Of a DNA stretch of 64,000 nucleotides, positions 1 through 64,000 are shown piece by piece; the first letter of the stretch is position 1; every line of letters begins with the position of its first letter. Source of the DNA: Vulcanimicrobiota bacterium (lineage in GTDB: Bacteria; Vulcanimicrobiota; Xenobia; Xenobiales; JADMJV01). Below the pieces are notes generated by a model. That model had not been told where the DNA came from and made no database searches. It worked only from the letters and a program-made list of their open reading frames with translations. Location of the stretch: the NCBI GenBank assembly GCA_050250895.1, contig JBFWNU010000003.1, positions 288,001-352,000 of the forward strand. The letters are read 5' to 3'. A program made the position numbers and the translations under genes.

Positions 1-123
1 CAGAGCCTGCTCCCCGCTGCCGGCGATACCCACCACCCGCAAACGAGGGTCCCGCTCGAGCCCGGCGCAAATGACGCCCCGCTGCACTGGACTGTCCTCG
101 ACCACCAGGATGTTGATGGTCAT
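1..123 (-). CDS. 5' part of a REC-domain chemotaxis protein, probably CheB/WspF methylesterase (truncated by window edge)
   Basis: Manual translation MTINILVVEDSPVQRGVICAGLERDPRLRVVGIAGSGEQAL; start overlaps the stop of the CheA-like gene. Confidence 0.7.
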   Translation of the reverse strand, partial: MTINILVVEDSPVQRGVICAGLERDPRLRVVGIAGSGEQAL

Positions 124-1949
124 AACAGCTCGGCCACCAGATCCAACATCTTCTTCTCTTCAAAGGCCTGTTTGGCCACGCAGCGGTCAGCCCCGATGGT
201 GAGCGCCTTGCGGAACGAGGCCGGGTCATCTTTCGAGGTGAGCAGGATGAACGGCAAGCTGCTCAGAGGGGGAGCCAGCGCTCGCAAGCGCTCGAGCAGT
301 CCGAGCCCATCCAAAACCGGCATCTGCAAGTCAGAGACGATCAGGTCCACCGACTCTTGCTCGAGCAACTCAAGTGCTTCTTGACCGTTGGCCGCCGACA
401 AGGTATGGTAGCCAGCTCGTCCCATCACCCCGAGGACGACCGAGCGCGTGGTCACCGAGTCGTCGACCACCAGAATGGTCGAGGAACGACCTGCCTCGGC
501 CGGCGGGGGGGAGGCTCCCACCCGAGTGCCGAGCTTGGCCAGGTCCAGCAGAAAGAGGGGCGCTCCGCCTCGGTGGGCCACCCCGCTTACGGCTGCCGGC
601 AAGCCCTCGATCTCGGGAATGGGGCTGATCACCAGCTGCCGATAACGACCGCACTCGGCCACCGAAGCCGTGGCCTGATGTTGAGGCTCGCGAATGTGGA
701 GCAGGTTGGTCTCGTTGCCAGCGACCTCTTCGTAACCCAGCAAGAAGCTGAGGCTGGGAGCCTGTTGCTCGCGATGATAGCTGACATGAGAAAGGCTGCG
801 GGCCAGCACGGCAAATTCCCGGCCGCCGCTGGTCACCAGTAATACTTCTTCATACTCCCAGGGAGCCGGTACCCTCAATTCAAAGCGCAGGCCCGCCTCG
901 AGCACTCGACAGACGATGTCGCCACCGAGCCGGCGCACGGCCTGACGCACCGCCGCCAACCCCAACCCCCGACCGGCGTCAAGGTCGCTGGCCAGTCGTG
1001 TGGTTACCCCCACCTCGAAGAGCCAACTGGCCATCTCGTCGGGGCTCAGGGACTCCCACTGGTCGGTGGACAGGTGGCCCAGCGCCACCACCCGTTCGCC
1101 CAGGCGGTCACGGGCCAGCCCGGCCCCATCGTCCTGCACCCAGACTTCCAGGCCCGATTGGCGGCGACGCACCCCGACCTCGATGCGGCCCGACGGCTCC
1201 TTGCCGGCCTGTTCGCGCTGCCGGGGCGGCTCCACGCCATGCACGATCGCGTTACTGACCAGGTGAAGCAGGACGGGGCGCAACTCGAGCATATGCTCGC
1301 GCAACACGAAGGTCGAGGGCACGTCGACGGCCAGGTCGACCTGTTTATGCTGCACTCCGGCGAGTTTATGGACCATCTCGGGCAGGCCGGCCAACAGTTC
1401 CTGGGCCTGGCGCAGGGTCAGCTGAAACGCCAGCTCTCCCAGTTCGTTTGTTTCGCGGGCCAAGCGCTGTTGAAAGTCCTGCCACAGCCGGCCTTCCATC
1501 AGGCCGGTCTCGGCCGCCAGCAGCCGCTCGCAACGAGTTTGCAGATCCTGCAGGTTGGTGGCCGACAGCAGTAGGGTCTGGGCCAGTTCCGGGGCCAACC
1601 GTCCGGAGCTAGCCACTGTTTCCTCCAGGCTCGTCGTTTGTTTGGGAGTGGGAGCGCGCTCCCCTTCGAGTTCATGGAGCTGGGCGCGCAGAGCTGTCAA
1701 GCGCGAGCGCTGGTGGGAAGGTTCCAGTCCGGGCAGAGCCAGCAACTCTTCCTCGAGTTGATGAATGTGCCTGGCCATCGCGTCTAACCCCAGTAGCCTG
1801 GCACTTCCCTTGAGCGTGTGCAGGTGCAGCGGAGCATCCCCCAGCGAGCGGCTGGTGGGAAACTGCTCGAGCACGCGAGCCACGGCTGCCAACACCTGCT
1901 GGCGCTCGCCGTCGAAGCTCTGTTGGAGACGCTCGAGGCGGTCGCTCAC
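120..1949 (-). CDS. CheA/WspE-like hybrid histidine kinase (Hpt-HATPase-CheW-REC)
   Basis: Hpt LHTLKGSARLLG, HATPase boxes (NAIVHG, DDGAG, GRGLGL), C-terminal REC (VVDDS...DLQMP). Confidence 0.9.
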   Translation of the reverse strand: MSDRLERLQQSFDGERQQVLAAVARVLEQFPTSRSLGDAPLHLHTLKGSARLLGLDAMARHIHQLEEELLALPGLEPSHQRSRLTALRAQLHELEGERAPTPKQTTSLEETVASSGRLAPELAQTLLLSATNLQDLQTRCERLLAAETGLMEGRLWQDFQQRLARETNELGELAFQLTLRQAQELLAGLPEMVHKLAGVQHKQVDLAVDVPSTFVLREHMLELRPVLLHLVSNAIVHGVEPPRQREQAGKEPSGRIEVGVRRRQSGLEVWVQDDGAGLARDRLGERVVALGHLSTDQWESLSPDEMASWLFEVGVTTRLASDLDAGRGLGLAAVRQAVRRLGGDIVCRVLEAGLRFELRVPAPWEYEEVLLVTSGGREFAVLARSLSHVSYHREQQAPSLSFLLGYEEVAGNETNLLHIREPQHQATASVAECGRYRQLVISPIPEIEGLPAAVSGVAHRGGAPLFLLDLAKLGTRVGASPPPAEAGRSSTILVVDDSVTTRSVVLGVMGRAGYHTLSAANGQEALELLEQESVDLIVSDLQMPVLDGLGLLERLRALAPPLSSLPFILLTSKDDPASFRKALTIGADRCVAKQAFEEKKMLDLVAELL

Positions 1950-2359
1950 AACAGTCCCTCCCAGTCGGCCAGGCGAGGCTGCCCACTATCCCCGAGCAGG
2001 TTCGGATCGAGCACTTCCAACCAGCTATCGGCCGAGACTTCGAGGGCCAGCGGGCGTTCCCTGAGCACCAGGTAGACGGCCGCCTGCGGCCTGGCCACGC
2101 CCACTAGATGCGACCAGGCGATGACGGGCAAGGGTCGCCGGTCAAACAGCAGGATGCCCACGCAAACGTGTCGGCCGAGGCGAGCACCCGTGGGGGTCGC
2201 CAGCAAAGGCCCGGCCAGAATGCGAGCGAACCCTGTTTCGGGAAAGGCCCAGGTTATGTCTTTCCAGCGGCTGAGCACATAGCGACGCTGTACGAGTTCG
2301 GACGACCGGTCGCGATTGGCCAACTGCTCGGCCCGTTGTTGTAACAACCGGCTATCCAT
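1946..2359 (-). CDS. CheW-like (WspD-like) coupling protein
   Basis: LLQQRAEQLA N-terminus and CheW-like GILLFDRRPLPVI; 4-nt overlaps within the che operon. Confidence 0.6.
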   Translation of the reverse strand: MDSRLLQQRAEQLANRDRSSELVQRRYVLSRWKDITWAFPETGFARILAGPLLATPTGARLGRHVCVGILLFDRRPLPVIAWSHLVGVARPQAAVYLVLRERPLALEVSADSWLEVLDPNLLGDSGQPRLADWEGLL

Positions 2360-3395
2360 GGGCCTCGTCCAAACGTTTTAGGGCCAGGGCGGCGGCGCCC
2401 CGTAGCTGCTGCCACGTCGAGTTCTGAGCCTGCAGGATTTGGTTGGTGTGTTGGTCGGGGGTCACATCCTCGGTGAGCAGGCGGTTCAGGCGCGTCCGCG
2501 CCTCGTCGGGCCGGCCCATCTCGAGCAACAACCGGCCGTGCAGAAAATGGCCCACCAGCATTCCTGGCTCGCCGCGCAGATAGTCCGACAGGAGTTGCTC
2601 GGCCAGTTCTAGCTCACCGCTCGAGTGGGCGGCCACGGCTGCATCAAAGCTATCACGACCGGGGCGAGCGGGGGGAAGCGGGGTAGGCAAAGTAAAGCTA
2701 GATTGCTTGCGATAGATGGCCAGGTCCGGCAGGGGAACCAGGTCCGGGTGGGCCAGCAGGGTGGCTTCAGGATAGCCCAGGACGAGATAGCCGCCCATTT
2801 CCAGGGCGTCGACCAGCAGGTTGATCACACGCCGGGCCGCGCTGGGCTCGAAGTAGATCAGTACGTTGCGACAGAGGATGATGTCAAACTCTGGACGCGG
2901 CTTGGGCGCCAACAGGTTTTCGACTTCGAAGTTGACCAACGAGCGAAGTTGGGGTTGCACTCGGGCTAGCTTGGGGTCGGCCTCGAGATAGCGCTCGGCC
3001 AGCTCAGCCGGAAGCCCGCGCAAAGCCGAGAGAGGGTAAACCCCGGCCCTGGCCGTCTCGATATTGCGCTCGACCAGGTCAGTGCCGAGGACCAGACCGT
3101 CGCGGCCCGCCTCGCGCAGGGCGATAGCCAGGCTGTAGGTTTCGGCTCCGGTCGAGCAGCCGGCCGACCAGACATGCGTCCCGATCCGGTCGCAAGCCCA
3201 GGCCCTGGTCAGAAATTCGAATTGTTGGGGGTGACGCCAGAAATGCGAGTGGGCGTTGAGCACGGTGCCGAGAGCCGAGCGCCAGCGCTCGGGACCCAGT
3301 CCCATCTTCTCGAGGTTTTGGTGCAGGTCCGACAGTTGCGAGGCGCTTAGACGCACCCCCGTGGCCCGGCTGATGACTTCGGCCAGGTCGTTCAT
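2352..3395 (-). CDS. CheR methyltransferase with C-terminal TPR (WspC-like)
   Basis: WSAGCSTGAETYS, FDIILCRNVLIYF, GGYLVLG motifs; helical TPR-like tail. Confidence 0.9.
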   Translation of the reverse strand: MNDLAEVISRATGVRLSASQLSDLHQNLEKMGLGPERWRSALGTVLNAHSHFWRHPQQFEFLTRAWACDRIGTHVWSAGCSTGAETYSLAIALREAGRDGLVLGTDLVERNIETARAGVYPLSALRGLPAELAERYLEADPKLARVQPQLRSLVNFEVENLLAPKPRPEFDIILCRNVLIYFEPSAARRVINLLVDALEMGGYLVLGYPEATLLAHPDLVPLPDLAIYRKQSSFTLPTPLPPARPGRDSFDAAVAAHSSGELELAEQLLSDYLRGEPGMLVGHFLHGRLLLEMGRPDEARTRLNRLLTEDVTPDQHTNQILQAQNSTWQQLRGAAALALKRLDEAHG

Positions 3396-3889
3396 GAAGG
3401 TTCGTCCTCGGCCAATAGCTCTTCGGCGACCCGTTCGCGCTGCTCGAGCTGATCCCGGCTTCGGGTGAGCAGCAACCGCTCTTTCTCGAGCAGCAGACGA
3501 GGCGTACTCAAGAGAAGGGCCGGCTCTTCACCGTGGCTTACGGTGGCCGCTTGAGCTCCCCCCTCGCCCCCCACGTTTTCCATGGGTAAGAGCGCCTCCC
3601 AGGTGACCGCGTCCACACACTCGACCCGCTCCAGGCGCAGACACGACTGGGGTTGACTCGAAAGCAGCAGCAGAGGATCGTTGAGTGACGGGGCCGGGGT
3701 CTCTAGACCGAGCAGGCTAGCCAGAGGCACTACCGGAACCCAGTTGCGACCGAGGCGAAACCACCCTTCGACCAGCGGCTTCGAGAGCTTGGTGGCGGTG
3801 AGGGTGGGCCTGAGCAACACCTCCTCGATCTCGGAGGCATAGAAGGCTACCCGCTGGCCGCCGCTGCGTCCGAACAGCAGGGGGATCAT
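3392..3889 (-). CDS. CheW-like coupling protein
   Basis: IEEVL...GWFRLGRNWVPVVPLASLLG CheW pattern; operon position. Confidence 0.75.
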   Translation of the reverse strand: MIPLLFGRSGGQRVAFYASEIEEVLLRPTLTATKLSKPLVEGWFRLGRNWVPVVPLASLLGLETPAPSLNDPLLLLSSQPQSCLRLERVECVDAVTWEALLPMENVGGEGGAQAATVSHGEEPALLLSTPRLLLEKERLLLTRSRDQLEQRERVAEELLAEDEPS

Positions 3890-5505
3890 CGACCCGCCTT
3901 ACGAGCCCAGGAGAGGGGTGCCCGCTCCAGGTCACCGCTGAGCTGGGTGAGCGACTCGGCCTCCTTCTCCAGGCGTCGACTACCCAACGACACCTGTTCA
4001 GAACTCTCGCGAATGTTGAGTAGAGCTTCTTCCACCTGGCGCAAGGCCAGGCTCTGTTGGCGGGTGGCCGCCACGATCTGTTGAAAAGCGTCGTCTCCGC
4101 GTTGGAGCACCTCGACCAGAGCTCGGATCGACTCGTCGGCGCGCGAGGCGTGGCGTTCGCCGGCCTCGACTCGCTTGACCGCTTCTTCGCTCAGCATCAC
4201 CACCCGGTGAATCTCGCCCCGGATCTCGTGGAGGATCTGATGGGCTTCGACGGTGGCCTCCTTCGAGCGGACCGCCAGACGTTGCATTTCGTTGGCCAGT
4301 ACTCCGAAGGGTTTGCCCTGGTCACCGGCGCTGGCCGCCAGCAAGGCAGCGTTGATCGAGAGGATGTTCGAGCGTTCGGCCAGTTCGTTGACCGAGAAGA
4401 CAATCTGCTCGACCTTCTCGGCCCGCTCGTTGAGGGCCACCGTAGTTTCGGCCATGGTTTCCACTCCCCGACGCACGGCCTGAGCAGCGTCGCTACTCTC
4501 TTGCACGGCCCGCAAGCCCCGGTTGCCCGAGGCCCGGATCTCGCGGGATTCGCCCCCGACCTCCGAGGCTTGTTGGGCGACCTGGGCGGCCGAGTGCGAC
4601 AACTCCTGAAGGGTGGTCGACATCTCTTGCACCCCGGCCGCTTGCTGAGTCACCGCGGCCGCCTGCTCGACGGCACTCTGGGACAGGGCCAGCGAGGTCT
4701 GGTGGACCTTCTTTTGGGCGTCCTCCGTCTGGGCGGCGGCTTCGATCAGGCCGTCAAGCATGCGGTTGAGCGAAGCGGTGAGGGCGCCCACTTCATCAAA
4801 AGCCTGGACCTCGAGCTTCTGCTCGGGAAAGCCGCCCTGGGCCACCAGGCCGGCCATTTCGACACAATCGGTCAGAGGCTCGAGCCGGCGCTTCACCTGC
4901 GAAAGCCAGACCAGGGCCAGAATGAACAAGCCCACTAAACCCGCCGCCAGAACGACTTCTAACAGACGAGTAGCCTGTTGAAAGTTCTTGCGGTGCTGCT
5001 CGACCAGCCCGTCTTCACTGGCGTCGCCCTGCTCGAGCAGGCTGTCGAGCTGAACCATCAGACTGTGACCCACGCCCTGCAACACTACAGCCTTCGCCTG
5101 CTCGGGTTGACCACTTTCATAGAGGCGCACGGAGTCGGCAAGTTCGCGTAGCTTGAGTTCGGACAGGCGGCGAATCTCGATTAGTCGCGACTTCTGGTCG
5201 CGGTCTACGACCAGTTGCTCACCTTCGCGAAAGAGTTCGTCGAGCTTTTGCCGCTCCTGGTCAAGATCGAGCCAGTAAGCGGTCTGGCCGGTGTAAAGAT
5301 AGCCCCGTTGGGCGCTCTCGATCGTGAGCAGCTCAGACTTGATCTTGCGAAAGACACCTCGGATCTGGGCCGAACGCATGGATTGCGCCAGCGCCTCGTT
5401 GGAGGCCATGATGGTCCACCCACAGGCAAGCGCCAGCAAGACCAGCACGGCCGAGAAATAGCCCAGTGTTTGCTTGGCGGAATCGTAGAGTGAGAGTGTC
5501 TTCAT
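3886..5505 (-). CDS. Methyl-accepting chemotaxis protein with CHASE3 sensor and HAMP
   Basis: Two TMs, [11 protein letters not shown] (CHASE3), DEVGALT (HAMP), [29 protein letters not shown] signalling hairpin. Confidence 0.9.
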
Positions 5506-7418
5506 TTCGCTCCTGTTCGAGTTCGGGCCAAGAGGCCCTCAATGGTTTCTAACAACAATTCAAAGCTGGGAGGCTTGACCAGGAAGGCGTTCATACCGAC
5601 ATCGGCGGCTTTCTCCTGGTCTTCAGGCAGGGTGCGGGCGGTAAGGGCCACGATAGGTACCCGAGGTCTGCGCTGGGCTTCTTCGGCCGTTCGGATGCGA
5701 CGGCAGGCCTCGAGGCCGTCGAGCCCCGGCATCTGCAGGTCCATCAAGATCAGGTCGCAAGGCTCGCGCGACTGCTTTTCAACCGCCTCCAGTCCGTCGC
5801 GCACCCAATCCACCTGGTAGCCCTCTCGCTCCAGACTGAGGCTCATCACCCGGCCGTTGATGGGATTGTCCTCAGCGATGAGGATGCGTTTGCCGGGTGC
5901 GGCCCGCCGTGGTCGGGCCACTTCTTGCGAACTCTCGACGGTGCAGGTTGCTGCGGCCAGCTCGCGCAAACCCCAGCTGGTGGGCAGCCCACGCACCAGA
6001 CGGGAATGCTCTTGACCCTCCATCACCAACTCGTCGTCCTGCAGCCGCAGTGTGGCCGGCCCGCTCGCGCCCGGGCCCAGCAAACGATGGACGAAGTCGC
6101 GTAGTTTTCCCGAAGGGAGGTCCAGGTTGGGGGCCGGCAGTGCCGGCTCTGGCTCAGAGCGCCGCTGAGCCGGAATCGTCAACACAAAGGTGGAGCCCTC
6201 CCCGAGCTGGCTGGTCAGACTGAGCTGGCCGCCCAGTAGCTGGGCCAGTTGCAAAGAGATGGCCAGACCCAGCCCGGTGCCTCCGCGCGGCCGGTGGAAC
6301 GAGTCATCCACCTGGCGAAACTCTTCAAAGATTCTCTCTCGGGATTCTTCGGGCACTCCACATCCGGTGTCCTCCACGGCAAACTCGAGGCCGCCCTCGG
6401 GGGTCACCCGCGCACTTAGCAAGACGTGGCCGCTGGTGGTGAACTTTAGAGCGTTGCCCAGAAGGTTGATCAGAATCTGACGGATCAGGGCCGGGTCTGA
6501 CTCCCACTGGTCAGCCAGCCCCGCCTCGAGGCAGGCCCCCACCAACACCTCCTGGTAGTCAAGATCCCGCTGAAAGGGCGCAATCGACTGGTCGAGCAGG
6601 CCGCGCAAGCTGAAGGTGCGAGGGTTGGGCTCGAGCTTATGGGCGGCCAGCTTCGAGAAATCGAGCACATTGTTGATTACGTCCAGCAGATTCTCGGCGC
6701 TGCGGTGGATGTTAGCCACCGATTGCCGGGTCTCTTGGCCGAGTTCCTCGTCCTCGAGCAGCAACCGCGAGATGCCCAGGACACCGGTCATGGGGGTGCG
6801 GATCTCATGCGAGATATTGGCGAGAAAGATGTCTTTGGCGCGGTTGGCCTCTTCCGCCTGGGCCCGCGCCGTCTGCAGTTCCTGGTTGCGTTGGGACAAC
6901 TTCTGATTGGTCTGCTCGGCCCGGCGCAGCTCTTCTTGGAGACGCGCCTCCAGGCCCAGAATGCGTTGCGGCACCCTCAGGAGCAACTCGAGTTCGGCAC
7001 TATCGAGGGTCTTGGATAAGAATGCATCGGCCCCCGCGCGGAGGGCCTCGATGTGCTCTTCCTGGCCGGTGCGGGCCGTCATGACGATCAAGTAGAGGTG
7101 GGCCTGAGCAGTGGAGCGGCGCACCCATCGACACAGGTCCAGGCCCGTCATGTTAGGCATCACCCAGTCGGTGATGACGGCATGCAGGTCGTCGCGCCCA
7201 TTCAGGGCGGCCATGGCCTCAATAGCCGAAGCACAGGTGGTCACCTGATGCCCCCACTCTCTGAGTAAATCGGCCAAAGCCTCGCGCGAGCCTCGGTGAT
7301 CGTCCACCAGCAACAGGTTCAAGTGGGGAAGTCGGTGCATCAGGTGCGTACAGGCAGGGTCAGGCGCCGGCGGGCGCGTCACTCTATTCTCCTCGTCATA
7401 CAGCTCAGCATATGCCAA
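5502..7418 (-). CDS. Hybrid sensor histidine kinase (REC-HisKA-HATPase-REC)
   Basis: [14 protein letters not shown]-box, NALKFT, DTGCG, GGTGLGL; N- and C-terminal REC; true start may be slightly downstream. Confidence 0.9.
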
Positions 7419-7609
7419 AGCCCCCCCCGGTCCGGCCCATCATAACACTGGTCCTTGAGCCAGCCTATGTCCGGTTTTGATACACCCCCCCTATCCCAGG
7501 GGATGGGGTCGGGATAGTCGGACCGGTGGGATGCCCCGGGCGGGGCTGCCGGGATGTGCCAGGGCTAACCCGGTTCGCCTAGGATGAGGAGTGAAAGGCG
7601 GTATTTCGC

Positions 7610-8851
7610 ATGCAAAAGCTTCACGTAGCAATGTTCTCGAATGTCTACGCCCCGGTTGTCAACGGCGTGGCCACCTCGGTCAAATCGTTCCGGGAAGGGC
7701 TCGAAGAGTTGGGGCATCAGGTCTACATCTTTGCTCCCGGGGGCGACACAGAGCATGAGGAGCGATTCGTCTTCCACTATCCCGCCATCGAACTGCCGAT
7801 GCAGAAATATCCGTTGGCCGTGCCGGTCTCGACCCTGGCCGACCAGGTCTTTCCCGTGCTCAAACCCGACATCATCCACGCCCACCACCCCGCGCTGTTG
7901 GGGCGAGCGGCAGCGCGTAAGTCGGAAGAGTACGGCATTCCCTTCGTCTTTACCTATCACACCCGCTATCATGACTACGCGCACTACGCCGAGCCCTTTC
8001 CTAAAGACCGGATCAAGGAATTGATCACCCACTGGCTGGGGCATTTCATGACCAGCTGCCACCGCCTGATCGTGCCCAGCCAGAGTATCAAAGAACTGGT
8101 GGCTGAGACCTACGGGGTCGATCGCAACGTGTCGGTCGTAGCCACCGGCATCGATTTCGAGCGCTTCGGTCGAGCCGAATCCCGACGACAGTCGCTGGGG
8201 TGGAAGGAGGATGAAGTCATCCTGATCAGTGCCGGCCGGCTGGCGCGCGAGAAGAATTTCGACCTGCTGATCGAGGCTTTCTCCAGGCTACCGCGAGAGC
8301 TAGGCGCTCGCCTGGTGATCCTGGGCGAGGGGGACCACCGACCGGTGCTCGAGCAATTGGCCGAGCAACTGGGCGTGGCCGACCGCGTCGATTTATTAGG
8401 GCTGGTGCCGTTCGACCAGATGCCCCACTATCTGAGTTCGGCTGACCTGTTCTGCTTTGCCTCGGTGACCGAGACCCAGGGGCTGGTCACGCTGGAGGCC
8501 ATGGCCACGGGTCTGCCCGTCGCCGCTGTCGAGGCTTCCGGCACCAGTGACGTGGTCGACTCCGGCGTCGAGGGGCTCTTGACTGAAGTCGACGCCTCGG
8601 CGCTGGCTCAAGCCATGGAACGGCTCGTGCGCAGTCGGGAGCTGCGCCACGTCTACGCCGAGGCCGCTCGCAGCAAGGCTCGCCAGTACGACCATCTAGC
8701 CCAGGCCCAGAAGCTGACCGACGTCTATCTGCAGGCTCGGGAGGACTGCCTGAGCGGTCGACGCTTGCAGGTCGAGCTGCAGAGCCACTGGGAGGCCTTC
8801 GTGGACTTCTTCCGGGGCCCGGTAGCCACCCCTGAACGACGAGCATCGTGA
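7610..8851 (+). CDS. Glycosyltransferase family 4 (diacylglycerol glucosyltransferase-like)
   Basis: YAPVVNGVATS, TYHTRY, GRLAREKN, ETQGLVTLEAMATGLPV. Confidence 0.9.
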   Translation: MQKLHVAMFSNVYAPVVNGVATSVKSFREGLEELGHQVYIFAPGGDTEHEERFVFHYPAIELPMQKYPLAVPVSTLADQVFPVLKPDIIHAHHPALLGRAAARKSEEYGIPFVFTYHTRYHDYAHYAEPFPKDRIKELITHWLGHFMTSCHRLIVPSQSIKELVAETYGVDRNVSVVATGIDFERFGRAESRRQSLGWKEDEVILISAGRLAREKNFDLLIEAFSRLPRELGARLVILGEGDHRPVLEQLAEQLGVADRVDLLGLVPFDQMPHYLSSADLFCFASVTETQGLVTLEAMATGLPVAAVEASGTSDVVDSGVEGLLTEVDASALAQAMERLVRSRELRHVYAEAARSKARQYDHLAQAQKLTDVYLQAREDCLSGRRLQVELQSHWEAFVDFFRGPVATPERRAS

Positions 8852-8965
8852 CCGCTTGCCGCCGGATACCATCCGGTGGGATGGGGGTGATTGGTCCCCC
8901 GGTGCCGTGTTCTCGAAGCCAGCCCAGCCTATGCTAAGGACAACCAACGAAGGAGAGGACTCAGA

Positions 8966-9343
8966 ATGAAAAGACTGACGATGATGTCCGCTGTGGTAGC
9001 CCTGCTCCTGGGAGTCTACGCGACCACCTATTCGCGGCCGGCCGAGGCCCAGATTTTACTGGTGACCGGTAAATACCGGATTGTATCGGTGGACGAGGGC
9101 GAGCGCCGCTTTGGAGTGGCCCTGCCCGAAGACGATCCCCAGGTTCGCCAAAACTGGATCTACATCGACAACGATACCAAGATGGTGGTGCGAACCTACG
9201 CCGCCAACGGCTACTTCAAGGACGAATTCATTACCGAAGAAGGCATGTACGACGTGCTTCGTAACCATCGCGGCGATGTCATCCGAATTCACGGAGGACG
9301 CGACTGGGACGGTTCGATCGACGCCAAGAAGATCTGGATGTAA
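8966..9343 (+). CDS. Hypothetical exported protein
   Basis: ATG after AGGAGAGG RBS; signal peptide ending AEA; typical codon usage. Confidence 0.7.
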   Translation: MKRLTMMSAVVALLLGVYATTYSRPAEAQILLVTGKYRIVSVDEGERRFGVALPEDDPQVRQNWIYIDNDTKMVVRTYAANGYFKDEFITEEGMYDVLRNHRGDVIRIHGGRDWDGSIDAKKIWM

Positions 9344-9349
9344 AGCTGC

Positions 9350-11158
9350 GTGAGCGAACACTCGTTGCTCGCATTTGCGGGCATCTTTGCCCTTGGCGTA
9401 GGAGCTCAGTGGTTCGCCCACCTGACCAGGCGGCCAGCAATCTTGATGCTGCTGGCCGCCGGGCTGTTGGCCGGACCCGTTTTCGGGCTCCTCAATCCTG
9501 ACGACCTGTTCGGCGACTTCTTGTTGCCCTTCGTATCCCTGGCTGTGGCGGTCATTCTCTTTGAGGGCGGCCTATCGTTGCGCTTGAGCGATCTGGGCGA
9601 CCCGGAGGTCCGCAACAGCGTGACTTCGATGGTTCTGCTCGGCTCGCTGGTCACCTTGACGCTGGTATCGCTGAGCGCCTACTGGTTGCTGGGATTCGAG
9701 CCAGAACTAGCCATTCTGCTGGGAGCAATCCTGGTGGTGACGGGGCCGACCGTGATCGTGCCCTTGCTGCGGCAGTTGCGACTGCGCGGCCGCGTGGGGC
9801 CGATTTTGCGCTGGGAAGGGATGATGAACGACCCGCTGGGAGCCATCCTGGCCCTGCTTGTCTTTGAAGGCATCCTCACCGGTGACCTGCTGCAAGCCCG
9901 CACTATCGCGGTGGCCGGCATGGTCCGCGCCCTATTGGTGGGAGCGGTGGGAGCGATTGTTTTCGCGCGCGCCCTGCGGGTGGCCCTGGTCCGCTTCTGG
10001 ATGCCCGACCATCTGCGAGCTCCGGTGGCCCTGATGATGGCTCTCACTCTGTTCGGACTGTGCGACCTGTTCCAGGCCGAGTCGGGACTGGTGGCCGTGA
10101 CCCTGATGGGAGTGCTGCTGGCCAACGACGAGAAGGTCGAAGTAGGCTCGATTCTCGAGTTCAAAGAGACGCTCAGCGTGCTCTTGATCTCGGTCTTGTT
10201 CATCCTGCTTTCGGCCCGGGTGACCCGCGAATCGCTGCTTAGCTATAGCGGCCAGTCGCTGGTGTTCGTGGCCGTGGTGGTCCTGGCCGTCCGACCCCTG
10301 GCGGTCTTCGTGTCCACCGTGAGGACCGGACTCGATTATCGCGACAAGCTGTTGCTCTCGGTCCTCGGACCCCGAGGTATCGTGGCCGCGGCCGTCTCGT
10401 CGGTGTTTGCGCTCCGGCTGGAAGCCGAGGGATTTCCCCGAGCGGCCGAGTTGATGACGATGACTTTCCTGGTCATCGCCGTCACGGTGGCGTGCGCTGG
10501 TCTCGCCGGACCGATCGTGGCTCGCTGCTTTGGGCTAAGCGAGGATCAGGTGGACGGCTTGCTGCTGGTGGGTGCCCATTTGCCAGCGCGCGAGATAGCT
10601 TCTCAGGTGGCCAGCCGCGGCTCGCGGGTGCTACTGGTCGACACCAATCCGGCCAACGTGGCCACGGCTCGACTGGCGGGTCTCGAGGCGGTGCGAGGCA
10701 ATGTGCTGACCCGAGACCTGCGCGAACGGCTCGATATGCGAGGCATCGGGCATGTGCTGGCTTTGACCCCAAACGACGAGGTCAACACCCTGGTGGCGGC
10801 CATTTACGAACGGGAATTTGAACGCTCCCGGGTCTTTCGCCTGACCGGCACCTTGAACGGTCCGGGCCGGGCGCTACATCAAGAATTGTCTTTCCGCCGT
10901 CTCGACGAGCTGTGGAAAGAGGGCTGGCGGCCGTTCTGGTCGGCCTGGCCCGAAGGGGCCGCCAAAGGCGCAGTGGCTCTGGTCTATCGCGATGACGATG
11001 GCCGGATGCACTGGCTTGGTCCCGAGCTGACCAGCAACCTCAAAGAGGGGACGGAGGTGCTGGCACTTGCTCCCCCTCGACCCGATCCGGTGATCCCGCC
11101 GGAGCGGATAGACTATACACCCCGGCTAGTAGCCGCGGGGAACGGAGAGAAGAACTGA
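9350..11158 (+). CDS. CPA1-family cation:proton antiporter with TrkA-N-like domain
   Basis: ILFEGGL, VTGPTVI, WEGMMNDPLG, GPRGIVAAAVSS; ~12 TMs then Rossmann-like domain. Confidence 0.9.
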   Translation: MSEHSLLAFAGIFALGVGAQWFAHLTRRPAILMLLAAGLLAGPVFGLLNPDDLFGDFLLPFVSLAVAVILFEGGLSLRLSDLGDPEVRNSVTSMVLLGSLVTLTLVSLSAYWLLGFEPELAILLGAILVVTGPTVIVPLLRQLRLRGRVGPILRWEGMMNDPLGAILALLVFEGILTGDLLQARTIAVAGMVRALLVGAVGAIVFARALRVALVRFWMPDHLRAPVALMMALTLFGLCDLFQAESGLVAVTLMGVLLANDEKVEVGSILEFKETLSVLLISVLFILLSARVTRESLLSYSGQSLVFVAVVVLAVRPLAVFVSTVRTGLDYRDKLLLSVLGPRGIVAAAVSSVFALRLEAEGFPRAAELMTMTFLVIAVTVACAGLAGPIVARCFGLSEDQVDGLLLVGAHLPAREIASQVASRGSRVLLVDTNPANVATARLAGLEAVRGNVLTRDLRERLDMRGIGHVLALTPNDEVNTLVAAIYEREFERSRVFRLTGTLNGPGRALHQELSFRRLDELWKEGWRPFWSAWPEGAAKGAVALVYRDDDGRMHWLGPELTSNLKEGTEVLALAPPRPDPVIPPERIDYTPRLVAAGNGEKN

Positions 11159-11826
11159 TGAAAGACGTCAAGCTAGTGATCGTGGACGACCACCCGGTGG
11201 TCCTGCAAGGACTCAAGCACATGATGAACGAGGCCGATGGCATCGAGGTGGTCGGTCAGGCCAACAGCGGCGACGAGGCCCTGGACAAGATTCCCAAATG
11301 GAAACCCGATGTGGTTCTCATGGATGTGCGTCTGCCGGGCATGAACGGTCTGGAAGTGATGCGTCGCCTCAAAGAGCAGATGCGGGATCTCCACATCATC
11401 TTGATCACCGTTTCCGATAGCGACCTCTACCTGGTCGAGGCACTGCGGTGGGGGGCCAGTGGTTACCTCTCGAAGGACTCGTCCAAGGAGCTGATCAGCC
11501 ACGCCGTCAAAGCCGCCGTGCAGGGTGGTACCACGCTGGCTCAGCCCCTGGTGGACAAAGGCTTCGGCGCCATCGCGCGCTCGGCCGTCAACCTGGGCAA
11601 GCCCAAGGATGACGAATCGCTGCCGTCGCTGGTCGAACTCACCCCCCGTGAACTCGACGTGCTGCGCCTGGTCTCGGAAGGAAAAACCAACCGCACCATC
11701 GCCGGCGAGTTGAGTCTGGCCGAGGTGACGGTCAAAAAGCACGTCCAGTCGATCCTCAGCAAGCTGGGAGTCCGCGACCGGACCCAGGCGGCTCTGCGGG
11801 GGGTTCGTCTGGCCTTGATCGATTAG
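11158..11826 (+). CDS. NarL/LuxR-family response regulator
   Basis: VDDHPVV REC, LTPRELDVL...TVKKHVQSILSKLGVRDRTQA HTH. Confidence 0.95.
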   Translation: MKDVKLVIVDDHPVVLQGLKHMMNEADGIEVVGQANSGDEALDKIPKWKPDVVLMDVRLPGMNGLEVMRRLKEQMRDLHIILITVSDSDLYLVEALRWGASGYLSKDSSKELISHAVKAAVQGGTTLAQPLVDKGFGAIARSAVNLGKPKDDESLPSLVELTPRELDVLRLVSEGKTNRTIAGELSLAEVTVKKHVQSILSKLGVRDRTQAALRGVRLALID

Positions 11827-11934
11827 CACGACCCAGGCTCTTCGGTATCCGAGTGGATGGGCGGGTCGGATACCCGCGGGGCACCTTCGACTCCCCTGGC
11901 GCTGCTAAGCTAGAGCCAGAAAGGGAGGAACATC

Positions 11935-12534
11935 GTGCGCTACATCATCGACCTGGTTGCTCTAGTAGGCTTGACTCTGGTGCTGGGGGCCGCGCGGCCC
12001 CAGCAGTTGCTGGGAGTCAGCCACAACGGCTCGGCCGGTTTACGGGCCGGCGACTTCTTGCAAGTCGACTACCACGGCAAGCCCGGACGGCTCGTTTCAT
12101 TCGGTTTGCCCGGCATCGCCGATGGCTGGTTGATGGAAGAGATCGAACCCGGCGTCTATCGAGGCTCGGTGATGATTCTGCCGTCGTTTGGGCGTTATCA
12201 CTCTGCCCTGCAAGTGCGGGTCAGTCGAGGCCACGAATCCTCCGAGGTGTTCGAATCCGAACGTCCGGTCGTTCTGTTACCCCCCGACTCGCAGCGGCAG
12301 GTCTTTCTCCATCAGACTCCGGACGGACTGCGCCTGGCTTTCGACACCACGGTCTTGATCAATACGCTCGACGTGCGGCTGGATGGTCAGCCGTTGGGCA
12401 ACGACTATCGGCCCACCAATAACTACTTTGAAGTAGCTCTTCCAGGCGGACTCAAAGGCTCGCATAAGCTGGAGGTATCGGTCACCACCCTCGACGATCG
12501 CCGCCTCAGCCTGGAGCGATCATTCATTCAGTAA
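11935..12534 (+). CDS. Hypothetical exported beta-rich protein
   Basis: GTG after GGGAGG; signal peptide; MEEIEPGVYRGS Ig-like motif. Confidence 0.65.
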   Translation: MRYIIDLVALVGLTLVLGAARPQQLLGVSHNGSAGLRAGDFLQVDYHGKPGRLVSFGLPGIADGWLMEEIEPGVYRGSVMILPSFGRYHSALQVRVSRGHESSEVFESERPVVLLPPDSQRQVFLHQTPDGLRLAFDTTVLINTLDVRLDGQPLGNDYRPTNNYFEVALPGGLKGSHKLEVSVTTLDDRRLSLERSFIQ

Positions 12535-12580
12535 CGGCTGGGGACGAAGGATTCATTTTGGATTGGGTCAATAGAGCCCC

Positions 12581-17174
<4,594 letters not shown>

Positions 17175-17192
<18 letters not shown>

Positions 17193-18104
17193 GGCGTCTT
17201 GCAGGGCTCGATGGCGGCGCGAGATGATGCGCACGTAGTCGCGGGTCTCTTGGTAGGGTGGCACGCCGCGATAGCGGCTGACCGCGCCGGGGCCAGCATT
17301 ATAGGCCGCCAGGGCCAGGCGTTGCTTGCCGCCAAAGCGACGCATCTGCTGGCTGAGGTAGCGAGCGGCGCCACGTAGATTCTGTTCGTCGTCGCGAGGG
17401 TTGACCCCGAGTTCTCGAGCCGTCTCGGGCATCAGCTGGCCGTAACCCAGCGCGCCCACGGGCGAAACGGCGTCGGCGCGAAAGGCCGACTCGGTAGCTA
17501 CCAGCGAGGCCAGGAGTTCAGGCTCGAGTGAATTCTCGCGAGCCGTGTCGCAAATCATCGCGGCCAGCTCCATCGACTGGTCGGGCGACAGACCTCCATT
17601 GAACTGCCGAATGTAGGCGCCCAGCACGGTGAGTTCGCGCTCGTCGCCAAGGGCGACCAAATTCTGGCTACGAAACGCCTGGGCGAGGTCGCGCCCGGGA
17701 CGAGTGGCCACGGCCACGCGAGACAGGGAAATGGCGGTCAGGCTGTGGTCGAATTCGCGACGGGTCAAGACCATCACTTCACAGCCGGGCTCGAGCCAGG
17801 AAGCATCCTGGCTGGACGGCGAGATCTCCATGAGGTGTTCGCCAGCCTGGACGAAGAGTTTGCCCTTGCGGCGGCTGAGCAGGGTGCCTCGGATATTGGC
17901 GACCTCACCGACATTGTCGCCGATGGGTGGGGGAGCTATCGGCCTTAGTCCGCGAGGCTTCGGCTCTTCGGCCTCGACCGGAGCTTCGGTGACAATGGAC
18001 TCAGAGACGACCACTGGCTGATTGAGCGTCGTCGGGGTGTGGGGCTTCGTGAAGAAGAATAGCGCGGATAGGGAGGCGATCCCAAGATACAATCCCGCTC
18101 GCAT
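17175..18104 (-). CDS. Lytic transglycosylase (SLT domain) with N-terminal OB-like region
   Basis: [33 protein letters not shown]. Confidence 0.9.
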
Positions 18105-18158
18105 TGAGAGACTCCGTGTTTAGTTGTCAGCACCCTGTCTCGGCCATGTAAGCACAAA

Positions 18159-18181
18159 AAAAGGGGTCTGACAACCCCTTT
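18159..18181 (-). terminator. Hairpin followed by a T-run on the minus strand (terminator of the upstream gene; contains a possible -35 TTGTCA for the transglycosylase)
   Basis: Minus strand reads AAAGGGGTTGTCAGACCCCTTTTTTT. Confidence 0.5.
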
Positions 18182-18197
18182 GTAAACATTTTGTAAA
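18181..18197. promoter_or_regulatory. Direct-repeat operator TGTAAA-N5-TGTAAA (OmpR/WalR-type)
   Basis: tgtaaacattttgtaaa, 11-bp period, upstream of the lytic transglycosylase. Confidence 0.45.
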
Positions 18198-18202
18198 CAG
18201 GC

Positions 18203-18556
18203 TTAGCCGCCGACATAGTTCGTCGAGCCGGCCGTCCTCTCTCTGGTTGGCATCGGCGCCAGTCGGCGAGCGTGCATCTTGCCATCCAGATAGCGGGTAA
18301 CGGTAACGTCCACCATGCGTCCACGCAGGCGGGTGCGTGGCATACCCATCAGGTCCTCACCGTAGCTCACGGTGATTCGCTTCGAGCCGTCAACCAGAAC
18401 GGTCATGGAGTCTTGGTCGGGGTCCACCGACAGCACGCGACCTCGAATGTGATCGAGGCCGCGATGTCGGGCCACGGTCGCGCCCATAGCAGCGATATAT
18501 AGAAAGCCCCCGAGCAGGAGCACGATAGCGATGGTATTGCGTGTTCTCTTCTTCAT
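18203..18556 (-). CDS. Hypothetical membrane-anchored OB-fold-like protein
   Basis: MKKRTRNTIAIVLLLGG anchor; IRGRVLSVD strand pattern. Confidence 0.6.
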   Translation of the reverse strand: MKKRTRNTIAIVLLLGGFLYIAAMGATVARHRGLDHIRGRVLSVDPDQDSMTVLVDGSKRITVSYGEDLMGMPRTRLRGRMVDVTVTRYLDGKMHARRLAPMPTRERTAGSTNYVGG

Positions 18557-18793
18557 ACTTCCATTGTGGCGCATGGCAGCCGCGGCCCGAGAGACTCGCC
18601 AGGACACTGATGGGGGATTCGCTTGGCGGGCCGGAGGATAGGCTTTTCCACCTATCCCGCCGGATAGGCCCGGCAAATACCGGCGAGGCTCCAGGGCTGT
18701 GTGATCATCGGACTACACTGGGCATGCAATACCCTGTCACCGGTCGCGGCCCGCCCGGGCCGCGACCACTCTCAGGGAGCATCGGGAGGAAAC

Positions 18794-21010
18794 GTGAAGC
18801 GTCGTAAGACTCTGAGTAGGAAGGCCTGGCGGGTCTTGGGCCGCCTGGTCATCGTATTGTTGGTCGCGGTCGGGATCACCGGCATTTTGGCCGCCCGAAC
18901 CATCCGTCAGATCTATCGTGATGTGGCCGAGACGCTGCCTCCCCTGACCCGCCTCGAGGAGCCCAGGCTGGCCCAGACCACCAAGCTCTTCTCGCACGAC
19001 GGCCAGCTGATCGCTACTCTCTTTCATGAGAACCGCCGTCCGGTCGCGCTCGACGAGGTAGCGCCCTCGATGCTGGCCGCTTTGATGTCTATCGAGGACC
19101 AGCGTTTCTATCTGCATGACGGAGTCGATCCGATGGGCGTGCTGCGGGCCGCCCTGGCTAACGTGATGCACGGAGGCATCGACCAGGGGGCCAGCACCTT
19201 GACGATGCAGTTGGCTCGACGCCTGTATTTGACCGACGAGCGCTCCTATTGGAGAAAATTCCGGGAGGCGCTGCTGGCCAGGCGGATCGAGCAAGAGTTC
19301 ACCAAAGAGCAGATCCTCGAGGCCTATCTCAACGAGGTCTATTTCGGCGAGGGAACCTACGGTGTAGCCGCCGCCTCCAGTCACTACTTCGGCCTTGCTC
19401 CCGACCGGCTGACTCCGGCCCAGAGCGCCATGCTGGCGGGCCTGGTGCAATCCCCCTCGGCCCTGGCCCCGGGCGCCGACCCCGAGGCTTGCCGTCGCCG
19501 CCAACTGTCGGTGCTCGAACGCATGCACGAACTGGGCTATCTCGAGGACGTCGAATACGCCGAGGCGACTCACGAGGCCAAGACGATGAAGGTGCGCGAC
19601 ACCAAAGCGGTGCAGCCCGTGCTCAAGTATCCCTACTTCACCACCTACGCCATCAAGGAGCTGTCCGAGCAGTTCAGCCAGGCCAAGCTCTATGAGTCGG
19701 GCTTCAAGATCTATACCACCCTCGATATCGAGCTTCAGCGGATGGCGGAGCATCACCTGACCCAGGTCATCCAGAGCATGGGCCCGGGCTACCACGCCGA
19801 CTCGGCCGCCCTGGTCCTGATCGAAAACGATACCGGCGCTATCCGCGCCATGGTGGGCGGGGTCGGTTGGAGCGACAAGAACCAATTCAATCGCGCCTGG
19901 CAGGCAGCCCGCCAACCTGGCTCATGCTTTAAGGCCTTTCTCTACACCGCCGCGCTCGAGTCTGGCATGAACCCGGAAGACCTGGTAAAGGACACCGCTG
20001 TCACCCTTAAATTGACCAACGGCCAGACCTGGAAGCCCCACAACGCCGACGGCAGGAGCCTGGGTGAAATTCCCTTGCGCGAGGCGCTCAAGCGCTCCCG
20101 CAACCTGGTCGCGGCTCGGCTGGTAGCTAAACTCGGTCCCGACCGGGTGGTCGATGTGGCTCACCGATGCGGCGTCGAGAGCGACCTGCCCACGGTGCCG
20201 GCCGTGGCCCTGGGAGCCGCGGAAGTAACACCGCTCGAGATGGCCCAGGCCTTCTCGACCTTTCCCAACGCCGGCCGCCGCCATCACGCCTACGCCGTCG
20301 GGCTGGTCGCCAACCAGCAGGGCGAGCCCGTGGCCAACATGGCTAGCCACTGGACCCGGCAAGCCCTGTCACCGATCACCGCCGAACGCATGACCGAGAT
20401 GCTGGCCCGAGTCGTTCGCTCGGGCACCGGCACCGGGGCAGCTATTCCCTATCAGCTGGTGGCTGGCAAGACCGGCACGACCGATAGTTACAAGGACGCC
20501 TGGTTCGTCGGCTTCACTCCCTACTACACCTGCGCCGTCTGGGTCGGAAACACCGATAATTCGCCCACCTGGGGTGTCTTCGGTGGAGGTCTGCCGGCCG
20601 AGATTTTCCGGCGCGTCATGACCGACGCTCACCGCGACCTGCCCCCGTCCACCTACGCCGGGTTCGGCGAACCCACCAAACTCAAGCTCTGCAAAAACAG
20701 CCATCAACTGGCCTCGCCCGAGTGTGCAGAAACTTACCAGGAGGTCTTCTTTACCTCCACCCGCCCAGACGAACAGTGCGACGAGTGCGGCCAGACCAGG
20801 ATGTTCCTCGAGTTCGACTATCCACGGGCCGACACGCCCTATCCAGAGGCGGATCAGCCCGAGCTCGACCAGCAGCCGTCCTGGCCGCAGGACACCAGCC
20901 AGGATGAGCCTTCCTCCTCCGAGCCGGTAAGTCAGGAGGAAACCGCCGATCCATCGGGATGGGGGTCGCCTAACCAGGAGTACGTTCCGGATTCCCCGCC
21001 GGTAGAATAG
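18794..21010 (+). CDS. Class A penicillin-binding protein (PBP1A family)
   Basis: EDQRFYLHDGVD, GASTLTMQL, RKFRE, YLN (transglycosylase); SCFK, SRN, KTGT (transpeptidase); GTG after GGGAGG. Confidence 0.95.
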   Translation: MKRRKTLSRKAWRVLGRLVIVLLVAVGITGILAARTIRQIYRDVAETLPPLTRLEEPRLAQTTKLFSHDGQLIATLFHENRRPVALDEVAPSMLAALMSIEDQRFYLHDGVDPMGVLRAALANVMHGGIDQGASTLTMQLARRLYLTDERSYWRKFREALLARRIEQEFTKEQILEAYLNEVYFGEGTYGVAAASSHYFGLAPDRLTPAQSAMLAGLVQSPSALAPGADPEACRRRQLSVLERMHELGYLEDVEYAEATHEAKTMKVRDTKAVQPVLKYPYFTTYAIKELSEQFSQAKLYESGFKIYTTLDIELQRMAEHHLTQVIQSMGPGYHADSAALVLIENDTGAIRAMVGGVGWSDKNQFNRAWQAARQPGSCFKAFLYTAALESGMNPEDLVKDTAVTLKLTNGQTWKPHNADGRSLGEIPLREALKRSRNLVAARLVAKLGPDRVVDVAHRCGVESDLPTVPAVALGAAEVTPLEMAQAFSTFPNAGRRHHAYAVGLVANQQGEPVANMASHWTRQALSPITAERMTEMLARVVRSGTGTGAAIPYQLVAGKTGTTDSYKDAWFVGFTPYYTCAVWVGNTDNSPTWGVFGGGLPAEIFRRVMTDAHRDLPPSTYAGFGEPTKLKLCKNSHQLASPECAETYQEVFFTSTRPDEQCDECGQTRMFLEFDYPRADTPYPEADQPELDQQPSWPQDTSQDEPSSSEPVSQEETADPSGWGSPNQEYVPDSPPVE

Positions 21011-21053
21011 GCTGGATATATGACGTCGACCCTCGGGTCGGGAAGGAGAGACT

Positions 21054-21545
21054 ATGTTAAATGTCAGACTAGAAGAACTTAAGGCTAAGCTAGAGGCCTT
21101 ACGAGAAGACGAGAAGATCGAGGCCGCTCAGGGGCGACTGCGCCGGGCGGGTCGAAAGACCTCGCGCTTCCTATCCGACAACGCGGCTCCCCTGGCCCTG
21201 ATCGTGGCCGGCGCCGGCTGGTTGTTATCCAAACAGAGGACTTCCAACGGGGCGGAGGTGCCCGTGCCCCAAGAGCTCGAGAAACCCGAGTTTCCGATGA
21301 CCGGGCTCGACCCCGCTGTGCCCAGCCCTGAAGAGGCCAGGTCCCAAGACCACACCGACGAGCCCTCGGAGTTGTCTCAGAGTGTGAGCCAGCACTTGAT
21401 CGAATCGGCTCGTAAACGACCCCTCTTCGCCGGAGCGGCCCTGGTTGCGGCCGGGCTGGGCATCGGTATTGCCCACGAGGCAGCTTCACGGCACAAAGCT
21501 CAGGCGCTTGGCGAGGTACCAGTAGAAGAGTTGATCACACCCTGA
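21054..21545 (+). CDS. Hypothetical membrane protein (ElaB/DUF3618-like layout)
   Basis: RBS AAGGAG; PLALIVAGAGWL and RPLFAGAALVAAGLGIG segments. Confidence 0.6.
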   Translation: MLNVRLEELKAKLEALREDEKIEAAQGRLRRAGRKTSRFLSDNAAPLALIVAGAGWLLSKQRTSNGAEVPVPQELEKPEFPMTGLDPAVPSPEEARSQDHTDEPSELSQSVSQHLIESARKRPLFAGAALVAAGLGIGIAHEAASRHKAQALGEVPVEELITP

Positions 21546-21612
21546 TCCAACTCACGATGCAGGGAGTTGAGGTGGGGCGTCGAGCCCCGCCTCGACCGAG
21601 GGGGAGGTAGAC

Positions 21613-22914
21613 ATGAATTCATCGGTTCGCTGGCCATCGGCTTTGCTATTTCGCAAGGTAGTGGCCAGTCTCTATTTCTTTCCCACGACCATCGTGGGTT
21701 TGTCGATCGCGCTCGCGGTCGGCCTGCTGTGGATGGGCCCGTCCCTGGAGGTCTTCCAGGCGCTGGGGACCCGCTGGGGCGGAGACCCCGATAGCGCGCG
21801 CTCTTTTCTCTCCACCGTCGCGTCCTCCTTGATGGGCATCGCCGGGGTGGCCTTCTCGGTGGTGGTGGTGGCCCTGACCCTGGCCAGCAACCAGTTTTGT
21901 CCTCGCGTCTTGAGACACTTCGTCGAGGACCGGATCAACCGCGTCTTCTTCGGCCTGTTGTTGGGCAACTTCTCGTATGCGGTCACGGTGCTGGGCGCCA
22001 TCTCGGACAAGAGTGAGGAGTTGCCCGGATTGGCTTTGCTAGTCTGCTTTGCGTACGTGCTGCTGACCACCGGCATGTTCATCTATTTCATCCATCACCT
22101 GGCCTCGGGCTTGCAAATCGACGCCATCGTGCGGGTGGTGGCCCATCAGACCGAAACCCAGATCGACCGCCTCAAACGAAACCAGCGGCTGCTCGGACCA
22201 GCCCTTCCCGCCCCACCAGCGCATCTGGAGCCGGGCCAACAGCAGCACACGGTAGTGGCCGACACCGACGGCTATGTTCAGGCCGTCGACCTGGAGGAGT
22301 TGCTCGAATTGTCGGGCCGTTGGTCCGAGCCCATCCATCTTCTGGTCGGAGATGGCGACTATGTGACCCGTGGCACCCCGCTGCTACAGCCCCTCAAGCG
22401 TTCCCTCGACGAGGGCGAGAAAGAGCGGATTCGGGAAGCGTTCGAACTGGGCCACCAGCGTTATCTCGACGAGGATATCTCCTATGGCTTTCGCGAGATC
22501 GCCGACATCGCCATCAAAGCGATCTCGCCAGCCATCAACGATCCTACCACTGCCTGCTTTTGTCTGGACACGCTGGCCTGTCTGATGCTGCGCCTGGGCC
22601 AGGATGCCTGGCCGCCAGCGTGTCGCGAAGGGGAAGACGGAGCCAGTGTCACTTTGACTCGCAATCGCCCGGAGTTCTATCTCAGGTTGTGCTGTCTGCA
22701 AATCACGCATTTCGCCCAGAACGATCCGATGGTGTTGCTGGGTTTGCTACACTTCCTGGCCCGAGTCAAGCCCGTTGACGAAAGCCAGAGTTGGACCGAT
22801 GCCCTCCAGACCCAGATTGACGCGGTGGTCGAGGCAGCCCGCGCCGGCCAGCTCGCGCCCCGCTTAGCGGCCGAGATCGAGTCGATGGCCTCAGATGTCT
22901 TTAGCCATTCTTAA
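21613..22914 (+). CDS. DUF2254-family membrane protein
   Basis: ALTLASNQFCPRVL, FIYFIHH, GYVQAVD, DIAIKAISPAINDPTTA. Confidence 0.85.
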   Translation: MNSSVRWPSALLFRKVVASLYFFPTTIVGLSIALAVGLLWMGPSLEVFQALGTRWGGDPDSARSFLSTVASSLMGIAGVAFSVVVVALTLASNQFCPRVLRHFVEDRINRVFFGLLLGNFSYAVTVLGAISDKSEELPGLALLVCFAYVLLTTGMFIYFIHHLASGLQIDAIVRVVAHQTETQIDRLKRNQRLLGPALPAPPAHLEPGQQQHTVVADTDGYVQAVDLEELLELSGRWSEPIHLLVGDGDYVTRGTPLLQPLKRSLDEGEKERIREAFELGHQRYLDEDISYGFREIADIAIKAISPAINDPTTACFCLDTLACLMLRLGQDAWPPACREGEDGASVTLTRNRPEFYLRLCCLQITHFAQNDPMVLLGLLHFLARVKPVDESQSWTDALQTQIDAVVEAARAGQLAPRLAAEIESMASDVFSHS

Positions 22915-22986
22915 GAAAACCGAGAGCAAGCCTTAAGCCCTCCCGGCTAGGATAAGCCCATCAAAAGTTTCGGAGGAAACACACGG

Positions 22987-23544
22987 ATGAAAACCAGGAT
23001 TCTTGGCGCCCTTCTCGCCGGCCTTTGCATTCTCGGTGCCCCCGCCTGGGCCAACCGCGGCCACGGTGACAACCTCGAGAGGATGCAAAAGCACCTCGGC
23101 CTGAGCGACGAGCAACTCCAACAGCTCAAGCCTTACGCCGAGAATATGCAACACCGGATTCAAAGCGAGCGGGACGCCTTCAAAGCTACGCTGACCCAGG
23201 AACAGATTGCCAAGTTTGAAGAGGCCAAAAAGAGTCACCGCGGCAAGGGCGAGTGGAAAAAGCACCGCAAAGGCAACGGTGAACAAGCCAACGGCGAGCG
23301 CCCCAAGCGCGAACGCCCGACCCCCGAGCAGATGGCCCAATGGCGCCAGCAGATGGCCGCCAAGTTCGCTCAGGAATACAACTTGACCGCCCAGCAGCAG
23401 GCTGCCTTCACCCGGATGCAAACCGCTATCCAAGCTGAGCGCCAGGCATTCCGCAGCCAACTGATGTCGGTGCTGACCGCCGAGCAACAGCAGAAGATGC
23501 AAGAGCGCAAACACCGTGGTGGCCGACACCACCAAGAGAGTTAA
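22987..23544 (+). CDS. Spy/CpxP-like periplasmic helical protein
   Basis: Signal peptide; repeated LGLSDEQ, LTQEQ, LTAQQ, VLTAEQ (LTxxQ) motifs. Confidence 0.75.
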   Translation: MKTRILGALLAGLCILGAPAWANRGHGDNLERMQKHLGLSDEQLQQLKPYAENMQHRIQSERDAFKATLTQEQIAKFEEAKKSHRGKGEWKKHRKGNGEQANGERPKRERPTPEQMAQWRQQMAAKFAQEYNLTAQQQAAFTRMQTAIQAERQAFRSQLMSVLTAEQQQKMQERKHRGGRHHQES

Positions 23545-23578
23545 CTAGCGAAGCCCCCTCCTAACACACCCGATCCCC

Positions 23579-23613
23579 GGCCGGAGCTACCCAGCTCCGG
23601 CCTCTTTTTTTTT
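23579..23613 (+). terminator. Rho-independent terminator
   Basis: GGCCGGAGCT-ACCC-AGCTCCGGCC followed by a T-run. Confidence 0.85.
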
Positions 23614-23640
23614 GGCGGGCAGGCTGGGGATTTTGGCGGT

Positions 23641-24059
23641 GCGGCGCGCGGTCGAAGCACAGGTCGGTGTGGCACGCCAGTGCGGCACCTGAGAGATAAA
23701 CCGCGGAGATCAGGAGGGCACGGAGAGGTTGTGGGGGGCGTGGGGTGAGCGTCCTGGCGAATTTATGGGTCAGGGTTTTGCCACCTCGAACGGGGTGCTC
23801 AAAACGGCGGTGGCTCGGTGGTTGGTGGTTGCCCGATCCCGATGCGCGTCTGTCGTGGCGGCGCGGCGCGTGGTCGAAGCACAGGTCGGTGTGGCACGCC
23901 AGTGGGGCGCCTGAGAAATAAACCGCGGAGATCAGGAGGGCACGGAGAGGGTTGTGGGGGGCGTGGGGTGAGCGTCCTGGCGAATTCATGGGTTAGGGTT
24001 TTGCCACCTCGAACGGGGTGCTCAAAACGGCGGTGGCTTGGTGGCTACCCGATCCCGAT
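23641..24059. repeat. Two-copy tandem direct repeat, period 222 bp
   Basis: ggtcgaagcacaggtcggtgtggcacgccag...cccgatcccgat starts at 23650 and 23872; near-identical copies. Confidence 0.9.
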
Positions 24060-24251
24060 CAATATGGAGGCCACTCTCAAGGTAAGCGGGCCGCGGAGGG
24101 GGTATGCGTCACGTCTGCGCTCGACCGGATGAACCGCGGGGGCCGCGGAGTGCCGCGGAGGGGTAGGCGTAAGCTGGAAGCGGGGACGATCTTGTTTCCG
24201 CGGGTGCCAGCCTCGACGGGTGAAGGTGGAAAGTGGGCCGAAGCTAGCTCG

Positions 24252-24668
24252 ATGATTCGGTTGTCTAAGAACGCTACTGATGCCCAGATAGTGGAGGCCG
24301 TTGAGCAGTGGGTTCGTCTATTGGCGGCTGGCGACTATCGGGGCGCTTTCGAGCTTACTGACCATGGGCCCGATGACCACCTGACGCCCGAGGTGATTCG
24401 GACGCTGATTCGCAATTACGGCAGTATCGAGCCAATGAAGGATGGATCAGTCTATCGCGTGACTGAACCTCGAGAGGCCGTCGTGGTAGACGTAACGCCT
24501 CGGCCTCAAATAGAGAGGTTCTCTGACGGGCCTCCCGACTATCTTGGCTACGTCCACTACGACCTGCCTCTCAACGGCCGGTGGAGCGACCTGACGGCGG
24601 TCTTCACGCTGACTCTCGCCGAGTGCGGGGCTCTCACGCTTGCTCTCGACGAGATTCACGTGCTCTAG
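24252..24668 (+). CDS. Small immunity-like hypothetical protein (DUF7668-like)
   Basis: C-terminal YDLPLNGRWSDLTAVF...LDEIHVL signature; more AT-rich codons than neighbours. Confidence 0.6.
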   Translation: MIRLSKNATDAQIVEAVEQWVRLLAAGDYRGAFELTDHGPDDHLTPEVIRTLIRNYGSIEPMKDGSVYRVTEPREAVVVDVTPRPQIERFSDGPPDYLGYVHYDLPLNGRWSDLTAVFTLTLAECGALTLALDEIHVL

Positions 24669-24678
24669 GCCCGCCCCC

Positions 24679-25455
24679 TTACCGCCGCGTGGTGAGGTTG
24701 AGGGTCGACTCGGTGTGGCTGAGCACCTTGTCGGAGCCGAGCACCACGGTCTGGTCAATGGTGGTGTGGGTGGTTTGTTTAACGGCCACGCCGGTGGCCA
24801 GGTCGACTTGCATCGTCCAATGGACCTTGCCGTTCGACGCGGTGCTGGCCCAGGTGGTGGCTTGCGGCTGGCCGTTGGCGTCGCGAGGGCCCAGGGCCTG
24901 GCTCTCGAGATTGAACTCGAGTTTGGCCTGGCCGCCCTCGACGGCCACCAGGGTGCCGGTTCCCCAGATACGGGTGTGGACCGGCAGGCTCTGGTTTCCA
25001 ACCGCAACCACGGCGTGGTTGTTGCCCTCGACCGGCCAGCTCTCGCCGACCGCGACCGAGGTCAGGGGATAGAGCGCGGGCTGGTTGAAGGAGCTGGCTA
25101 GTGCGCCGGGGGTCGAGTTGGCCACCTGTTGCTCGGCGAACTTGGTAATCTGGAAGCCGATGGGCAAGACGGGCAGGACGTTCTCTTGGCCTGGGCTACT
25201 CCAGCGCTTCAACTCGCGTTGCTGGACCACCGCCCCGGTGAGGTCGCGCGAGACGACCCTGTCTTGCCAGGCCAGGTCATACTGTTCGGTCGAGCTGGTC
25301 TGGGCTCCGTCGGGGAAGGTCACCGTGTTCTTGACGGTGAGCGTGCCCGAGGTCGACCAGTCAGATTGCGGTTCGGGTTTGTAGCGCAGTTGAATTTTGC
25401 CGGCCGCCAGCACCGCCGAACAGAGCAGCAGGCACAACAGAATTCTTGTTTTCAT
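24679..25455 (-). CDS. Hypothetical exported beta-rich protein
   Basis: Signal peptide; IQLRYKP and PLTSVAVGESW motifs; start overlaps the upstream gene stop. Confidence 0.7.
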   Translation of the reverse strand: MKTRILLCLLLCSAVLAAGKIQLRYKPEPQSDWSTSGTLTVKNTVTFPDGAQTSSTEQYDLAWQDRVVSRDLTGAVVQQRELKRWSSPGQENVLPVLPIGFQITKFAEQQVANSTPGALASSFNQPALYPLTSVAVGESWPVEGNNHAVVAVGNQSLPVHTRIWGTGTLVAVEGGQAKLEFNLESQALGPRDANGQPQATTWASTASNGKVHWTMQVDLATGVAVKQTTHTTIDQTVVLGSDKVLSHTESTLNLTTRR

Positions 25456-26384
25456 CTTGTCATCGTGCCTCTCTGAATGGTTGGTTGAGCGTCAGCGGCC
25501 GGAGTGGCCGGAACCTTGGCCGGACCGAGGGCCGGCTGACTGAAGACTCCATTGTAGTGGTCGGGGCCGTGGACCGAGTCAGGGTTGCCGCTTTGGGCCG
25601 CGTGGGGGTCGAGGATGATGACCAGCTTCGGGTTGCGAGTGGATTGCAGGGCGGCCATGTTGTGCTCGGTATTGCGCGTGCCGAGGGCCACGATCAAACC
25701 GGTCGTTCCGCCGACCAGGGTGCCCAGGGGGCCACCCAGTGCGGTTCCGCCGGCGGCCATCTTGACGATGATGATGCCACCGATGGGGGCACCGAAATAG
25801 GCTCCATACTGCCGTCCGGCTCCCGGGTCCCAGCTATAACTGTGGACTGTGAACGGATTGGAACCGCCGGTTTGAGGGCCGAGGACCTCGAGAGTCTTGT
25901 CGGACATGTCGGCACAACCGCGAGTGAACGTATCGCCGCTGAAGCTGTTGAAGAAGTTGCGCAGGCCTCCGGGAGCTCCGTCGAAGACGCGGGGATTGGC
26001 CTTGACGTAGCCGTTGATGCCGTTCTGGTATTTGGTCAGCAGGTCGCCCAGGTTGCCCAGTTCGGAAGGGGTCAGCTGGTTAAGCACGTTGTTCAGGGCG
26101 GGGTCGTTGTTGGCCTGGTTGGCAAGAGCTGCGATGGGCGAATCAGGGTGGTCTTTCACCCAATTGCTGAAGTCCCCAACCGACTCTTCATCGGCCGAGG
26201 CTCCGGGTTGGTCGGGAGTGTCGGGGTCGACCCGGCCTGGGTCAAGCGACGGCGGGGCCGAGATGCCGGTAGGCGTGGTGGTCGAGCTGCCCGGTGGACA
26301 GGTGCAGTTCGGGGGTTGGGCCCAGGCGATACCCAAGACTAGAATGAGTAGGCAGAGGGTCCATCGTCTGATCAGGTTTTGCAT
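25452..26384 (-). CDS. Hypothetical exported protein with possible Cys-His-Asp (papain/transglutaminase-like) triad and glycine zipper
   Basis: GGAGG RBS, signal peptide, RGCAD...EHN...ILDPH. Confidence 0.6.
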   Translation of the reverse strand: MQNLIRRWTLCLLILVLGIAWAQPPNCTCPPGSSTTTPTGISAPPSLDPGRVDPDTPDQPGASADEESVGDFSNWVKDHPDSPIAALANQANNDPALNNVLNQLTPSELGNLGDLLTKYQNGINGYVKANPRVFDGAPGGLRNFFNSFSGDTFTRGCADMSDKTLEVLGPQTGGSNPFTVHSYSWDPGAGRQYGAYFGAPIGGIIIVKMAAGGTALGGPLGTLVGGTTGLIVALGTRNTEHNMAALQSTRNPKLVIILDPHAAQSGNPDSVHGPDHYNGVFSQPALGPAKVPATPAADAQPTIQRGTMTR

Positions 26385-26483
26385 GGCTACCTCCAATGCT
26401 CCCACCTAATCTGTAGCAGAATTTGAGCGGAGGGAGTATGTCCGCGATCATTTCCAAGCCGGATTTTGGGGGGCACGGCCGCT

Positions 26484-28022
26484 TTACCCGGCCGCGTTTC
26501 GCGGTAGCCTGGCCGGGCGATAGCCGTTGGTGACCGGCATCAGGCGGCCGCCGCCGAAGGCGGTAACCGAAACCTTGAGCACGATCGGGCCCTGGCGGCG
26601 CTTGAGCTGATGGCGCTCGAGGCCCGGGTCGACGCGCCGCTCGGCGATGGTTGCCTCGATCCGCGGGGCCACCCGCGCGTAGTCGAAAGGGTCGACCTGC
26701 TCGGGCCGCAGTTCGGCGCTGGGAGGTCGCTCCAGGATGAAGTCGGGAATCACGGTGCGACGGGCCAGTTGATAGACCTGGGGCTTGGTGAGGTCACCCA
26801 GGGGGCTCAAGGTGCCGGCCAGGTCGCCATAAAGAGTGCCATAGCCCAGGCTCAACTCGGTCTTGTTGCTGGTGTTGAGCAGGGTACCTCCGAAGCGGTT
26901 GACATAAGCCATAAGAATGACCATGCGCAGGCGGGCCTGAACGTTCTCGGCTCCGGTGCCCTCGAGCAAGCCGTCGAGGCTGGCCTCGGCCGCCGCGTGC
27001 AGCGGCTCGAGCGATCGGACCTCGAATTTGATGCCGAGCCGGCGTGCGAGTTCGGCGGCCGATTCGGTCGAACGCGGGTCGTTGTGGCGCGATGGCAGGG
27101 CCACGGCCAGGACTCGCTCGGGTCCCACTGCGTCGGCAGCCAGGCAGGCGACCAGGGCCGAGTCGATCCCGCCCGACAGGCCCAGCACAGCGTAGTAGAG
27201 GCGATTCTTGTCAAGAAAGTCGCGCACTCCCAACTTGAGCGCCTGCCAGGTTCGGGCCTCCCAGCTGGGCTCGGGAAGGAGGCAGCAGGAGCCGGGTGTG
27301 ACGATCGTAATACACTCGTCGAATTGGTCCACCTGGTGCAGACTACCAGCCTGGTGGCAGAAGCTGCCTCCGTCAAAGATCAGCTCGTCTTGACCTCCCA
27401 CTGCGTTGACGTAGATCAGCGGCAACTTCTGACGGGCCGCCATTTCTAGCCGCCGCTGCTCGATACCCTGGCGATAGGGCGAGGCCGAGAGACAGACCAG
27501 GATCTCGGCTCCGGCGCGGGTCAGTTCGGCTCCGGGGTGGATGGTGTAACTCTCATCCCAGAGGTCTTCGCAGAGCAAGATTCCCAGGCGTTTTCCAGCC
27601 ACCTCGACCGGAGTGGTGGGAGGCCCCGGCTCGAACCAGCGAGGCTCATGGAAGACATCATAGCAGGGGAGTATCTGCTTGGCCCGGCGGGCCAGGATGT
27701 GGCCACCCTCGGCCACCACGGCCTGGTTGTAGAGGCCGGGCGAGTTGGGTCGAGCAAAGTCGGCCCGACCCAGGCTGCCCAAGATCATGGCCGGCCCTCC
27801 GGCCGTGGCCTCGGCCAGTTCGTGGTTGATGGCCTCGACGCGGGTCACCAGGGCGCTGTCGTAAACCAGGTCCAGCGGGGGGTAGCCGGTCACGATCATT
27901 TCGGGAAAGACCACCAGTTCCGCGCGACGTTCGGCAGCGTAGGCATAGGCCGCCAGTATGCGGGCGCGATTGCCCTCCAGGTCGCCTACACGGCTATTAA
28001 TCTGGGCGATGGCGATACGCAT
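26484..28022 (-). CDS. nadE: Glutamine-dependent NAD+ synthetase
   Basis: Nitrilase-like domain (FPE, K..LP.Y, CEDLW) plus synthetase (LGLSGGIDS, ENVQARLR, NKTE, GYGTLYGD, PPSAEL); AAGGAGG RBS. Confidence 0.93.
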   Translation of the reverse strand: MRIAIAQINSRVGDLEGNRARILAAYAYAAERRAELVVFPEMIVTGYPPLDLVYDSALVTRVEAINHELAEATAGGPAMILGSLGRADFARPNSPGLYNQAVVAEGGHILARRAKQILPCYDVFHEPRWFEPGPPTTPVEVAGKRLGILLCEDLWDESYTIHPGAELTRAGAEILVCLSASPYRQGIEQRRLEMAARQKLPLIYVNAVGGQDELIFDGGSFCHQAGSLHQVDQFDECITIVTPGSCCLLPEPSWEARTWQALKLGVRDFLDKNRLYYAVLGLSGGIDSALVACLAADAVGPERVLAVALPSRHNDPRSTESAAELARRLGIKFEVRSLEPLHAAAEASLDGLLEGTGAENVQARLRMVILMAYVNRFGGTLLNTSNKTELSLGYGTLYGDLAGTLSPLGDLTKPQVYQLARRTVIPDFILERPPSAELRPEQVDPFDYARVAPRIEATIAERRVDPGLERHQLKRRQGPIVLKVSVTAFGGGRLMPVTNGYRPARLPRNAAG

Positions 28023-28915
28023 GGGAGGACCTCCTTGGCCACTTCTTCCAGCAGGTTGAGGGCGGCCAGCACCGTGTCTCGGCGCAGGCAAACCTCGTCC
28101 CCGAGCATGAAGGTTCGATAGCCCAGCCCGATCAGATAAGCGGCGTCGCTGATATCGGCCGCGCTGGGCACGAGGTCGCTGGCCAGCGAGCCAAACAGGC
28201 GGCTGGCCACGATGGCGGTCGGGTCGGCCTCGATGACGGTTTTGAGGGCGGCCAGAATCCGGTGGGGCCGCATCACCTCGACAAAGAGATCGCCGCGGGC
28301 GGCCATCAGGCGCCCGTGGCCGGCACCCTCGCGGCGGGCCAGTTCAAGACCGGCCAGGCTCTCGATCTTGAGCACCACCTCGGCCTCGGGCAAGCGCCCT
28401 CGCACGGCCGCCACGTCCTGGCCAGACTGGGCGAAGCTAAGCATCACCCGCCGCAGTCCTAGTTCGCGCATAGCAGCCAGATAGCTCTCGTCGGTCGGGG
28501 TGAGCAGCCCCTCGACTTCAAGACTGGGGTCGACAAGGTTGACCGACTCGCCCGGACCGACCAGTCGCCGTGGGCCATCGGCCAGGATGAGCCGGTCGCC
28601 ATCCACCGCCACCACTCTGGCTCGCTCGCGACCATCGTTGAAGTAGGCGTCGCAGGGCGTGTTCACCTGCAGGCGATGGCTGACCCTCACTTCGGTGAAA
28701 GGCGGAACGGCCGCTCCCACCACCCGCAACTGGCGCGCTTTGAGATCGACCCACAGTGGTTGCCCAAACCCCGCCAACCGCTCGAGCACGGGAGCGGGCG
28801 GCCCGGCCAGCGGCATGACCGTGTTCAGGCGCAAACCGCCGACCAGGGGATGGGCGGCCACTTCCGCCACGAAGTCGGCATAAGGCGGCACGGTGACGAT
28901 GGCCGAGAGATTCAT
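27986..28915 (-). CDS. Truncated pyruvate-kinase-like protein (barrel plus B domain only)
   Basis: RLN, DLKARQLR, LSF, KIE, MAARGDLFVE, DISD, MLGDE match PK barrel motifs; 309 aa, no C domain. Confidence 0.75.
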   Translation of the reverse strand: MNLSAIVTVPPYADFVAEVAAHPLVGGLRLNTVMPLAGPPAPVLERLAGFGQPLWVDLKARQLRVVGAAVPPFTEVRVSHRLQVNTPCDAYFNDGRERARVVAVDGDRLILADGPRRLVGPGESVNLVDPSLEVEGLLTPTDESYLAAMRELGLRRVMLSFAQSGQDVAAVRGRLPEAEVVLKIESLAGLELARREGAGHGRLMAARGDLFVEVMRPHRILAALKTVIEADPTAIVASRLFGSLASDLVPSAADISDAAYLIGLGYRTFMLGDEVCLRRDTVLAALNLLEEVAKEVLPCVSPSPRLIAV

Positions 28916-29814
28916 CAGGCTGTCCGTCCGGTGTCGCGCATGACGCGGGTGATGCGGCGCTCGATCTTGGCGATGGCCGCCTCTTCCTGGCGGGCCGACA
29001 TGTTGACCTTGAAGTCGCCGAAGTGTCCCCAATGGCGAGCGATCAGGCCCATCGCATAGTCGACCGCCCGGGGCTCGTCGTGAATCTGGATAATCTTTTG
29101 CTCACCCACGGCCTGGCTCCACTGCTTGTCGACCTTGTCGCCTTTGCGACCGGCTCGGCGCAAGAACCAGGTGTCCCAGGTGCGGGCCACCTGTTGCCAT
29201 GTCTTGATCGAGTCCTGGTTCTGAGACTCGCGAGCACCCAGGATGTCGGTCAACTCGCTGGCCTTGATCTTGGCATGCATGGTGGCGTCACCAAAGACGA
29301 TGAGGAAAGGCTTCTCGCCGGTCTTCTTGATGCTCACATGGTTGGCCAGCCACCAGGCGAAGAGGCCGTAGCTCTCGGGCTCGTCGCCGCCGCCGCCTTC
29401 GCCGTAGAGCGACTTGAGTTCGGTTTCTAGGGCGAAGCCTTTGGCAAAGCGGGTTACCTGCAAAGGCCAGCGGTCGCAGTGAGCGTCACCGATGGCGGCA
29501 AAGCAGATCTCGAGGTCGGGTCGATACTGAGAGAGGGTGTTGTAGACCAGCGGTAGGCGGTCAAAAATCTCGGCCGGCCACCCGGCCATCGAGCCGGTGA
29601 CATCGACGGCGATGACCAGCGGAGTCTTGGTCTTCGGAGCCAGATGCTTCTTGGGGTCGATGAGGCTCTCGTCAGGTCCCCGGTGGTTGTAAGTACGCGG
29701 GCCGCGCGAAGCAGCTTCGCGGGCGTCTTTGGCGCGCTCGGCCTTGCGAGCGGAGTCGAATCGATAGGCGCCCGGTCGGGCCCAGTCTTCCATAGAATCT
29801 CCCCAAGAATACAT
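28915..29814 (-). CDS. vWA-domain protein
   Basis: MIDAS-like IAVDVTGSM, GEGGGGDEPESY, FLIVFGD. Confidence 0.8.
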   Translation of the reverse strand: MYSWGDSMEDWARPGAYRFDSARKAERAKDAREAASRGPRTYNHRGPDESLIDPKKHLAPKTKTPLVIAVDVTGSMAGWPAEIFDRLPLVYNTLSQYRPDLEICFAAIGDAHCDRWPLQVTRFAKGFALETELKSLYGEGGGGDEPESYGLFAWWLANHVSIKKTGEKPFLIVFGDATMHAKIKASELTDILGARESQNQDSIKTWQQVARTWDTWFLRRAGRKGDKVDKQWSQAVGEQKIIQIHDEPRAVDYAMGLIARHWGHFGDFKVNMSARQEEAAIAKIERRITRVMRDTGRTA

Positions 29815-29824
29815 GGTAGCCTCC

Positions 29825-29870
29825 TAGGTGTAGTGTCTACACTTAATAATAGTGTATAGCAAACACTATT
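29825..29870. promoter_or_regulatory. Tandem palindromic operators with GT-N7-AC core (NrtR-like)
   Basis: TAGGTGT-AGTGTCT-ACACTTA (29825-29845) and perfect AATAGTGT-ATAGCAA-ACACTATT (29848-29870). Confidence 0.65.
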
Positions 29871-30591
29871 TCAAGAGGTGGCGTTCAAAAATCTTGAGGG
29901 GGTCGTCTTTGTCCCAGCGGGGACGGCGTTCTGGCTCCTTTCGGCTGAGACTGACCAAAAGCGCAAGCAGCGGCTCGGGCACGCCCTCGGGGAGGATGCG
30001 CCGCTCGATGTCACCACCCATGGCATAAAGAAGCGAGACGGCCAGCGAGTAGAGGTCGGACTCAGGTAGGGGAGGCGCGCCGGCGGCCACCTCGGGAGCC
30101 ACGAACAGGGGCGTGAAGCCGGCCGCGCTCGAGCCCCGGCGCGGCTTGACGGTGGAGACTCCGAAGTCGACCAGGACCACCCCATGCCGGTCGGGCTCGA
30201 GGAGGATGTTCTCGGGCTTGATGTCGTTGTGCACGATACCCCGATGGTGCAGCAGCCGCAGGGCTCGCAGCAGCCGCCCCAGGACCTGCACGGCCACGGC
30301 CGAATCGATGGGGAGCATGGCTTCCAGGGTGGCTCCTTCGACGAATCGCATGACCAGTGCCAGTCGGCCGTCATCGAGGCGAAACACCTCGCGCAAAGTA
30401 GGCAAGCTAGGATGGTGCAGGTCCCAGAGTATTCTGGCTTCGGCCAGAAACAGGTCGCTGTGGGCGGTCGTGTTGGCCACCTTGATGCAGGCGCGGGTCT
30501 TGAGCAACCGATGGACGGCCTCATAGGTGGTAGCAAATCCGCCCGCTCCCAGCTCGCGCACCAGGTCATAGTTGCCGAGCTTCGCTAGCAC
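29866..30591 (-). CDS. Stand-alone Ser/Thr protein kinase
   Basis: LGAGGFATTY, IK, HNDIKPENI, DFG, APE, SDLYSL. Confidence 0.9.
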   Translation of the reverse strand: MLAKLGNYDLVRELGAGGFATTYEAVHRLLKTRACIKVANTTAHSDLFLAEARILWDLHHPSLPTLREVFRLDDGRLALVMRFVEGATLEAMLPIDSAVAVQVLGRLLRALRLLHHRGIVHNDIKPENILLEPDRHGVVLVDFGVSTVKPRRGSSAAGFTPLFVAPEVAAGAPPLPESDLYSLAVSLLYAMGGDIERRILPEGVPEPLLALLVSLSRKEPERRPRWDKDDPLKIFERHLLK

Positions 30592-31109
30592 CCGAACTGC
30601 TCGCGATAGCGCCGGTCGAGACCGTTGTCGGTGAGATACTTTTCAATGCAACCGGGAACCAGATGCTGCCATGGCTCGCCAAGGAGCATGGCTTGGCGGA
30701 CCATGGTGGCGTTGATGGGTTGGCGCTGCTCCTCGGGCACCAGATGGACCGGGTGAACCACCTGATAGTCCTCCAGCAGCAGGCTGCGCACGTAGCCGTT
30801 GGCGGTGATGAACAGATCGAGGGGACCGAGCCGCTCCACCACCATCTGGCGCCAGCGTGGCCCGTGGCCAAGATCGGGAAACTCCTCCACCTCGAAGTCG
30901 TGACCGGCTAGCACGAGCTCGAGCATGCGCCTGGTTTCGGCCACCGTGAAAGGGTTGTCGCGGTCGTAGCGATTGCTGCTGCCGATGCCGATGACCACCT
31001 GGTCGGCGTAGTCGACCAGGGCCTGCAAGACAGCCTGATGGCCGAGGTGGACGGGCTTCCAGCGGGCGATCATGGCTAACCGCCCCACGTGGGCCGGAAG
31101 AATGTTCAT
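30585..31109 (-). CDS. NMN/NaMN adenylyltransferase (NadM-like)
   Basis: ARWKPVHLGH (HxGH), IGIGSSN...NPFT, INATMVR. Confidence 0.8.
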   Translation of the reverse strand: MNILPAHVGRLAMIARWKPVHLGHQAVLQALVDYADQVVIGIGSSNRYDRDNPFTVAETRRMLELVLAGHDFEVEEFPDLGHGPRWRQMVVERLGPLDLFITANGYVRSLLLEDYQVVHPVHLVPEEQRQPINATMVRQAMLLGEPWQHLVPGCIEKYLTDNGLDRRYREQFGC

Positions 31110-31112
31110 TGG

Positions 31113-31472
31113 CTACTTGTGGGCCTGGATGGTGACCTCGAAGTTGGCCTCACGCTCGGCCGTCAACACCACCGTATAGGTGCCCGCGCGCAGTGGCTTG
31201 AGCAGCAGTTTGCGATAGCCGTAGGGGTCGAGGCGGCCGCTGCCGGCCAGGTTGCCGTCGGGGTCGGTGACCTCGAAGTTGGCCGACTTTTGCGAACTTC
31301 TGAAATAGACCCACAGCTCTTGCCCAGGCGCGCCTTCGACCACGAAGACCTGCATCGACCCCGGCACCAGATGGCCCGTGAACGTGCCCCCGTCAGCCGG
31401 CACCGTGGTCGCCGTCTGGGCCATCGCGGCCAGGCTCAGTAGTAAGGATAGCAAAGTGAGTTGAAGTCGCAT
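31113..31472 (-). CDS. Small exported PPC-like beta-sandwich protein
   Basis: GAGG RBS, signal peptide, VTDPDG and AGTYTVVL motifs. Confidence 0.6.
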   Translation of the reverse strand: MRLQLTLLSLLLSLAAMAQTATTVPADGGTFTGHLVPGSMQVFVVEGAPGQELWVYFRSSQKSANFEVTDPDGNLAGSGRLDPYGYRKLLLKPLRAGTYTVVLTAEREANFEVTIQAHK

Positions 31473-31571
31473 GTTCGTGTCCTCTCGCCAGTAGTTTCCC
31501 ACCGATGCGCCCGCCAACCTGCACTTGCCGACGACCGGTCGCGGGTCGTGGCTCACCGGTTGCCTGCCCAC

Positions 31572-31587
31572 ACTTCCGCGCGGAAGT
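31572..31587. repeat. Solo REP-like palindrome ACTTCCGCGCGGAAGT
   Basis: Perfect 16-bp palindrome of the same family as the 46.6-47.8 kb array. Confidence 0.7.
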
Positions 31588-31802
31588 CAGGATGCGTTTC
31601 GAGGACTGGCGCGTTTGTGTCCTGGAAGTCTTGGACTGCAATCGCAAGCGATGGTCCTTCTGGCTCGTTCGAGCGGAGGCTGTGCAGGCATTGGTCGGGG
31701 GGGTCTGGCGCGGTCTACTGCGGCTGTCGACCCAGTTTCTTGTCCGTCCTCAGGCCCGTGGAGCCGTTCTATCGGTGCCATGGCCCAAAAAGAACCCTAG
31801 TT

Positions 31803-33386
31803 TCATGACGCTTCGCTGACCACCCCGTAGGCCCTCATGGAATGTAACCACCAGCGATCCCGCAAGAGCAACGAGAGCGCACAACCAACCCAGTGATGCC
31901 CTAACTCGTCGAAGCGACGGGGTGCATACTCGCTGTGTAGTCTCGCATTCATCCACCCGTCCTCACCTCGCCAGGTCTTCGAATAGTCGCTGAATGAACT
32001 TGACACGCACCCCTCAGCTATGCCTACTTGCAGCTCCTCTGGGGAGCGAACAGGAACCATCCGGAGTGGCACCACATCAGCAGCGTCAAATTCACGAACC
32101 GCAGCATCATAGAGGGAACGGAAACCCAATAAGGAGCAGCTATCAAGGATGGCTGCTGCCAGGACACTGTGGCTGGACTTCTCAATGCCATGATACTCGA
32201 CGCTGGCTCCAATTGACCGCCACATCAGATCTGTCGCGCTGGCGCGAACAGCAGACAGACCAAGACCATCGTCATCGTACGCGGTCCGAATCCAGTCCAC
32301 GACTGCCTCCAGCCAGGGCTCAATCCCTGTAATACCGAGCTCGTGACTCGCCAGGGCCACCACTAGAACCGTAGGCGCAAAGTCGTCAGAGATCGGTCGC
32401 GACACGGTAGGGAGGCCCAGCAGATAATTAAGAAACTCCCCAATCACGGCTCGTTCATCAGCAGTCCATAATCCGTTGCAGAGGGTCGACAATGCGAGAA
32501 CTTCGGCCATGTACAACAGCCTCGAACCCGCGGTGACGACCTCTAAGCAAGATAGGTCGCAAACGGCATACTTCCGCATCTCCGGTGAAACACCGGTCCA
32601 CCACTGCACCACAGGTCGAGCCAGGTGGCTGAGTTCTTGCTTCAGGAGAGCGAACATGAGTTCTGTATCCCCGCTGTCCAGACCATGTTCCTGCTGGGCC
32701 ACGACAGCCCGTACGAGGCCATAGAAGAGCCTAATCGCGTGAAGATACAGTTGACGACGGATCAAGTGGTCGCGCATCAGCGAGTATTCTAGCGTGCTCA
32801 ACCAGATGTTGTTGGAGCCGTCGCCAAGCCACTCCCGGGAGAAGACCTCAAGCTCGCTCAACCCGGTTTCCCCGGAACTGCACCGACTCAGCAGGTTGCC
32901 AAGAGTCGCCCAATCAGAATAACCCCCGAGGCAGGTTTCTGCCGTTAGATACTCCAGGAGGTTCTCCCGAGACCAGAAGGACAGATCCGGTAGGTTTCTT
33001 CGAGCGAGGGAATCCCGGTAACCTTGAGCAGTCACCGCCGCTTGACCCTTGAACCTTCCTGTGAAAACGGCCACGGCCTGCTTGCTCAGGTTGACGTCGA
33101 TGTTCGGGTGACCGATGGTCACAGTCAACATCTCCTCACACTGAGGTTGGAGTTCCTGCCGCCAGACGGTTGTTCCGACATCTCCCAGTTTGCTCTGGAA
33201 GAGGTATTGAACGGTCTCACCTTCGTCTTCCCGTTTAGCGATGAAATCCTTACCGAATTCATACCGGCCATGAGTGAACTGAATGTCGTAAAATCCCTGG
33301 GAGCGAAGCATTGCCAAAAAGGGAACATCGAATTCTCGCTCGGTTCCGAGTTGGTCCAGGAATTCGCTAACGGCGCTTTCGAGCAC
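31803..33386 (-). CDS. Mrr-like PD-(D/E)XK endonuclease with long helical C-terminal region
   Basis: EREF...LRSQGF...HGRYEFGKDFIA...FQSK (D...QxK); lower GC. Confidence 0.75.
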   Translation of the reverse strand: MLESAVSEFLDQLGTEREFDVPFLAMLRSQGFYDIQFTHGRYEFGKDFIAKREDEGETVQYLFQSKLGDVGTTVWRQELQPQCEEMLTVTIGHPNIDVNLSKQAVAVFTGRFKGQAAVTAQGYRDSLARRNLPDLSFWSRENLLEYLTAETCLGGYSDWATLGNLLSRCSSGETGLSELEVFSREWLGDGSNNIWLSTLEYSLMRDHLIRRQLYLHAIRLFYGLVRAVVAQQEHGLDSGDTELMFALLKQELSHLARPVVQWWTGVSPEMRKYAVCDLSCLEVVTAGSRLLYMAEVLALSTLCNGLWTADERAVIGEFLNYLLGLPTVSRPISDDFAPTVLVVALASHELGITGIEPWLEAVVDWIRTAYDDDGLGLSAVRASATDLMWRSIGASVEYHGIEKSSHSVLAAAILDSCSLLGFRSLYDAAVREFDAADVVPLRMVPVRSPEELQVGIAEGCVSSSFSDYSKTWRGEDGWMNARLHSEYAPRRFDELGHHWVGCALSLLLRDRWWLHSMRAYGVVSEAS

Positions 33387-34029
33387 GCCATTCCTCCCAT
33401 TTTCTCTCGATGATTGCCTCTAGACGCTCCTGCTGCTCGGGCGTCAGCGGAGGCAGTGGCTCGTCAATCCCGGGCCCGATGAGATGCAACTCAGTCTTGA
33501 TTGTTCCATTCTCGTGGAAGTCGATCCGAAGGCCATCCAACATGTCCAGGACCATCTCGTTGTCCAGTGGCCGTCCACCCTCAACAACCTGGCCGGTGGC
33601 CGTACAAGTCTCCTTCATGACCTCCATGACGTGGCGCTCGAGTGCCCTCGCGTTCTCTTCGGCCTGCGAACCGATCTGGACCGCAAAGGTGTCGTGATTC
33701 CCGGCTAACACGTCGTCGTTGGTGACGTTTAGGTCCCATCCAATCGCGACCGTCCCCGTCGCACTTTCCGATGTCTTGCCGGGCAGAACGTTCCTGATGA
33801 GCTGGTCCCGCTCCACGAATTGGATGTGCTTGAGAAGACTCGAGCTCTCCCTCTTGACAATCCTCATCATTTGGGAAACCGTGTCGTGGCCTGCTCGCTC
33901 ATAGTCCGGCAATCGAAAATTTCGCACGAAATGCTGGGCTGGAAGCGATATCACGGCTTGCGGACAGCACTCGCACTCGGCATTTGTAAGGGAAGCATCC
34001 GTGGCTCTATATGAGGATGGCGACGACAT
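33367..34029 (-). CDS. Hypothetical protein resembling a truncated HK97-fold capsid protein (true start possibly the GTG near 33927)
   Basis: VTNDDVLAGNHDTFAVQIGSQAEENARALERHVMEVM and LHLIGP recall capsid P/A-domain motifs; overlaps the downstream nuclease by 20 nt. Confidence 0.55.
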   Translation of the reverse strand: MSSPSSYRATDASLTNAECECCPQAVISLPAQHFVRNFRLPDYERAGHDTVSQMMRIVKRESSSLLKHIQFVERDQLIRNVLPGKTSESATGTVAIGWDLNVTNDDVLAGNHDTFAVQIGSQAEENARALERHVMEVMKETCTATGQVVEGGRPLDNEMVLDMLDGLRIDFHENGTIKTELHLIGPGIDEPLPPLTPEQQERLEAIIERKWEEWRARKRR

Positions 34030-34087
34030 GTTCTTGAGACTTATTCACTGACTCCCAAAGGGATTCCCCTCGAACAGTTGTCCGGGG

Positions 34088-35350
34088 CTAGCCCCGTCCC
34101 ATCCGTTCAAGCATCCACTGAATCAGTCGGCCATCACTGTTTTCTCCGGCGACGAAGCCCAGTTCTGGATCGATTGCCATCTGACACTGGGTCGTCAGCA
34201 ACTTTAGCAGATTTCCGTCGCGATATGCGAGGCGTTTCTCATTCAGTCCGGAGACGAGTTGGTCAACATCATACCCATGGCCGCTGATGAAGTTGACGAA
34301 ATCGGGAGCCGTCACGTCGGTCTCGCCAGCGACACACAGTTTGTGGACAACTACGTACTCGCAGATGTCGAGTATGGCCGGTTGCCAGGTCGCTTCCTGC
34401 TCGTCCCCGTCGCCAACCGTGGGTGTCTTTAGGACGCCCGTCAAATTCCATTGCGGTTCACCCGAGACCTCAGTGTAATGTCCCCTAATGAACGGGGCAA
34501 GGGGCTCGACGGAAAGCTCGCCCAAAGTTGGCACCACTTTCGTTTCGAAGCGGTAATCCAGTCTGGTGAACAGCTGCTCCAAGAGGATCAATAGTGGGTT
34601 GCCTGCGTATGAAGCGTATAATTCCCATACGTCCGGATCTTGAGAAACCGCAGCATACGGCATCCCGTCGAGCTTAACGAGGGAGCCGGCCGACGTGGCA
34701 ATCAAGTTCGGGAATACCAGTGGTCCGTAACCAAGCTCGGACTCAGTCTCTTGGACGAAGTCCGCGAAGCCTTTTCTGAGAGTGTCTTCGCTCTTGTACC
34801 CGTGGTATCCGAACACGACGCGGAGTGGGAATGCTGATTCGCAAACAATAGTGTGATGCACGCCTTGGAGGTGAATAGGGAGATTCTCGACTTCGGCAGC
34901 GGCGGGCAACGGCATCCCGGCGATATGCCTGAATGCATCATCAGCGAGCTCGGCTTTCAGATCGCGTTTCGGCGGGCCCAGCGCAACGACGCTCCTAAGC
35001 TTATCAAAAGAGTCCGTCAACTCCCTGGTGTAGAGATTCTTCTTAACCTCCAAAACGGCTATGACATCCTCAAGTCTATACTTTCGATGTTGTGTGCGTG
35101 GTATCTCGACACCAGGTCCCAACCCGATCAGGATGTCGATCTGCTTACTCTGCCGATCATCATTCTCTATGACGCCAGTTGCGACCGTGAGACTGGCCAA
35201 TTTTTTGGGCAGAGCCTTCTCAAGAATCTCTCGTGCTAGACCCTCGTACATGTCGCCGATGATGCCCGGATGGCCGATGTTCTGCGCATCGAGAAGCTCG
35301 GTCTCCTTCTTCAAGAGTGTCGTCAATATGTCTGCTATCCTTTGAACCAT
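34088..35350 (-). CDS. DUF6602-like PD-(D/E)XK nuclease-domain protein
   Basis: HPGIIGDMYE, SKQIDILI, AVLEVKKNL; lower GC. Confidence 0.7.
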   Translation of the reverse strand: MVQRIADILTTLLKKETELLDAQNIGHPGIIGDMYEGLAREILEKALPKKLASLTVATGVIENDDRQSKQIDILIGLGPGVEIPRTQHRKYRLEDVIAVLEVKKNLYTRELTDSFDKLRSVVALGPPKRDLKAELADDAFRHIAGMPLPAAAEVENLPIHLQGVHHTIVCESAFPLRVVFGYHGYKSEDTLRKGFADFVQETESELGYGPLVFPNLIATSAGSLVKLDGMPYAAVSQDPDVWELYASYAGNPLLILLEQLFTRLDYRFETKVVPTLGELSVEPLAPFIRGHYTEVSGEPQWNLTGVLKTPTVGDGDEQEATWQPAILDICEYVVVHKLCVAGETDVTAPDFVNFISGHGYDVDQLVSGLNEKRLAYRDGNLLKLLTTQCQMAIDPELGFVAGENSDGRLIQWMLERMGRG

Positions 35351-35535
35351 CCGCCTTCTCCATGGCGTCTCCCGTGGTCAAGAAGTTCGCTGAGTGACAA
35401 CATCCGGTCCTCCTAGCTCTTCATTGTGCGAGTCGTGGCATTGTGAGAGCATCGGACCTCCAACCACCACCACCGCATCCAGCACGGCGTTCCCTTATCC
35501 AGCGGGCACCACAACTTGCGCTTGGCGGGCTAAGC

Positions 35536-35553
35536 CCCCCCTTTTAAGGGGGG
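35536..35553. repeat. REP-like palindrome CCCCCCTTTTAAGGGGGG
   Basis: C6TT/AAG6 inverted repeat followed by a G-rich tail. Confidence 0.55.
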
Positions 35554-35937
35554 TAGGGGGCGTATCCTCAGCCAGGCGCCAGGTCGGCCGTGGCGCTGTG
35601 TGTCGTCGTCTTGGTCCCCGAGGGGTCCCCATCTCCGGGCAACGACGAGGTCAAATCTCGAACACAGCCTCAGCAAATGACCGTTTCGAAGGGTTTCTGA
35701 GCTAGTCGAGTGCGGTTGTCTAATCAAACCCTTAACATTGCGAAGGTTAAGGTCTGACAATATTTGGCGCGGTGCGTACTTCCAGCTGGAAGTGGGTTCA
35801 GTTCGTGAAGCAATCGTTTGCCGAATTGCCGCCGCCCGCTCCAAGCGAGCATGGCAAACTCGTTCGCCCGCCGCGCGGTGGAGCCGCCTCACCCGGCATA
35901 TCAGTGTTCTTTCAGGCTGTGGGACTAGGCTGGATCG

Positions 35938-36501
35938 GTGAGAATCGCAGCCAACATGACCGGCGGAACCCTCGAACGCGAGCGGGCGCAGCTGCAGCAG
36001 CGCATCGCCCAGCAAGACCAGCGCGAGGCCGAGAGCCGCGATGTGTTTGAGGCGAGCGTGCGCAAGTACGAGCGCACCGCCAAACTTCGCAGCGCCCTGC
36101 CGAAGATCGGGCTGGGGTGCACGATGGTCGGCGTGAGTCTGCCCACGGCCGGATTGAATCTAATCTCGGTCAACCGCACTCTGGGGTTCACCCTGGCCGG
36201 CATCGGTCTGGTGGGGCTGGCCGGCTGTGCCGCCTGCATCTTCGCCATCGAGAGGATGAAGTCGCACCGAACCCTGGATCATCTCGAGTCGGAGATTAGG
36301 GTCAAGAAGCTGGCTATGGAAGCGGTGGCTACCGAAAGACAGGGCCTGGCCCAACTCGAGGCCGAGCTGCATGCCAGATTCGACGAGCGCGACAAGCTGG
36401 CCAAGATGCTGGTCGGCGTCGACCGCGAGGTCAACGGGTTGCAAGACCACCCGACCTATGTCGAGGTTGGCGACCAGTCGGTCTCGAAGTCCACCGACTA
36501 G
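35938..36501 (+). CDS. Hypothetical two-TM coiled-coil protein
   Basis: Coiled coil, TM hairpin, coiled coil; stop overlaps the P450 start. Confidence 0.65.
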   Translation: MRIAANMTGGTLERERAQLQQRIAQQDQREAESRDVFEASVRKYERTAKLRSALPKIGLGCTMVGVSLPTAGLNLISVNRTLGFTLAGIGLVGLAGCAACIFAIERMKSHRTLDHLESEIRVKKLAMEAVATERQGLAQLEAELHARFDERDKLAKMLVGVDREVNGLQDHPTYVEVGDQSVSKSTD

Positions 36502-37862
36502 TGCTACCCCCTGGCCCGAAAGGGCTGCCGATTTTCGGCTCGCTGTTTGCGTTCACACGCGACATGCCGGGTTTTCTGGTGGGCCTCAACGAGAGCTACG
36601 GAAGCCTGGCTTCGTTTCGTGTTGGACGGCGGCCAGTCATCAACCTGGCCGAGCCCGAGTTGATCGGCAAGGTGTTGGTCGATGACGCTGATAGCTTCAT
36701 CAAGAGCTACGGCCTGCAGCGGGCCAAGGTGGTGTTGGGCGAGGGGTTGCTCACCAGTGAAGGAGAGTTCCATCTGCGGCAGCGGCGGCTCTCTTCCAAG
36801 GCCTTTCTGAAGAAGCGGATCGATGCCTATGCCGACACGATGGTGAGCTTCACGCAGCGGCATGCGGGCGAGTGGCGCGAGGGACAAACCATCGATCTGG
36901 CTCACCACATGATGGAACTGACCTTGCGCATCGTCTCGAAGACGCTGTTTGATACCGATTCCGCCACCGATGTGCGCACGGTGGGTGAGGCGATGACGGC
37001 TCTGCAGGAGCTGTTTCCGTGGCTTTTGACTCCCTACACTCGCGTGCTCGAGAAGCTGCCCGTGCCGGGCACGCTGCGCTTTCGCCGGGCCAGAGCGGGC
37101 TTGGATTCGGTCATCTATCGCATCCTGGCCGAACGGCGCGCTAATCCCGAGGACCGGGGCGATCTGTTGTCGATGCTGATGCTGGCCACCGATGACGAGG
37201 GCGACGGCTCGCGCATGAGTGATCTGCAATTGCGCGACGAGGTGCTGACCATCTTTCTGGCCGGCCACGAAACCACCGCCACTGCCCTGGCCTGGACCGG
37301 CTATCTGCTGTGTTTGCATCCGCATCACTACGCGCGGTTGCTGGCCGAGGTCGACGATGTGTTGCGAGGACGGGCTGCTCGAGCCGAAGATTACGGGCGC
37401 CTGGAATACACGCGCCAGGTGGTGGCCGAGTCGATGCGACTTTATCCGCCGGCCTGGGGGATGGGACGCATGGCGACCAGGGACTATCCTCTGGGGGACT
37501 ATGTTCTGCCGGCCGGCGGAACGGTGCTGGCCAGCCCCTTCGTGCTGGGGCGTGACGCCAGGTTTTTTCCCGAGCCGCTGGTCTTTGACCCCAGCCGTTT
37601 TTCGGCCGAGCAAGAGAAGGCTCGTCCGCGCCACGTGTACTTTCCGTTCGGGGCCGGCAAGCGCAAATGTCTGGGCGAGCGTTTCGCCTGGATGGAGGCG
37701 GTGCTGGTGTTGGCGACGCTTTCGCAGCAATGGCGATTTCACTACGATCGCGGCGCTCCGGTGCGCTACCGAGCGGCGGTCACGCTGCGGCCTCATCCCC
37801 AGGTTCCGGTGCGACTGTCCAGACGGGAAACAGTGTCCACTTCCTCGAACACCACCGCGTGA
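36501..37862 (+). CDS. Cytochrome P450
   Basis: [18 protein letters not shown] (ExxR), [12 protein letters not shown] heme motif. Confidence 0.97.
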
Positions 37863-38287
37863 GCGAGCTTCCTCAAGAACCCGATTTCGAGACCTTCGAG
37901 CGCCGGGCCCGGCTGGAGTACAACTTCCATCTGCTGGGTGAGGACCAGCTTAGCGCCACCCTCGATGAACTGGAACAGTCGGTCAACGCCTTTCGCGATT
38001 GCCTGGTCTCGCTCGATGAGCGGGCTGATGAACCGCTCACCTGTGCAGACCTCGCCAACAGCCTGCGAGCCTTCGCCCGCATGACGGGCCTGCGCGAGCA
38101 GATGCAGCGGCAACTCGAGCACAGCATCCTCGATGAAAGCCTGGCTCGCACTAAGCGCGATCTGGCCAAACTTCAGCTGATGGCTCGCTTGCTGCCCGAG
38201 GAAGAGCTGCTGCAATCCCTGCACGAACTCGACCCTGAGGTGAGGGCTTTCGTGGATAGTTATCGTCGCCGAAACAGCCCGGATTGA
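37859..38287 (+). CDS. Hypothetical helical protein
   Basis: GTGA overlap with the P450 stop; typical codon usage. Confidence 0.6.
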   Translation: MSELPQEPDFETFERRARLEYNFHLLGEDQLSATLDELEQSVNAFRDCLVSLDERADEPLTCADLANSLRAFARMTGLREQMQRQLEHSILDESLARTKRDLAKLQLMARLLPEEELLQSLHELDPEVRAFVDSYRRRNSPD

Positions 38288-38397
38288 CTGTCCACAACCA
38301 GGGTTGTGGTCGTGGAAAAAATTGCATGAAACTGGGATAACTACGGCAGTCATTCACAAGGAATCCACAGGCGAGTTTGGGAACCCAAAGGGATAAC
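38251..38397. promoter_or_regulatory. Cluster of degenerate DnaA-box-like 9-mers
   Basis: CGTGGATAG 38251, CTGTCCACA 38288, CGTGGAAAA 38311, TCATTCACA 38350, GAATCCACA 38361, plus two GGGATAAC. Confidence 0.4.
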
Positions 38398-38410
38398 ATC
38401 AGGGGGGCTC

Positions 38411-38716
38411 ATGACGGTCAACCCTGAAACGACTACCAGATCCCGTGGTGATCTCAGGAAGGTGACAGACTTGAACAAACAACAACTATCTATCAAACTG
38501 AACTCGCTCGACTCCAAATTCCTCTGCCCTCTGTGCCGGCATGAGGGCCATGCCAACGTGGGACCTCAGCTGTTCCTCTCGGAATGCTGGACCCCGGTGT
38601 GCCGGGAATGTGGAGACGAGCACGCCCCCGCGCTGTCGGCCCTGCTCGACCTCGCTGCTTGTGCGGCCGCGTTTTCGATCGAGGCCCGGGATCACGGAAC
38701 GGCTGTCGCAGTTTAA
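38411..38716 (+). CDS. Small Zn-finger-like protein (start possibly the TTG at 38471)
   Basis: CPLC...CREC; AGGAAGG before TTG; followed by a terminator. Confidence 0.6.
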   Translation: MTVNPETTTRSRGDLRKVTDLNKQQLSIKLNSLDSKFLCPLCRHEGHANVGPQLFLSECWTPVCRECGDEHAPALSALLDLAACAAAFSIEARDHGTAVAV

Positions 38717-38736
38717 GATCACCAAAGCTCAACTTG

Positions 38737-38770
38737 CAGCCCCGCCCTTCGGCGGGGCTCTTTTCTTTCT
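38737..38770 (+). terminator. Rho-independent terminator
   Basis: AGCCCCGCC-CTTC-GGCGGGGCT then CTTTTCTTT. Confidence 0.8.
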
Positions 38771-38805
38771 CGAGGAATTCGGTTGGTCAACACGAACCGT
38801 GGGGA

Positions 38806-40518
38806 ATGTCGACCGGCGACTTGCTCAAGAATCCCTATGTGTGCGGACACCCGGTCACGGGCCAGGAGTTCTTTGGTCGTCGTGACGAGTTGAGTCGGCT
38901 GGTCAGCCAGATTGAGCGTGGCGGACACTACTGCATCCTGGGCCCGGCCAAGGTGGGCAAAACCTCGCTCCTTCAAGCCCTGGCCAAGAGCGATTTAGGC
39001 GATAACTACCTTTTCTGCTATTGCCGCCTGCGCAGCGACGGGGCCAGTCTGGGTGAAGAGATCGAGTCGGCGCTGCGGGCCGCTTTGCGAGAGCGCGCAC
39101 GACGGCAAGAAGGCAGCTCGACGGGTCTGCAGAGCGTGCTCGAAGCGGTCGACCGCATGGACCCTGAAGGCACGGTGCGCAAAGCCGCGGGGCAGGCTTT
39201 CGGCCGGCTTTTTCAGGGAGTGAAGAAGGCTCTCGACCTGCCCCAGACGCCAGCCGAGAGCGACCCCGAGGGGTTGGGCCAGTTGCGTCGCACCTTGGCC
39301 AGGCTCAAAGCCCAGGACCTGCGCCCGGTGATTTTGCTCGACGACGCCGAGCGCCTGTTGCGGGCCCGTCCCGAAGAGCCGGCTTATCGCCGACTGCTCG
39401 AGGCCATCTTCGATGAGCGGTTGGCGAGTTTCGCCCTCACCCTCGGCCTGAGGCACCGCGACCTGGTGCTCAATTTACCCGAGACCTTGAGAATGCGGCT
39501 CGGTGCACTGGCGACCTCCGAGGCTCGCTCTCTGTTCGTGCAGCCGGCCGCGACGCTAGAAGTGGTGTTCACCGACGAGTGGGTCGAGGCCGGCCTGAAA
39601 TATGTGGGCTCGCATCCTTATCTGGTGCAGACCTACGCGTTTCATCTGTTTTCCAGACTGCAGAGCGAACAGCCTGATCGTCAACGTCTCGAGCGCGAGG
39701 TTCGAGAAGCTTGTGGGCCGATTCTCGAGGAGACCATTCAAGAGTTGGCTCCGGCCGAGGCCCAATGGTTGAGAACCCACTGGACCGACCCTTCGCCGGC
39801 CCAGGGTGAAGAGACGCTGGCCCTCAAGACGCTGGGAATTCTCGACGCGGAGGGCAAGCTGGTGCCGGTGCTGGCCGACTTCCTCAAACGTCGCTGGGAC
39901 CAGCCGGCTTCCGAGGCTACTCCGACCCAGGCAGTCATCGAGAAGACCACAGAGCGCACTCTGCTCGAGGTGATCGAGGAGCGCATGCGACTCGACACTT
40001 ATCTGCGCGAGCGCTTTACGCACGTGGCTACCTTCGTGGACATCGACGTGGTGGGCTCGACTCAACTCAAGGTTGGTGAGGACGAGTTCGGCGTCATCTA
40101 TTCCTTCGAAGAGTTTCACAAGTGGCAGAAAGAGAAGATCGAGGGCGGAGGGGGTCGCCTGCTCAACGCCATCGGTGACGAAACGATGAGCATGTTCGAC
40201 GAGCCCGAGCAGGCCCTGACGGTGCTGCGCGAGATGCTCGACGATCTGCCCCGCTTCAACGCCAGCGAGCGCAATCGACTCAAAGGCGACTTCACCTTTC
40301 GGGCCGGGGTGCATCTGGGCGAGGTGATTCGCGACACCACCATCGAGAAGGCGTATTCCCATGTGCTGGACCTGGCCGGGCATCTGCAGAAGCTAGCGCC
40401 CAATGGCTCGGTGGCCGTCTCGCAACTGGTCTATGAGGCGCTGGGCAAACCCGACTATCTCGAGCCGTGGCAGTTCGCCGAACGAGATGGGATCATGACC
40501 TTTCGACTGAAAGCCTAG
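38806..40518 (+). CDS. STAND-like P-loop ATPase fused to a class III nucleotidyl cyclase domain
   Basis: NPYVCGHPV..EFFGRRDEL, Walker A GPAKVGKT, Walker B ILLDD, GSHPYLVQ; cyclase DIDVVGST, IGD, FRAGVHLG. Confidence 0.8.
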   Translation: MSTGDLLKNPYVCGHPVTGQEFFGRRDELSRLVSQIERGGHYCILGPAKVGKTSLLQALAKSDLGDNYLFCYCRLRSDGASLGEEIESALRAALRERARRQEGSSTGLQSVLEAVDRMDPEGTVRKAAGQAFGRLFQGVKKALDLPQTPAESDPEGLGQLRRTLARLKAQDLRPVILLDDAERLLRARPEEPAYRRLLEAIFDERLASFALTLGLRHRDLVLNLPETLRMRLGALATSEARSLFVQPAATLEVVFTDEWVEAGLKYVGSHPYLVQTYAFHLFSRLQSEQPDRQRLEREVREACGPILEETIQELAPAEAQWLRTHWTDPSPAQGEETLALKTLGILDAEGKLVPVLADFLKRRWDQPASEATPTQAVIEKTTERTLLEVIEERMRLDTYLRERFTHVATFVDIDVVGSTQLKVGEDEFGVIYSFEEFHKWQKEKIEGGGGRLLNAIGDETMSMFDEPEQALTVLREMLDDLPRFNASERNRLKGDFTFRAGVHLGEVIRDTTIEKAYSHVLDLAGHLQKLAPNGSVAVSQLVYEALGKPDYLEPWQFAERDGIMTFRLKA

Positions 40519-41384
40519 GTAAAGGCCACGAAGAATCCGTAGCCCCATAAGGCCAGGTTGGCCACCGGCAGGATCAACCCTCCCCACGGCAGCCGATGAC
40601 GGCCTTCGAAGCCACCCGTGAAGCTGACTTTGGCATCGCCTGGAAGGCAGTCTAGCAGCAGCGCTCTCGAGGGGTTGTGAGGCAAGTAAAGCAGGGGCTC
40701 TTCTTTCTCGTCGGTGATGTCGTCATACTCGTGGGTGCTGTAGACGTGCTGCTGGGTCCGTCCGGCCGCGTCCTCGAACTCGAAGGTGAACTTGTAGACT
40801 CTCTGTTCGTTGACCTCGGTGTTGGTGGCTTTCTTCGAGATCTGCCTGGCTTTGGCCACCACGCCATTTCTCAGTAGGGTCCAGGCTTTGAAGCCCCAGA
40901 AGATGTTAAACGACAACAAGAGTAAACCGATACCGCCAAAGATGGCCACTCCGCCGAGAGGGACGGGGGTGGCGCGGCCATCGTGGAGCATTCCCACGCT
41001 GGGATCGTTCTGGCTGTAGTCGACGGAAACTGTCTCGCCCGGGTCGTATTCATACCCTGTCATAAACGAGCGTCCGCCTGACTTTTGTCCGTCCACCTCG
41101 TATTCGAAATAGATGGCGTAGACCGGTTCTTCGTTGATCTCCAGGGGCCACTTCTCGCAGCCCGTGACCACCCCCGATACGGTCGATTTCGGGCCGGTGA
41201 TGGTCTTGGAGCCGGTCAACGAAGTGAAGAAGCCGCACAAATGCAGGAGCACTCCGAGGAAGAGGATCCACAGCCAGCCAAATTGGGCCAGGCAACCCGA
41301 GCAGAACACTTCTAGTAGCAGAGGCGTGGCCACAGCCCGGGGCGGAGGGGCCAGACGGTCGAGGTCTCTGAAACGTTCGGACAC
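40515..41384 (-). CDS. DUF3592-like membrane protein (two repeats)
   Basis: TMs plus FEYEVDG...PGETVSVDY..NDPS and FEFEDAAG...LYLPHNP. Confidence 0.7.
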   Translation of the reverse strand: MSERFRDLDRLAPPPRAVATPLLLEVFCSGCLAQFGWLWILFLGVLLHLCGFFTSLTGSKTITGPKSTVSGVVTGCEKWPLEINEEPVYAIYFEYEVDGQKSGGRSFMTGYEYDPGETVSVDYSQNDPSVGMLHDGRATPVPLGGVAIFGGIGLLLLSFNIFWGFKAWTLLRNGVVAKARQISKKATNTEVNEQRVYKFTFEFEDAAGRTQQHVYSTHEYDDITDEKEEPLLYLPHNPSRALLLDCLPGDAKVSFTGGFEGRHRLPWGGLILPVANLALWGYGFFVAFT

Positions 41385-41481
41385 TCCCTCATGTTCTGGT
41401 CGAGGGAGCGTGGGCCTGCCGGATCAAAAAGGGCCCCCGGGGGAGACCGGGAGCCTTACCAGGAGGTTGATTTCAGGTGGG

Positions 41482-41907
41482 TTAGGCGGCGGCACGGCCG
41501 AAGCGCGTTCCGCAGGCGGTCAGGCGGTTGGCCAGGATGGCCAGCCAACTGGTGGGATTGGGGTCAAATTTCTGCCCTTTGTGCTCGACTTCGCGAACAC
41601 GGCCCATCAGGGACTTGACGCTCATTTCCTGGGTGCCGGTTTCGGTGGCCATCACCAGGCGAGTCTCGGCCGGGCTGATCTTGCTGCGAACGAAGCGGCG
41701 CAGGGCGATGCCTTCGCTGGTTCGCACCACCACCATGTCGCCAGCCCTGAGTTTGAAGAAGCTGCAGGGGTCGATGGCGACTTTGGAGCCGTGGGGCACG
41801 GTGGTGTTGAGGTCGGAGTGGTGAACCACCAGCCGGCGTCCGCCTTCGAGCGCTCCTGCGGACTGGATATCGTTGTTGAGTTTCATTTGCATTCCGGTGT
41901 AGTTCAT
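41482..41907 (-). CDS. Hypothetical protein, degenerate S24/S26 peptidase-like
   Basis: GGAGG RBS; LRAGDMVVVR and LMGRV motifs; no catalytic Ser/Lys evident. Confidence 0.55.
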   Translation of the reverse strand: MNYTGMQMKLNNDIQSAGALEGGRRLVVHHSDLNTTVPHGSKVAIDPCSFFKLRAGDMVVVRTSEGIALRRFVRSKISPAETRLVMATETGTQEMSVKSLMGRVREVEHKGQKFDPNPTSWLAILANRLTACGTRFGRAAA

Positions 41908-42028
41908 CTGTCGTTGCCTCCTAAAACTATCTTACCGGAATCGACCAGGCGCCCCTAGGAGATCCGACACATTGTGAGCCGTCTCACAGGCTCTTGCGCG
42001 AACGCTTCGGCTGTCTTACCATGGCGAC

Positions 42029-42340
42029 ATGCGATGGATACTACTGGTCTGCCTCCTGTCTGCCCCGACCCTGGCCGAGCCAGTCTTCGCCCCGGTCACC
42101 ACTTCGGGGACGCCCCACGTCGAGTTCGGCCAGGACGGCCGAGGCCAGGTCATCGGAGCCACTCAGCCCGAGCAACTCCAGCCGGCACCCCTGCGAGTCG
42201 AGCACCGCCAACCGCTGGTGCGACCGGTGCGGGCTATCCCCTGGTGGATGCGCATGCGCGAAGGCTGCTACTATGACCCCTACCGCTTCTATCGCTGCCA
42301 GCAGCCCAGTCCCTATCCCCCCGGTTGGGACTGTCCTTAA
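42029..42340 (+). CDS. Small exported hypothetical protein
   Basis: Signal peptide; TACCAT 6 nt before ATG; Cys/Pro/Tyr-rich tail. Confidence 0.5.
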   Translation: MRWILLVCLLSAPTLAEPVFAPVTTSGTPHVEFGQDGRGQVIGATQPEQLQPAPLRVEHRQPLVRPVRAIPWWMRMREGCYYDPYRFYRCQQPSPYPPGWDCP

Positions 42341-44193
42341 GGTCGACGCGGCACCGAGCGCGGCACCATCCCGCCAAGGTGCTTGAGCAAGTCGTCAGTC
42401 AACTTCAGATCGGGGTCGATGCGCACCGCTTTGCGAGCGGCCGCCCGGGCCTCGTCGTAGCGCTCGAGGCGAATGCAGACGCGGGCCAGTTTGAACAGGG
42501 TGCGAGGTTCGTTGGGAGCCGTGGTCAAGCTTTGCTTGAAGGCCAGGCGAGCTTTATCCCACTGTTTTTCGGCCTCGTAGAGGTCGCCTAGCCGAGCGGT
42601 GGCGATGGGATGAAAGGCAGCACTGCGGGCCACCGTTTCCAGCAACTCGATGGACCGGTCCACCTCGCCCCGGTGATAGGCCAATTCGGCCAGCAGCAGT
42701 TTGGGCTTGCAAGCTTTGGGAGAGACCTCGAGGGCGCGCAACAGGTCGGCCTCGAGCGACGAGTTACCGGGTCCGGTCAGCTCTTCGCCCTGGACGGCCA
42801 GGTATTTGTAGGCGGGAGTGGGAGGCTCGCCCCGCCAGAACACCAGGCAGGTATCATCGAGATAGACCAGATTCCATTCGGGCGACTCGCGCAAGAACTT
42901 GCCGAACTCCTCTTCACCACCCACCGGGTAGCGCATGAAGATGACCGAAACCTTGTATTTCTCGATTAGCGCCTGCCGTTTGGGGGCCGAGTGGATGATG
43001 GAGTTGTGGTCGATGAGCAAGGAGTCGGGATAGAGGGTGGTCATGCCGTGCACGAATGGCGGCAGGTTGTTGAAGGCCATGATGCCGCCGTAAGCATAGG
43101 TGTTGAAGATGCGACCTTCGGTAGGATGAGCCTTGAGATAGGCAATGCCCCCGGTTGGCAAATGGCTGTAGTCGCCGATAGCCGGCCAGGTCCAGGCCAT
43201 GAAGGCGGCTGCTGCCAGCACCTGCAGAGTGCGTCGCTCGCGGCCCAGGTAGCCGGCCGCAAAGGCCACCAGGGGTGTTACCACCGGGGCCAGTTCGCCC
43301 AGGGCGCGGATGTAGCGAAAGGCCAGGGCCAGAAAGACCAGACTGATGACCAGATGGGCCAACTGAAATCGCCGCTGCCGCCAGGCGCGCCAGAAGGCCC
43401 ACAAGCCGATCAGGCAAAACCACCCCAAAGGCCCGGCCCACCAGTTGCCCTCGATCGGTCGCCACTCGACCACGATTTTCATGGGAATGGGCCGTTGCAT
43501 GTGCTCGACCACGAACACGAACACCTGGTAGCCTCCGGGCCGGCAAATGCTGCCGAGGGTGGCCCAGGCTAGAGCGGGCAAAGCTCTGACCCGAGTGTTG
43601 CGTCCGAAGACCCAGTAAAGGCCCAGCAGCATCAAGCCGCTGACCATGCCCTGGTGAAAGTTGCTCCAGATGGCAAAGAGCCAGAACATCAGGGCGGGGC
43701 GATTTGGGGCCCGTCCGGTCTCGATGCGCAAAAGATAGACCACCAGCAGAATCAGTCCGAGGTCGGTGAACAGCCCCGCTCGCAGCGAGAAGCGCGTGTG
43801 CATGACGGCCATCCCCAGCCAACTCCAGCCCACCGCCAGTCCCGGTGACAGCCCCACCATCCGACAGGTCGAGTAGACCAGCCAGGCTAGCCAGGTCAAC
43901 AGCAGGCCCTTGAGACAGCGCAGGCCCGGAACTCCGGCTGCTTGATGCACGCCATAGGCGAGCACCGACATGCCCCACTCGGGATTGATGTCATATTGAG
44001 CCGAGAAGGTATCGGCCGTGGACAGGAAGGTGGTGTAGTGAGGGATGGTCTGGGTGGTGACGATCTCGCGACCCATGCGCAGATAGAACCAGAGATCAAA
44101 GGAGGCCAGTGGAGCCGAGGTCCAGCGAAACACGCCCAGCACGAAAGCCACGACCAGGAGCTTCTCCCATGTGCGACTCGGCTGGCGGAACAT
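42337..44193 (-). CDS. Multi-TM GT-C-like membrane protein with C-terminal TPRs
   Basis: DLWFYLRMGREI, WSNFHQG, EWRP, RIFNTYAYGG; TPR tail. Confidence 0.75.
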   Translation of the reverse strand: MFRQPSRTWEKLLVVAFVLGVFRWTSAPLASFDLWFYLRMGREIVTTQTIPHYTTFLSTADTFSAQYDINPEWGMSVLAYGVHQAAGVPGLRCLKGLLLTWLAWLVYSTCRMVGLSPGLAVGWSWLGMAVMHTRFSLRAGLFTDLGLILLVVYLLRIETGRAPNRPALMFWLFAIWSNFHQGMVSGLMLLGLYWVFGRNTRVRALPALAWATLGSICRPGGYQVFVFVVEHMQRPIPMKIVVEWRPIEGNWWAGPLGWFCLIGLWAFWRAWRQRRFQLAHLVISLVFLALAFRYIRALGELAPVVTPLVAFAAGYLGRERRTLQVLAAAAFMAWTWPAIGDYSHLPTGGIAYLKAHPTEGRIFNTYAYGGIMAFNNLPPFVHGMTTLYPDSLLIDHNSIIHSAPKRQALIEKYKVSVIFMRYPVGGEEEFGKFLRESPEWNLVYLDDTCLVFWRGEPPTPAYKYLAVQGEELTGPGNSSLEADLLRALEVSPKACKPKLLLAELAYHRGEVDRSIELLETVARSAAFHPIATARLGDLYEAEKQWDKARLAFKQSLTTAPNEPRTLFKLARVCIRLERYDEARAAARKAVRIDPDLKLTDDLLKHLGGMVPRSVPRRP

Positions 44194-44283
44194 CGCTCGG
44201 ACTTCGACCGGACGCGAGCATCCCCTTGCAAATCGAAAGCCTTTCCAGGAATCGCCATCGGGCCTTCGAAGGGCGTGGAGATT

Positions 44284-45333
44284 ATGGTTTTTTGGTTATC
44301 GAAGACACTGCAGAAGTTCCGACGCTCGAAGAAAGTGAGTTCGCTGGCCGTGCTGCTCACCCTACTGTTCGGACTGGTCGGAAACTCGCTGACGTTCTAC
44401 TTCTTCGAGAAGTCCCTACAGCCCGAGTTATCCTGGGCAGATGCCTTCTGGTATAGCATCATTTCCGTGACCACCATCGGCTACGGGGATTTTAGCGCCT
44501 CGACTCTGGGAGCGAGAGTGGGCACGCTCGTCTTCATCATCCTCATCGGTCTTTCGGCCTTTAGCGCCTTTCTCGGCTTGCTGGTCGAGGGCATGATGCA
44601 GATCAACTATAAGGAGTTACACGGTTTGGCTAAGATTCTCAGCGAAGAGCATATTCTCATCATCAACTTTCCCGACAGCGGACGGGTCGAGCAGATCATT
44701 CACGAATTGCGCAATGACCCCGATTACCAAGAGCGTGATGTGGTGGTGGTGAGCGACCGAATCGAGACCCTACCGTTCGAGCTGCCCGACGTCTTTTTCG
44801 TGAAAGGCTCACCTCTTCAGATCGAGACTCTGGAGCGGGCCGGCATCAAGCGGGCCCGCATGGCCATCGTGCTTTCCGACGCGCGCGACCCGTCCAGCGA
44901 TGGCCTGGTGGCGGCCATCATCAGCCTGATCGAGCATCTCCATCCTGGGGTCAAGACGGTGGCGGAGTGCCTCGATGACCGGCACGCGGTTCTCTTTCGC
45001 TCCACCCGGTGCGACTCGATCGTGTTCTCGCGCCAGGTGGTCAACAACCTGATCGTGCAAGAGACGCAAGACGAGGGGATCGCCTCGCTGGTCGCCTTTC
45101 TGACTCAGAACACGGGGTCGGCGACGCTCTACTCGTGCCGGGTCGAGGAGGCCAAAGACGAGCCGTACAGCGAAGTGGCCAAGCGTCTGATCGATCGCAA
45201 AGCCAATCTGCTGGCTGTGCGTCGTGAAGACAGTTATCATCTGCAGCTCGACGGCTTGCGTCCCCAAAAGGGCGACCTGGTGGTCTATATCGACGAGGAG
45301 CGCCGCCCCTGGAAGGCTCTGGCTCGGGCCTGA
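44284..45333 (+). CDS. Potassium channel (2TM pore plus RCK/TrkA-N)
   Basis: TTIGYGD selectivity filter; RCK domain. Confidence 0.93.
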   Translation: MVFWLSKTLQKFRRSKKVSSLAVLLTLLFGLVGNSLTFYFFEKSLQPELSWADAFWYSIISVTTIGYGDFSASTLGARVGTLVFIILIGLSAFSAFLGLLVEGMMQINYKELHGLAKILSEEHILIINFPDSGRVEQIIHELRNDPDYQERDVVVVSDRIETLPFELPDVFFVKGSPLQIETLERAGIKRARMAIVLSDARDPSSDGLVAAIISLIEHLHPGVKTVAECLDDRHAVLFRSTRCDSIVFSRQVVNNLIVQETQDEGIASLVAFLTQNTGSATLYSCRVEEAKDEPYSEVAKRLIDRKANLLAVRREDSYHLQLDGLRPQKGDLVVYIDEERRPWKALARA

Positions 45334-45336
45334 CCG

Positions 45337-45828
45337 CTAGGCGGGCATGGCGTCGGCCACGCTTCGCAAGAAAGCATCGCGATACGGATCGCCCTCGAAC
45401 GCCTCGGGTAAGCTCTGGGACACCCTCGGCCCTTCGCCCGAGCGGAAGCTTCGGATCATGGCGAACTCGCCAGGGTCAAGCCACATCCCATGCCCGTGAG
45501 GACAGGCGTCGATCCAGATGCCGGATTCGCAGGCGAACTGATAGTTGTCCATGGCCGCCTCGCAACAGGCGCACTGGCGGGGGCTGGTCGACGGGTTGAG
45601 GGTTTGCGGACCGGGTGGACGCGTCTCGAGCATTGGGGCTACCTGCTCGTCGGCCTGGGCCAGCAGCTTGCCGAAGTAGAGTTCGGGGATCCAGAAGCCC
45701 TGACAGGCCTGGCACTGAAACACCGCCCCTAACGACTGAAGTGGCTGATGGCAGGCCGGGCAGCCCCGCGGGTTCTGCCAGGTGGCGCGCTTGGGTTTGC
45801 CCCCGAAGAGCTTGCTGAAGAAACCCAT
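45337..45828 (-). CDS. Double zf-TFIIB-type zinc-ribbon protein
   Basis: CPAC..CQACQGFW and CACC..IDACPHGHGMWLDPGE. Confidence 0.8.
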   Translation of the reverse strand: MGFFSKLFGGKPKRATWQNPRGCPACHQPLQSLGAVFQCQACQGFWIPELYFGKLLAQADEQVAPMLETRPPGPQTLNPSTSPRQCACCEAAMDNYQFACESGIWIDACPHGHGMWLDPGEFAMIRSFRSGEGPRVSQSLPEAFEGDPYRDAFLRSVADAMPA

Positions 45829-46097
45829 CAGGCTCCGAACCTCTTGAGCGAGCGCGCTTTAGCCTTGGCTGCCTCCACGGCTCGATCGCGGCTGGGAGCT
45901 TTGGTCTCAAGCCGCCCCAACAACTTTTGTGTCACCATCGTGATCTCGTCGACGGCCTTTTCAAAGGCTTGCTCGTTGGCGCTGGAAGGGTGGGTGAACC
46001 CGCTCACCTTGCGCACGAACTGAAGGGCTGCGGCCCGGATCTCGGCCTCGGTGGCCGGCGGCTCGAAATTGAATAATGGCTTGATATTGCGGCACAT
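45828..46097 (-). CDS. DUF2277-family protein
   Basis: MCRNIKPLFNFEPPAT..EIRAAALQFVRKVSG. Confidence 0.9.
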   Translation of the reverse strand: MCRNIKPLFNFEPPATEAEIRAAALQFVRKVSGFTHPSSANEQAFEKAVDEITMVTQKLLGRLETKAPSRDRAVEAAKAKARSLKRFGA

Positions 46098-46282
46098 GAT
46101 GTTTTGCTTCGGCGCTCTCCGAAAGGGGCCTTTTTGTTAACAGTTTATGACGTGATGATTGGAGAAACCCTTTCACAAAAGGCTTCTGTCTGGATCTACT
46201 AGGACATCTGTACCGCTACGGGATGACCCCTGGTAGAAACCTCCCCTTCAAACACGACGTTTTTTGCGGCATACTGGCCAGG

Positions 46283-46546
46283 ATGCTAAGCACATTCTTC
46301 AACCGGGTGACCGCCGACCCCGCGCCCAAGGACCCTCTGGCTCACTGGACCACCACGCTCTTTGCGCCCAACAGCACCGCCGCCCAGCTGATCGAGGCGG
46401 CCCGCCATCTGGCCTGCGTCAGCCGCCCTGTCGATCTGCGTTCGCACGTTGACTGGCTACGCCACCTGCACTCCGAGGGCAAACTCGACCTGCCCTCGCT
46501 GCGTGCCATCGAAGCTCACCTGCGCTGCGTTCGCAAACCCGTCTAG
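46283..46546 (+). CDS. Small hypothetical protein
   Basis: Typical codon usage; CATACT 7 nt before ATG. Confidence 0.5.
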   Translation: MLSTFFNRVTADPAPKDPLAHWTTTLFAPNSTAAQLIEAARHLACVSRPVDLRSHVDWLRHLHSEGKLDLPSLRAIEAHLRCVRKPV

Positions 46547-46559
46547 CCTCGCGCCGCTA

Positions 46560-47790
46560 GCGCGCCGGGCCGGTCCGGCCCCGCCCCGGCCATTCGGCAG
46601 CACACCCTGCCGAATCAGGCGTACCACGCTGCCGAATCAGACGAGCCTCACTTCCGCACGGAAGTCCCTGCCAGGGCCCCCCGCTGCCCGCGACCCGCCA
46701 CCCTCGGCCCGCCGCGACCAGCCGGCCGGGCCGGCCATTCGGCAGCACACACTGCCGAATTCAGCGTACCACGCTGCCGAATCTGGCCAGCCCCACTTCC
46801 ACGTGGAAGTCCCGCCCGGGCCGGTCAACGCCGCGACGACGCCGACCAGGGCCGCGACCGGCCGCCGCCCGCGCCCTGCGCGACAAGCCAGCCCTGGCCC
46901 GGCCGTTCGGCAGCACACCCTGCCGAATTCGGCGTACCACGCTGCCGAATCTGGCCAGCCCACTTCCACGTGGAAGTCACCGACCGCGCCGCCGCCGCCG
47001 GCCGGGCCACCCTCGCGACGGCCCGCCGCGCCCGCCGCGACCAGCCGGCCGAGCCGACCGAGCCCAGCCATTCGGCAGCACACACTGCCGAATTCGGCGT
47101 CCCACGCTGCCGAATCTGGCCAGCCCCACTTCCACGTGGAAGTCACCAACCGCGCCGCCGCCGCCGGCCGGGCCACCCTCGCGACGGCCCGCCGCGCCCG
47201 CCGCGACCAGCCGGCCGGGCCGGCCATTCGGCAGCACACCCTGCCGAATTCGGCGTACCACGCTGCCGAATCTGGCCAGCCCCACTTCCACGTGGAAGTC
47301 ACCGACCGCGCCGCCCCGCCGCCGGCCGGGCCACCCTCGCGACGACCCGCCGCGACCAGCCGGCCGGCCCGGCCATTCGACAGCACCCACTGCCGAGTCC
47401 GGCGTGCCATCCCCACTTCCACGTGGAAGTGCTGGTCCGGCCCCATTCGCGACCCGCCGCCCACGACAGGCACCTGGCTCCGCCCCGAGCCCAGCCCCAC
47501 TTCCGTCCGGAAGTCGTGGCCCGGGCCACCTTCGCGACCGCCATCCTTGCCCCACGTTAAGCCGCCCGGCCCGCTACAAGCTACGGCCACCCGCGACCAG
47601 CCACCCGCCGCCAACGACAGGCAACCTGGCCCATTCGCGCGGAAGTCCTGGCCCCGGGCCGCCCAAACCTACCCTGCGACCCGCCGCCCACGCCGCCGGA
47701 AGTCCGGCACGCGCCACTTCCGCACGGAAGTCCCACCAGGCCGGGCGCAGCCCGCGACAAGCAACCCGGTCAAGGCCCGCGGCTAGCCAA
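46560..47790. repeat. REP/BIME-like array of palindromic units
   Basis: ACTTCCACGTGGAAGT at 46795, 46962, 47128, 47284, 47415 with variants at 46650, 47499, 47716; TTCGGCAG-CACACC-CTGCCGAA hairpins in about six units. Confidence 0.9.
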
Positions 47791-47846
47791 CCCCCAGCCG
47801 GCAAGCCCGAAGGGCCGTGCCGGGCAGGTCGCGAACGTCTGGCCGC

Positions 47847-48152
47847 ATGAAGAAAGTTCTGATTCTTTGTCTATTATTGCTGGCCCCCGTCTTTGCCGAC
47901 GAGGTCTTCGTGGGTAAGTTCGTCGAGATTCAGGTCGGCGACTATGCTCACCTGAACGTGCTCGACGGCAAGGGCGAAGAGCGCTCGTTCTGGGTCTCGG
48001 GCGACTCGAGTTTCGAGCCTTTTCTCGAGCAACCCGAGAAGTATCGGGGCAAGAAGGTCAAGGTGCACTGGCATAAGGTCAAGCGTAACATCCCCGAGGC
48101 CGGCGGCGAGATGGAGATCGAAGAGGCCACCTCGATCGAGCTGGCTAAATGA
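47847..48152 (+). CDS. Small exported OB-fold-like protein
   Basis: Signal peptide; 4-nt overlap with the aminopeptidase. Confidence 0.65.
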   Translation: MKKVLILCLLLLAPVFADEVFVGKFVEIQVGDYAHLNVLDGKGEERSFWVSGDSSFEPFLEQPEKYRGKKVKVHWHKVKRNIPEAGGEMEIEEATSIELAK

Positions 48153-49381
48153 GCAAGGAGCGATTCGTCGAGTTGCTCGTCAAGCAGGGCGCCAACGTCC
48201 AGCCCGACCAGCAGGTGCTGATTCTGGCCGAGCCGAGCTGTGTCGACCTGGTCGAAATAGCGGCCGAGTTCTGCTACGAGCGGGGTGCCCGCTATGTCGA
48301 CTATGACGTGGCCGTGCCCTCGGTGGCCCGCGCCCATGTGCTCAAGGCCTCGCCCGACCGGGTCAACTTCGTGCCCACCTATCAGACCGTGCGCATGGAC
48401 CAGCTGGTCGACTCGCGCGGGGCGCTCATCGCCCTGCGCAGTCAGGACGAGCCCGATTTGTATGAAGACTTCGACGAGGCCCAGCAGAAGAAGCTCAACG
48501 GCATGCTGGTGGCCCGCCGCGACGCCGTGCGCAGGTATCGCGACGAAGGCGTGCTCAAGCGGCAGGTCGGCTGGTGTCTGGCCGGTCCGCCGAGTCCCAA
48601 GTGGGCGGCCAAGATCTATCCCGAGCTGACTCCCGAGCAGGCCGTCGAAGCGCTCTGGCAAGAGATCTTCAAGATGACCTTCGCCCACGAGTCAGACTGC
48701 CTGGCTCGCTGGTCGGCTCACCTGGATTTGCTGGCCGAACGCACCGAGAAACTCAACCGGATGCGCGTGCGCCAGTTGCGCTTTGTGAGCGAGAAGAACG
48801 ATACTGACCTGACCGTGGCCCTGTCGGCCGAGGCCAATTGGGTGAGCGGACGCAAGCAGACCGCCCACGGCATCGACGTGTGCTTGAACATCCCCACCTT
48901 CGAGGTGTTCACCACGCCCGACTGGCGGGGTACTCAGGGCCGGGTCTCGACCACCCGGCCGGTGATGATCAACGGCACCCTGGTGGAGGGGCTCAAGATG
49001 GTCTTCAAGGATGGCGAGATCGTCGAGACCAGCGCCACCAAGAACGGATCAGCCTACGAGGCTCTCATCAACACACCCGGCGACCCCACCGCCCGGCGCC
49101 TGGGCGAGGTGGCCCTGGTGGGGGTCGACTCGCCGATTTTCCAGAGCGGGCGAGTCTTCCAACACACTCTCTACGACGAGAATGCGGCCTGCCACATCGC
49201 CACCGGAATGGCCTATACCGTGGGCATTCGCGAGGGCGACAAGCTCGACCCCGAGCGCCTCGATGAGCTGGGCTTCAATCGCCAGGCCAAGACCCATCAA
49301 GACGTGATGATCTCCGACGAGTCGACCACCGTGCTGGCCGACGGCAAAGAGATCCTGGTGGACGGCTCCTGGGTCATCTGA
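48149..49381 (+). CDS. Aminopeptidase, M29 (AmpS/AmpT) family
   Basis: GANVQPDQ, NIPTFEVFTTP, GEVALV, LYDENAACHIA, HQD. Confidence 0.92.
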   Translation: MSKERFVELLVKQGANVQPDQQVLILAEPSCVDLVEIAAEFCYERGARYVDYDVAVPSVARAHVLKASPDRVNFVPTYQTVRMDQLVDSRGALIALRSQDEPDLYEDFDEAQQKKLNGMLVARRDAVRRYRDEGVLKRQVGWCLAGPPSPKWAAKIYPELTPEQAVEALWQEIFKMTFAHESDCLARWSAHLDLLAERTEKLNRMRVRQLRFVSEKNDTDLTVALSAEANWVSGRKQTAHGIDVCLNIPTFEVFTTPDWRGTQGRVSTTRPVMINGTLVEGLKMVFKDGEIVETSATKNGSAYEALINTPGDPTARRLGEVALVGVDSPIFQSGRVFQHTLYDENAACHIATGMAYTVGIREGDKLDPERLDELGFNRQAKTHQDVMISDESTTVLADGKEILVDGSWVI

Positions 49382-50754
49382 TGCTCGACCCCGGCCGGTT
49401 TCTGGGCGGCCAGCCGCTGGCGCGAGAGCTGTACGAGCGAGTGGCCGGGCTGCCGCTGGTGTGCCCCCATGGTCACGTCGACCCGGCCCTCTTGGCCGAC
49501 CCGGAGAAGCGCTTTGAAGACCCGGTCGAGCTATTCCTCTGGCCCGACCACTACCTGGTGCGCATGCTCTATTCGCAGGGCGTCGGGCTCGACCGGCTGG
49601 GCCTCGGAGCCGAGGTCGATCGGCGCCAGGTGTGGCGGCTGTTTGCCGAGCATTACTATCTGTTCGCGGGCACTCCCACCGGCATCTGGCTTGACCATGT
49701 TCTGCACGAGCTGTTCGGGCTCGAGCAGCGGCCTGGCGCCGAGAATGCCGACCGGGTCTATGACCAGATTCAAGAGCGCCTGGCCGGCGACTTTCGGCCG
49801 CGAGAGCTGTACCAGCGCTTCGGTATTGAAGTGCTGTGCACCACCGACGCGGCTACCGACAGCCTCGAACATCACCAGCGAATGCGGGATGAGGGGTGGG
49901 GCCGAGTGTTACCCACCTTTCGGCCGGACCGTTTGCTCAATCCGCTCACCCCCGGATGGGCCGACGAAGTCGAAGCCCTGGCGCGCTTGACCGGCCAACC
50001 GTGTCAGGAGCTGGCCGGTTTCGTCGAGGCTTTGAGCCGGCGCCGGCGCTATTTTCAGAGCCTGGGAGCGGTGGCCAGCGACCACGGCACCACGGTTCGG
50101 CTCCTGGCCCCGGCGGTGGACGCCATCGAGCTGTTCGGGCGGGCCCTGGAGGGCCGGCTTGAGCCTGACCAGGCCGAGCGCTTCGAGGGCCATATGCTGT
50201 GCGAGATGGCCCGTCTGTCGCTGGAGGACGGGCTGGTGATGCAGCTGCATCCGGGCTCTTATCGCAACCACAATGATTGGCTGTTCGAGCGCTATGGGCC
50301 CGACCGGGGCGCCGACATTCCGCTGGCCTGGGAGTTTACCCGGGGGTTGCAGCCGCTTCTGTCGCTCTATGGCAACGAGCCCGGCTTGCGACTGGTCGTG
50401 TTCACTCTCGATGAGTCGACCTATAGTCGCGAACTGGCTCCCCTGGCCGGGCACTATCCGGCCCTGCTGCTGGGGCCGCCCTGGTGGTTCCACGACAGCC
50501 CGCGGGGGATGGCTCGCTACTTCGACCGGGTGATGGAGACGGCCGGGCTCTACAATACGGCCGGCTTCAATGATGATACCCGGGCCTTTCTGTCGATCCC
50601 GGCTCGCCACGACCTGTGGCGGCGATGTTCGTGCCGCTGGCTGGCGGGGTTGGTGCAAGAGGGAGCGGTGGGGCGCGAGCAGGCCGAGGAGATGGCCGAA
50701 GCGATGGCGGTGGGGCTGGCTCGCCGGGCCTACCGATTGGAGTCGCCATGCTAG
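49381..50754 (+). CDS. uxaC: Glucuronate isomerase
   Basis: PHGHVDP, PDHY..RM, CTTD, PTFRPD, MQLHPG, WWFHDS, DDTRAFLSIPARHD. Confidence 0.93.
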   Translation: MLDPGRFLGGQPLARELYERVAGLPLVCPHGHVDPALLADPEKRFEDPVELFLWPDHYLVRMLYSQGVGLDRLGLGAEVDRRQVWRLFAEHYYLFAGTPTGIWLDHVLHELFGLEQRPGAENADRVYDQIQERLAGDFRPRELYQRFGIEVLCTTDAATDSLEHHQRMRDEGWGRVLPTFRPDRLLNPLTPGWADEVEALARLTGQPCQELAGFVEALSRRRRYFQSLGAVASDHGTTVRLLAPAVDAIELFGRALEGRLEPDQAERFEGHMLCEMARLSLEDGLVMQLHPGSYRNHNDWLFERYGPDRGADIPLAWEFTRGLQPLLSLYGNEPGLRLVVFTLDESTYSRELAPLAGHYPALLLGPPWWFHDSPRGMARYFDRVMETAGLYNTAGFNDDTRAFLSIPARHDLWRRCSCRWLAGLVQEGAVGREQAEEMAEAMAVGLARRAYRLESPC

Positions 50755-51485
50755 AGGGCAAGAAGGCGCTGGTGACCGGCGGGAGCGGGGTGCTGGGCAG
50801 CGTGATGGCCCGGGGGTTGGCCACGGCCGGGGCCGAGGTGACCGTGCTCAGCCGGCGGCCGGTCGAGGGGCAGTGGCGCAGCCTGGTGGGCGATGTGACC
50901 GACCGCGATAGCCTGGTCAGAGCCCGCGACGAGATCGCGCAGGTCGACATTCTGGTCAACGCCGCCGGGGGCAATCAACCGGGGGCCACCATCGGTCCGG
51001 GTCAGGATTTGTCGGACCTCGAGCCTGAGGCCCTCGACCAGGTGATCAAGCTCAACCTGCAGGGCACGATTTTGAGCTGCCAGGTGTTTCTCGAGGCGAT
51101 GAGCGAGGGGTGCATCGTCAATATCTCGTCGATGGCGGCCGACCGTCCGCTCAGCCGGGTGGTGGGTTATAGCGCGGCCAAGGCGGGGGTCGAGAACTTC
51201 ACCCGCTGGCTGGCCGCCGACCTGGCTCGGCGGGGGCGACCGATTCGGGTCAACGCGCTCTCGCCGGGGTTTTTCCTGGCCGACCAGAATCGAGCTTTGC
51301 TGGTCCAGGCCGATGGCAGCCCGACGGCCCGGGGCCAGAGCGTCATCGAGCAGACTCCTATGGGGCGCTTCGGCCAGCCCGAAGAGCTGGTGGCTCCGCT
51401 GCTCTTTCTGGTCAGCCCGGGAGCCAGCTTCGTGACTGGAGCCATCCTACCCGTAGACGGAGGGTTCTCGGCTTTTTGCCTGTGA
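50748..51485 (+). CDS. SDR-family D-mannonate (fructuronate) oxidoreductase
   Basis: TGGSGVLG, NAAGGN, YSAAK, PGFFL..QNRALL; follows uxaC. Confidence 0.85.
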   Translation: MLEGKKALVTGGSGVLGSVMARGLATAGAEVTVLSRRPVEGQWRSLVGDVTDRDSLVRARDEIAQVDILVNAAGGNQPGATIGPGQDLSDLEPEALDQVIKLNLQGTILSCQVFLEAMSEGCIVNISSMAADRPLSRVVGYSAAKAGVENFTRWLAADLARRGRPIRVNALSPGFFLADQNRALLVQADGSPTARGQSVIEQTPMGRFGQPEELVAPLLFLVSPGASFVTGAILPVDGGFSAFCL

Positions 51486-52666
51486 TGAGCGAGCAAGAGG
51501 TGGCTGTCCGACTCGACGGCTTTGCCTTTGCCGGCAAACGCCTGCTGGTGGTCATTCCCGACGGCACCCGCACGGCCCCCATGCAGATGCTCTATCGCCA
51601 GCTGTGCCGGCGCCTCTTGCCGGGGTGTGAGCAGCTGGATTTTCTCATTGCCCTGGGCACACACCCACTGATGAGCGAGGCCGAAATCGACCGATTGGTG
51701 GGCCCCCGCCAGCCGGGCACGCGGGTGCTCAACCATCGCTGGGACCTACCCGACACCTTTGTCGAGGTGGGCAAGATCAGTCAGGAAGAGACCTGGGAGC
51801 TATCGGAGGGGCGACTGCGCCTGGAGGTTCCGATTCGGGTAAATCGCCTGTTGCTCGAATACGACCGGGTGCTCTTGTTGGGGCCGGTCTTTCCTCACGA
51901 GGTAGCCGGCTTCTCGGGGGGCAGCAAGTATATCTTTCCTGGCGTGGGTGGGGGAGAGGTCATTCATTTCACCCACTGGCTGGGAGCGCTGGTCACCAGC
52001 TTTGCCACCATCGGGGTCGAGGATACGGCCGTGCGCCGCACCATCGAGCTGGCGGCCGAGCGGGTGCCGTGCGAGCGCACGGCCATCTGCCTGGTCACCA
52101 GCTCCCAAGGGCTGCACGGGATGTTTATCGGCCCGCCTCGAGAGGCGTGGCGTCAGGCGGCTGCTCTATCAGCCCAGGTGCATGTGCGCTATCACGACCA
52201 GCCCTACCAACGGGTCTTGAGCCTGGTGCCCGAGCGCTATCAAGACCTGTGGACCGGGGCCAAGGGCATGTATAAGGTCGAGCCGGTGGTGGCCGAGGGG
52301 GGAGAAGTGGTCCTCCACGCCCCCCACATCACCGAGGTGTCCTACACTCACGGGCATTTGTTGGATCAAATCGGCTATCACGTGCGCGATTACTTTACCA
52401 AGCAGTGGGAGCGCTTTCGTGAGTTTCCCTGGGGGGTGCTGGCCCACTCCACCCATCTGCGCGGTTGCGGCACTTTTGAGGACGGAGTGGAAAAGCCGCG
52501 GGTCGAGTTGGTGCTGGCCACGGGCATCGAGCCCGAGCGATGCCGGCGGTTGGGGCTGGGCTATCGCGACCCGGCCACCATCGACCCCGCCGACTGGGAG
52601 CGGCCCGGCTCTTTGCTGGTGCCCAACGCCGGCGAGATTTTGCATCGGTTGAAGAGCTATGCTTGA
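51485..52666 (+). CDS. LarA-family nickel-pincer racemase/epimerase
   Basis: IPDGTR, IALGTH, PHEVAGFSGGSKYIFPG, DLWTGAKG. Confidence 0.85.
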   Translation: MSEQEVAVRLDGFAFAGKRLLVVIPDGTRTAPMQMLYRQLCRRLLPGCEQLDFLIALGTHPLMSEAEIDRLVGPRQPGTRVLNHRWDLPDTFVEVGKISQEETWELSEGRLRLEVPIRVNRLLLEYDRVLLLGPVFPHEVAGFSGGSKYIFPGVGGGEVIHFTHWLGALVTSFATIGVEDTAVRRTIELAAERVPCERTAICLVTSSQGLHGMFIGPPREAWRQAAALSAQVHVRYHDQPYQRVLSLVPERYQDLWTGAKGMYKVEPVVAEGGEVVLHAPHITEVSYTHGHLLDQIGYHVRDYFTKQWERFREFPWGVLAHSTHLRGCGTFEDGVEKPRVELVLATGIEPERCRRLGLGYRDPATIDPADWERPGSLLVPNAGEILHRLKSYA

Positions 52667-53474
52667 GGTCCTGGTCGGTCTAGGCCTGGTGGTGGGCGGT
52701 TTTGTCCTCTATCACAAGCGACAGCAGGCCCTCGACCGCGAGCTGCGGGCTCGCCCTTTCCCACCCGAGTGGGAAGGCTATCTCGAGGCCAATGCCCCGC
52801 TGTACGTCAAGCTGCCCGAGCAGCTCAAACGAGAACTGCATGGGCATATCCACGTCTTCTTGGAACACAAGCGCTTCGAGGGCTGCGGTGGGCTCGAGGT
52901 GACCGACGAGATGCGGGTGACGGTGGCCGGGCTGGCCTGCTTGCTGTTGCTCAACCGCCCTTCCAAGAGCTATCCCGATCTCAAGTCGATTTTGATTTAC
53001 CCTTCGGCCTTCGTGGTCGAGTCCAAACGCCGCGAGGGCTACGTCGAGCTGGCCGACGAGCGCCAGGTGCGCCTGGGCGAGTCGTGGGTGGATGGGGTGG
53101 TGGTCTTGTCCTGGGATGACGTGGCCCGCTCTTCTCACGACGTGCGCGACGGGCACAACCTGGTGCTCCACGAGTTCGCCCATCAACTCGACCAGGAGGA
53201 CGGAAGTTCGGATGGTGTGCCCATCCTGGGCTGCAACTCGCGTTACCTTGCCTGGGCCCAGGTGTTCAGCAAAGACTATCAGAAGCTTCGCGAGCGCACC
53301 GAAAAAGGAAAGAAAAGCGTGTTGGACGCCTATGGAGCGACCAATCCGGCCGAGTTCTTCGCAGTGGCTACCGAGACGTTCTTCGAAAAGCCCAGACAGC
53401 TAAAGAAGAAGTATCCTGACCTCTACGACGAGCTCAAGTCGTTTTATCAGCTCGACCCGCTGAGCTGGCACTAA
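52659..53474 (+). CDS. MtfA-like zinc metallopeptidase (M90)
   Basis: LGESW, HEFAHQLD, YGATNPAEFFAVATE.FFEKP. Confidence 0.92.
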   Translation: MLEVLVGLGLVVGGFVLYHKRQQALDRELRARPFPPEWEGYLEANAPLYVKLPEQLKRELHGHIHVFLEHKRFEGCGGLEVTDEMRVTVAGLACLLLLNRPSKSYPDLKSILIYPSAFVVESKRREGYVELADERQVRLGESWVDGVVVLSWDDVARSSHDVRDGHNLVLHEFAHQLDQEDGSSDGVPILGCNSRYLAWAQVFSKDYQKLRERTEKGKKSVLDAYGATNPAEFFAVATETFFEKPRQLKKKYPDLYDELKSFYQLDPLSWH

Positions 53475-53818
53475 CCGGCTTCGGTCAGGCGGTACACGTC
53501 GCCTTTGCGAGGCGGCGGGGGAAAGCGTCCACCTTCGGCCAGCTCCCGTACCACCCCGATCTCCTCACCTTCGCGATAAACTGCGTAGGTGCCGGCGATG
53601 GGGGCGCGTTGACCGGGACGGAAGGAGGGGACCTCTTTCTCTTTGGTGTCGAGCTTCTCGACCTCTGGTTTGGGGGTTGGCTCCGGCTTGGCCTCCTGGA
53701 CCACCTCGACGACCGTCACCGGTTCGGCGACTGGCTCAGGGGCTTTCGTCGGTATACTGACCTGGATCTGCTCCGGTTCGGAGCTGCCACCAAAGAGGCG
53801 GCGAAACAATCCACCCAT
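53471..53818 (-). CDS. Hypothetical protein with YjzC-like C-terminus
   Basis: GGGAG RBS; FRPGQRAPIAGTY...GGRFPP. Confidence 0.6.
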   Translation of the reverse strand: MGGLFRRLFGGSSEPEQIQVSIPTKAPEPVAEPVTVVEVVQEAKPEPTPKPEVEKLDTKEKEVPSFRPGQRAPIAGTYAVYREGEEIGVVRELAEGGRFPPPPRKGDVYRLTEAG

Positions 53819-53905
53819 AGCATCACTCCCTTTTTGATCTCGAACCCACGTTCCATGGTAGGGCCTGATGCCGATTTCGTCAAATGGCCTGGTTATGAGG
53901 TTTTT

Positions 53906-54970
53906 TCAAATAGGCACCTGATAGGTGAGACAACGGAGCAATCCGTTGGCGCGGGCGGCCGCATCTGCCGGTACCGTCTGTGTTTGCCAGCCGCGGGATT
54001 GGTAGAAGTCTTGCCACTTCTGGATGGTTTGCTGGGCTGTCGCGTCGGGGTTGGAGGGGACGGGTAGCAGGCATAGACGCTGGCCGTCGACGTTGACCAA
54101 CTCGGCGTTGGTGGGCGAATAGAGGTGGCCGTCGGCCCGGATCGAGGGCAGGCGCTCGACCTCGAGGCCGGCCTGAGCAAGGCGCGCCACCTGACCCTCG
54201 AGGAAGTCGCGATTGGGTTCGTCGTCGAGCACCAGCACCTCCCGCGGCGCCAGGGCCTGGCAGTACATGTCGACATGGCCCGTCTTGTCACCCGGTAGCC
54301 CGGGCATGACCAGAATCTTTTCGACGGATGTAGCGCTTGAAGTGGACAGTTCGGCCAGGACCTGATCGGCCTGGCGGGGAGCATAGCCAAACTGGGAAAG
54401 GCTCGGTTGCTCGGTTTGATTCTCGTCGAGCAACCCCTGGCTGACCAGCAAGAACTCGCCGGTGGGAACGAGTTGTCCGCCCTGGGCCTGGATTTTGGCC
54501 GTTTCGCTGGGCAGCCAACGACCCTGATGTCCGGGCATGGGAAAGAACTTCTGATCGGGAGCGGGCGGGGCCACCGGCACGTAGGTGGCGGTCTGATACT
54601 GCTGCCGATAGGGGTTGGGACTGAGAAACTTCACCACCGACAGGTCGCCATTCTGGTCGCGGCGGTAGAGAGGGTGGTAGTCGCGCATCCACACCAGGTT
54701 GGGGTCCGAATAGCCCGAGCGCGGCCCCTGGTAGCCTACCGACTGCAGGTCGAAGGCCGAGCCGAGCCGGTCGTAGAGCACTCCCACCAGAGAGGGGACC
54801 AGATCGCGCACCAGCTGATGGGCCACTACCGCCGAGCCGCGGGCATAGTCGGGAACCAGTCCGGTCAGTTGAACCCGATCAGACGGCTCCGCCTGGGCAG
54901 GGCTAGAATGGGAATTGGCCTGGTGGCGTGCGGTCATTGGCCGCCACGGCGTGGTGGGTTGGATGAGCAT
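53906..54970 (-). CDS. Agmatine/peptidylarginine deiminase-like protein
   Basis: WMRDY, TGHVDMY, GLLRCLT. Confidence 0.75.
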   Translation of the reverse strand: MLIQPTTPWRPMTARHQANSHSSPAQAEPSDRVQLTGLVPDYARGSAVVAHQLVRDLVPSLVGVLYDRLGSAFDLQSVGYQGPRSGYSDPNLVWMRDYHPLYRRDQNGDLSVVKFLSPNPYRQQYQTATYVPVAPPAPDQKFFPMPGHQGRWLPSETAKIQAQGGQLVPTGEFLLVSQGLLDENQTEQPSLSQFGYAPRQADQVLAELSTSSATSVEKILVMPGLPGDKTGHVDMYCQALAPREVLVLDDEPNRDFLEGQVARLAQAGLEVERLPSIRADGHLYSPTNAELVNVDGQRLCLLPVPSNPDATAQQTIQKWQDFYQSRGWQTQTVPADAAARANGLLRCLTYQVPI

Positions 54971-55015
54971 AGCTCGAGGCTAAGCCTCGACCCTCAAACT
55001 AGCCTAAAAAGCCGA

Positions 55016-55057
55016 CTGATCTATATCATTGGTCGGCATATCTAGTTTTATTAATAT
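55016..55057 (+). promoter_or_regulatory. FNR/CRP-family box plus -10 element
   Basis: CTGAT-CTAT-ATCAT (55016-55029), centred 41.5 bp upstream of ATG 55064; TAATAT at 55052-55057. Confidence 0.6.
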
Positions 55058-55063
55058 TTAACT

Positions 55064-57226
55064 ATGCTCCTGAAGCGCCGGACCTTTCTCAAGATTGCCC
55101 TGGGCAGTGTGGTGGCTGCCTCGCTGCCAGACATGTCTTGGGGTGGACTAGAGCCACGGCCCGATGGGGTGGTGCCCACCTATTGCGACATCTGCTTCTG
55201 GAAGTGCGGTTCGCTGGCCCATGTGCGCGACGGCCAGGTGTGGAAGATCACCGGCAATCCTATCGACCCGCTCTCGCGCGGCCGGCTCTGTCCGCGCGGC
55301 ACCGGCGGCGTAGGCGCTCTGCGTGACCCCGACCGTCTGCGCAGGCCTTTGATCCGCAGCCAACAACGGGGCCAGGACGTATGGCGCGAGGCCAGCTGGG
55401 ATGAAGCCCTCGACTATGTCGCCAGGAAGATGGCCGCCATCGGGCAGCAGTATGGGCCCGAGGCCATGGCTTTGTTCAGCCACGGTGTGGGCGGCAATTT
55501 CTTCAAGCACACCTTCCGGGCGTTCGGCTCTCCCAACTTCGCCGCACCTTCCTTCGCCCAGTGCCGGGGGCCGCGGGACGTGGGTTTTCGCCTGACCTTC
55601 GGCGAGGACCCGGGCAGCCCCGAGAACACCGACATCGCCAACGCCCAGTGCCTGGTGCTGATCGGTAGCCACCTGGGCGAGAACATGCACAACACCCAGG
55701 TGCAGGAATTCGCCGACTTCATGCGCGCCCGGGGCACCTTGATCGTGGCCGACCCTCGCCAGTCGACGGCGGCCACCAAGGCCCGCTACTGGCTGCCCGT
55801 CAAGCCGGGCACCGACACCGCCCTGTTGCTGGCCTGGATGCACGTGCTGGTGAAGGAGGGGCTTTATGACCAGGAGTACGTGGCTCGTTACGGCCACGGC
55901 TTCGAGGCCTTCGCCCGCGAGTTGGCGCCCTGCACCCCGGAATGGGCCTGGGTCCAGACCGGCATCGAGCCGGACGTGATCCGCGAGACGGCCCGGGTCA
56001 TGGCTCGCCACCGGCCGGCCACCCTGGTGCACCCGGGCCGGCGCACCAACTGGCACGGCAACGACACCCAGCGGGCCCGGGCGGTGGCCCTGCTCAACGC
56101 TCTGCTGGGCTCCTGGGGCCGCAAGGGAGGGTTCTACATCCCCCACGCGATGGACTGGCCGGCCTATCCCTACCCGAAGTATCCCCAGACCAAAGAGCCT
56201 TGCGATAATCCCGACCGCCGCTATCCTTTCGCCCACGAGGCCATCACTACCGGAATCCGCCAGGCCACCCTCACGGGCGAGCCCTATCCGGTCAAGGGCT
56301 GGCTGGTCAATGCCACCAACCTGATCCACTCGCTGCCGAACTCGCAAGAGACCATCGAGGCCATTCAGAAGCTCGAACTGCTGGTGGTGGTCGATGTGGT
56401 CCCCTCAGAGATCGCCGGTTGGGCCGATGTGGTGCTGCCTGATACCACCTATCTCGAGCGCGGCGACGACTTCAACGTACCGTTCTTTCGCGAGTCGTTC
56501 GTGGCTTTGCGCCAACCGGTGGTCGAGGCTCCCGATGACCAGAAGCCGGCCTGGTGGATGGCCCGAGAACTGGCTATCCGACTGGGGTTGCAAGACTACT
56601 ACCCCTGGAAAGACATCGAGGAATACCAGCGCCAACGTTGTCAGTTGGCCGGCATCGACTTCGAAGCCCTCAAGAAGGACGGCTACGTCAATGGCCCCCG
56701 GCGACCGCTCTATTATGAAGACGGCATCGAACCGGAGTTTCCCACTCCGTCGGGCAAGATCGAGTTCTGGTCTGAGCAGCTTCGCCAGGCCGGTTTTGAC
56801 CCCGTGCCTCGCTACGAGCCCCCCGAGCCGGTTCCGCCGGGAGCCTATCGCTTGCTGTCGGGGCGCGCTCCCCTGCACTCCTTTAGCCGCACCCAGAACA
56901 ATCCACTGCTGCACAATGTCATGGCTGAGAACGAACTGTGGCTCAACGCTGGTCAGGCCCGGCGCCTCGGGCTTCAATCGGGAGACCGGGTCAAGCTCAC
57001 CAACCAGGACGGTGCCCAGAGTCTGCCCATCAAGGTCAAGGCCACCCAGCGCATTCGTCCCGATTGCGTCTACATGGTGCACGGCTTTGGACGCTCTTCG
57101 CGCCGCTTGCGACTGGCTCACGGTAAAGGCGCGAGCGACGCCCAGATGATCACCCGCTACCGGGTCGACCCGCTTATGGGCGCTACCGGGGTCGAGATGA
57201 ACTTCGTGACTTTGGAGCCCGTCTGA
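55064..57226 (+). CDS. Polysulfide/thiosulfate reductase catalytic molybdopterin subunit (PsrA/PhsA-like)
   Basis: Tat RRTFLK, CDICFWKC...LCPRG, SFAQCRGPR Mo ligand, HLGENMHN, PTPSGKIEF. Confidence 0.9.
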   Translation: MLLKRRTFLKIALGSVVAASLPDMSWGGLEPRPDGVVPTYCDICFWKCGSLAHVRDGQVWKITGNPIDPLSRGRLCPRGTGGVGALRDPDRLRRPLIRSQQRGQDVWREASWDEALDYVARKMAAIGQQYGPEAMALFSHGVGGNFFKHTFRAFGSPNFAAPSFAQCRGPRDVGFRLTFGEDPGSPENTDIANAQCLVLIGSHLGENMHNTQVQEFADFMRARGTLIVADPRQSTAATKARYWLPVKPGTDTALLLAWMHVLVKEGLYDQEYVARYGHGFEAFARELAPCTPEWAWVQTGIEPDVIRETARVMARHRPATLVHPGRRTNWHGNDTQRARAVALLNALLGSWGRKGGFYIPHAMDWPAYPYPKYPQTKEPCDNPDRRYPFAHEAITTGIRQATLTGEPYPVKGWLVNATNLIHSLPNSQETIEAIQKLELLVVVDVVPSEIAGWADVVLPDTTYLERGDDFNVPFFRESFVALRQPVVEAPDDQKPAWWMARELAIRLGLQDYYPWKDIEEYQRQRCQLAGIDFEALKKDGYVNGPRRPLYYEDGIEPEFPTPSGKIEFWSEQLRQAGFDPVPRYEPPEPVPPGAYRLLSGRAPLHSFSRTQNNPLLHNVMAENELWLNAGQARRLGLQSGDRVKLTNQDGAQSLPIKVKATQRIRPDCVYMVHGFGRSSRRLRLAHGKGASDAQMITRYRVDPLMGATGVEMNFVTLEPV

Positions 57227-57771
57227 TGGCCCGCTTCGGCATGGTGATCGATACCACTTTGTGCGTCGGCTGCGCCGACTGCGTGGTGGCCTGCGCCACC
57301 GAGAACCGGGTGCCGGACGGCTACTGTCGCGACTGGATCGTGGAGGCGGTCAGCGGCGAGTTTCCCCACGCTCATCTCGAAATTCGTAGCGAGCGCTGCA
57401 ACCATTGCGACGACCCGCCCTGCGTCAGTTGCTGTCCGACCGGAGCAAGCCATGTGGCCGAACCTGGCCGGGTGGTGCTGGTCACGGCCAACCAGTGCAT
57501 CGGCTGCAAAGCTTGCCTGGTCTCGTGCCCCTATGACGCCCGCTTCATCCATCCCGACGGCTATGCCGACAAGTGCACCTTCTGCCACCATCGCACCGCC
57601 CAGGGGCTCGACCCGGCCTGCGTGGCAGTCTGTCCCACTCGCTGCATGCACTTTGGCGACCTCGACGACCCTGACAGTGACGTTTCCAGGTTGCTGGCCT
57701 CGCGCCGGTGGCACACTCTGATGCCAGAGGCGGGAACCAACCCCCGCATCTTCTATCTTACGGGGGACTGA
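57226..57771 (+). CDS. 4Fe-4S dicluster electron-transfer subunit (PsrB/NrfC-like)
   Basis: CVGCADCVVAC, CNHCDDPPCVSCCP, CIGCKACLVSCP, KCTFC. Confidence 0.93.
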   Translation: MARFGMVIDTTLCVGCADCVVACATENRVPDGYCRDWIVEAVSGEFPHAHLEIRSERCNHCDDPPCVSCCPTGASHVAEPGRVVLVTANQCIGCKACLVSCPYDARFIHPDGYADKCTFCHHRTAQGLDPACVAVCPTRCMHFGDLDDPDSDVSRLLASRRWHTLMPEAGTNPRIFYLTGD

Positions 57772-58769
57772 TGAATCTCGAACTGACTTCCACCCGCCAC
57801 AACTTCGAGATCGATCCGCACCTGCACGTGTGGGGCTGGCCGATTCCGGTCTATCTCTTCCTGGGCGGGCTGGTGGCCGGCACCATGGTGCTCTCGGGCT
57901 ATCGGCTGCTGACCCAGACCGAAGAGGACAAGGACCGGGCCTGGCCCTGGACGCCGGTGCTGGCCATCTTGCTGTTGAGCCTGGGCATGGGTGCCCTGTT
58001 CATGGACCTGACCCACCAACTCTATGTGTGGCGGCTCTATCTCACCTTCCAGGTGACCTCGCCCATGTCGTGGGGCTCGTGGATCTTGTTGACCGTCTAT
58101 CCGGCCTTGCTGGCGGCGGCTCTGTTACATCCGCCCAGGCAGGTCTGGCCTGAGCGAATTCGGCCCTGGTCGACCTGGATGAAGGAGCGACCCGGGGTGG
58201 TCACCGGAGTGGGTCTGCTCAACCTGTTGGGCGGCATCGCGCTGGGCACCTATACCGGCATTCTTCTCAGCGCCCTGGGAGCCCGGCCGCTCTGGGCCAG
58301 CGCCGCCCTTGGTCCGCTCTTTCTCCTGAGCGGTCTGTCCTCGGCGGCGGCCCTCAACCACCTGCTGATGATGGTCTACGACAGCCATCGCCAGGGCCGC
58401 TTTCGCGATCTCTTGATGGCGGGGCTGTTTCGGCTGCTGGGCAAAGGCGAAGACCACGACACCATGGTGCGCTTCGACAACAGTTTTCTGACCCTCGAAC
58501 TGGCCACCATCCTGCTCTACCTGGCCGGCCTGGCTTCGGGCTCGGCGGTCCACCAGCAGGCCTCCCAACTGCTGTTGACCGGCGACTGGGCGCCACTGTT
58601 TTGGTGCGGCGTGATCGCGGTCGGGATTCTCTTCCCCCTGCTGCTGCAGAGCCTGGAGCTCTACGGCCGGATCAAGCGCACCCCCATCCCTGCCATCATG
58701 GTCCTGACGGGCGGCTTTCTGCTGCGTTGGGTGATGGTCTTCGCCGGCCAGCAATCACACTGGCACTGA
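57771..58769 (+). CDS. NrfD/PsrC membrane anchor subunit
   Basis: WGWPIPVYLFLGGL, SPMSWGSW, YTGILL, RPLW. Confidence 0.92.
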   Translation: MNLELTSTRHNFEIDPHLHVWGWPIPVYLFLGGLVAGTMVLSGYRLLTQTEEDKDRAWPWTPVLAILLLSLGMGALFMDLTHQLYVWRLYLTFQVTSPMSWGSWILLTVYPALLAAALLHPPRQVWPERIRPWSTWMKERPGVVTGVGLLNLLGGIALGTYTGILLSALGARPLWASAALGPLFLLSGLSSAAALNHLLMMVYDSHRQGRFRDLLMAGLFRLLGKGEDHDTMVRFDNSFLTLELATILLYLAGLASGSAVHQQASQLLLTGDWAPLFWCGVIAVGILFPLLLQSLELYGRIKRTPIPAIMVLTGGFLLRWVMVFAGQQSHWH

Positions 58770-58779
58770 GAGGAAAACG

Positions 58780-59289
58780 ATGCAAGAACGCACTGCGCAA
58801 CCCTACATGAACCCCTATCTGGCTGGCTTCGGCCTGGGATTGGTCCTGCTGGCCTGTTTTGTGGTCATGGGCTGGGGGCTGGGGGCCTCGAGCGCCTTTG
58901 CCACCGGGGTAGCTACCTGCCTGGCCGCGGTCGCTCCCGAGCACGTGGCCGGCAACTCGTTCTTCAGTGAATACCTGGCTCCCGGCAGCGGCTGGCTGGT
59001 GGCCCTGGTGGCTGGCGTCTTCGTGGGCGGGATGGTGTCGGGCTTGCTGGCCAGCCGCATCTCGGTCGAGATCGAGCGTGGCCCTCGGGCTAGCCAGGGA
59101 CCGAGGTTGGGGCTGGCCTTCGTAGGTGGAGTCTTGATGGCCATCGGGGCCAAGATCGGTGGCGGCTGCACCTCGGGTCAGGCCCTCACCGGTGGAGCCC
59201 TGCTCAACGCCGGCAGCTGGGCCTTCATGGTAAGCGTCTTTGCCGGGGCTTACGGGCTGGCCTGGTTGGTGAGAAAGCAGTGGATCTGA
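58780..59289 (+). CDS. YeeE/YedE thiosulfate-transporter-family protein
   Basis: NPYLAG, GLGASSA, GAKIGGGCTSGQAL. Confidence 0.88.
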   Translation: MQERTAQPYMNPYLAGFGLGLVLLACFVVMGWGLGASSAFATGVATCLAAVAPEHVAGNSFFSEYLAPGSGWLVALVAGVFVGGMVSGLLASRISVEIERGPRASQGPRLGLAFVGGVLMAIGAKIGGGCTSGQALTGGALLNAGSWAFMVSVFAGAYGLAWLVRKQWI

Positions 59290-60551
59290 TGAACGCACCC
59301 TTTTACAAGTTTGGAATGTTCGGGGACAACACAGCCCTGATGGTTGCCTTCGGGCTAGGGTTAGGCTTCGGGTTCTTTCTGGAGCGAGCCGGATTTGGCA
59401 GCGCCAAGAAGCTGACCGCTCAGTTCTACTTTCGGGACCTGGCCGTGCTCAAGGTGATGTTCACGGCCATCGTGACGGCCGCGGTGGGCCTTTTTCTCCT
59501 CTCCTGGGGCGGTCTGGTCGACCTGGCCCAGGTCTCGCTCAAACCGACGCTTTGGGCCGCCAACATTCTGGGCGGGCTGATTCTGGGCATGGGCTTCGTG
59601 ATCGGAGGATACTGTCCGGGCACCTCGGTAGTGGGCTCGGCCACCGGTCGCCTCGACGCCTGGACCTACATGGGCGGGCTGGCTTTCGGCATGTTCTGCT
59701 TTGGCGAGGTGGTGGGGTTGGCCCCACGGTTGGCCGCTCTCATCGATCTATCCGAGGCTCCTCGCCTGACGCTGGCCCAACTCAGCGGCCTGCCCTACGG
59801 GTTGCTGGTGCTGGCCGTGGCCGTGATGGCGGGGCTGGCCTTTCTGGCGGCCGAGTGGGCCGAAGTCAAGCTCGGCGGCAAGAAGCTCGAAGACCAGCCG
59901 CTGCTGGGAGCCTCTGGCTGGAACGTTTCGCGGGCTCTCCTCGGACTGTTGCTGGCCGGTGGGGTGGTGGCCGCGGCGGCCGGCAACCCCTATCGAGGCC
60001 CCAGACTGACCATTCATCAAGACGAGTTGGCCAGCCTGATCCAGCAGGAGGCCGACCACATGACTGTCGACGAGTTGGCCGACCACATGATCGCAGGCAC
60101 GGTCGACTTTCGCCTGATCGACGTGCGCCCGGCCGAGGCCTACGCTCGGGGTACCATCGCCGGGGCCGAGAGCATCCCCCTGGCAGAGTTGGTCAAGACC
60201 GATTTTGACCCTCGCGAGAAACTGGTGCTTTTCACCGACGGCCAGACCCACGCCGCCGAGGCCTGGATCTTTCTCCAGGCCCGGGGGATGAAGTCGGTCT
60301 ATGTGCTGTTGGGTGGGCTCGACGCCTGGCACGACGAGGTGCTCTATCCCGAGGTCAGCGACCCCGACGACCCCGCCGACGCCCGTCGCATCGCCCGGGC
60401 CCGAGCCTTCGGCGGCACGCCGATGACCCGCTCCCACCCGGGCGGCCCCGCGCCGCTGGAGATCAAGACCGATCTGCCTGAGGTGGCTCCGCCCACGCCC
60501 AGCGCCCCGGTTGCTCCACCGGTCAAGAAAAAGCGCCGCGAGGGGTGCTAG
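59289..60551 (+). CDS. YeeE/YedE protein fused to a rhodanese-like domain with a C-terminal Cys tail
   Basis: FGFFLERAG, GYCPGT, LIDVRP...IAGA, LGGLDAW; ends KKKRREGC. Confidence 0.85.
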   Translation: MNAPFYKFGMFGDNTALMVAFGLGLGFGFFLERAGFGSAKKLTAQFYFRDLAVLKVMFTAIVTAAVGLFLLSWGGLVDLAQVSLKPTLWAANILGGLILGMGFVIGGYCPGTSVVGSATGRLDAWTYMGGLAFGMFCFGEVVGLAPRLAALIDLSEAPRLTLAQLSGLPYGLLVLAVAVMAGLAFLAAEWAEVKLGGKKLEDQPLLGASGWNVSRALLGLLLAGGVVAAAAGNPYRGPRLTIHQDELASLIQQEADHMTVDELADHMIAGTVDFRLIDVRPAEAYARGTIAGAESIPLAELVKTDFDPREKLVLFTDGQTHAAEAWIFLQARGMKSVYVLLGGLDAWHDEVLYPEVSDPDDPADARRIARARAFGGTPMTRSHPGGPAPLEIKTDLPEVAPPTPSAPVAPPVKKKRREGC

Positions 60552-61960
60552 TATTTGCGCAGGCTGGGATCGACTTCGTCGGCCCAGCGCAGGATGCCGC
60601 CGGTGAGGTTGCGGACCCGGGGGTAGCCGGCCTCGAGCAGTTGGGCCTGGGCTTTGGCGCTGCGTCCACCGGACTTGCACTGAACCACCACATCGGCCTC
60701 TGGCGGGATCTCGGCCAGACGCTCGCCCAGTTCGCCCAGGGGAATGAGGCGAGCCTCGTAGTCGGCCAGGTTGGCGATGTCCCACTCGTGAGGTTGACGC
60801 ACGTCCACGATCAGCGGGCGACTGCCGGCGTCCCACTCCTGCTTGAGTTCGGCAGGGGTCACTTCGGCCGGGGCCTCTTCGGGCAGAGTGCGAAGGCCAC
60901 AGAATTCCTCATAGTCGATCAGCTCCGTGACGGTCGGCTCTGGACCGCAGAGCGGGCAATCGGGAGCCCGTCGCAGCTTGAGTTCGCGAAACTTCATGGC
61001 CAGAGCGTCGAAGGTCAACAGGCGGCCCAGCAGCGAGTTGCCGACTCCCAGGATCAGCTTGATGGTCTCGGTGGCCTGCAGGGTGCCCACCACCCCCGGC
61101 AGCACCCCCAACACGCCTCCCTCGGCGCAAGAAGGCACCAGTCCCGGCGGGGGTGGTTCGGGATAGAGGCAGCGATAGCACGGTCCGCCGCCGGCCGGAT
61201 GAAAAACCGACACCTGTCCCTCGAAGCGAAAGATCGAGCCATAGACGTTGGGCTTGCCCAGCAAGACGCAGGCGTCGTTGACCAGGTAGCGGGTGGCGAA
61301 GTTGTCGGTGCCGTCCACCACTACGTCGTAGTCTTTGAGGATCTCCAGGGCGTTGTCGGCCACCAGGGCCGTCTCGTAGGTCTCGAGCTTGACCAGCGGG
61401 TTGATGTCGGCCAGCCGCTCGCGGGCCGAGGCGATCTTGGGCCGACCCACGTCTTTGGTGCCGTGCATGACCTGGCGTTGCAGATTGCTGGCGTCGACCA
61501 CATCGAAGTCGACGATGCCCAGGCGGCCCACTCCGGCAGCCGCCAGATAGAGCCCTAGAGGGCTGCCGAGGCCACCGGTGCCGACCATCAAGACACTTGC
61601 CGCCTTGAGCTTCTTCTGGCCTTCCAGGCCGACTTCGGGCAGGGTCAGATGGCGGTCGTAGCGAGCCAGTTCGTCGGGGGTCAAATCGATACCGCCGGCG
61701 ATGGAGGGGATGATCAACAGTTCGTCGTCGGGCTCGAGGGGAGTCTCTTCTTGTTGCAGATAGCGGACATCCTCGTCGCCCAGATAGAGATTGACGAAGC
61801 TGCGCAGCTTGCCCTGGTCGTCGTAGAGATGCTTGCGCAGGTCGGGATATTGGGTGGTGAGAGCCTGCATGGCGGCGCCCACCGTCAAGGCTTGCACCTC
61901 GACCCGGGCGGTTTCGCCGCTGTAGCGCCGCAAAGCTGTGGGTATCATGATCGTTGGCAT
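60548..61960 (-). CDS. Ubl (MoaD/ThiS/CysO)-MoeB E1-rhodanese fusion
   Basis: IPTALRRY...IIPSIAGG (Ubl), RYDRH, GTGGLG, SNLQRQ, CYRC, CPLC, rhodanese CKSGGRS. Confidence 0.92.
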   Translation of the reverse strand: MPTIMIPTALRRYSGETARVEVQALTVGAAMQALTTQYPDLRKHLYDDQGKLRSFVNLYLGDEDVRYLQQEETPLEPDDELLIIPSIAGGIDLTPDELARYDRHLTLPEVGLEGQKKLKAASVLMVGTGGLGSPLGLYLAAAGVGRLGIVDFDVVDASNLQRQVMHGTKDVGRPKIASARERLADINPLVKLETYETALVADNALEILKDYDVVVDGTDNFATRYLVNDACVLLGKPNVYGSIFRFEGQVSVFHPAGGGPCYRCLYPEPPPPGLVPSCAEGGVLGVLPGVVGTLQATETIKLILGVGNSLLGRLLTFDALAMKFRELKLRRAPDCPLCGPEPTVTELIDYEEFCGLRTLPEEAPAEVTPAELKQEWDAGSRPLIVDVRQPHEWDIANLADYEARLIPLGELGERLAEIPPEADVVVQCKSGGRSAKAQAQLLEAGYPRVRNLTGGILRWADEVDPSLRKY

Positions 61961-61963
61961 CGG

Positions 61964-62404
61964 TTAATCCTCCATTTGGTCTAGCATTTCGATGGCCTCT
62001 TCTTCGAAGGCGGTGCGGTCCTCGCGCAGGATCCAGCTGCGCGACGGGGCCGCCCGGCCTTGATGGACCGGGGTGATGAGGTAGGACCAGTCGACAAAGC
62101 CGGCGTGCTCGAGGTCAAAATCCGAGGGCACGGCCGGATGGTCGGGGTGGCTGTGGTAGAACCCCCAGACCCCCAGGCCCAGGCGAGCGGCTTCTTTTTC
62201 TCCTCGGGCATAGTCCAGAGGAGAGAGTTCGACCCGGTTGTGGCGCGAGTCGGCCCGCTGGTTGGTTAGAGGCAGAATGGAAAAGACGGTGCGCACGTTC
62301 TGGCGAGCCAGGCCCAGCAGTAGTCCGCCGCACTCTTCAGGGTAGGTGGAGCGGGCGTGGGCTTCGATTTCGGCCATTTGGGCCGAGGTCAGTCGCAAGG
62401 TCAT
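61964..62404 (-). CDS. JAB/MPN+ (M67, Mec-like) peptidase
   Basis: YPEECGGLL, YHSHPDHPAVPSDFD. Confidence 0.92.
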   Translation of the reverse strand: MTLRLTSAQMAEIEAHARSTYPEECGGLLLGLARQNVRTVFSILPLTNQRADSRHNRVELSPLDYARGEKEAARLGLGVWGFYHSHPDHPAVPSDFDLEHAGFVDWSYLITPVHQGRAAPSRSWILREDRTAFEEEAIEMLDQMED

Positions 62405-63276
62405 AGCCAGAACCTCTCGTTGAGATATTTGACTCCCCCGTCACAGATCATGGTAACCACCACGCCCTCTTCGAGTTCCGCCGCCACTCGCCGGGCGGCC
62501 ACCAGGTTGGCGGCTGCCGAGATACCCACGAACCAGCCGTGATTGCGGGCCAGGCGACGGGCCTCGTCATAGGCTTCTTCGGTGGCCACCTCCAACTCGG
62601 CGTCGGCCAGGCTGGCGTCGTAGATACCCGGCACCAGGGCCGATTCCATATGCTTGAGGCCCTCGAGACCGTGATAGGGCGAGTCGGGCTGCATCGAGAT
62701 CAGCTTGACCCCGCGCTCCTTGAGAAAGCGACCGGCGCCCATGAAGGTGCCGGTGGTCCCGAGACCGGTCACGAAGTGGGTGATTCGTCCGTCGGTCTGG
62801 GTCCACAATTCGGGGCCGGTGGTGGCGTAGTGGGCCTGCGGGTTGGCCGGATTGTTGTATTGGTCGGGATAGTAGTAATGCTCGGGCCGGGCCTCGACCC
62901 GGGCGCGGGCTTCACGGATGGCCCCATCCGTCATCTCCAGGGGATCCGTTAGCACCAACCGGGCTCCGTAGGCCTCGAGGATCCGTTTGCGCTCGTTGCT
63001 GGCGTTGGAGGGAATACACAACTCGACCCGATAGCCCCGGGCCGCCGCGATGAGGGCGTAGGCGATGCCGGTGTTGCCGCTGGTGGCGTCGATGATGATG
63101 CGGTCGGGTGTCAGTAAGCCAGAGCGTTCGGCCGCGTCGAGCATGAACAGGGCCGGCCGATCCTTGACCGAACCCCCGGGATTGGCCGACTCGAGCTTGG
63201 CCCAGATTTCGACCGGGCCCTCGGTGGGCAAACGCAGCAGGGGGGTATTCCCTATCAGCGAGAGAATATGCGCCAC
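62401..63276 (-). CDS. PLP-dependent cysteine synthase (CysM-like)
   Basis: IGNTPL, KLESANPGGSVKDR, TSGNTG, GLGTTGT. Confidence 0.92.
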   Translation of the reverse strand: MAHILSLIGNTPLLRLPTEGPVEIWAKLESANPGGSVKDRPALFMLDAAERSGLLTPDRIIIDATSGNTGIAYALIAAARGYRVELCIPSNASNERKRILEAYGARLVLTDPLEMTDGAIREARARVEARPEHYYYPDQYNNPANPQAHYATTGPELWTQTDGRITHFVTGLGTTGTFMGAGRFLKERGVKLISMQPDSPYHGLEGLKHMESALVPGIYDASLADAELEVATEEAYDEARRLARNHGWFVGISAAANLVAARRVAAELEEGVVVTMICDGGVKYLNERFWL

Positions 63277-63375
63277 ATCCGGTTGTTTCCGAGTCTCGGC
63301 AGAGAGTCCTCTGCGGAACTCTTGCCGGGGCGGGGCGGTTGAGAAATACCGAACTTAGACGAGAGGGCGACGAAC

Positions 63376-63837
63376 ATGCGCGCGAAATTGACGATCCTGG
63401 CAGTGGGGCTGGCTGTATTGGGCCTGTTCGCCTGTCAAAAGGCCGGCCCGGCCGTTCACAGCGAAGGTTGGCTGACCTCCTACGAAGAGGCCGTCCAACA
63501 ATCGAAAGAGACCGGAAAACCTATCTTGATGGACTTCACCGGCAGCAACTGGTGCGGCTGGTGCATCAAGCTGCGCAAGGAAGTCTTCGACACGCCCGAA
63601 TTCGCGAAGTGGGCCGACGAAAACGTCGTATTGCTCGAACTAGACTTTCCTCAGGGGGTCGAGCAAGCCCCCGAACTCAAGGCGCAAAACCAGGCTCTGC
63701 TCGAGAAATACCAGGTCGAGGGCTTTCCCACCATCCTCTTCGTGACCTCCGAGGGCAAGGTGTTGGGCCGCTACGGCTATGATGCTGGCGGACCGGCCAA
63801 TTGGACCACCAAAGCCAGCGAGATGATCAAGGGGTGA
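63376..63837 (+). CDS. Thioredoxin-family lipoprotein
   Basis: Lipobox-like LFAC; FTGSNWCGWC; GFPT. Confidence 0.88.
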   Translation: MRAKLTILAVGLAVLGLFACQKAGPAVHSEGWLTSYEEAVQQSKETGKPILMDFTGSNWCGWCIKLRKEVFDTPEFAKWADENVVLLELDFPQGVEQAPELKAQNQALLEKYQVEGFPTILFVTSEGKVLGRYGYDAGGPANWTTKASEMIKG

Positions 63838-63847
63838 CGAGCCGGCC

Positions 63848-64000
63848 CTGACGAAGCATCTCAAGGTGTTCGAAGAAGAGTACGACAAACCGCTCTATCT
63901 AGAGGCCTTCAATTTGGCGATGTCGTTCGCCGCCGAAGGCCTGCAGATGGACCGGGGCATTATCACCTATTCGGGCAACGGGCGCGTTCACAACCTCGAG
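63848..64000 (+). CDS. 5' fragment of an unidentified ORF running off the window
   Basis: Open frame LTKHLKVFEEEYDKPLYLEAFNLAMSFAAEG...; start uncertain. Confidence 0.35.
   Translation, partial: MTKHLKVFEEEYDKPLYLEAFNLAMSFAAEGLQMDRGIITYSGNGRVHNLE

What the first reader, a model, noticed from the sequence alone, without database searches (positions are those of the whole stretch)
31803..34029. Candidate new anti-phage system: capsid-like mini-protein coupled to an Mrr-like nuclease
Seen: two lower-GC genes overlapping by 20 nt, with no other phage genes nearby. The large one has an N-terminal D...QxK nuclease motif and a ~370-aa helical region. The small one reads G-WDLNVTNDDVLAGNHDTFAVQIGSQAEENARALERHVMEVM...PLDNEMVLDMLDGL...LHLIGP, which by eye parallels the P-domain strand, spine helix and A-domain strand of HK97-fold capsids (Mu gpT/encapsulin type) but stops early in a basic helix. 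Inference: a domesticated capsid decoy that senses phage head-assembly factors or poisons assembly, and triggers the nuclease.
Basis: partly seen in the sequence, partly recalled or inferred. Interest (0 to 1): 0.82.

Follow-up and report, generated by a model that had tools for sequence, protein, structure and literature searches.

The report
Capsid-like partner plus OloB-like nuclease pair
Two overlapping genes form a widely conserved pair: a restriction-type nuclease and a small partner that looks like a cut-down phage capsid protein, which makes it a plausible but untested new anti-phage system.

Summary
Two minus-strand genes, small (33367-34029) and large (31803-33386), overlap by 20 nt in a lower-GC patch.

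The large protein has an N-terminal FokI/Mrr-type PD-(D/E)XK nuclease domain with an invariant E..D..QxK site, then an all-helical domain. Its only PADLOC match is OloB, the nuclease of Olokun, and for the window's copy that match covers the nuclease domain only.

The small protein belongs to no Pfam, PADLOC or NCBIfam family but has at least 264 relatives. In 78 of 80 related loci from about ten phyla, a small-family gene sits directly upstream of the large gene and overlaps it. The other 2 loci are cut at a contig end.

A complex model supports binding (0.86; best control 0.00). The small protein's N-terminal helix docks on the nuclease's helical domain.

The capsid likeness is below threshold in every single test, but it recurs in Foldseek, VIA-align, Pfam, PHROGs, ESM features and hhalign, always pointing to Mu gpT / Phage_capsid_4 capsid proteins.

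The defence role and the capsid-sensing "decoy" mechanism are inferred, not shown.

The parts
31803..33386 (-). Large gene, 527 aa, GTG start: the nuclease subunit.
   Evidence: ORF. 98 relatives. AF2 pLDDT 89, pTM 0.90. PADLOC OloB E 2.8e-9 over residues 6-147; 26 of 31 family members hit OloB and no other PADLOC family.
32928..33386 (-). Nuclease domain, residues 1-153: PD-(D/E)XK fold of the FokI/Mrr type, with E16, E43, D47, Q60, Q64-x-K66.
31806..32927 (-). Helical domain, residues 154-527: the predicted docking site for the small subunit.
33367..34029 (-). Small gene, 220 aa from ATG 34029. An alternative GTG at codon 35 (33925-33927) would give about 186 aa. This is the partner subunit.
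   Evidence: ORF. 264 representatives at E<=1e-3, aligned from residue ~38. AF2 pLDDT 85.8, with residues 1-30 at low confidence. No Pfam, PADLOC, NCBIfam or PHROG family.
33844..33918 (-). Residues 38-62: N-terminal helix with the F-x-L-P-E-Y type motif, which is the docking element.
   Evidence: Y43 is nearly invariant. Residues 31-58 make the lowest-error contacts with the large protein.
33463..33747 (-). Residues 95-189: the capsid-like core (strand, short helix, 32-residue helix, conserved Gly-rich loop, helix, strand).
   Evidence: hhalign to the Mu gpT-type profile gives two colinear hits: residues 40-140 to gpT 23-123 (P 0.0039) and residues 152-188 to gpT 230-269 (P 0.0056). 1 of 150 block shuffles reached the best score. 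Against 5 Phage_capsid_4 proteins there is one hit, residues 95-189, P 0.0096. The tool's own hhalign gives P 0.018.
33721..33792 (-). Residues 80-103: beta-hairpin region, the most variable part of the family.
   Evidence: Strands 80-82 and 89-91. Highest mean entropy, 3.26 bits. Insertion hot spots after residues 84 and 87.
33370..33441 (-). Residues 197-220: conserved basic C-terminal helix. It is free in the modelled complex.
   Evidence: Helix 197-219. K210, A216 and R219 are conserved. It is not among the interface residues.
33393..33398 (-). GGGAGG Shine-Dalgarno sequence 6 nt before the GTG of the large gene, inside the small gene. This indicates translational coupling.
   Evidence: Read directly from the sequence. 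The stop/start overlap is conserved: 32 nt in 42 of 54 full-flank loci.

Best explanation
This is a self-contained two-gene nuclease module and a candidate anti-phage or anti-mobile-element defence system.

Shown by computation:
- The 527-aa protein has an intact FokI/Mrr-type PD-(D/E)XK nuclease domain followed by a helical domain.
- A partner of about 190 aa is encoded by an overlapping, translationally coupled upstream gene. The two genes are always found together.
- The partner's N-terminal helix is predicted to dock on the nuclease's helical domain. The nuclease active site, the partner's variable hairpin and its basic C-terminal helix all stay free.

Probable (about 55-60%): the partner's core descends from a Mu gpT / Phage_capsid_4-type HK97-fold capsid protein. 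It has kept the hairpin, the spine helix and the first A-domain helix-strand, and has lost the rest.

Inferred:
- The partner is the sensing or regulatory subunit.
- Its free surfaces meet an infection cue, either a phage head or assembly protein or foreign DNA.
- That meeting licenses two nuclease domains to pair and cut DNA, as FokI-type domains must.
- Tandem-duplicated partners in some relatives suggest that the partner works as a dimer.
For: Pair conservation:
- 78 of 80 genome loci have a small-family ORF directly upstream, on the same strand, overlapping the start of the large gene. The 2 without it begin at a contig end.
- The overlap is 32 nt in 42 of 54 full-flank loci.
- Pairwise distances of the two proteins correlate at r=0.925 over 61 loci, and 0 of 500 permutations reached that value. 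Shared ancestry alone could also produce this.

Nuclease:
- Fold matches and invariant catalytic residues.
- OloB is the only PADLOC family hit, in 26 of 31 members, best E 6.4e-18.
- Olokun is described as a PD-(D/E)XK defence nuclease complex in bioRxiv 10.1101/2025.07.10.664194 (passages read).

Binding:
- ipSAE 0.86; the best of 3 controls was 0.00.
- The pass mark was reached by 58 of 80 solved complexes and 2 of 110 mismatched pairs. These counts hold only roughly, because I supplied my own alignments.
- The runs agree in at least 80% of contacts, and the partner's pLDDT is at least 62.
- No relative of either family has a solved structure by sequence, so the pass is unlikely to come from a remembered complex.
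- Conserved residues lie on both sides of the interface.

Capsid likeness: see the parts list. As a yardstick, two true capsid families (Phage_capsid_4 and Phage_capsid) scored only 22.1 against each other by the same method. The small family scored 22.6-24.8 against capsid profiles.

Accessory, mobile character:
- Lower GC.
- Not found in the 15 other genomes of the same taxonomic family.
- The syntenic site in the one same-genus genome lacks the segment at about 31.1-38.4 kb.
- Neighbours vary and include PDC-S39, PDC-S68, PDC-S01, JetD, Drt3a, relaxases and IS110 transposases.
- On a Rhodococcus megaplasmid the pair sits among an ATP-dependent endonuclease, an exonuclease-domain protein and a DEAD/DEAH helicase.

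Tandem-duplicated partner: L057/P0106 and P0151.
Against: - There is no functional evidence: no expression data and no phage assay.
- The defence-neighbour counts have no matched control. Many immediate neighbours are housekeeping genes such as glutamate synthase, ATP synthase and SmpB.
- The OloB match covers only the nuclease domain of the window's protein, and such domains also occur outside defence.
- One of 150 block shuffles and one of 40 column shuffles matched the best hhalign score.
- A profile of 4 HK97-type (PF05065) capsid proteins gave no signal, P 0.12.
- The partner has only about half of an HK97 fold, so co-assembly with real capsids is speculative.
- Fusions of the partner to AbiEi_4, HTH_20 and EVE domains point to DNA binding or regulation rather than protein sensing.
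Confidence: 0.5

Rival explanations
1. It is a two-subunit restriction-type enzyme that senses DNA rather than capsids. The partner is the DNA-recognition or targeting subunit, using its basic C-terminal helix and, in some lineages, an added HTH or EVE modified-base reader. It brings foreign or modified DNA to the FokI/Mrr-type nuclease. On this view the capsid resemblance is irrelevant or only historical.
For: - The nearest folds are the nuclease domains of type IIS, type IV and ISP restriction enzymes: FokI, BspD6I, LlaBIII, MspJI and AspBHI.
- Homologues of the partner carry N-terminal EVE (P0105, E 2.3e-5), AbiEi_4 wHTH (P0100, E 5.4e-9) or HTH_20 (P0115, E 5.5e-11) domains.
- The conserved Arg/Lys-rich C-terminal helix is left free in the complex model.
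- NCBI annotates the Rhodococcus homologue as 'restriction endonuclease'.
- In the passages I read, Olokun cleaves some phage DNAs but not E. coli genomic or plasmid DNA in vitro.
Against: - No DNA-binding fold was detected in the unfused partner.
- No methyltransferase is conserved beside the pair.
- The fusions are representatives from a metagenome protein library. I did not check whether they are merged gene calls.
- This view does not explain the recurrent capsid-type signals.
Confidence: 0.25
2. It is a toxin-antitoxin-like or abortive-infection module. The large nuclease is a toxin held inactive by the small upstream protein acting as an antitoxin. Loss or titration of the small protein frees the nuclease, which degrades cellular and phage DNA.
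For: - The gene order is small upstream, large downstream, with overlap and translational coupling.
- The two proteins are predicted to form a tight complex.
- One homologue carries the AbiEi_4 antitoxin-type wHTH fused to the small domain, and another carries HTH_20, as in autoregulating antitoxins.
- The distribution is patchy and island-like.
Against: - In the model the partner touches only the helical domain, not the nuclease domain or its active site.
- The partner is large and well folded (pLDDT 85.8) for a labile antitoxin.
- Only 1 of 72,556 plasmid records carries the pair, whereas addiction modules are usually common on plasmids.
Confidence: 0.15
3. The capsid likeness is chance or convergence. 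The small protein is an unrelated alpha/beta adaptor, and a long helix following a hairpin merely imitates part of the HK97 fold. The pair could still be a nuclease complex.
For: - No test is significant on its own.
- The ESM feature scores of 0.82-0.84 are in the range that the tool says shuffled proteins reach a third of the time.
- Shuffles occasionally reach the observed hhalign score: 1 of 150 and 1 of 40.
- The PF05065 profile gave nothing.
Against: - Independent kinds of evidence (3Di structure search, distance-based structure alignment, HMM hits of different family members, language-model features, profile-profile alignment) all pick the same protein class out of very large libraries.
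- Two separately built capsid profiles align the same residues in the same register.
- 0 of 150 shuffles gave two colinear hits.
Confidence: 0.4

Closest known systems
Olokun defence system (OloA + OloB)
   Same: It is a two-gene operon built on a PD-(D/E)XK nuclease. The large protein family hits the PADLOC OloB model and no other: 26 of 31 members, best E 6.4e-18. The nuclease is predicted to bind its partner through a helical domain. The preprint models OloA on a helical domain of OloB in the same way (10.1101/2025.07.10.664194, passages).
   Different: The partner is a protein of about 190 aa from a different family, not the large adaptin-like OloA; 0 of 81 small-family members hit any OloA model. 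For the window's protein the OloB match covers only residues 6-147, which is profile positions 5-152 of 556. The name and origin of Olokun (Millman et al. 2022) are recalled, not seen in any call.
HK97-fold major capsid proteins of the Mu gpT / Phage_capsid_4 type (PF10124, PF25209)
   Same: These are the best non-self leads by Foldseek-BFVD, VIA-align (encapsulins and a SaPI procapsid), Pfam and PHROG weak hits, ESM features and hhalign. The order of elements is the same: hairpin, short helix, long helix, then helix-strand.
   Different: The protein is about 190 aa against about 300-340 aa, and the C-terminal third of the fold is replaced by a Pro-rich linker and a basic helix. No Pfam capsid model reaches its cut-off. 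There are no head-morphogenesis neighbours. No relative of its nuclease partner was found in IMG/VR or phage records, and a tblastn of the small protein against phage records found nothing significant.
SaPIbov5 Ccm, a capsid-protein homologue encoded by a phage satellite
   Different: Ccm is a full-length capsid homologue that co-assembles into shells and has no nuclease partner. I saw only the search listing and the start of the abstract of PMC8569155.
Capsid-sensing defences such as CapRel
   Same: If the decoy idea is right, the cue would be a phage capsid protein, as in those systems.
   Different: In those systems the sensor is not itself capsid-derived, and the effector there is not this nuclease. 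I saw only the listing and the start of the abstract of bioRxiv 10.1101/2022.05.30.493996. No homology was tested.
Mrr / MspJI / FokI-type restriction nucleases
   Same: The nuclease fold and the D...QxK catalytic signature match.
   Different: There is no fused DNA-recognition domain. Instead there is a helical domain of about 370 aa and a separate obligatory partner.

Membership tests
Olokun (PADLOC OloA/OloB) | Nuclease subunit matches the OloB model | tested here: met
   E 2.8e-9 for the window's protein, over residues 6-147 only. 26 of 31 family members match, best E 6.4e-18. The match is partial in length.
Olokun (PADLOC OloA/OloB) | Partner gene is OloA (large, adaptin-like) | tested here: not met
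   0 of 81 small-family members hit an OloA model at E<=0.1. The partner is about 190 aa. No OloA hit appears among the top 25 families of the 136 neighbours.
Olokun (PADLOC OloA/OloB) | Protects against phage | not testable with these tools
   This needs a plaque or efficiency-of-plating assay.
HK97-fold major capsid protein (Phage_capsid_4 / Mu-like_gpT) | Pfam capsid model at or above the gathering score | tested here: not met
   The window's protein has no capsid hit. Among 81 members: SU10_MCP in 3 (best E 0.0099) and Phage_capsid_4 in 1 (E 0.091). P0136 hits Phage_capsid_3 at E 0.0075, 15.7 bits against a cut-off of 23.
HK97-fold major capsid protein (Phage_capsid_4 / Mu-like_gpT) | Profile-profile similarity to capsid families | tested here: inconclusive
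   hhalign P 0.0039 and 0.0056 (colinear), 0.0096 and 0.018, with probabilities of 2.6-8.6%. Controls scored 12.7-14.0. 1 of 150 shuffles reached the best score.
HK97-fold major capsid protein (Phage_capsid_4 / Mu-like_gpT) | Three-dimensional HK97 fold (N-arm, E-loop, P-domain with spine helix, A-domain) | tested here: inconclusive
HK97-fold major capsid protein (Phage_capsid_4 / Mu-like_gpT) | Sits in a head-morphogenesis gene cluster of a phage or prophage | tested here: not met
   No portal, terminase or protease family is among the 25 commonest families of the 136 nearest neighbours. The large partner has 0 relatives in IMG/VR and 0 in 50,697 phage records. The window's own genome has no PF25209 or PF05065 match.
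PD-(D/E)XK nuclease superfamily, Mrr/FokI branch | Restriction-endonuclease-like fold | tested here: met
PD-(D/E)XK nuclease superfamily, Mrr/FokI branch | Conserved acidic and lysine catalytic residues (D...(E/Q)xK) | tested here: met
   D47, Q64 and K66, plus E16, E43 and Q60, are invariant in 160 of 160 sequences.
PD-(D/E)XK nuclease superfamily, Mrr/FokI branch | Pfam Mrr_cat at the gathering score | tested here: not met
   E 0.037, 14.6 bits against a cut-off of 21.
AbiE-type toxin-antitoxin | AbiEi antitoxin with an AbiEii nucleotidyltransferase toxin | tested here: not met
   Only one distant homologue (P0100) carries an AbiEi_4 wHTH. The downstream protein is a nuclease, not a nucleotidyltransferase.

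The most novel reading that the evidence does not exclude
The small subunit is a domesticated half of a Mu-type phage capsid protein that still recognises capsid-assembly partners (capsid protein, scaffold, protease or portal) of infecting phages. When it engages them, two attached FokI-type nuclease domains come together and cut DNA. That would be an immune sensor built from the very viral protein it detects, with the hypervariable hairpin as the specificity surface.
Probability: 0.15. Interest if true: 0.88.

Novelty: new variant of a known kind. Interest (0 to 1): 0.62.

Why it matters
If the pair protects against phage, it adds a widespread two-gene system. Its members occur in soil Acidobacteriota, Actinomycetota and Bacillus/Paenibacillus, and in about ten phyla in all. 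Its nuclease links it to the poorly understood Olokun system, but its partner is entirely different.

If the partner really is a remnant of a capsid protein, this would be a rare bacterial case of a viral structural gene recruited into immunity. That would give a direct, testable route to learning how a nuclease effector is coupled to the sensing of virion assembly.

Even if the capsid link fails, the strict pairing and the confident interface model define a new regulatory partner family for FokI/Mrr-type nucleases.

Tried and rejected
Searches that found nothing useful:
- Foldseek of the small model against the PDB gave no match at E<=0.001; the best was prefoldin at E 5.2.
- The A2 profile against PDB sequences gave only two chance-level hits, at E 0.68 and 1.5. 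The A1 profile gave topoisomerase V at E 0.24 or weaker.
- tblastn of the small protein against 50,697 phage records gave nothing better than E 0.2.
- The word-based homologue search for the small protein found only the protein itself. The full HMMER scan was needed to find relatives.
I used A1 instead and found 0 relatives.
- No sequencing run was listed for the pair and no RNA holder was listed.

hhalign controls and artefacts:
- hhalign against 4 PF05065 (HK97-type) capsid proteins gave P 0.12. The test lacked power: the gpT-type profile against the same 4 sequences also failed, at P 0.68.
- The hhalign run gave 99% probability. I rejected it as an artefact of the Arg-rich tail and ragged ORF ends, because the reversed control also gave 99%. 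All figures quoted come from the trimmed alignments.

Ideas tested and dropped:
- DUF6602 as a third component: it is absent from all 80 loci.
- Promoter and terminator scans were no better than shuffles.
- There are no tRNA genes in the window that could mark an integration site.

Limits on the defence-island evidence: I have only uncontrolled tallies for 136 neighbours.

Tools and literature:
- Searches with 'HK97 / anti-phage defense / capsid-like / nuclease', 'major capsid protein / exapted / defense system / HK97-fold' and 'capsid protein homolog / truncated capsid / capsid decoy / capsid mimic' turned up no description of this pair.
- I did not ask for supplementary files. Lists of predicted systems in supplements may contain it.
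Full report
**Observation.** The window holds two minus-strand ORFs exactly as described. The small one is 33367-34029 (220 aa, ATG start). The large one is 31803-33386 (527 aa, GTG start). They share 20 nt. GC falls to 0.52-0.57 over 32.0-35.5 kb, against 0.61-0.68 in most flanking windows. A GGGAGG sits 6 nt before the GTG of the large gene, inside the small gene, so the two are probably translationally coupled. A third same-strand gene in the low-GC patch (34088-35350, DUF6602, NucC-like) lies next to the pair but is not part of it. No homologue of it occurs in any of 80 related loci.

**The large protein.**
- AF2 gives a confident model (pLDDT 89, pTM 0.90) with an alpha/beta domain at residues 1-153 and helices from 154 to 525.
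- E16, E43, D47, Q60, Q64 and K66 are invariant in 160 of 160 sequences. The D...QxK site is therefore under selection.
- Pfam Mrr_cat is only a sub-threshold hit, E 0.037.
- The helical domain gives only weak matches to alpha/alpha toroids and solenoids.
- In PADLOC the sole hit is OloB of Olokun. For the window's protein it is E 2.8e-9 over residues 6-147 only. Across the family, 26 of 31 members hit OloB, best E 6.4e-18, and no other family is hit.

**The small protein.**
- It has no hit in Pfam, PADLOC, NCBIfam or PHROGs.
- The word-based search found only the protein itself. A full HMMER scan found 264 representatives at E<=1e-3, mostly 190-220 aa and aligned from residue ~38.
- The family starts with a conserved F-x-L-P-E-Y type motif. 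This shows that the public 167-aa gene call, which starts at M54, is too short. The true start is ATG 34029 or the GTG at codon 35.
- AF2 (pLDDT 85.8, pTM 0.70) predicts helix 41-62, a hairpin (strands 80-82 and 89-91), a short helix 104-109, a 32-residue helix 113-144, helix 157-166, short strands, and a basic helix 197-219.
- The hairpin region is the most variable part (3.26 bits, with insertion hot spots). The Gly-rich loop at 145-156 and the C-terminal helix are the most conserved parts.

**The pair is a unit.**
- A scan of one genome per species for the large family returned 80 loci. Their record titles name Acidobacteriota, Actinomycetota, Chloroflexota, Phycisphaerae, Verrucomicrobiia, Nitrospira, Myxococcota, Gemmatimonadaceae, Bacillus/Paenibacillus and proteobacteria.
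- In 78 of the 80 loci a small-family ORF lies directly upstream, on the same strand, overlapping the start of the large gene. In the other two the large gene starts at the contig edge.
- The overlap is 32 nt in 42 of 54 loci with full flanks.
- Pairwise distances of the two proteins correlate at r=0.925 over 61 loci, and 0 of 500 permutations reached that value. This fits co-inheritance, although shared ancestry alone could also give it.
- No third gene is conserved. The 136 nearest neighbours are heterogeneous.

**Predicted complex.**
- The model supports binding: ipSAE 0.86, with 0.00 as the best of three controls.
- The pass mark was reached by 58 of 80 solved complexes and 2 of 110 mismatched pairs. 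These counts hold only roughly, because I supplied my own alignments.
- The runs agree in at least 80% of contacts, and the partner's pLDDT is at least 62.
- Small residues 31-58 and 100-120 contact residues 169-176, 209-215, 258-293, 325-332 and 383-398 of the helical domain.
- The nuclease domain, the hairpin and the basic helix are not in the interface.
- Conserved residues lie on both sides: Y43 in the small protein, and P331, S333, D334 and G393 in the large one.
- Neither family has a solved relative by sequence, so the pass is unlikely to be a remembered complex.
- Two relatives (L057/P0106 and P0151) carry two small-family domains in tandem. This hints that the partner acts as a dimer, which would suit FokI-type domains that cut as pairs. 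The dimer requirement of FokI is recalled knowledge, not a result of any call.

**Is the small protein capsid-like?** No single test is significant, but every kind of test points the same way.
- Foldseek against BFVD: ranks 1, 2 and 6 are capsid proteins, at E 0.49-3.0 and TM 0.26-0.33.
- Pfam scan of 81 members: the most frequent family is SU10_MCP, hit by 3 members (best E 0.0099). Phage_capsid_4 is hit once. A further homologue, P0136, gives Phage_capsid_3 at E 0.0075.
- PHROGs: 'major head protein' families in 3 members.
- ESM Atlas features: after the family's own clusters, all named neighbours are Mu-like gpT / Phage_capsid_4 clusters at 0.82-0.84. The tool rates that range as a lead only.
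- hhalign of a trimmed 199-sequence profile against a Mu gpT-type profile (203 sequences) gives two colinear alignments. Residues 40-140 align to gpT 23-123 (score 24.8, P 0.0039), and residues 152-188 align to gpT 230-269 (score 23.8, P 0.0056). Reversed controls score 13.1 and 12.7.
- Over 150 block shuffles the mean score is 13.4 with SD 2.5. One shuffle reached the observed best score, and none gave two colinear hits.
- A separate profile of five Phage_capsid_4 proteins from the same phylum gives one alignment over residues 95-189 in the same register (score 22.6, P 0.0096; reversed control 14.0).
- The tool's own hhalign gives P 0.018, probability 2.6%.
- As a yardstick, two true capsid families compared in the same way score 22.1.

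I put the chance of true descent from a Mu-type capsid protein at about 55-60%. The protein keeps at most half of the fold and ends in a basic helix instead.

**Is it a defence system?** This is inferred.

In favour:
- The nuclease is related to OloB and to restriction and defence nucleases.
- The region has lower GC.
- The pair was not found in the 15 other genomes of the same taxonomic family.
- The syntenic site in the one same-genus genome lacks the segment at about 31.1-38.4 kb.
- Neighbours elsewhere include PDC-S39 (2), PDC-S68 (2), PDC-S01, JetD, Drt3a, mad2/3, TrwC relaxases (2) and IS110 transposases (2).
- On the Rhodococcus megaplasmid the neighbours are an ATP-dependent endonuclease, an exonuclease-domain protein and a DEAD/DEAH helicase.
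- The window's own flanks hold a DUF6602/NucC-like nuclease and an nSTAND1 NTPase.

Against:
- I have no control for the neighbour tallies, and many neighbours are housekeeping genes.
- The pair is rare on plasmids, at 1 of 72,556 records. It was not found in phage records or in IMG/VR.

**Mechanism.** My best reading is a two-subunit nuclease in which the small protein is the sensing or regulatory subunit. What it senses remains open. Fusions of the small domain to EVE, AbiEi_4 and HTH_20 domains in some relatives, together with the basic helix, favour DNA or regulation. The capsid ancestry and the hypervariable hairpin favour a phage structural protein. I give 0.5 to the general statement, 0.25 to a DNA-targeting restriction-like variant, 0.15 to a toxin-antitoxin-like variant, and 0.15 to the full capsid-decoy reading.

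**Comparison with known systems.** The pair works like, and is distantly related to, Olokun through the nuclease. It fails Olokun membership on the partner, because 0 of 81 small-family members hit OloA. It is not a capsid gene in the functional sense, having no head-gene context and no full fold. I found no description of the pair in three literature searches. Supplementary lists were not seen.

**Verdict.** The feature is real. It is a new variant of a known kind, of moderately high interest, and worth a bench test.

Noticed in passing
window 34088-35350 (-): A 420-aa protein with an N-terminal DUF6602 domain (Pfam E 2.9e-16). It also matches PADLOC PD_DExK (1.4e-15) and NucC (5.5e-8). It lies in the same low-GC patch, 58 nt upstream of the pair on the same strand. 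It is not found beside the pair in any of 80 related loci, so it is probably a separate single-gene candidate defence nuclease.
   Followed up: partly
window 38584-40518 (+): A 644-aa protein with AAA_22, AAA_16 and nSTAND1 NTPase matches and an unassigned C-terminal region of about 200 aa. It may be another immune-type STAND protein a few kb from the pair.
   Followed up: no
L057:4833-6032 (and P0106, P0151): The gene upstream of the nuclease encodes two small-family domains in tandem, about 400 aa in all. This suggests the partner acts as a dimer.
   Followed up: partly
P0100, P0105, P0115: Small-family domains with N-terminal AbiEi_4 wHTH, EVE or HTH_20 domains. I did not check whether these are true fusions or merged gene calls.
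   Followed up: no
L045, L061, L068, L074, L075: In these loci the large gene is split into two ORFs. In L075 the halves lie about 1 kb apart, and a second small-family fragment sits upstream. These may be decaying copies, an insertion, or assembly errors in MAGs.
   Followed up: no
window 31081-38457 versus G088:C296: The only same-genus genome aligns on both sides of this stretch (about 67% identity) but has about 1.3 kb where the window has about 7.4 kb. The whole stretch, including the P450 gene at 36501-37862, is a variable segment.
   Followed up: partly
window 28915-30591 (-): A 299-aa ORF with no Pfam family overlaps a pyruvate-kinase-barrel-like gene and lies next to a 241-aa Ser/Thr kinase, within an NAD-metabolism cluster (NadE, a cytidylyltransferase-like protein). 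The grouping is unexplained.
   Followed up: no
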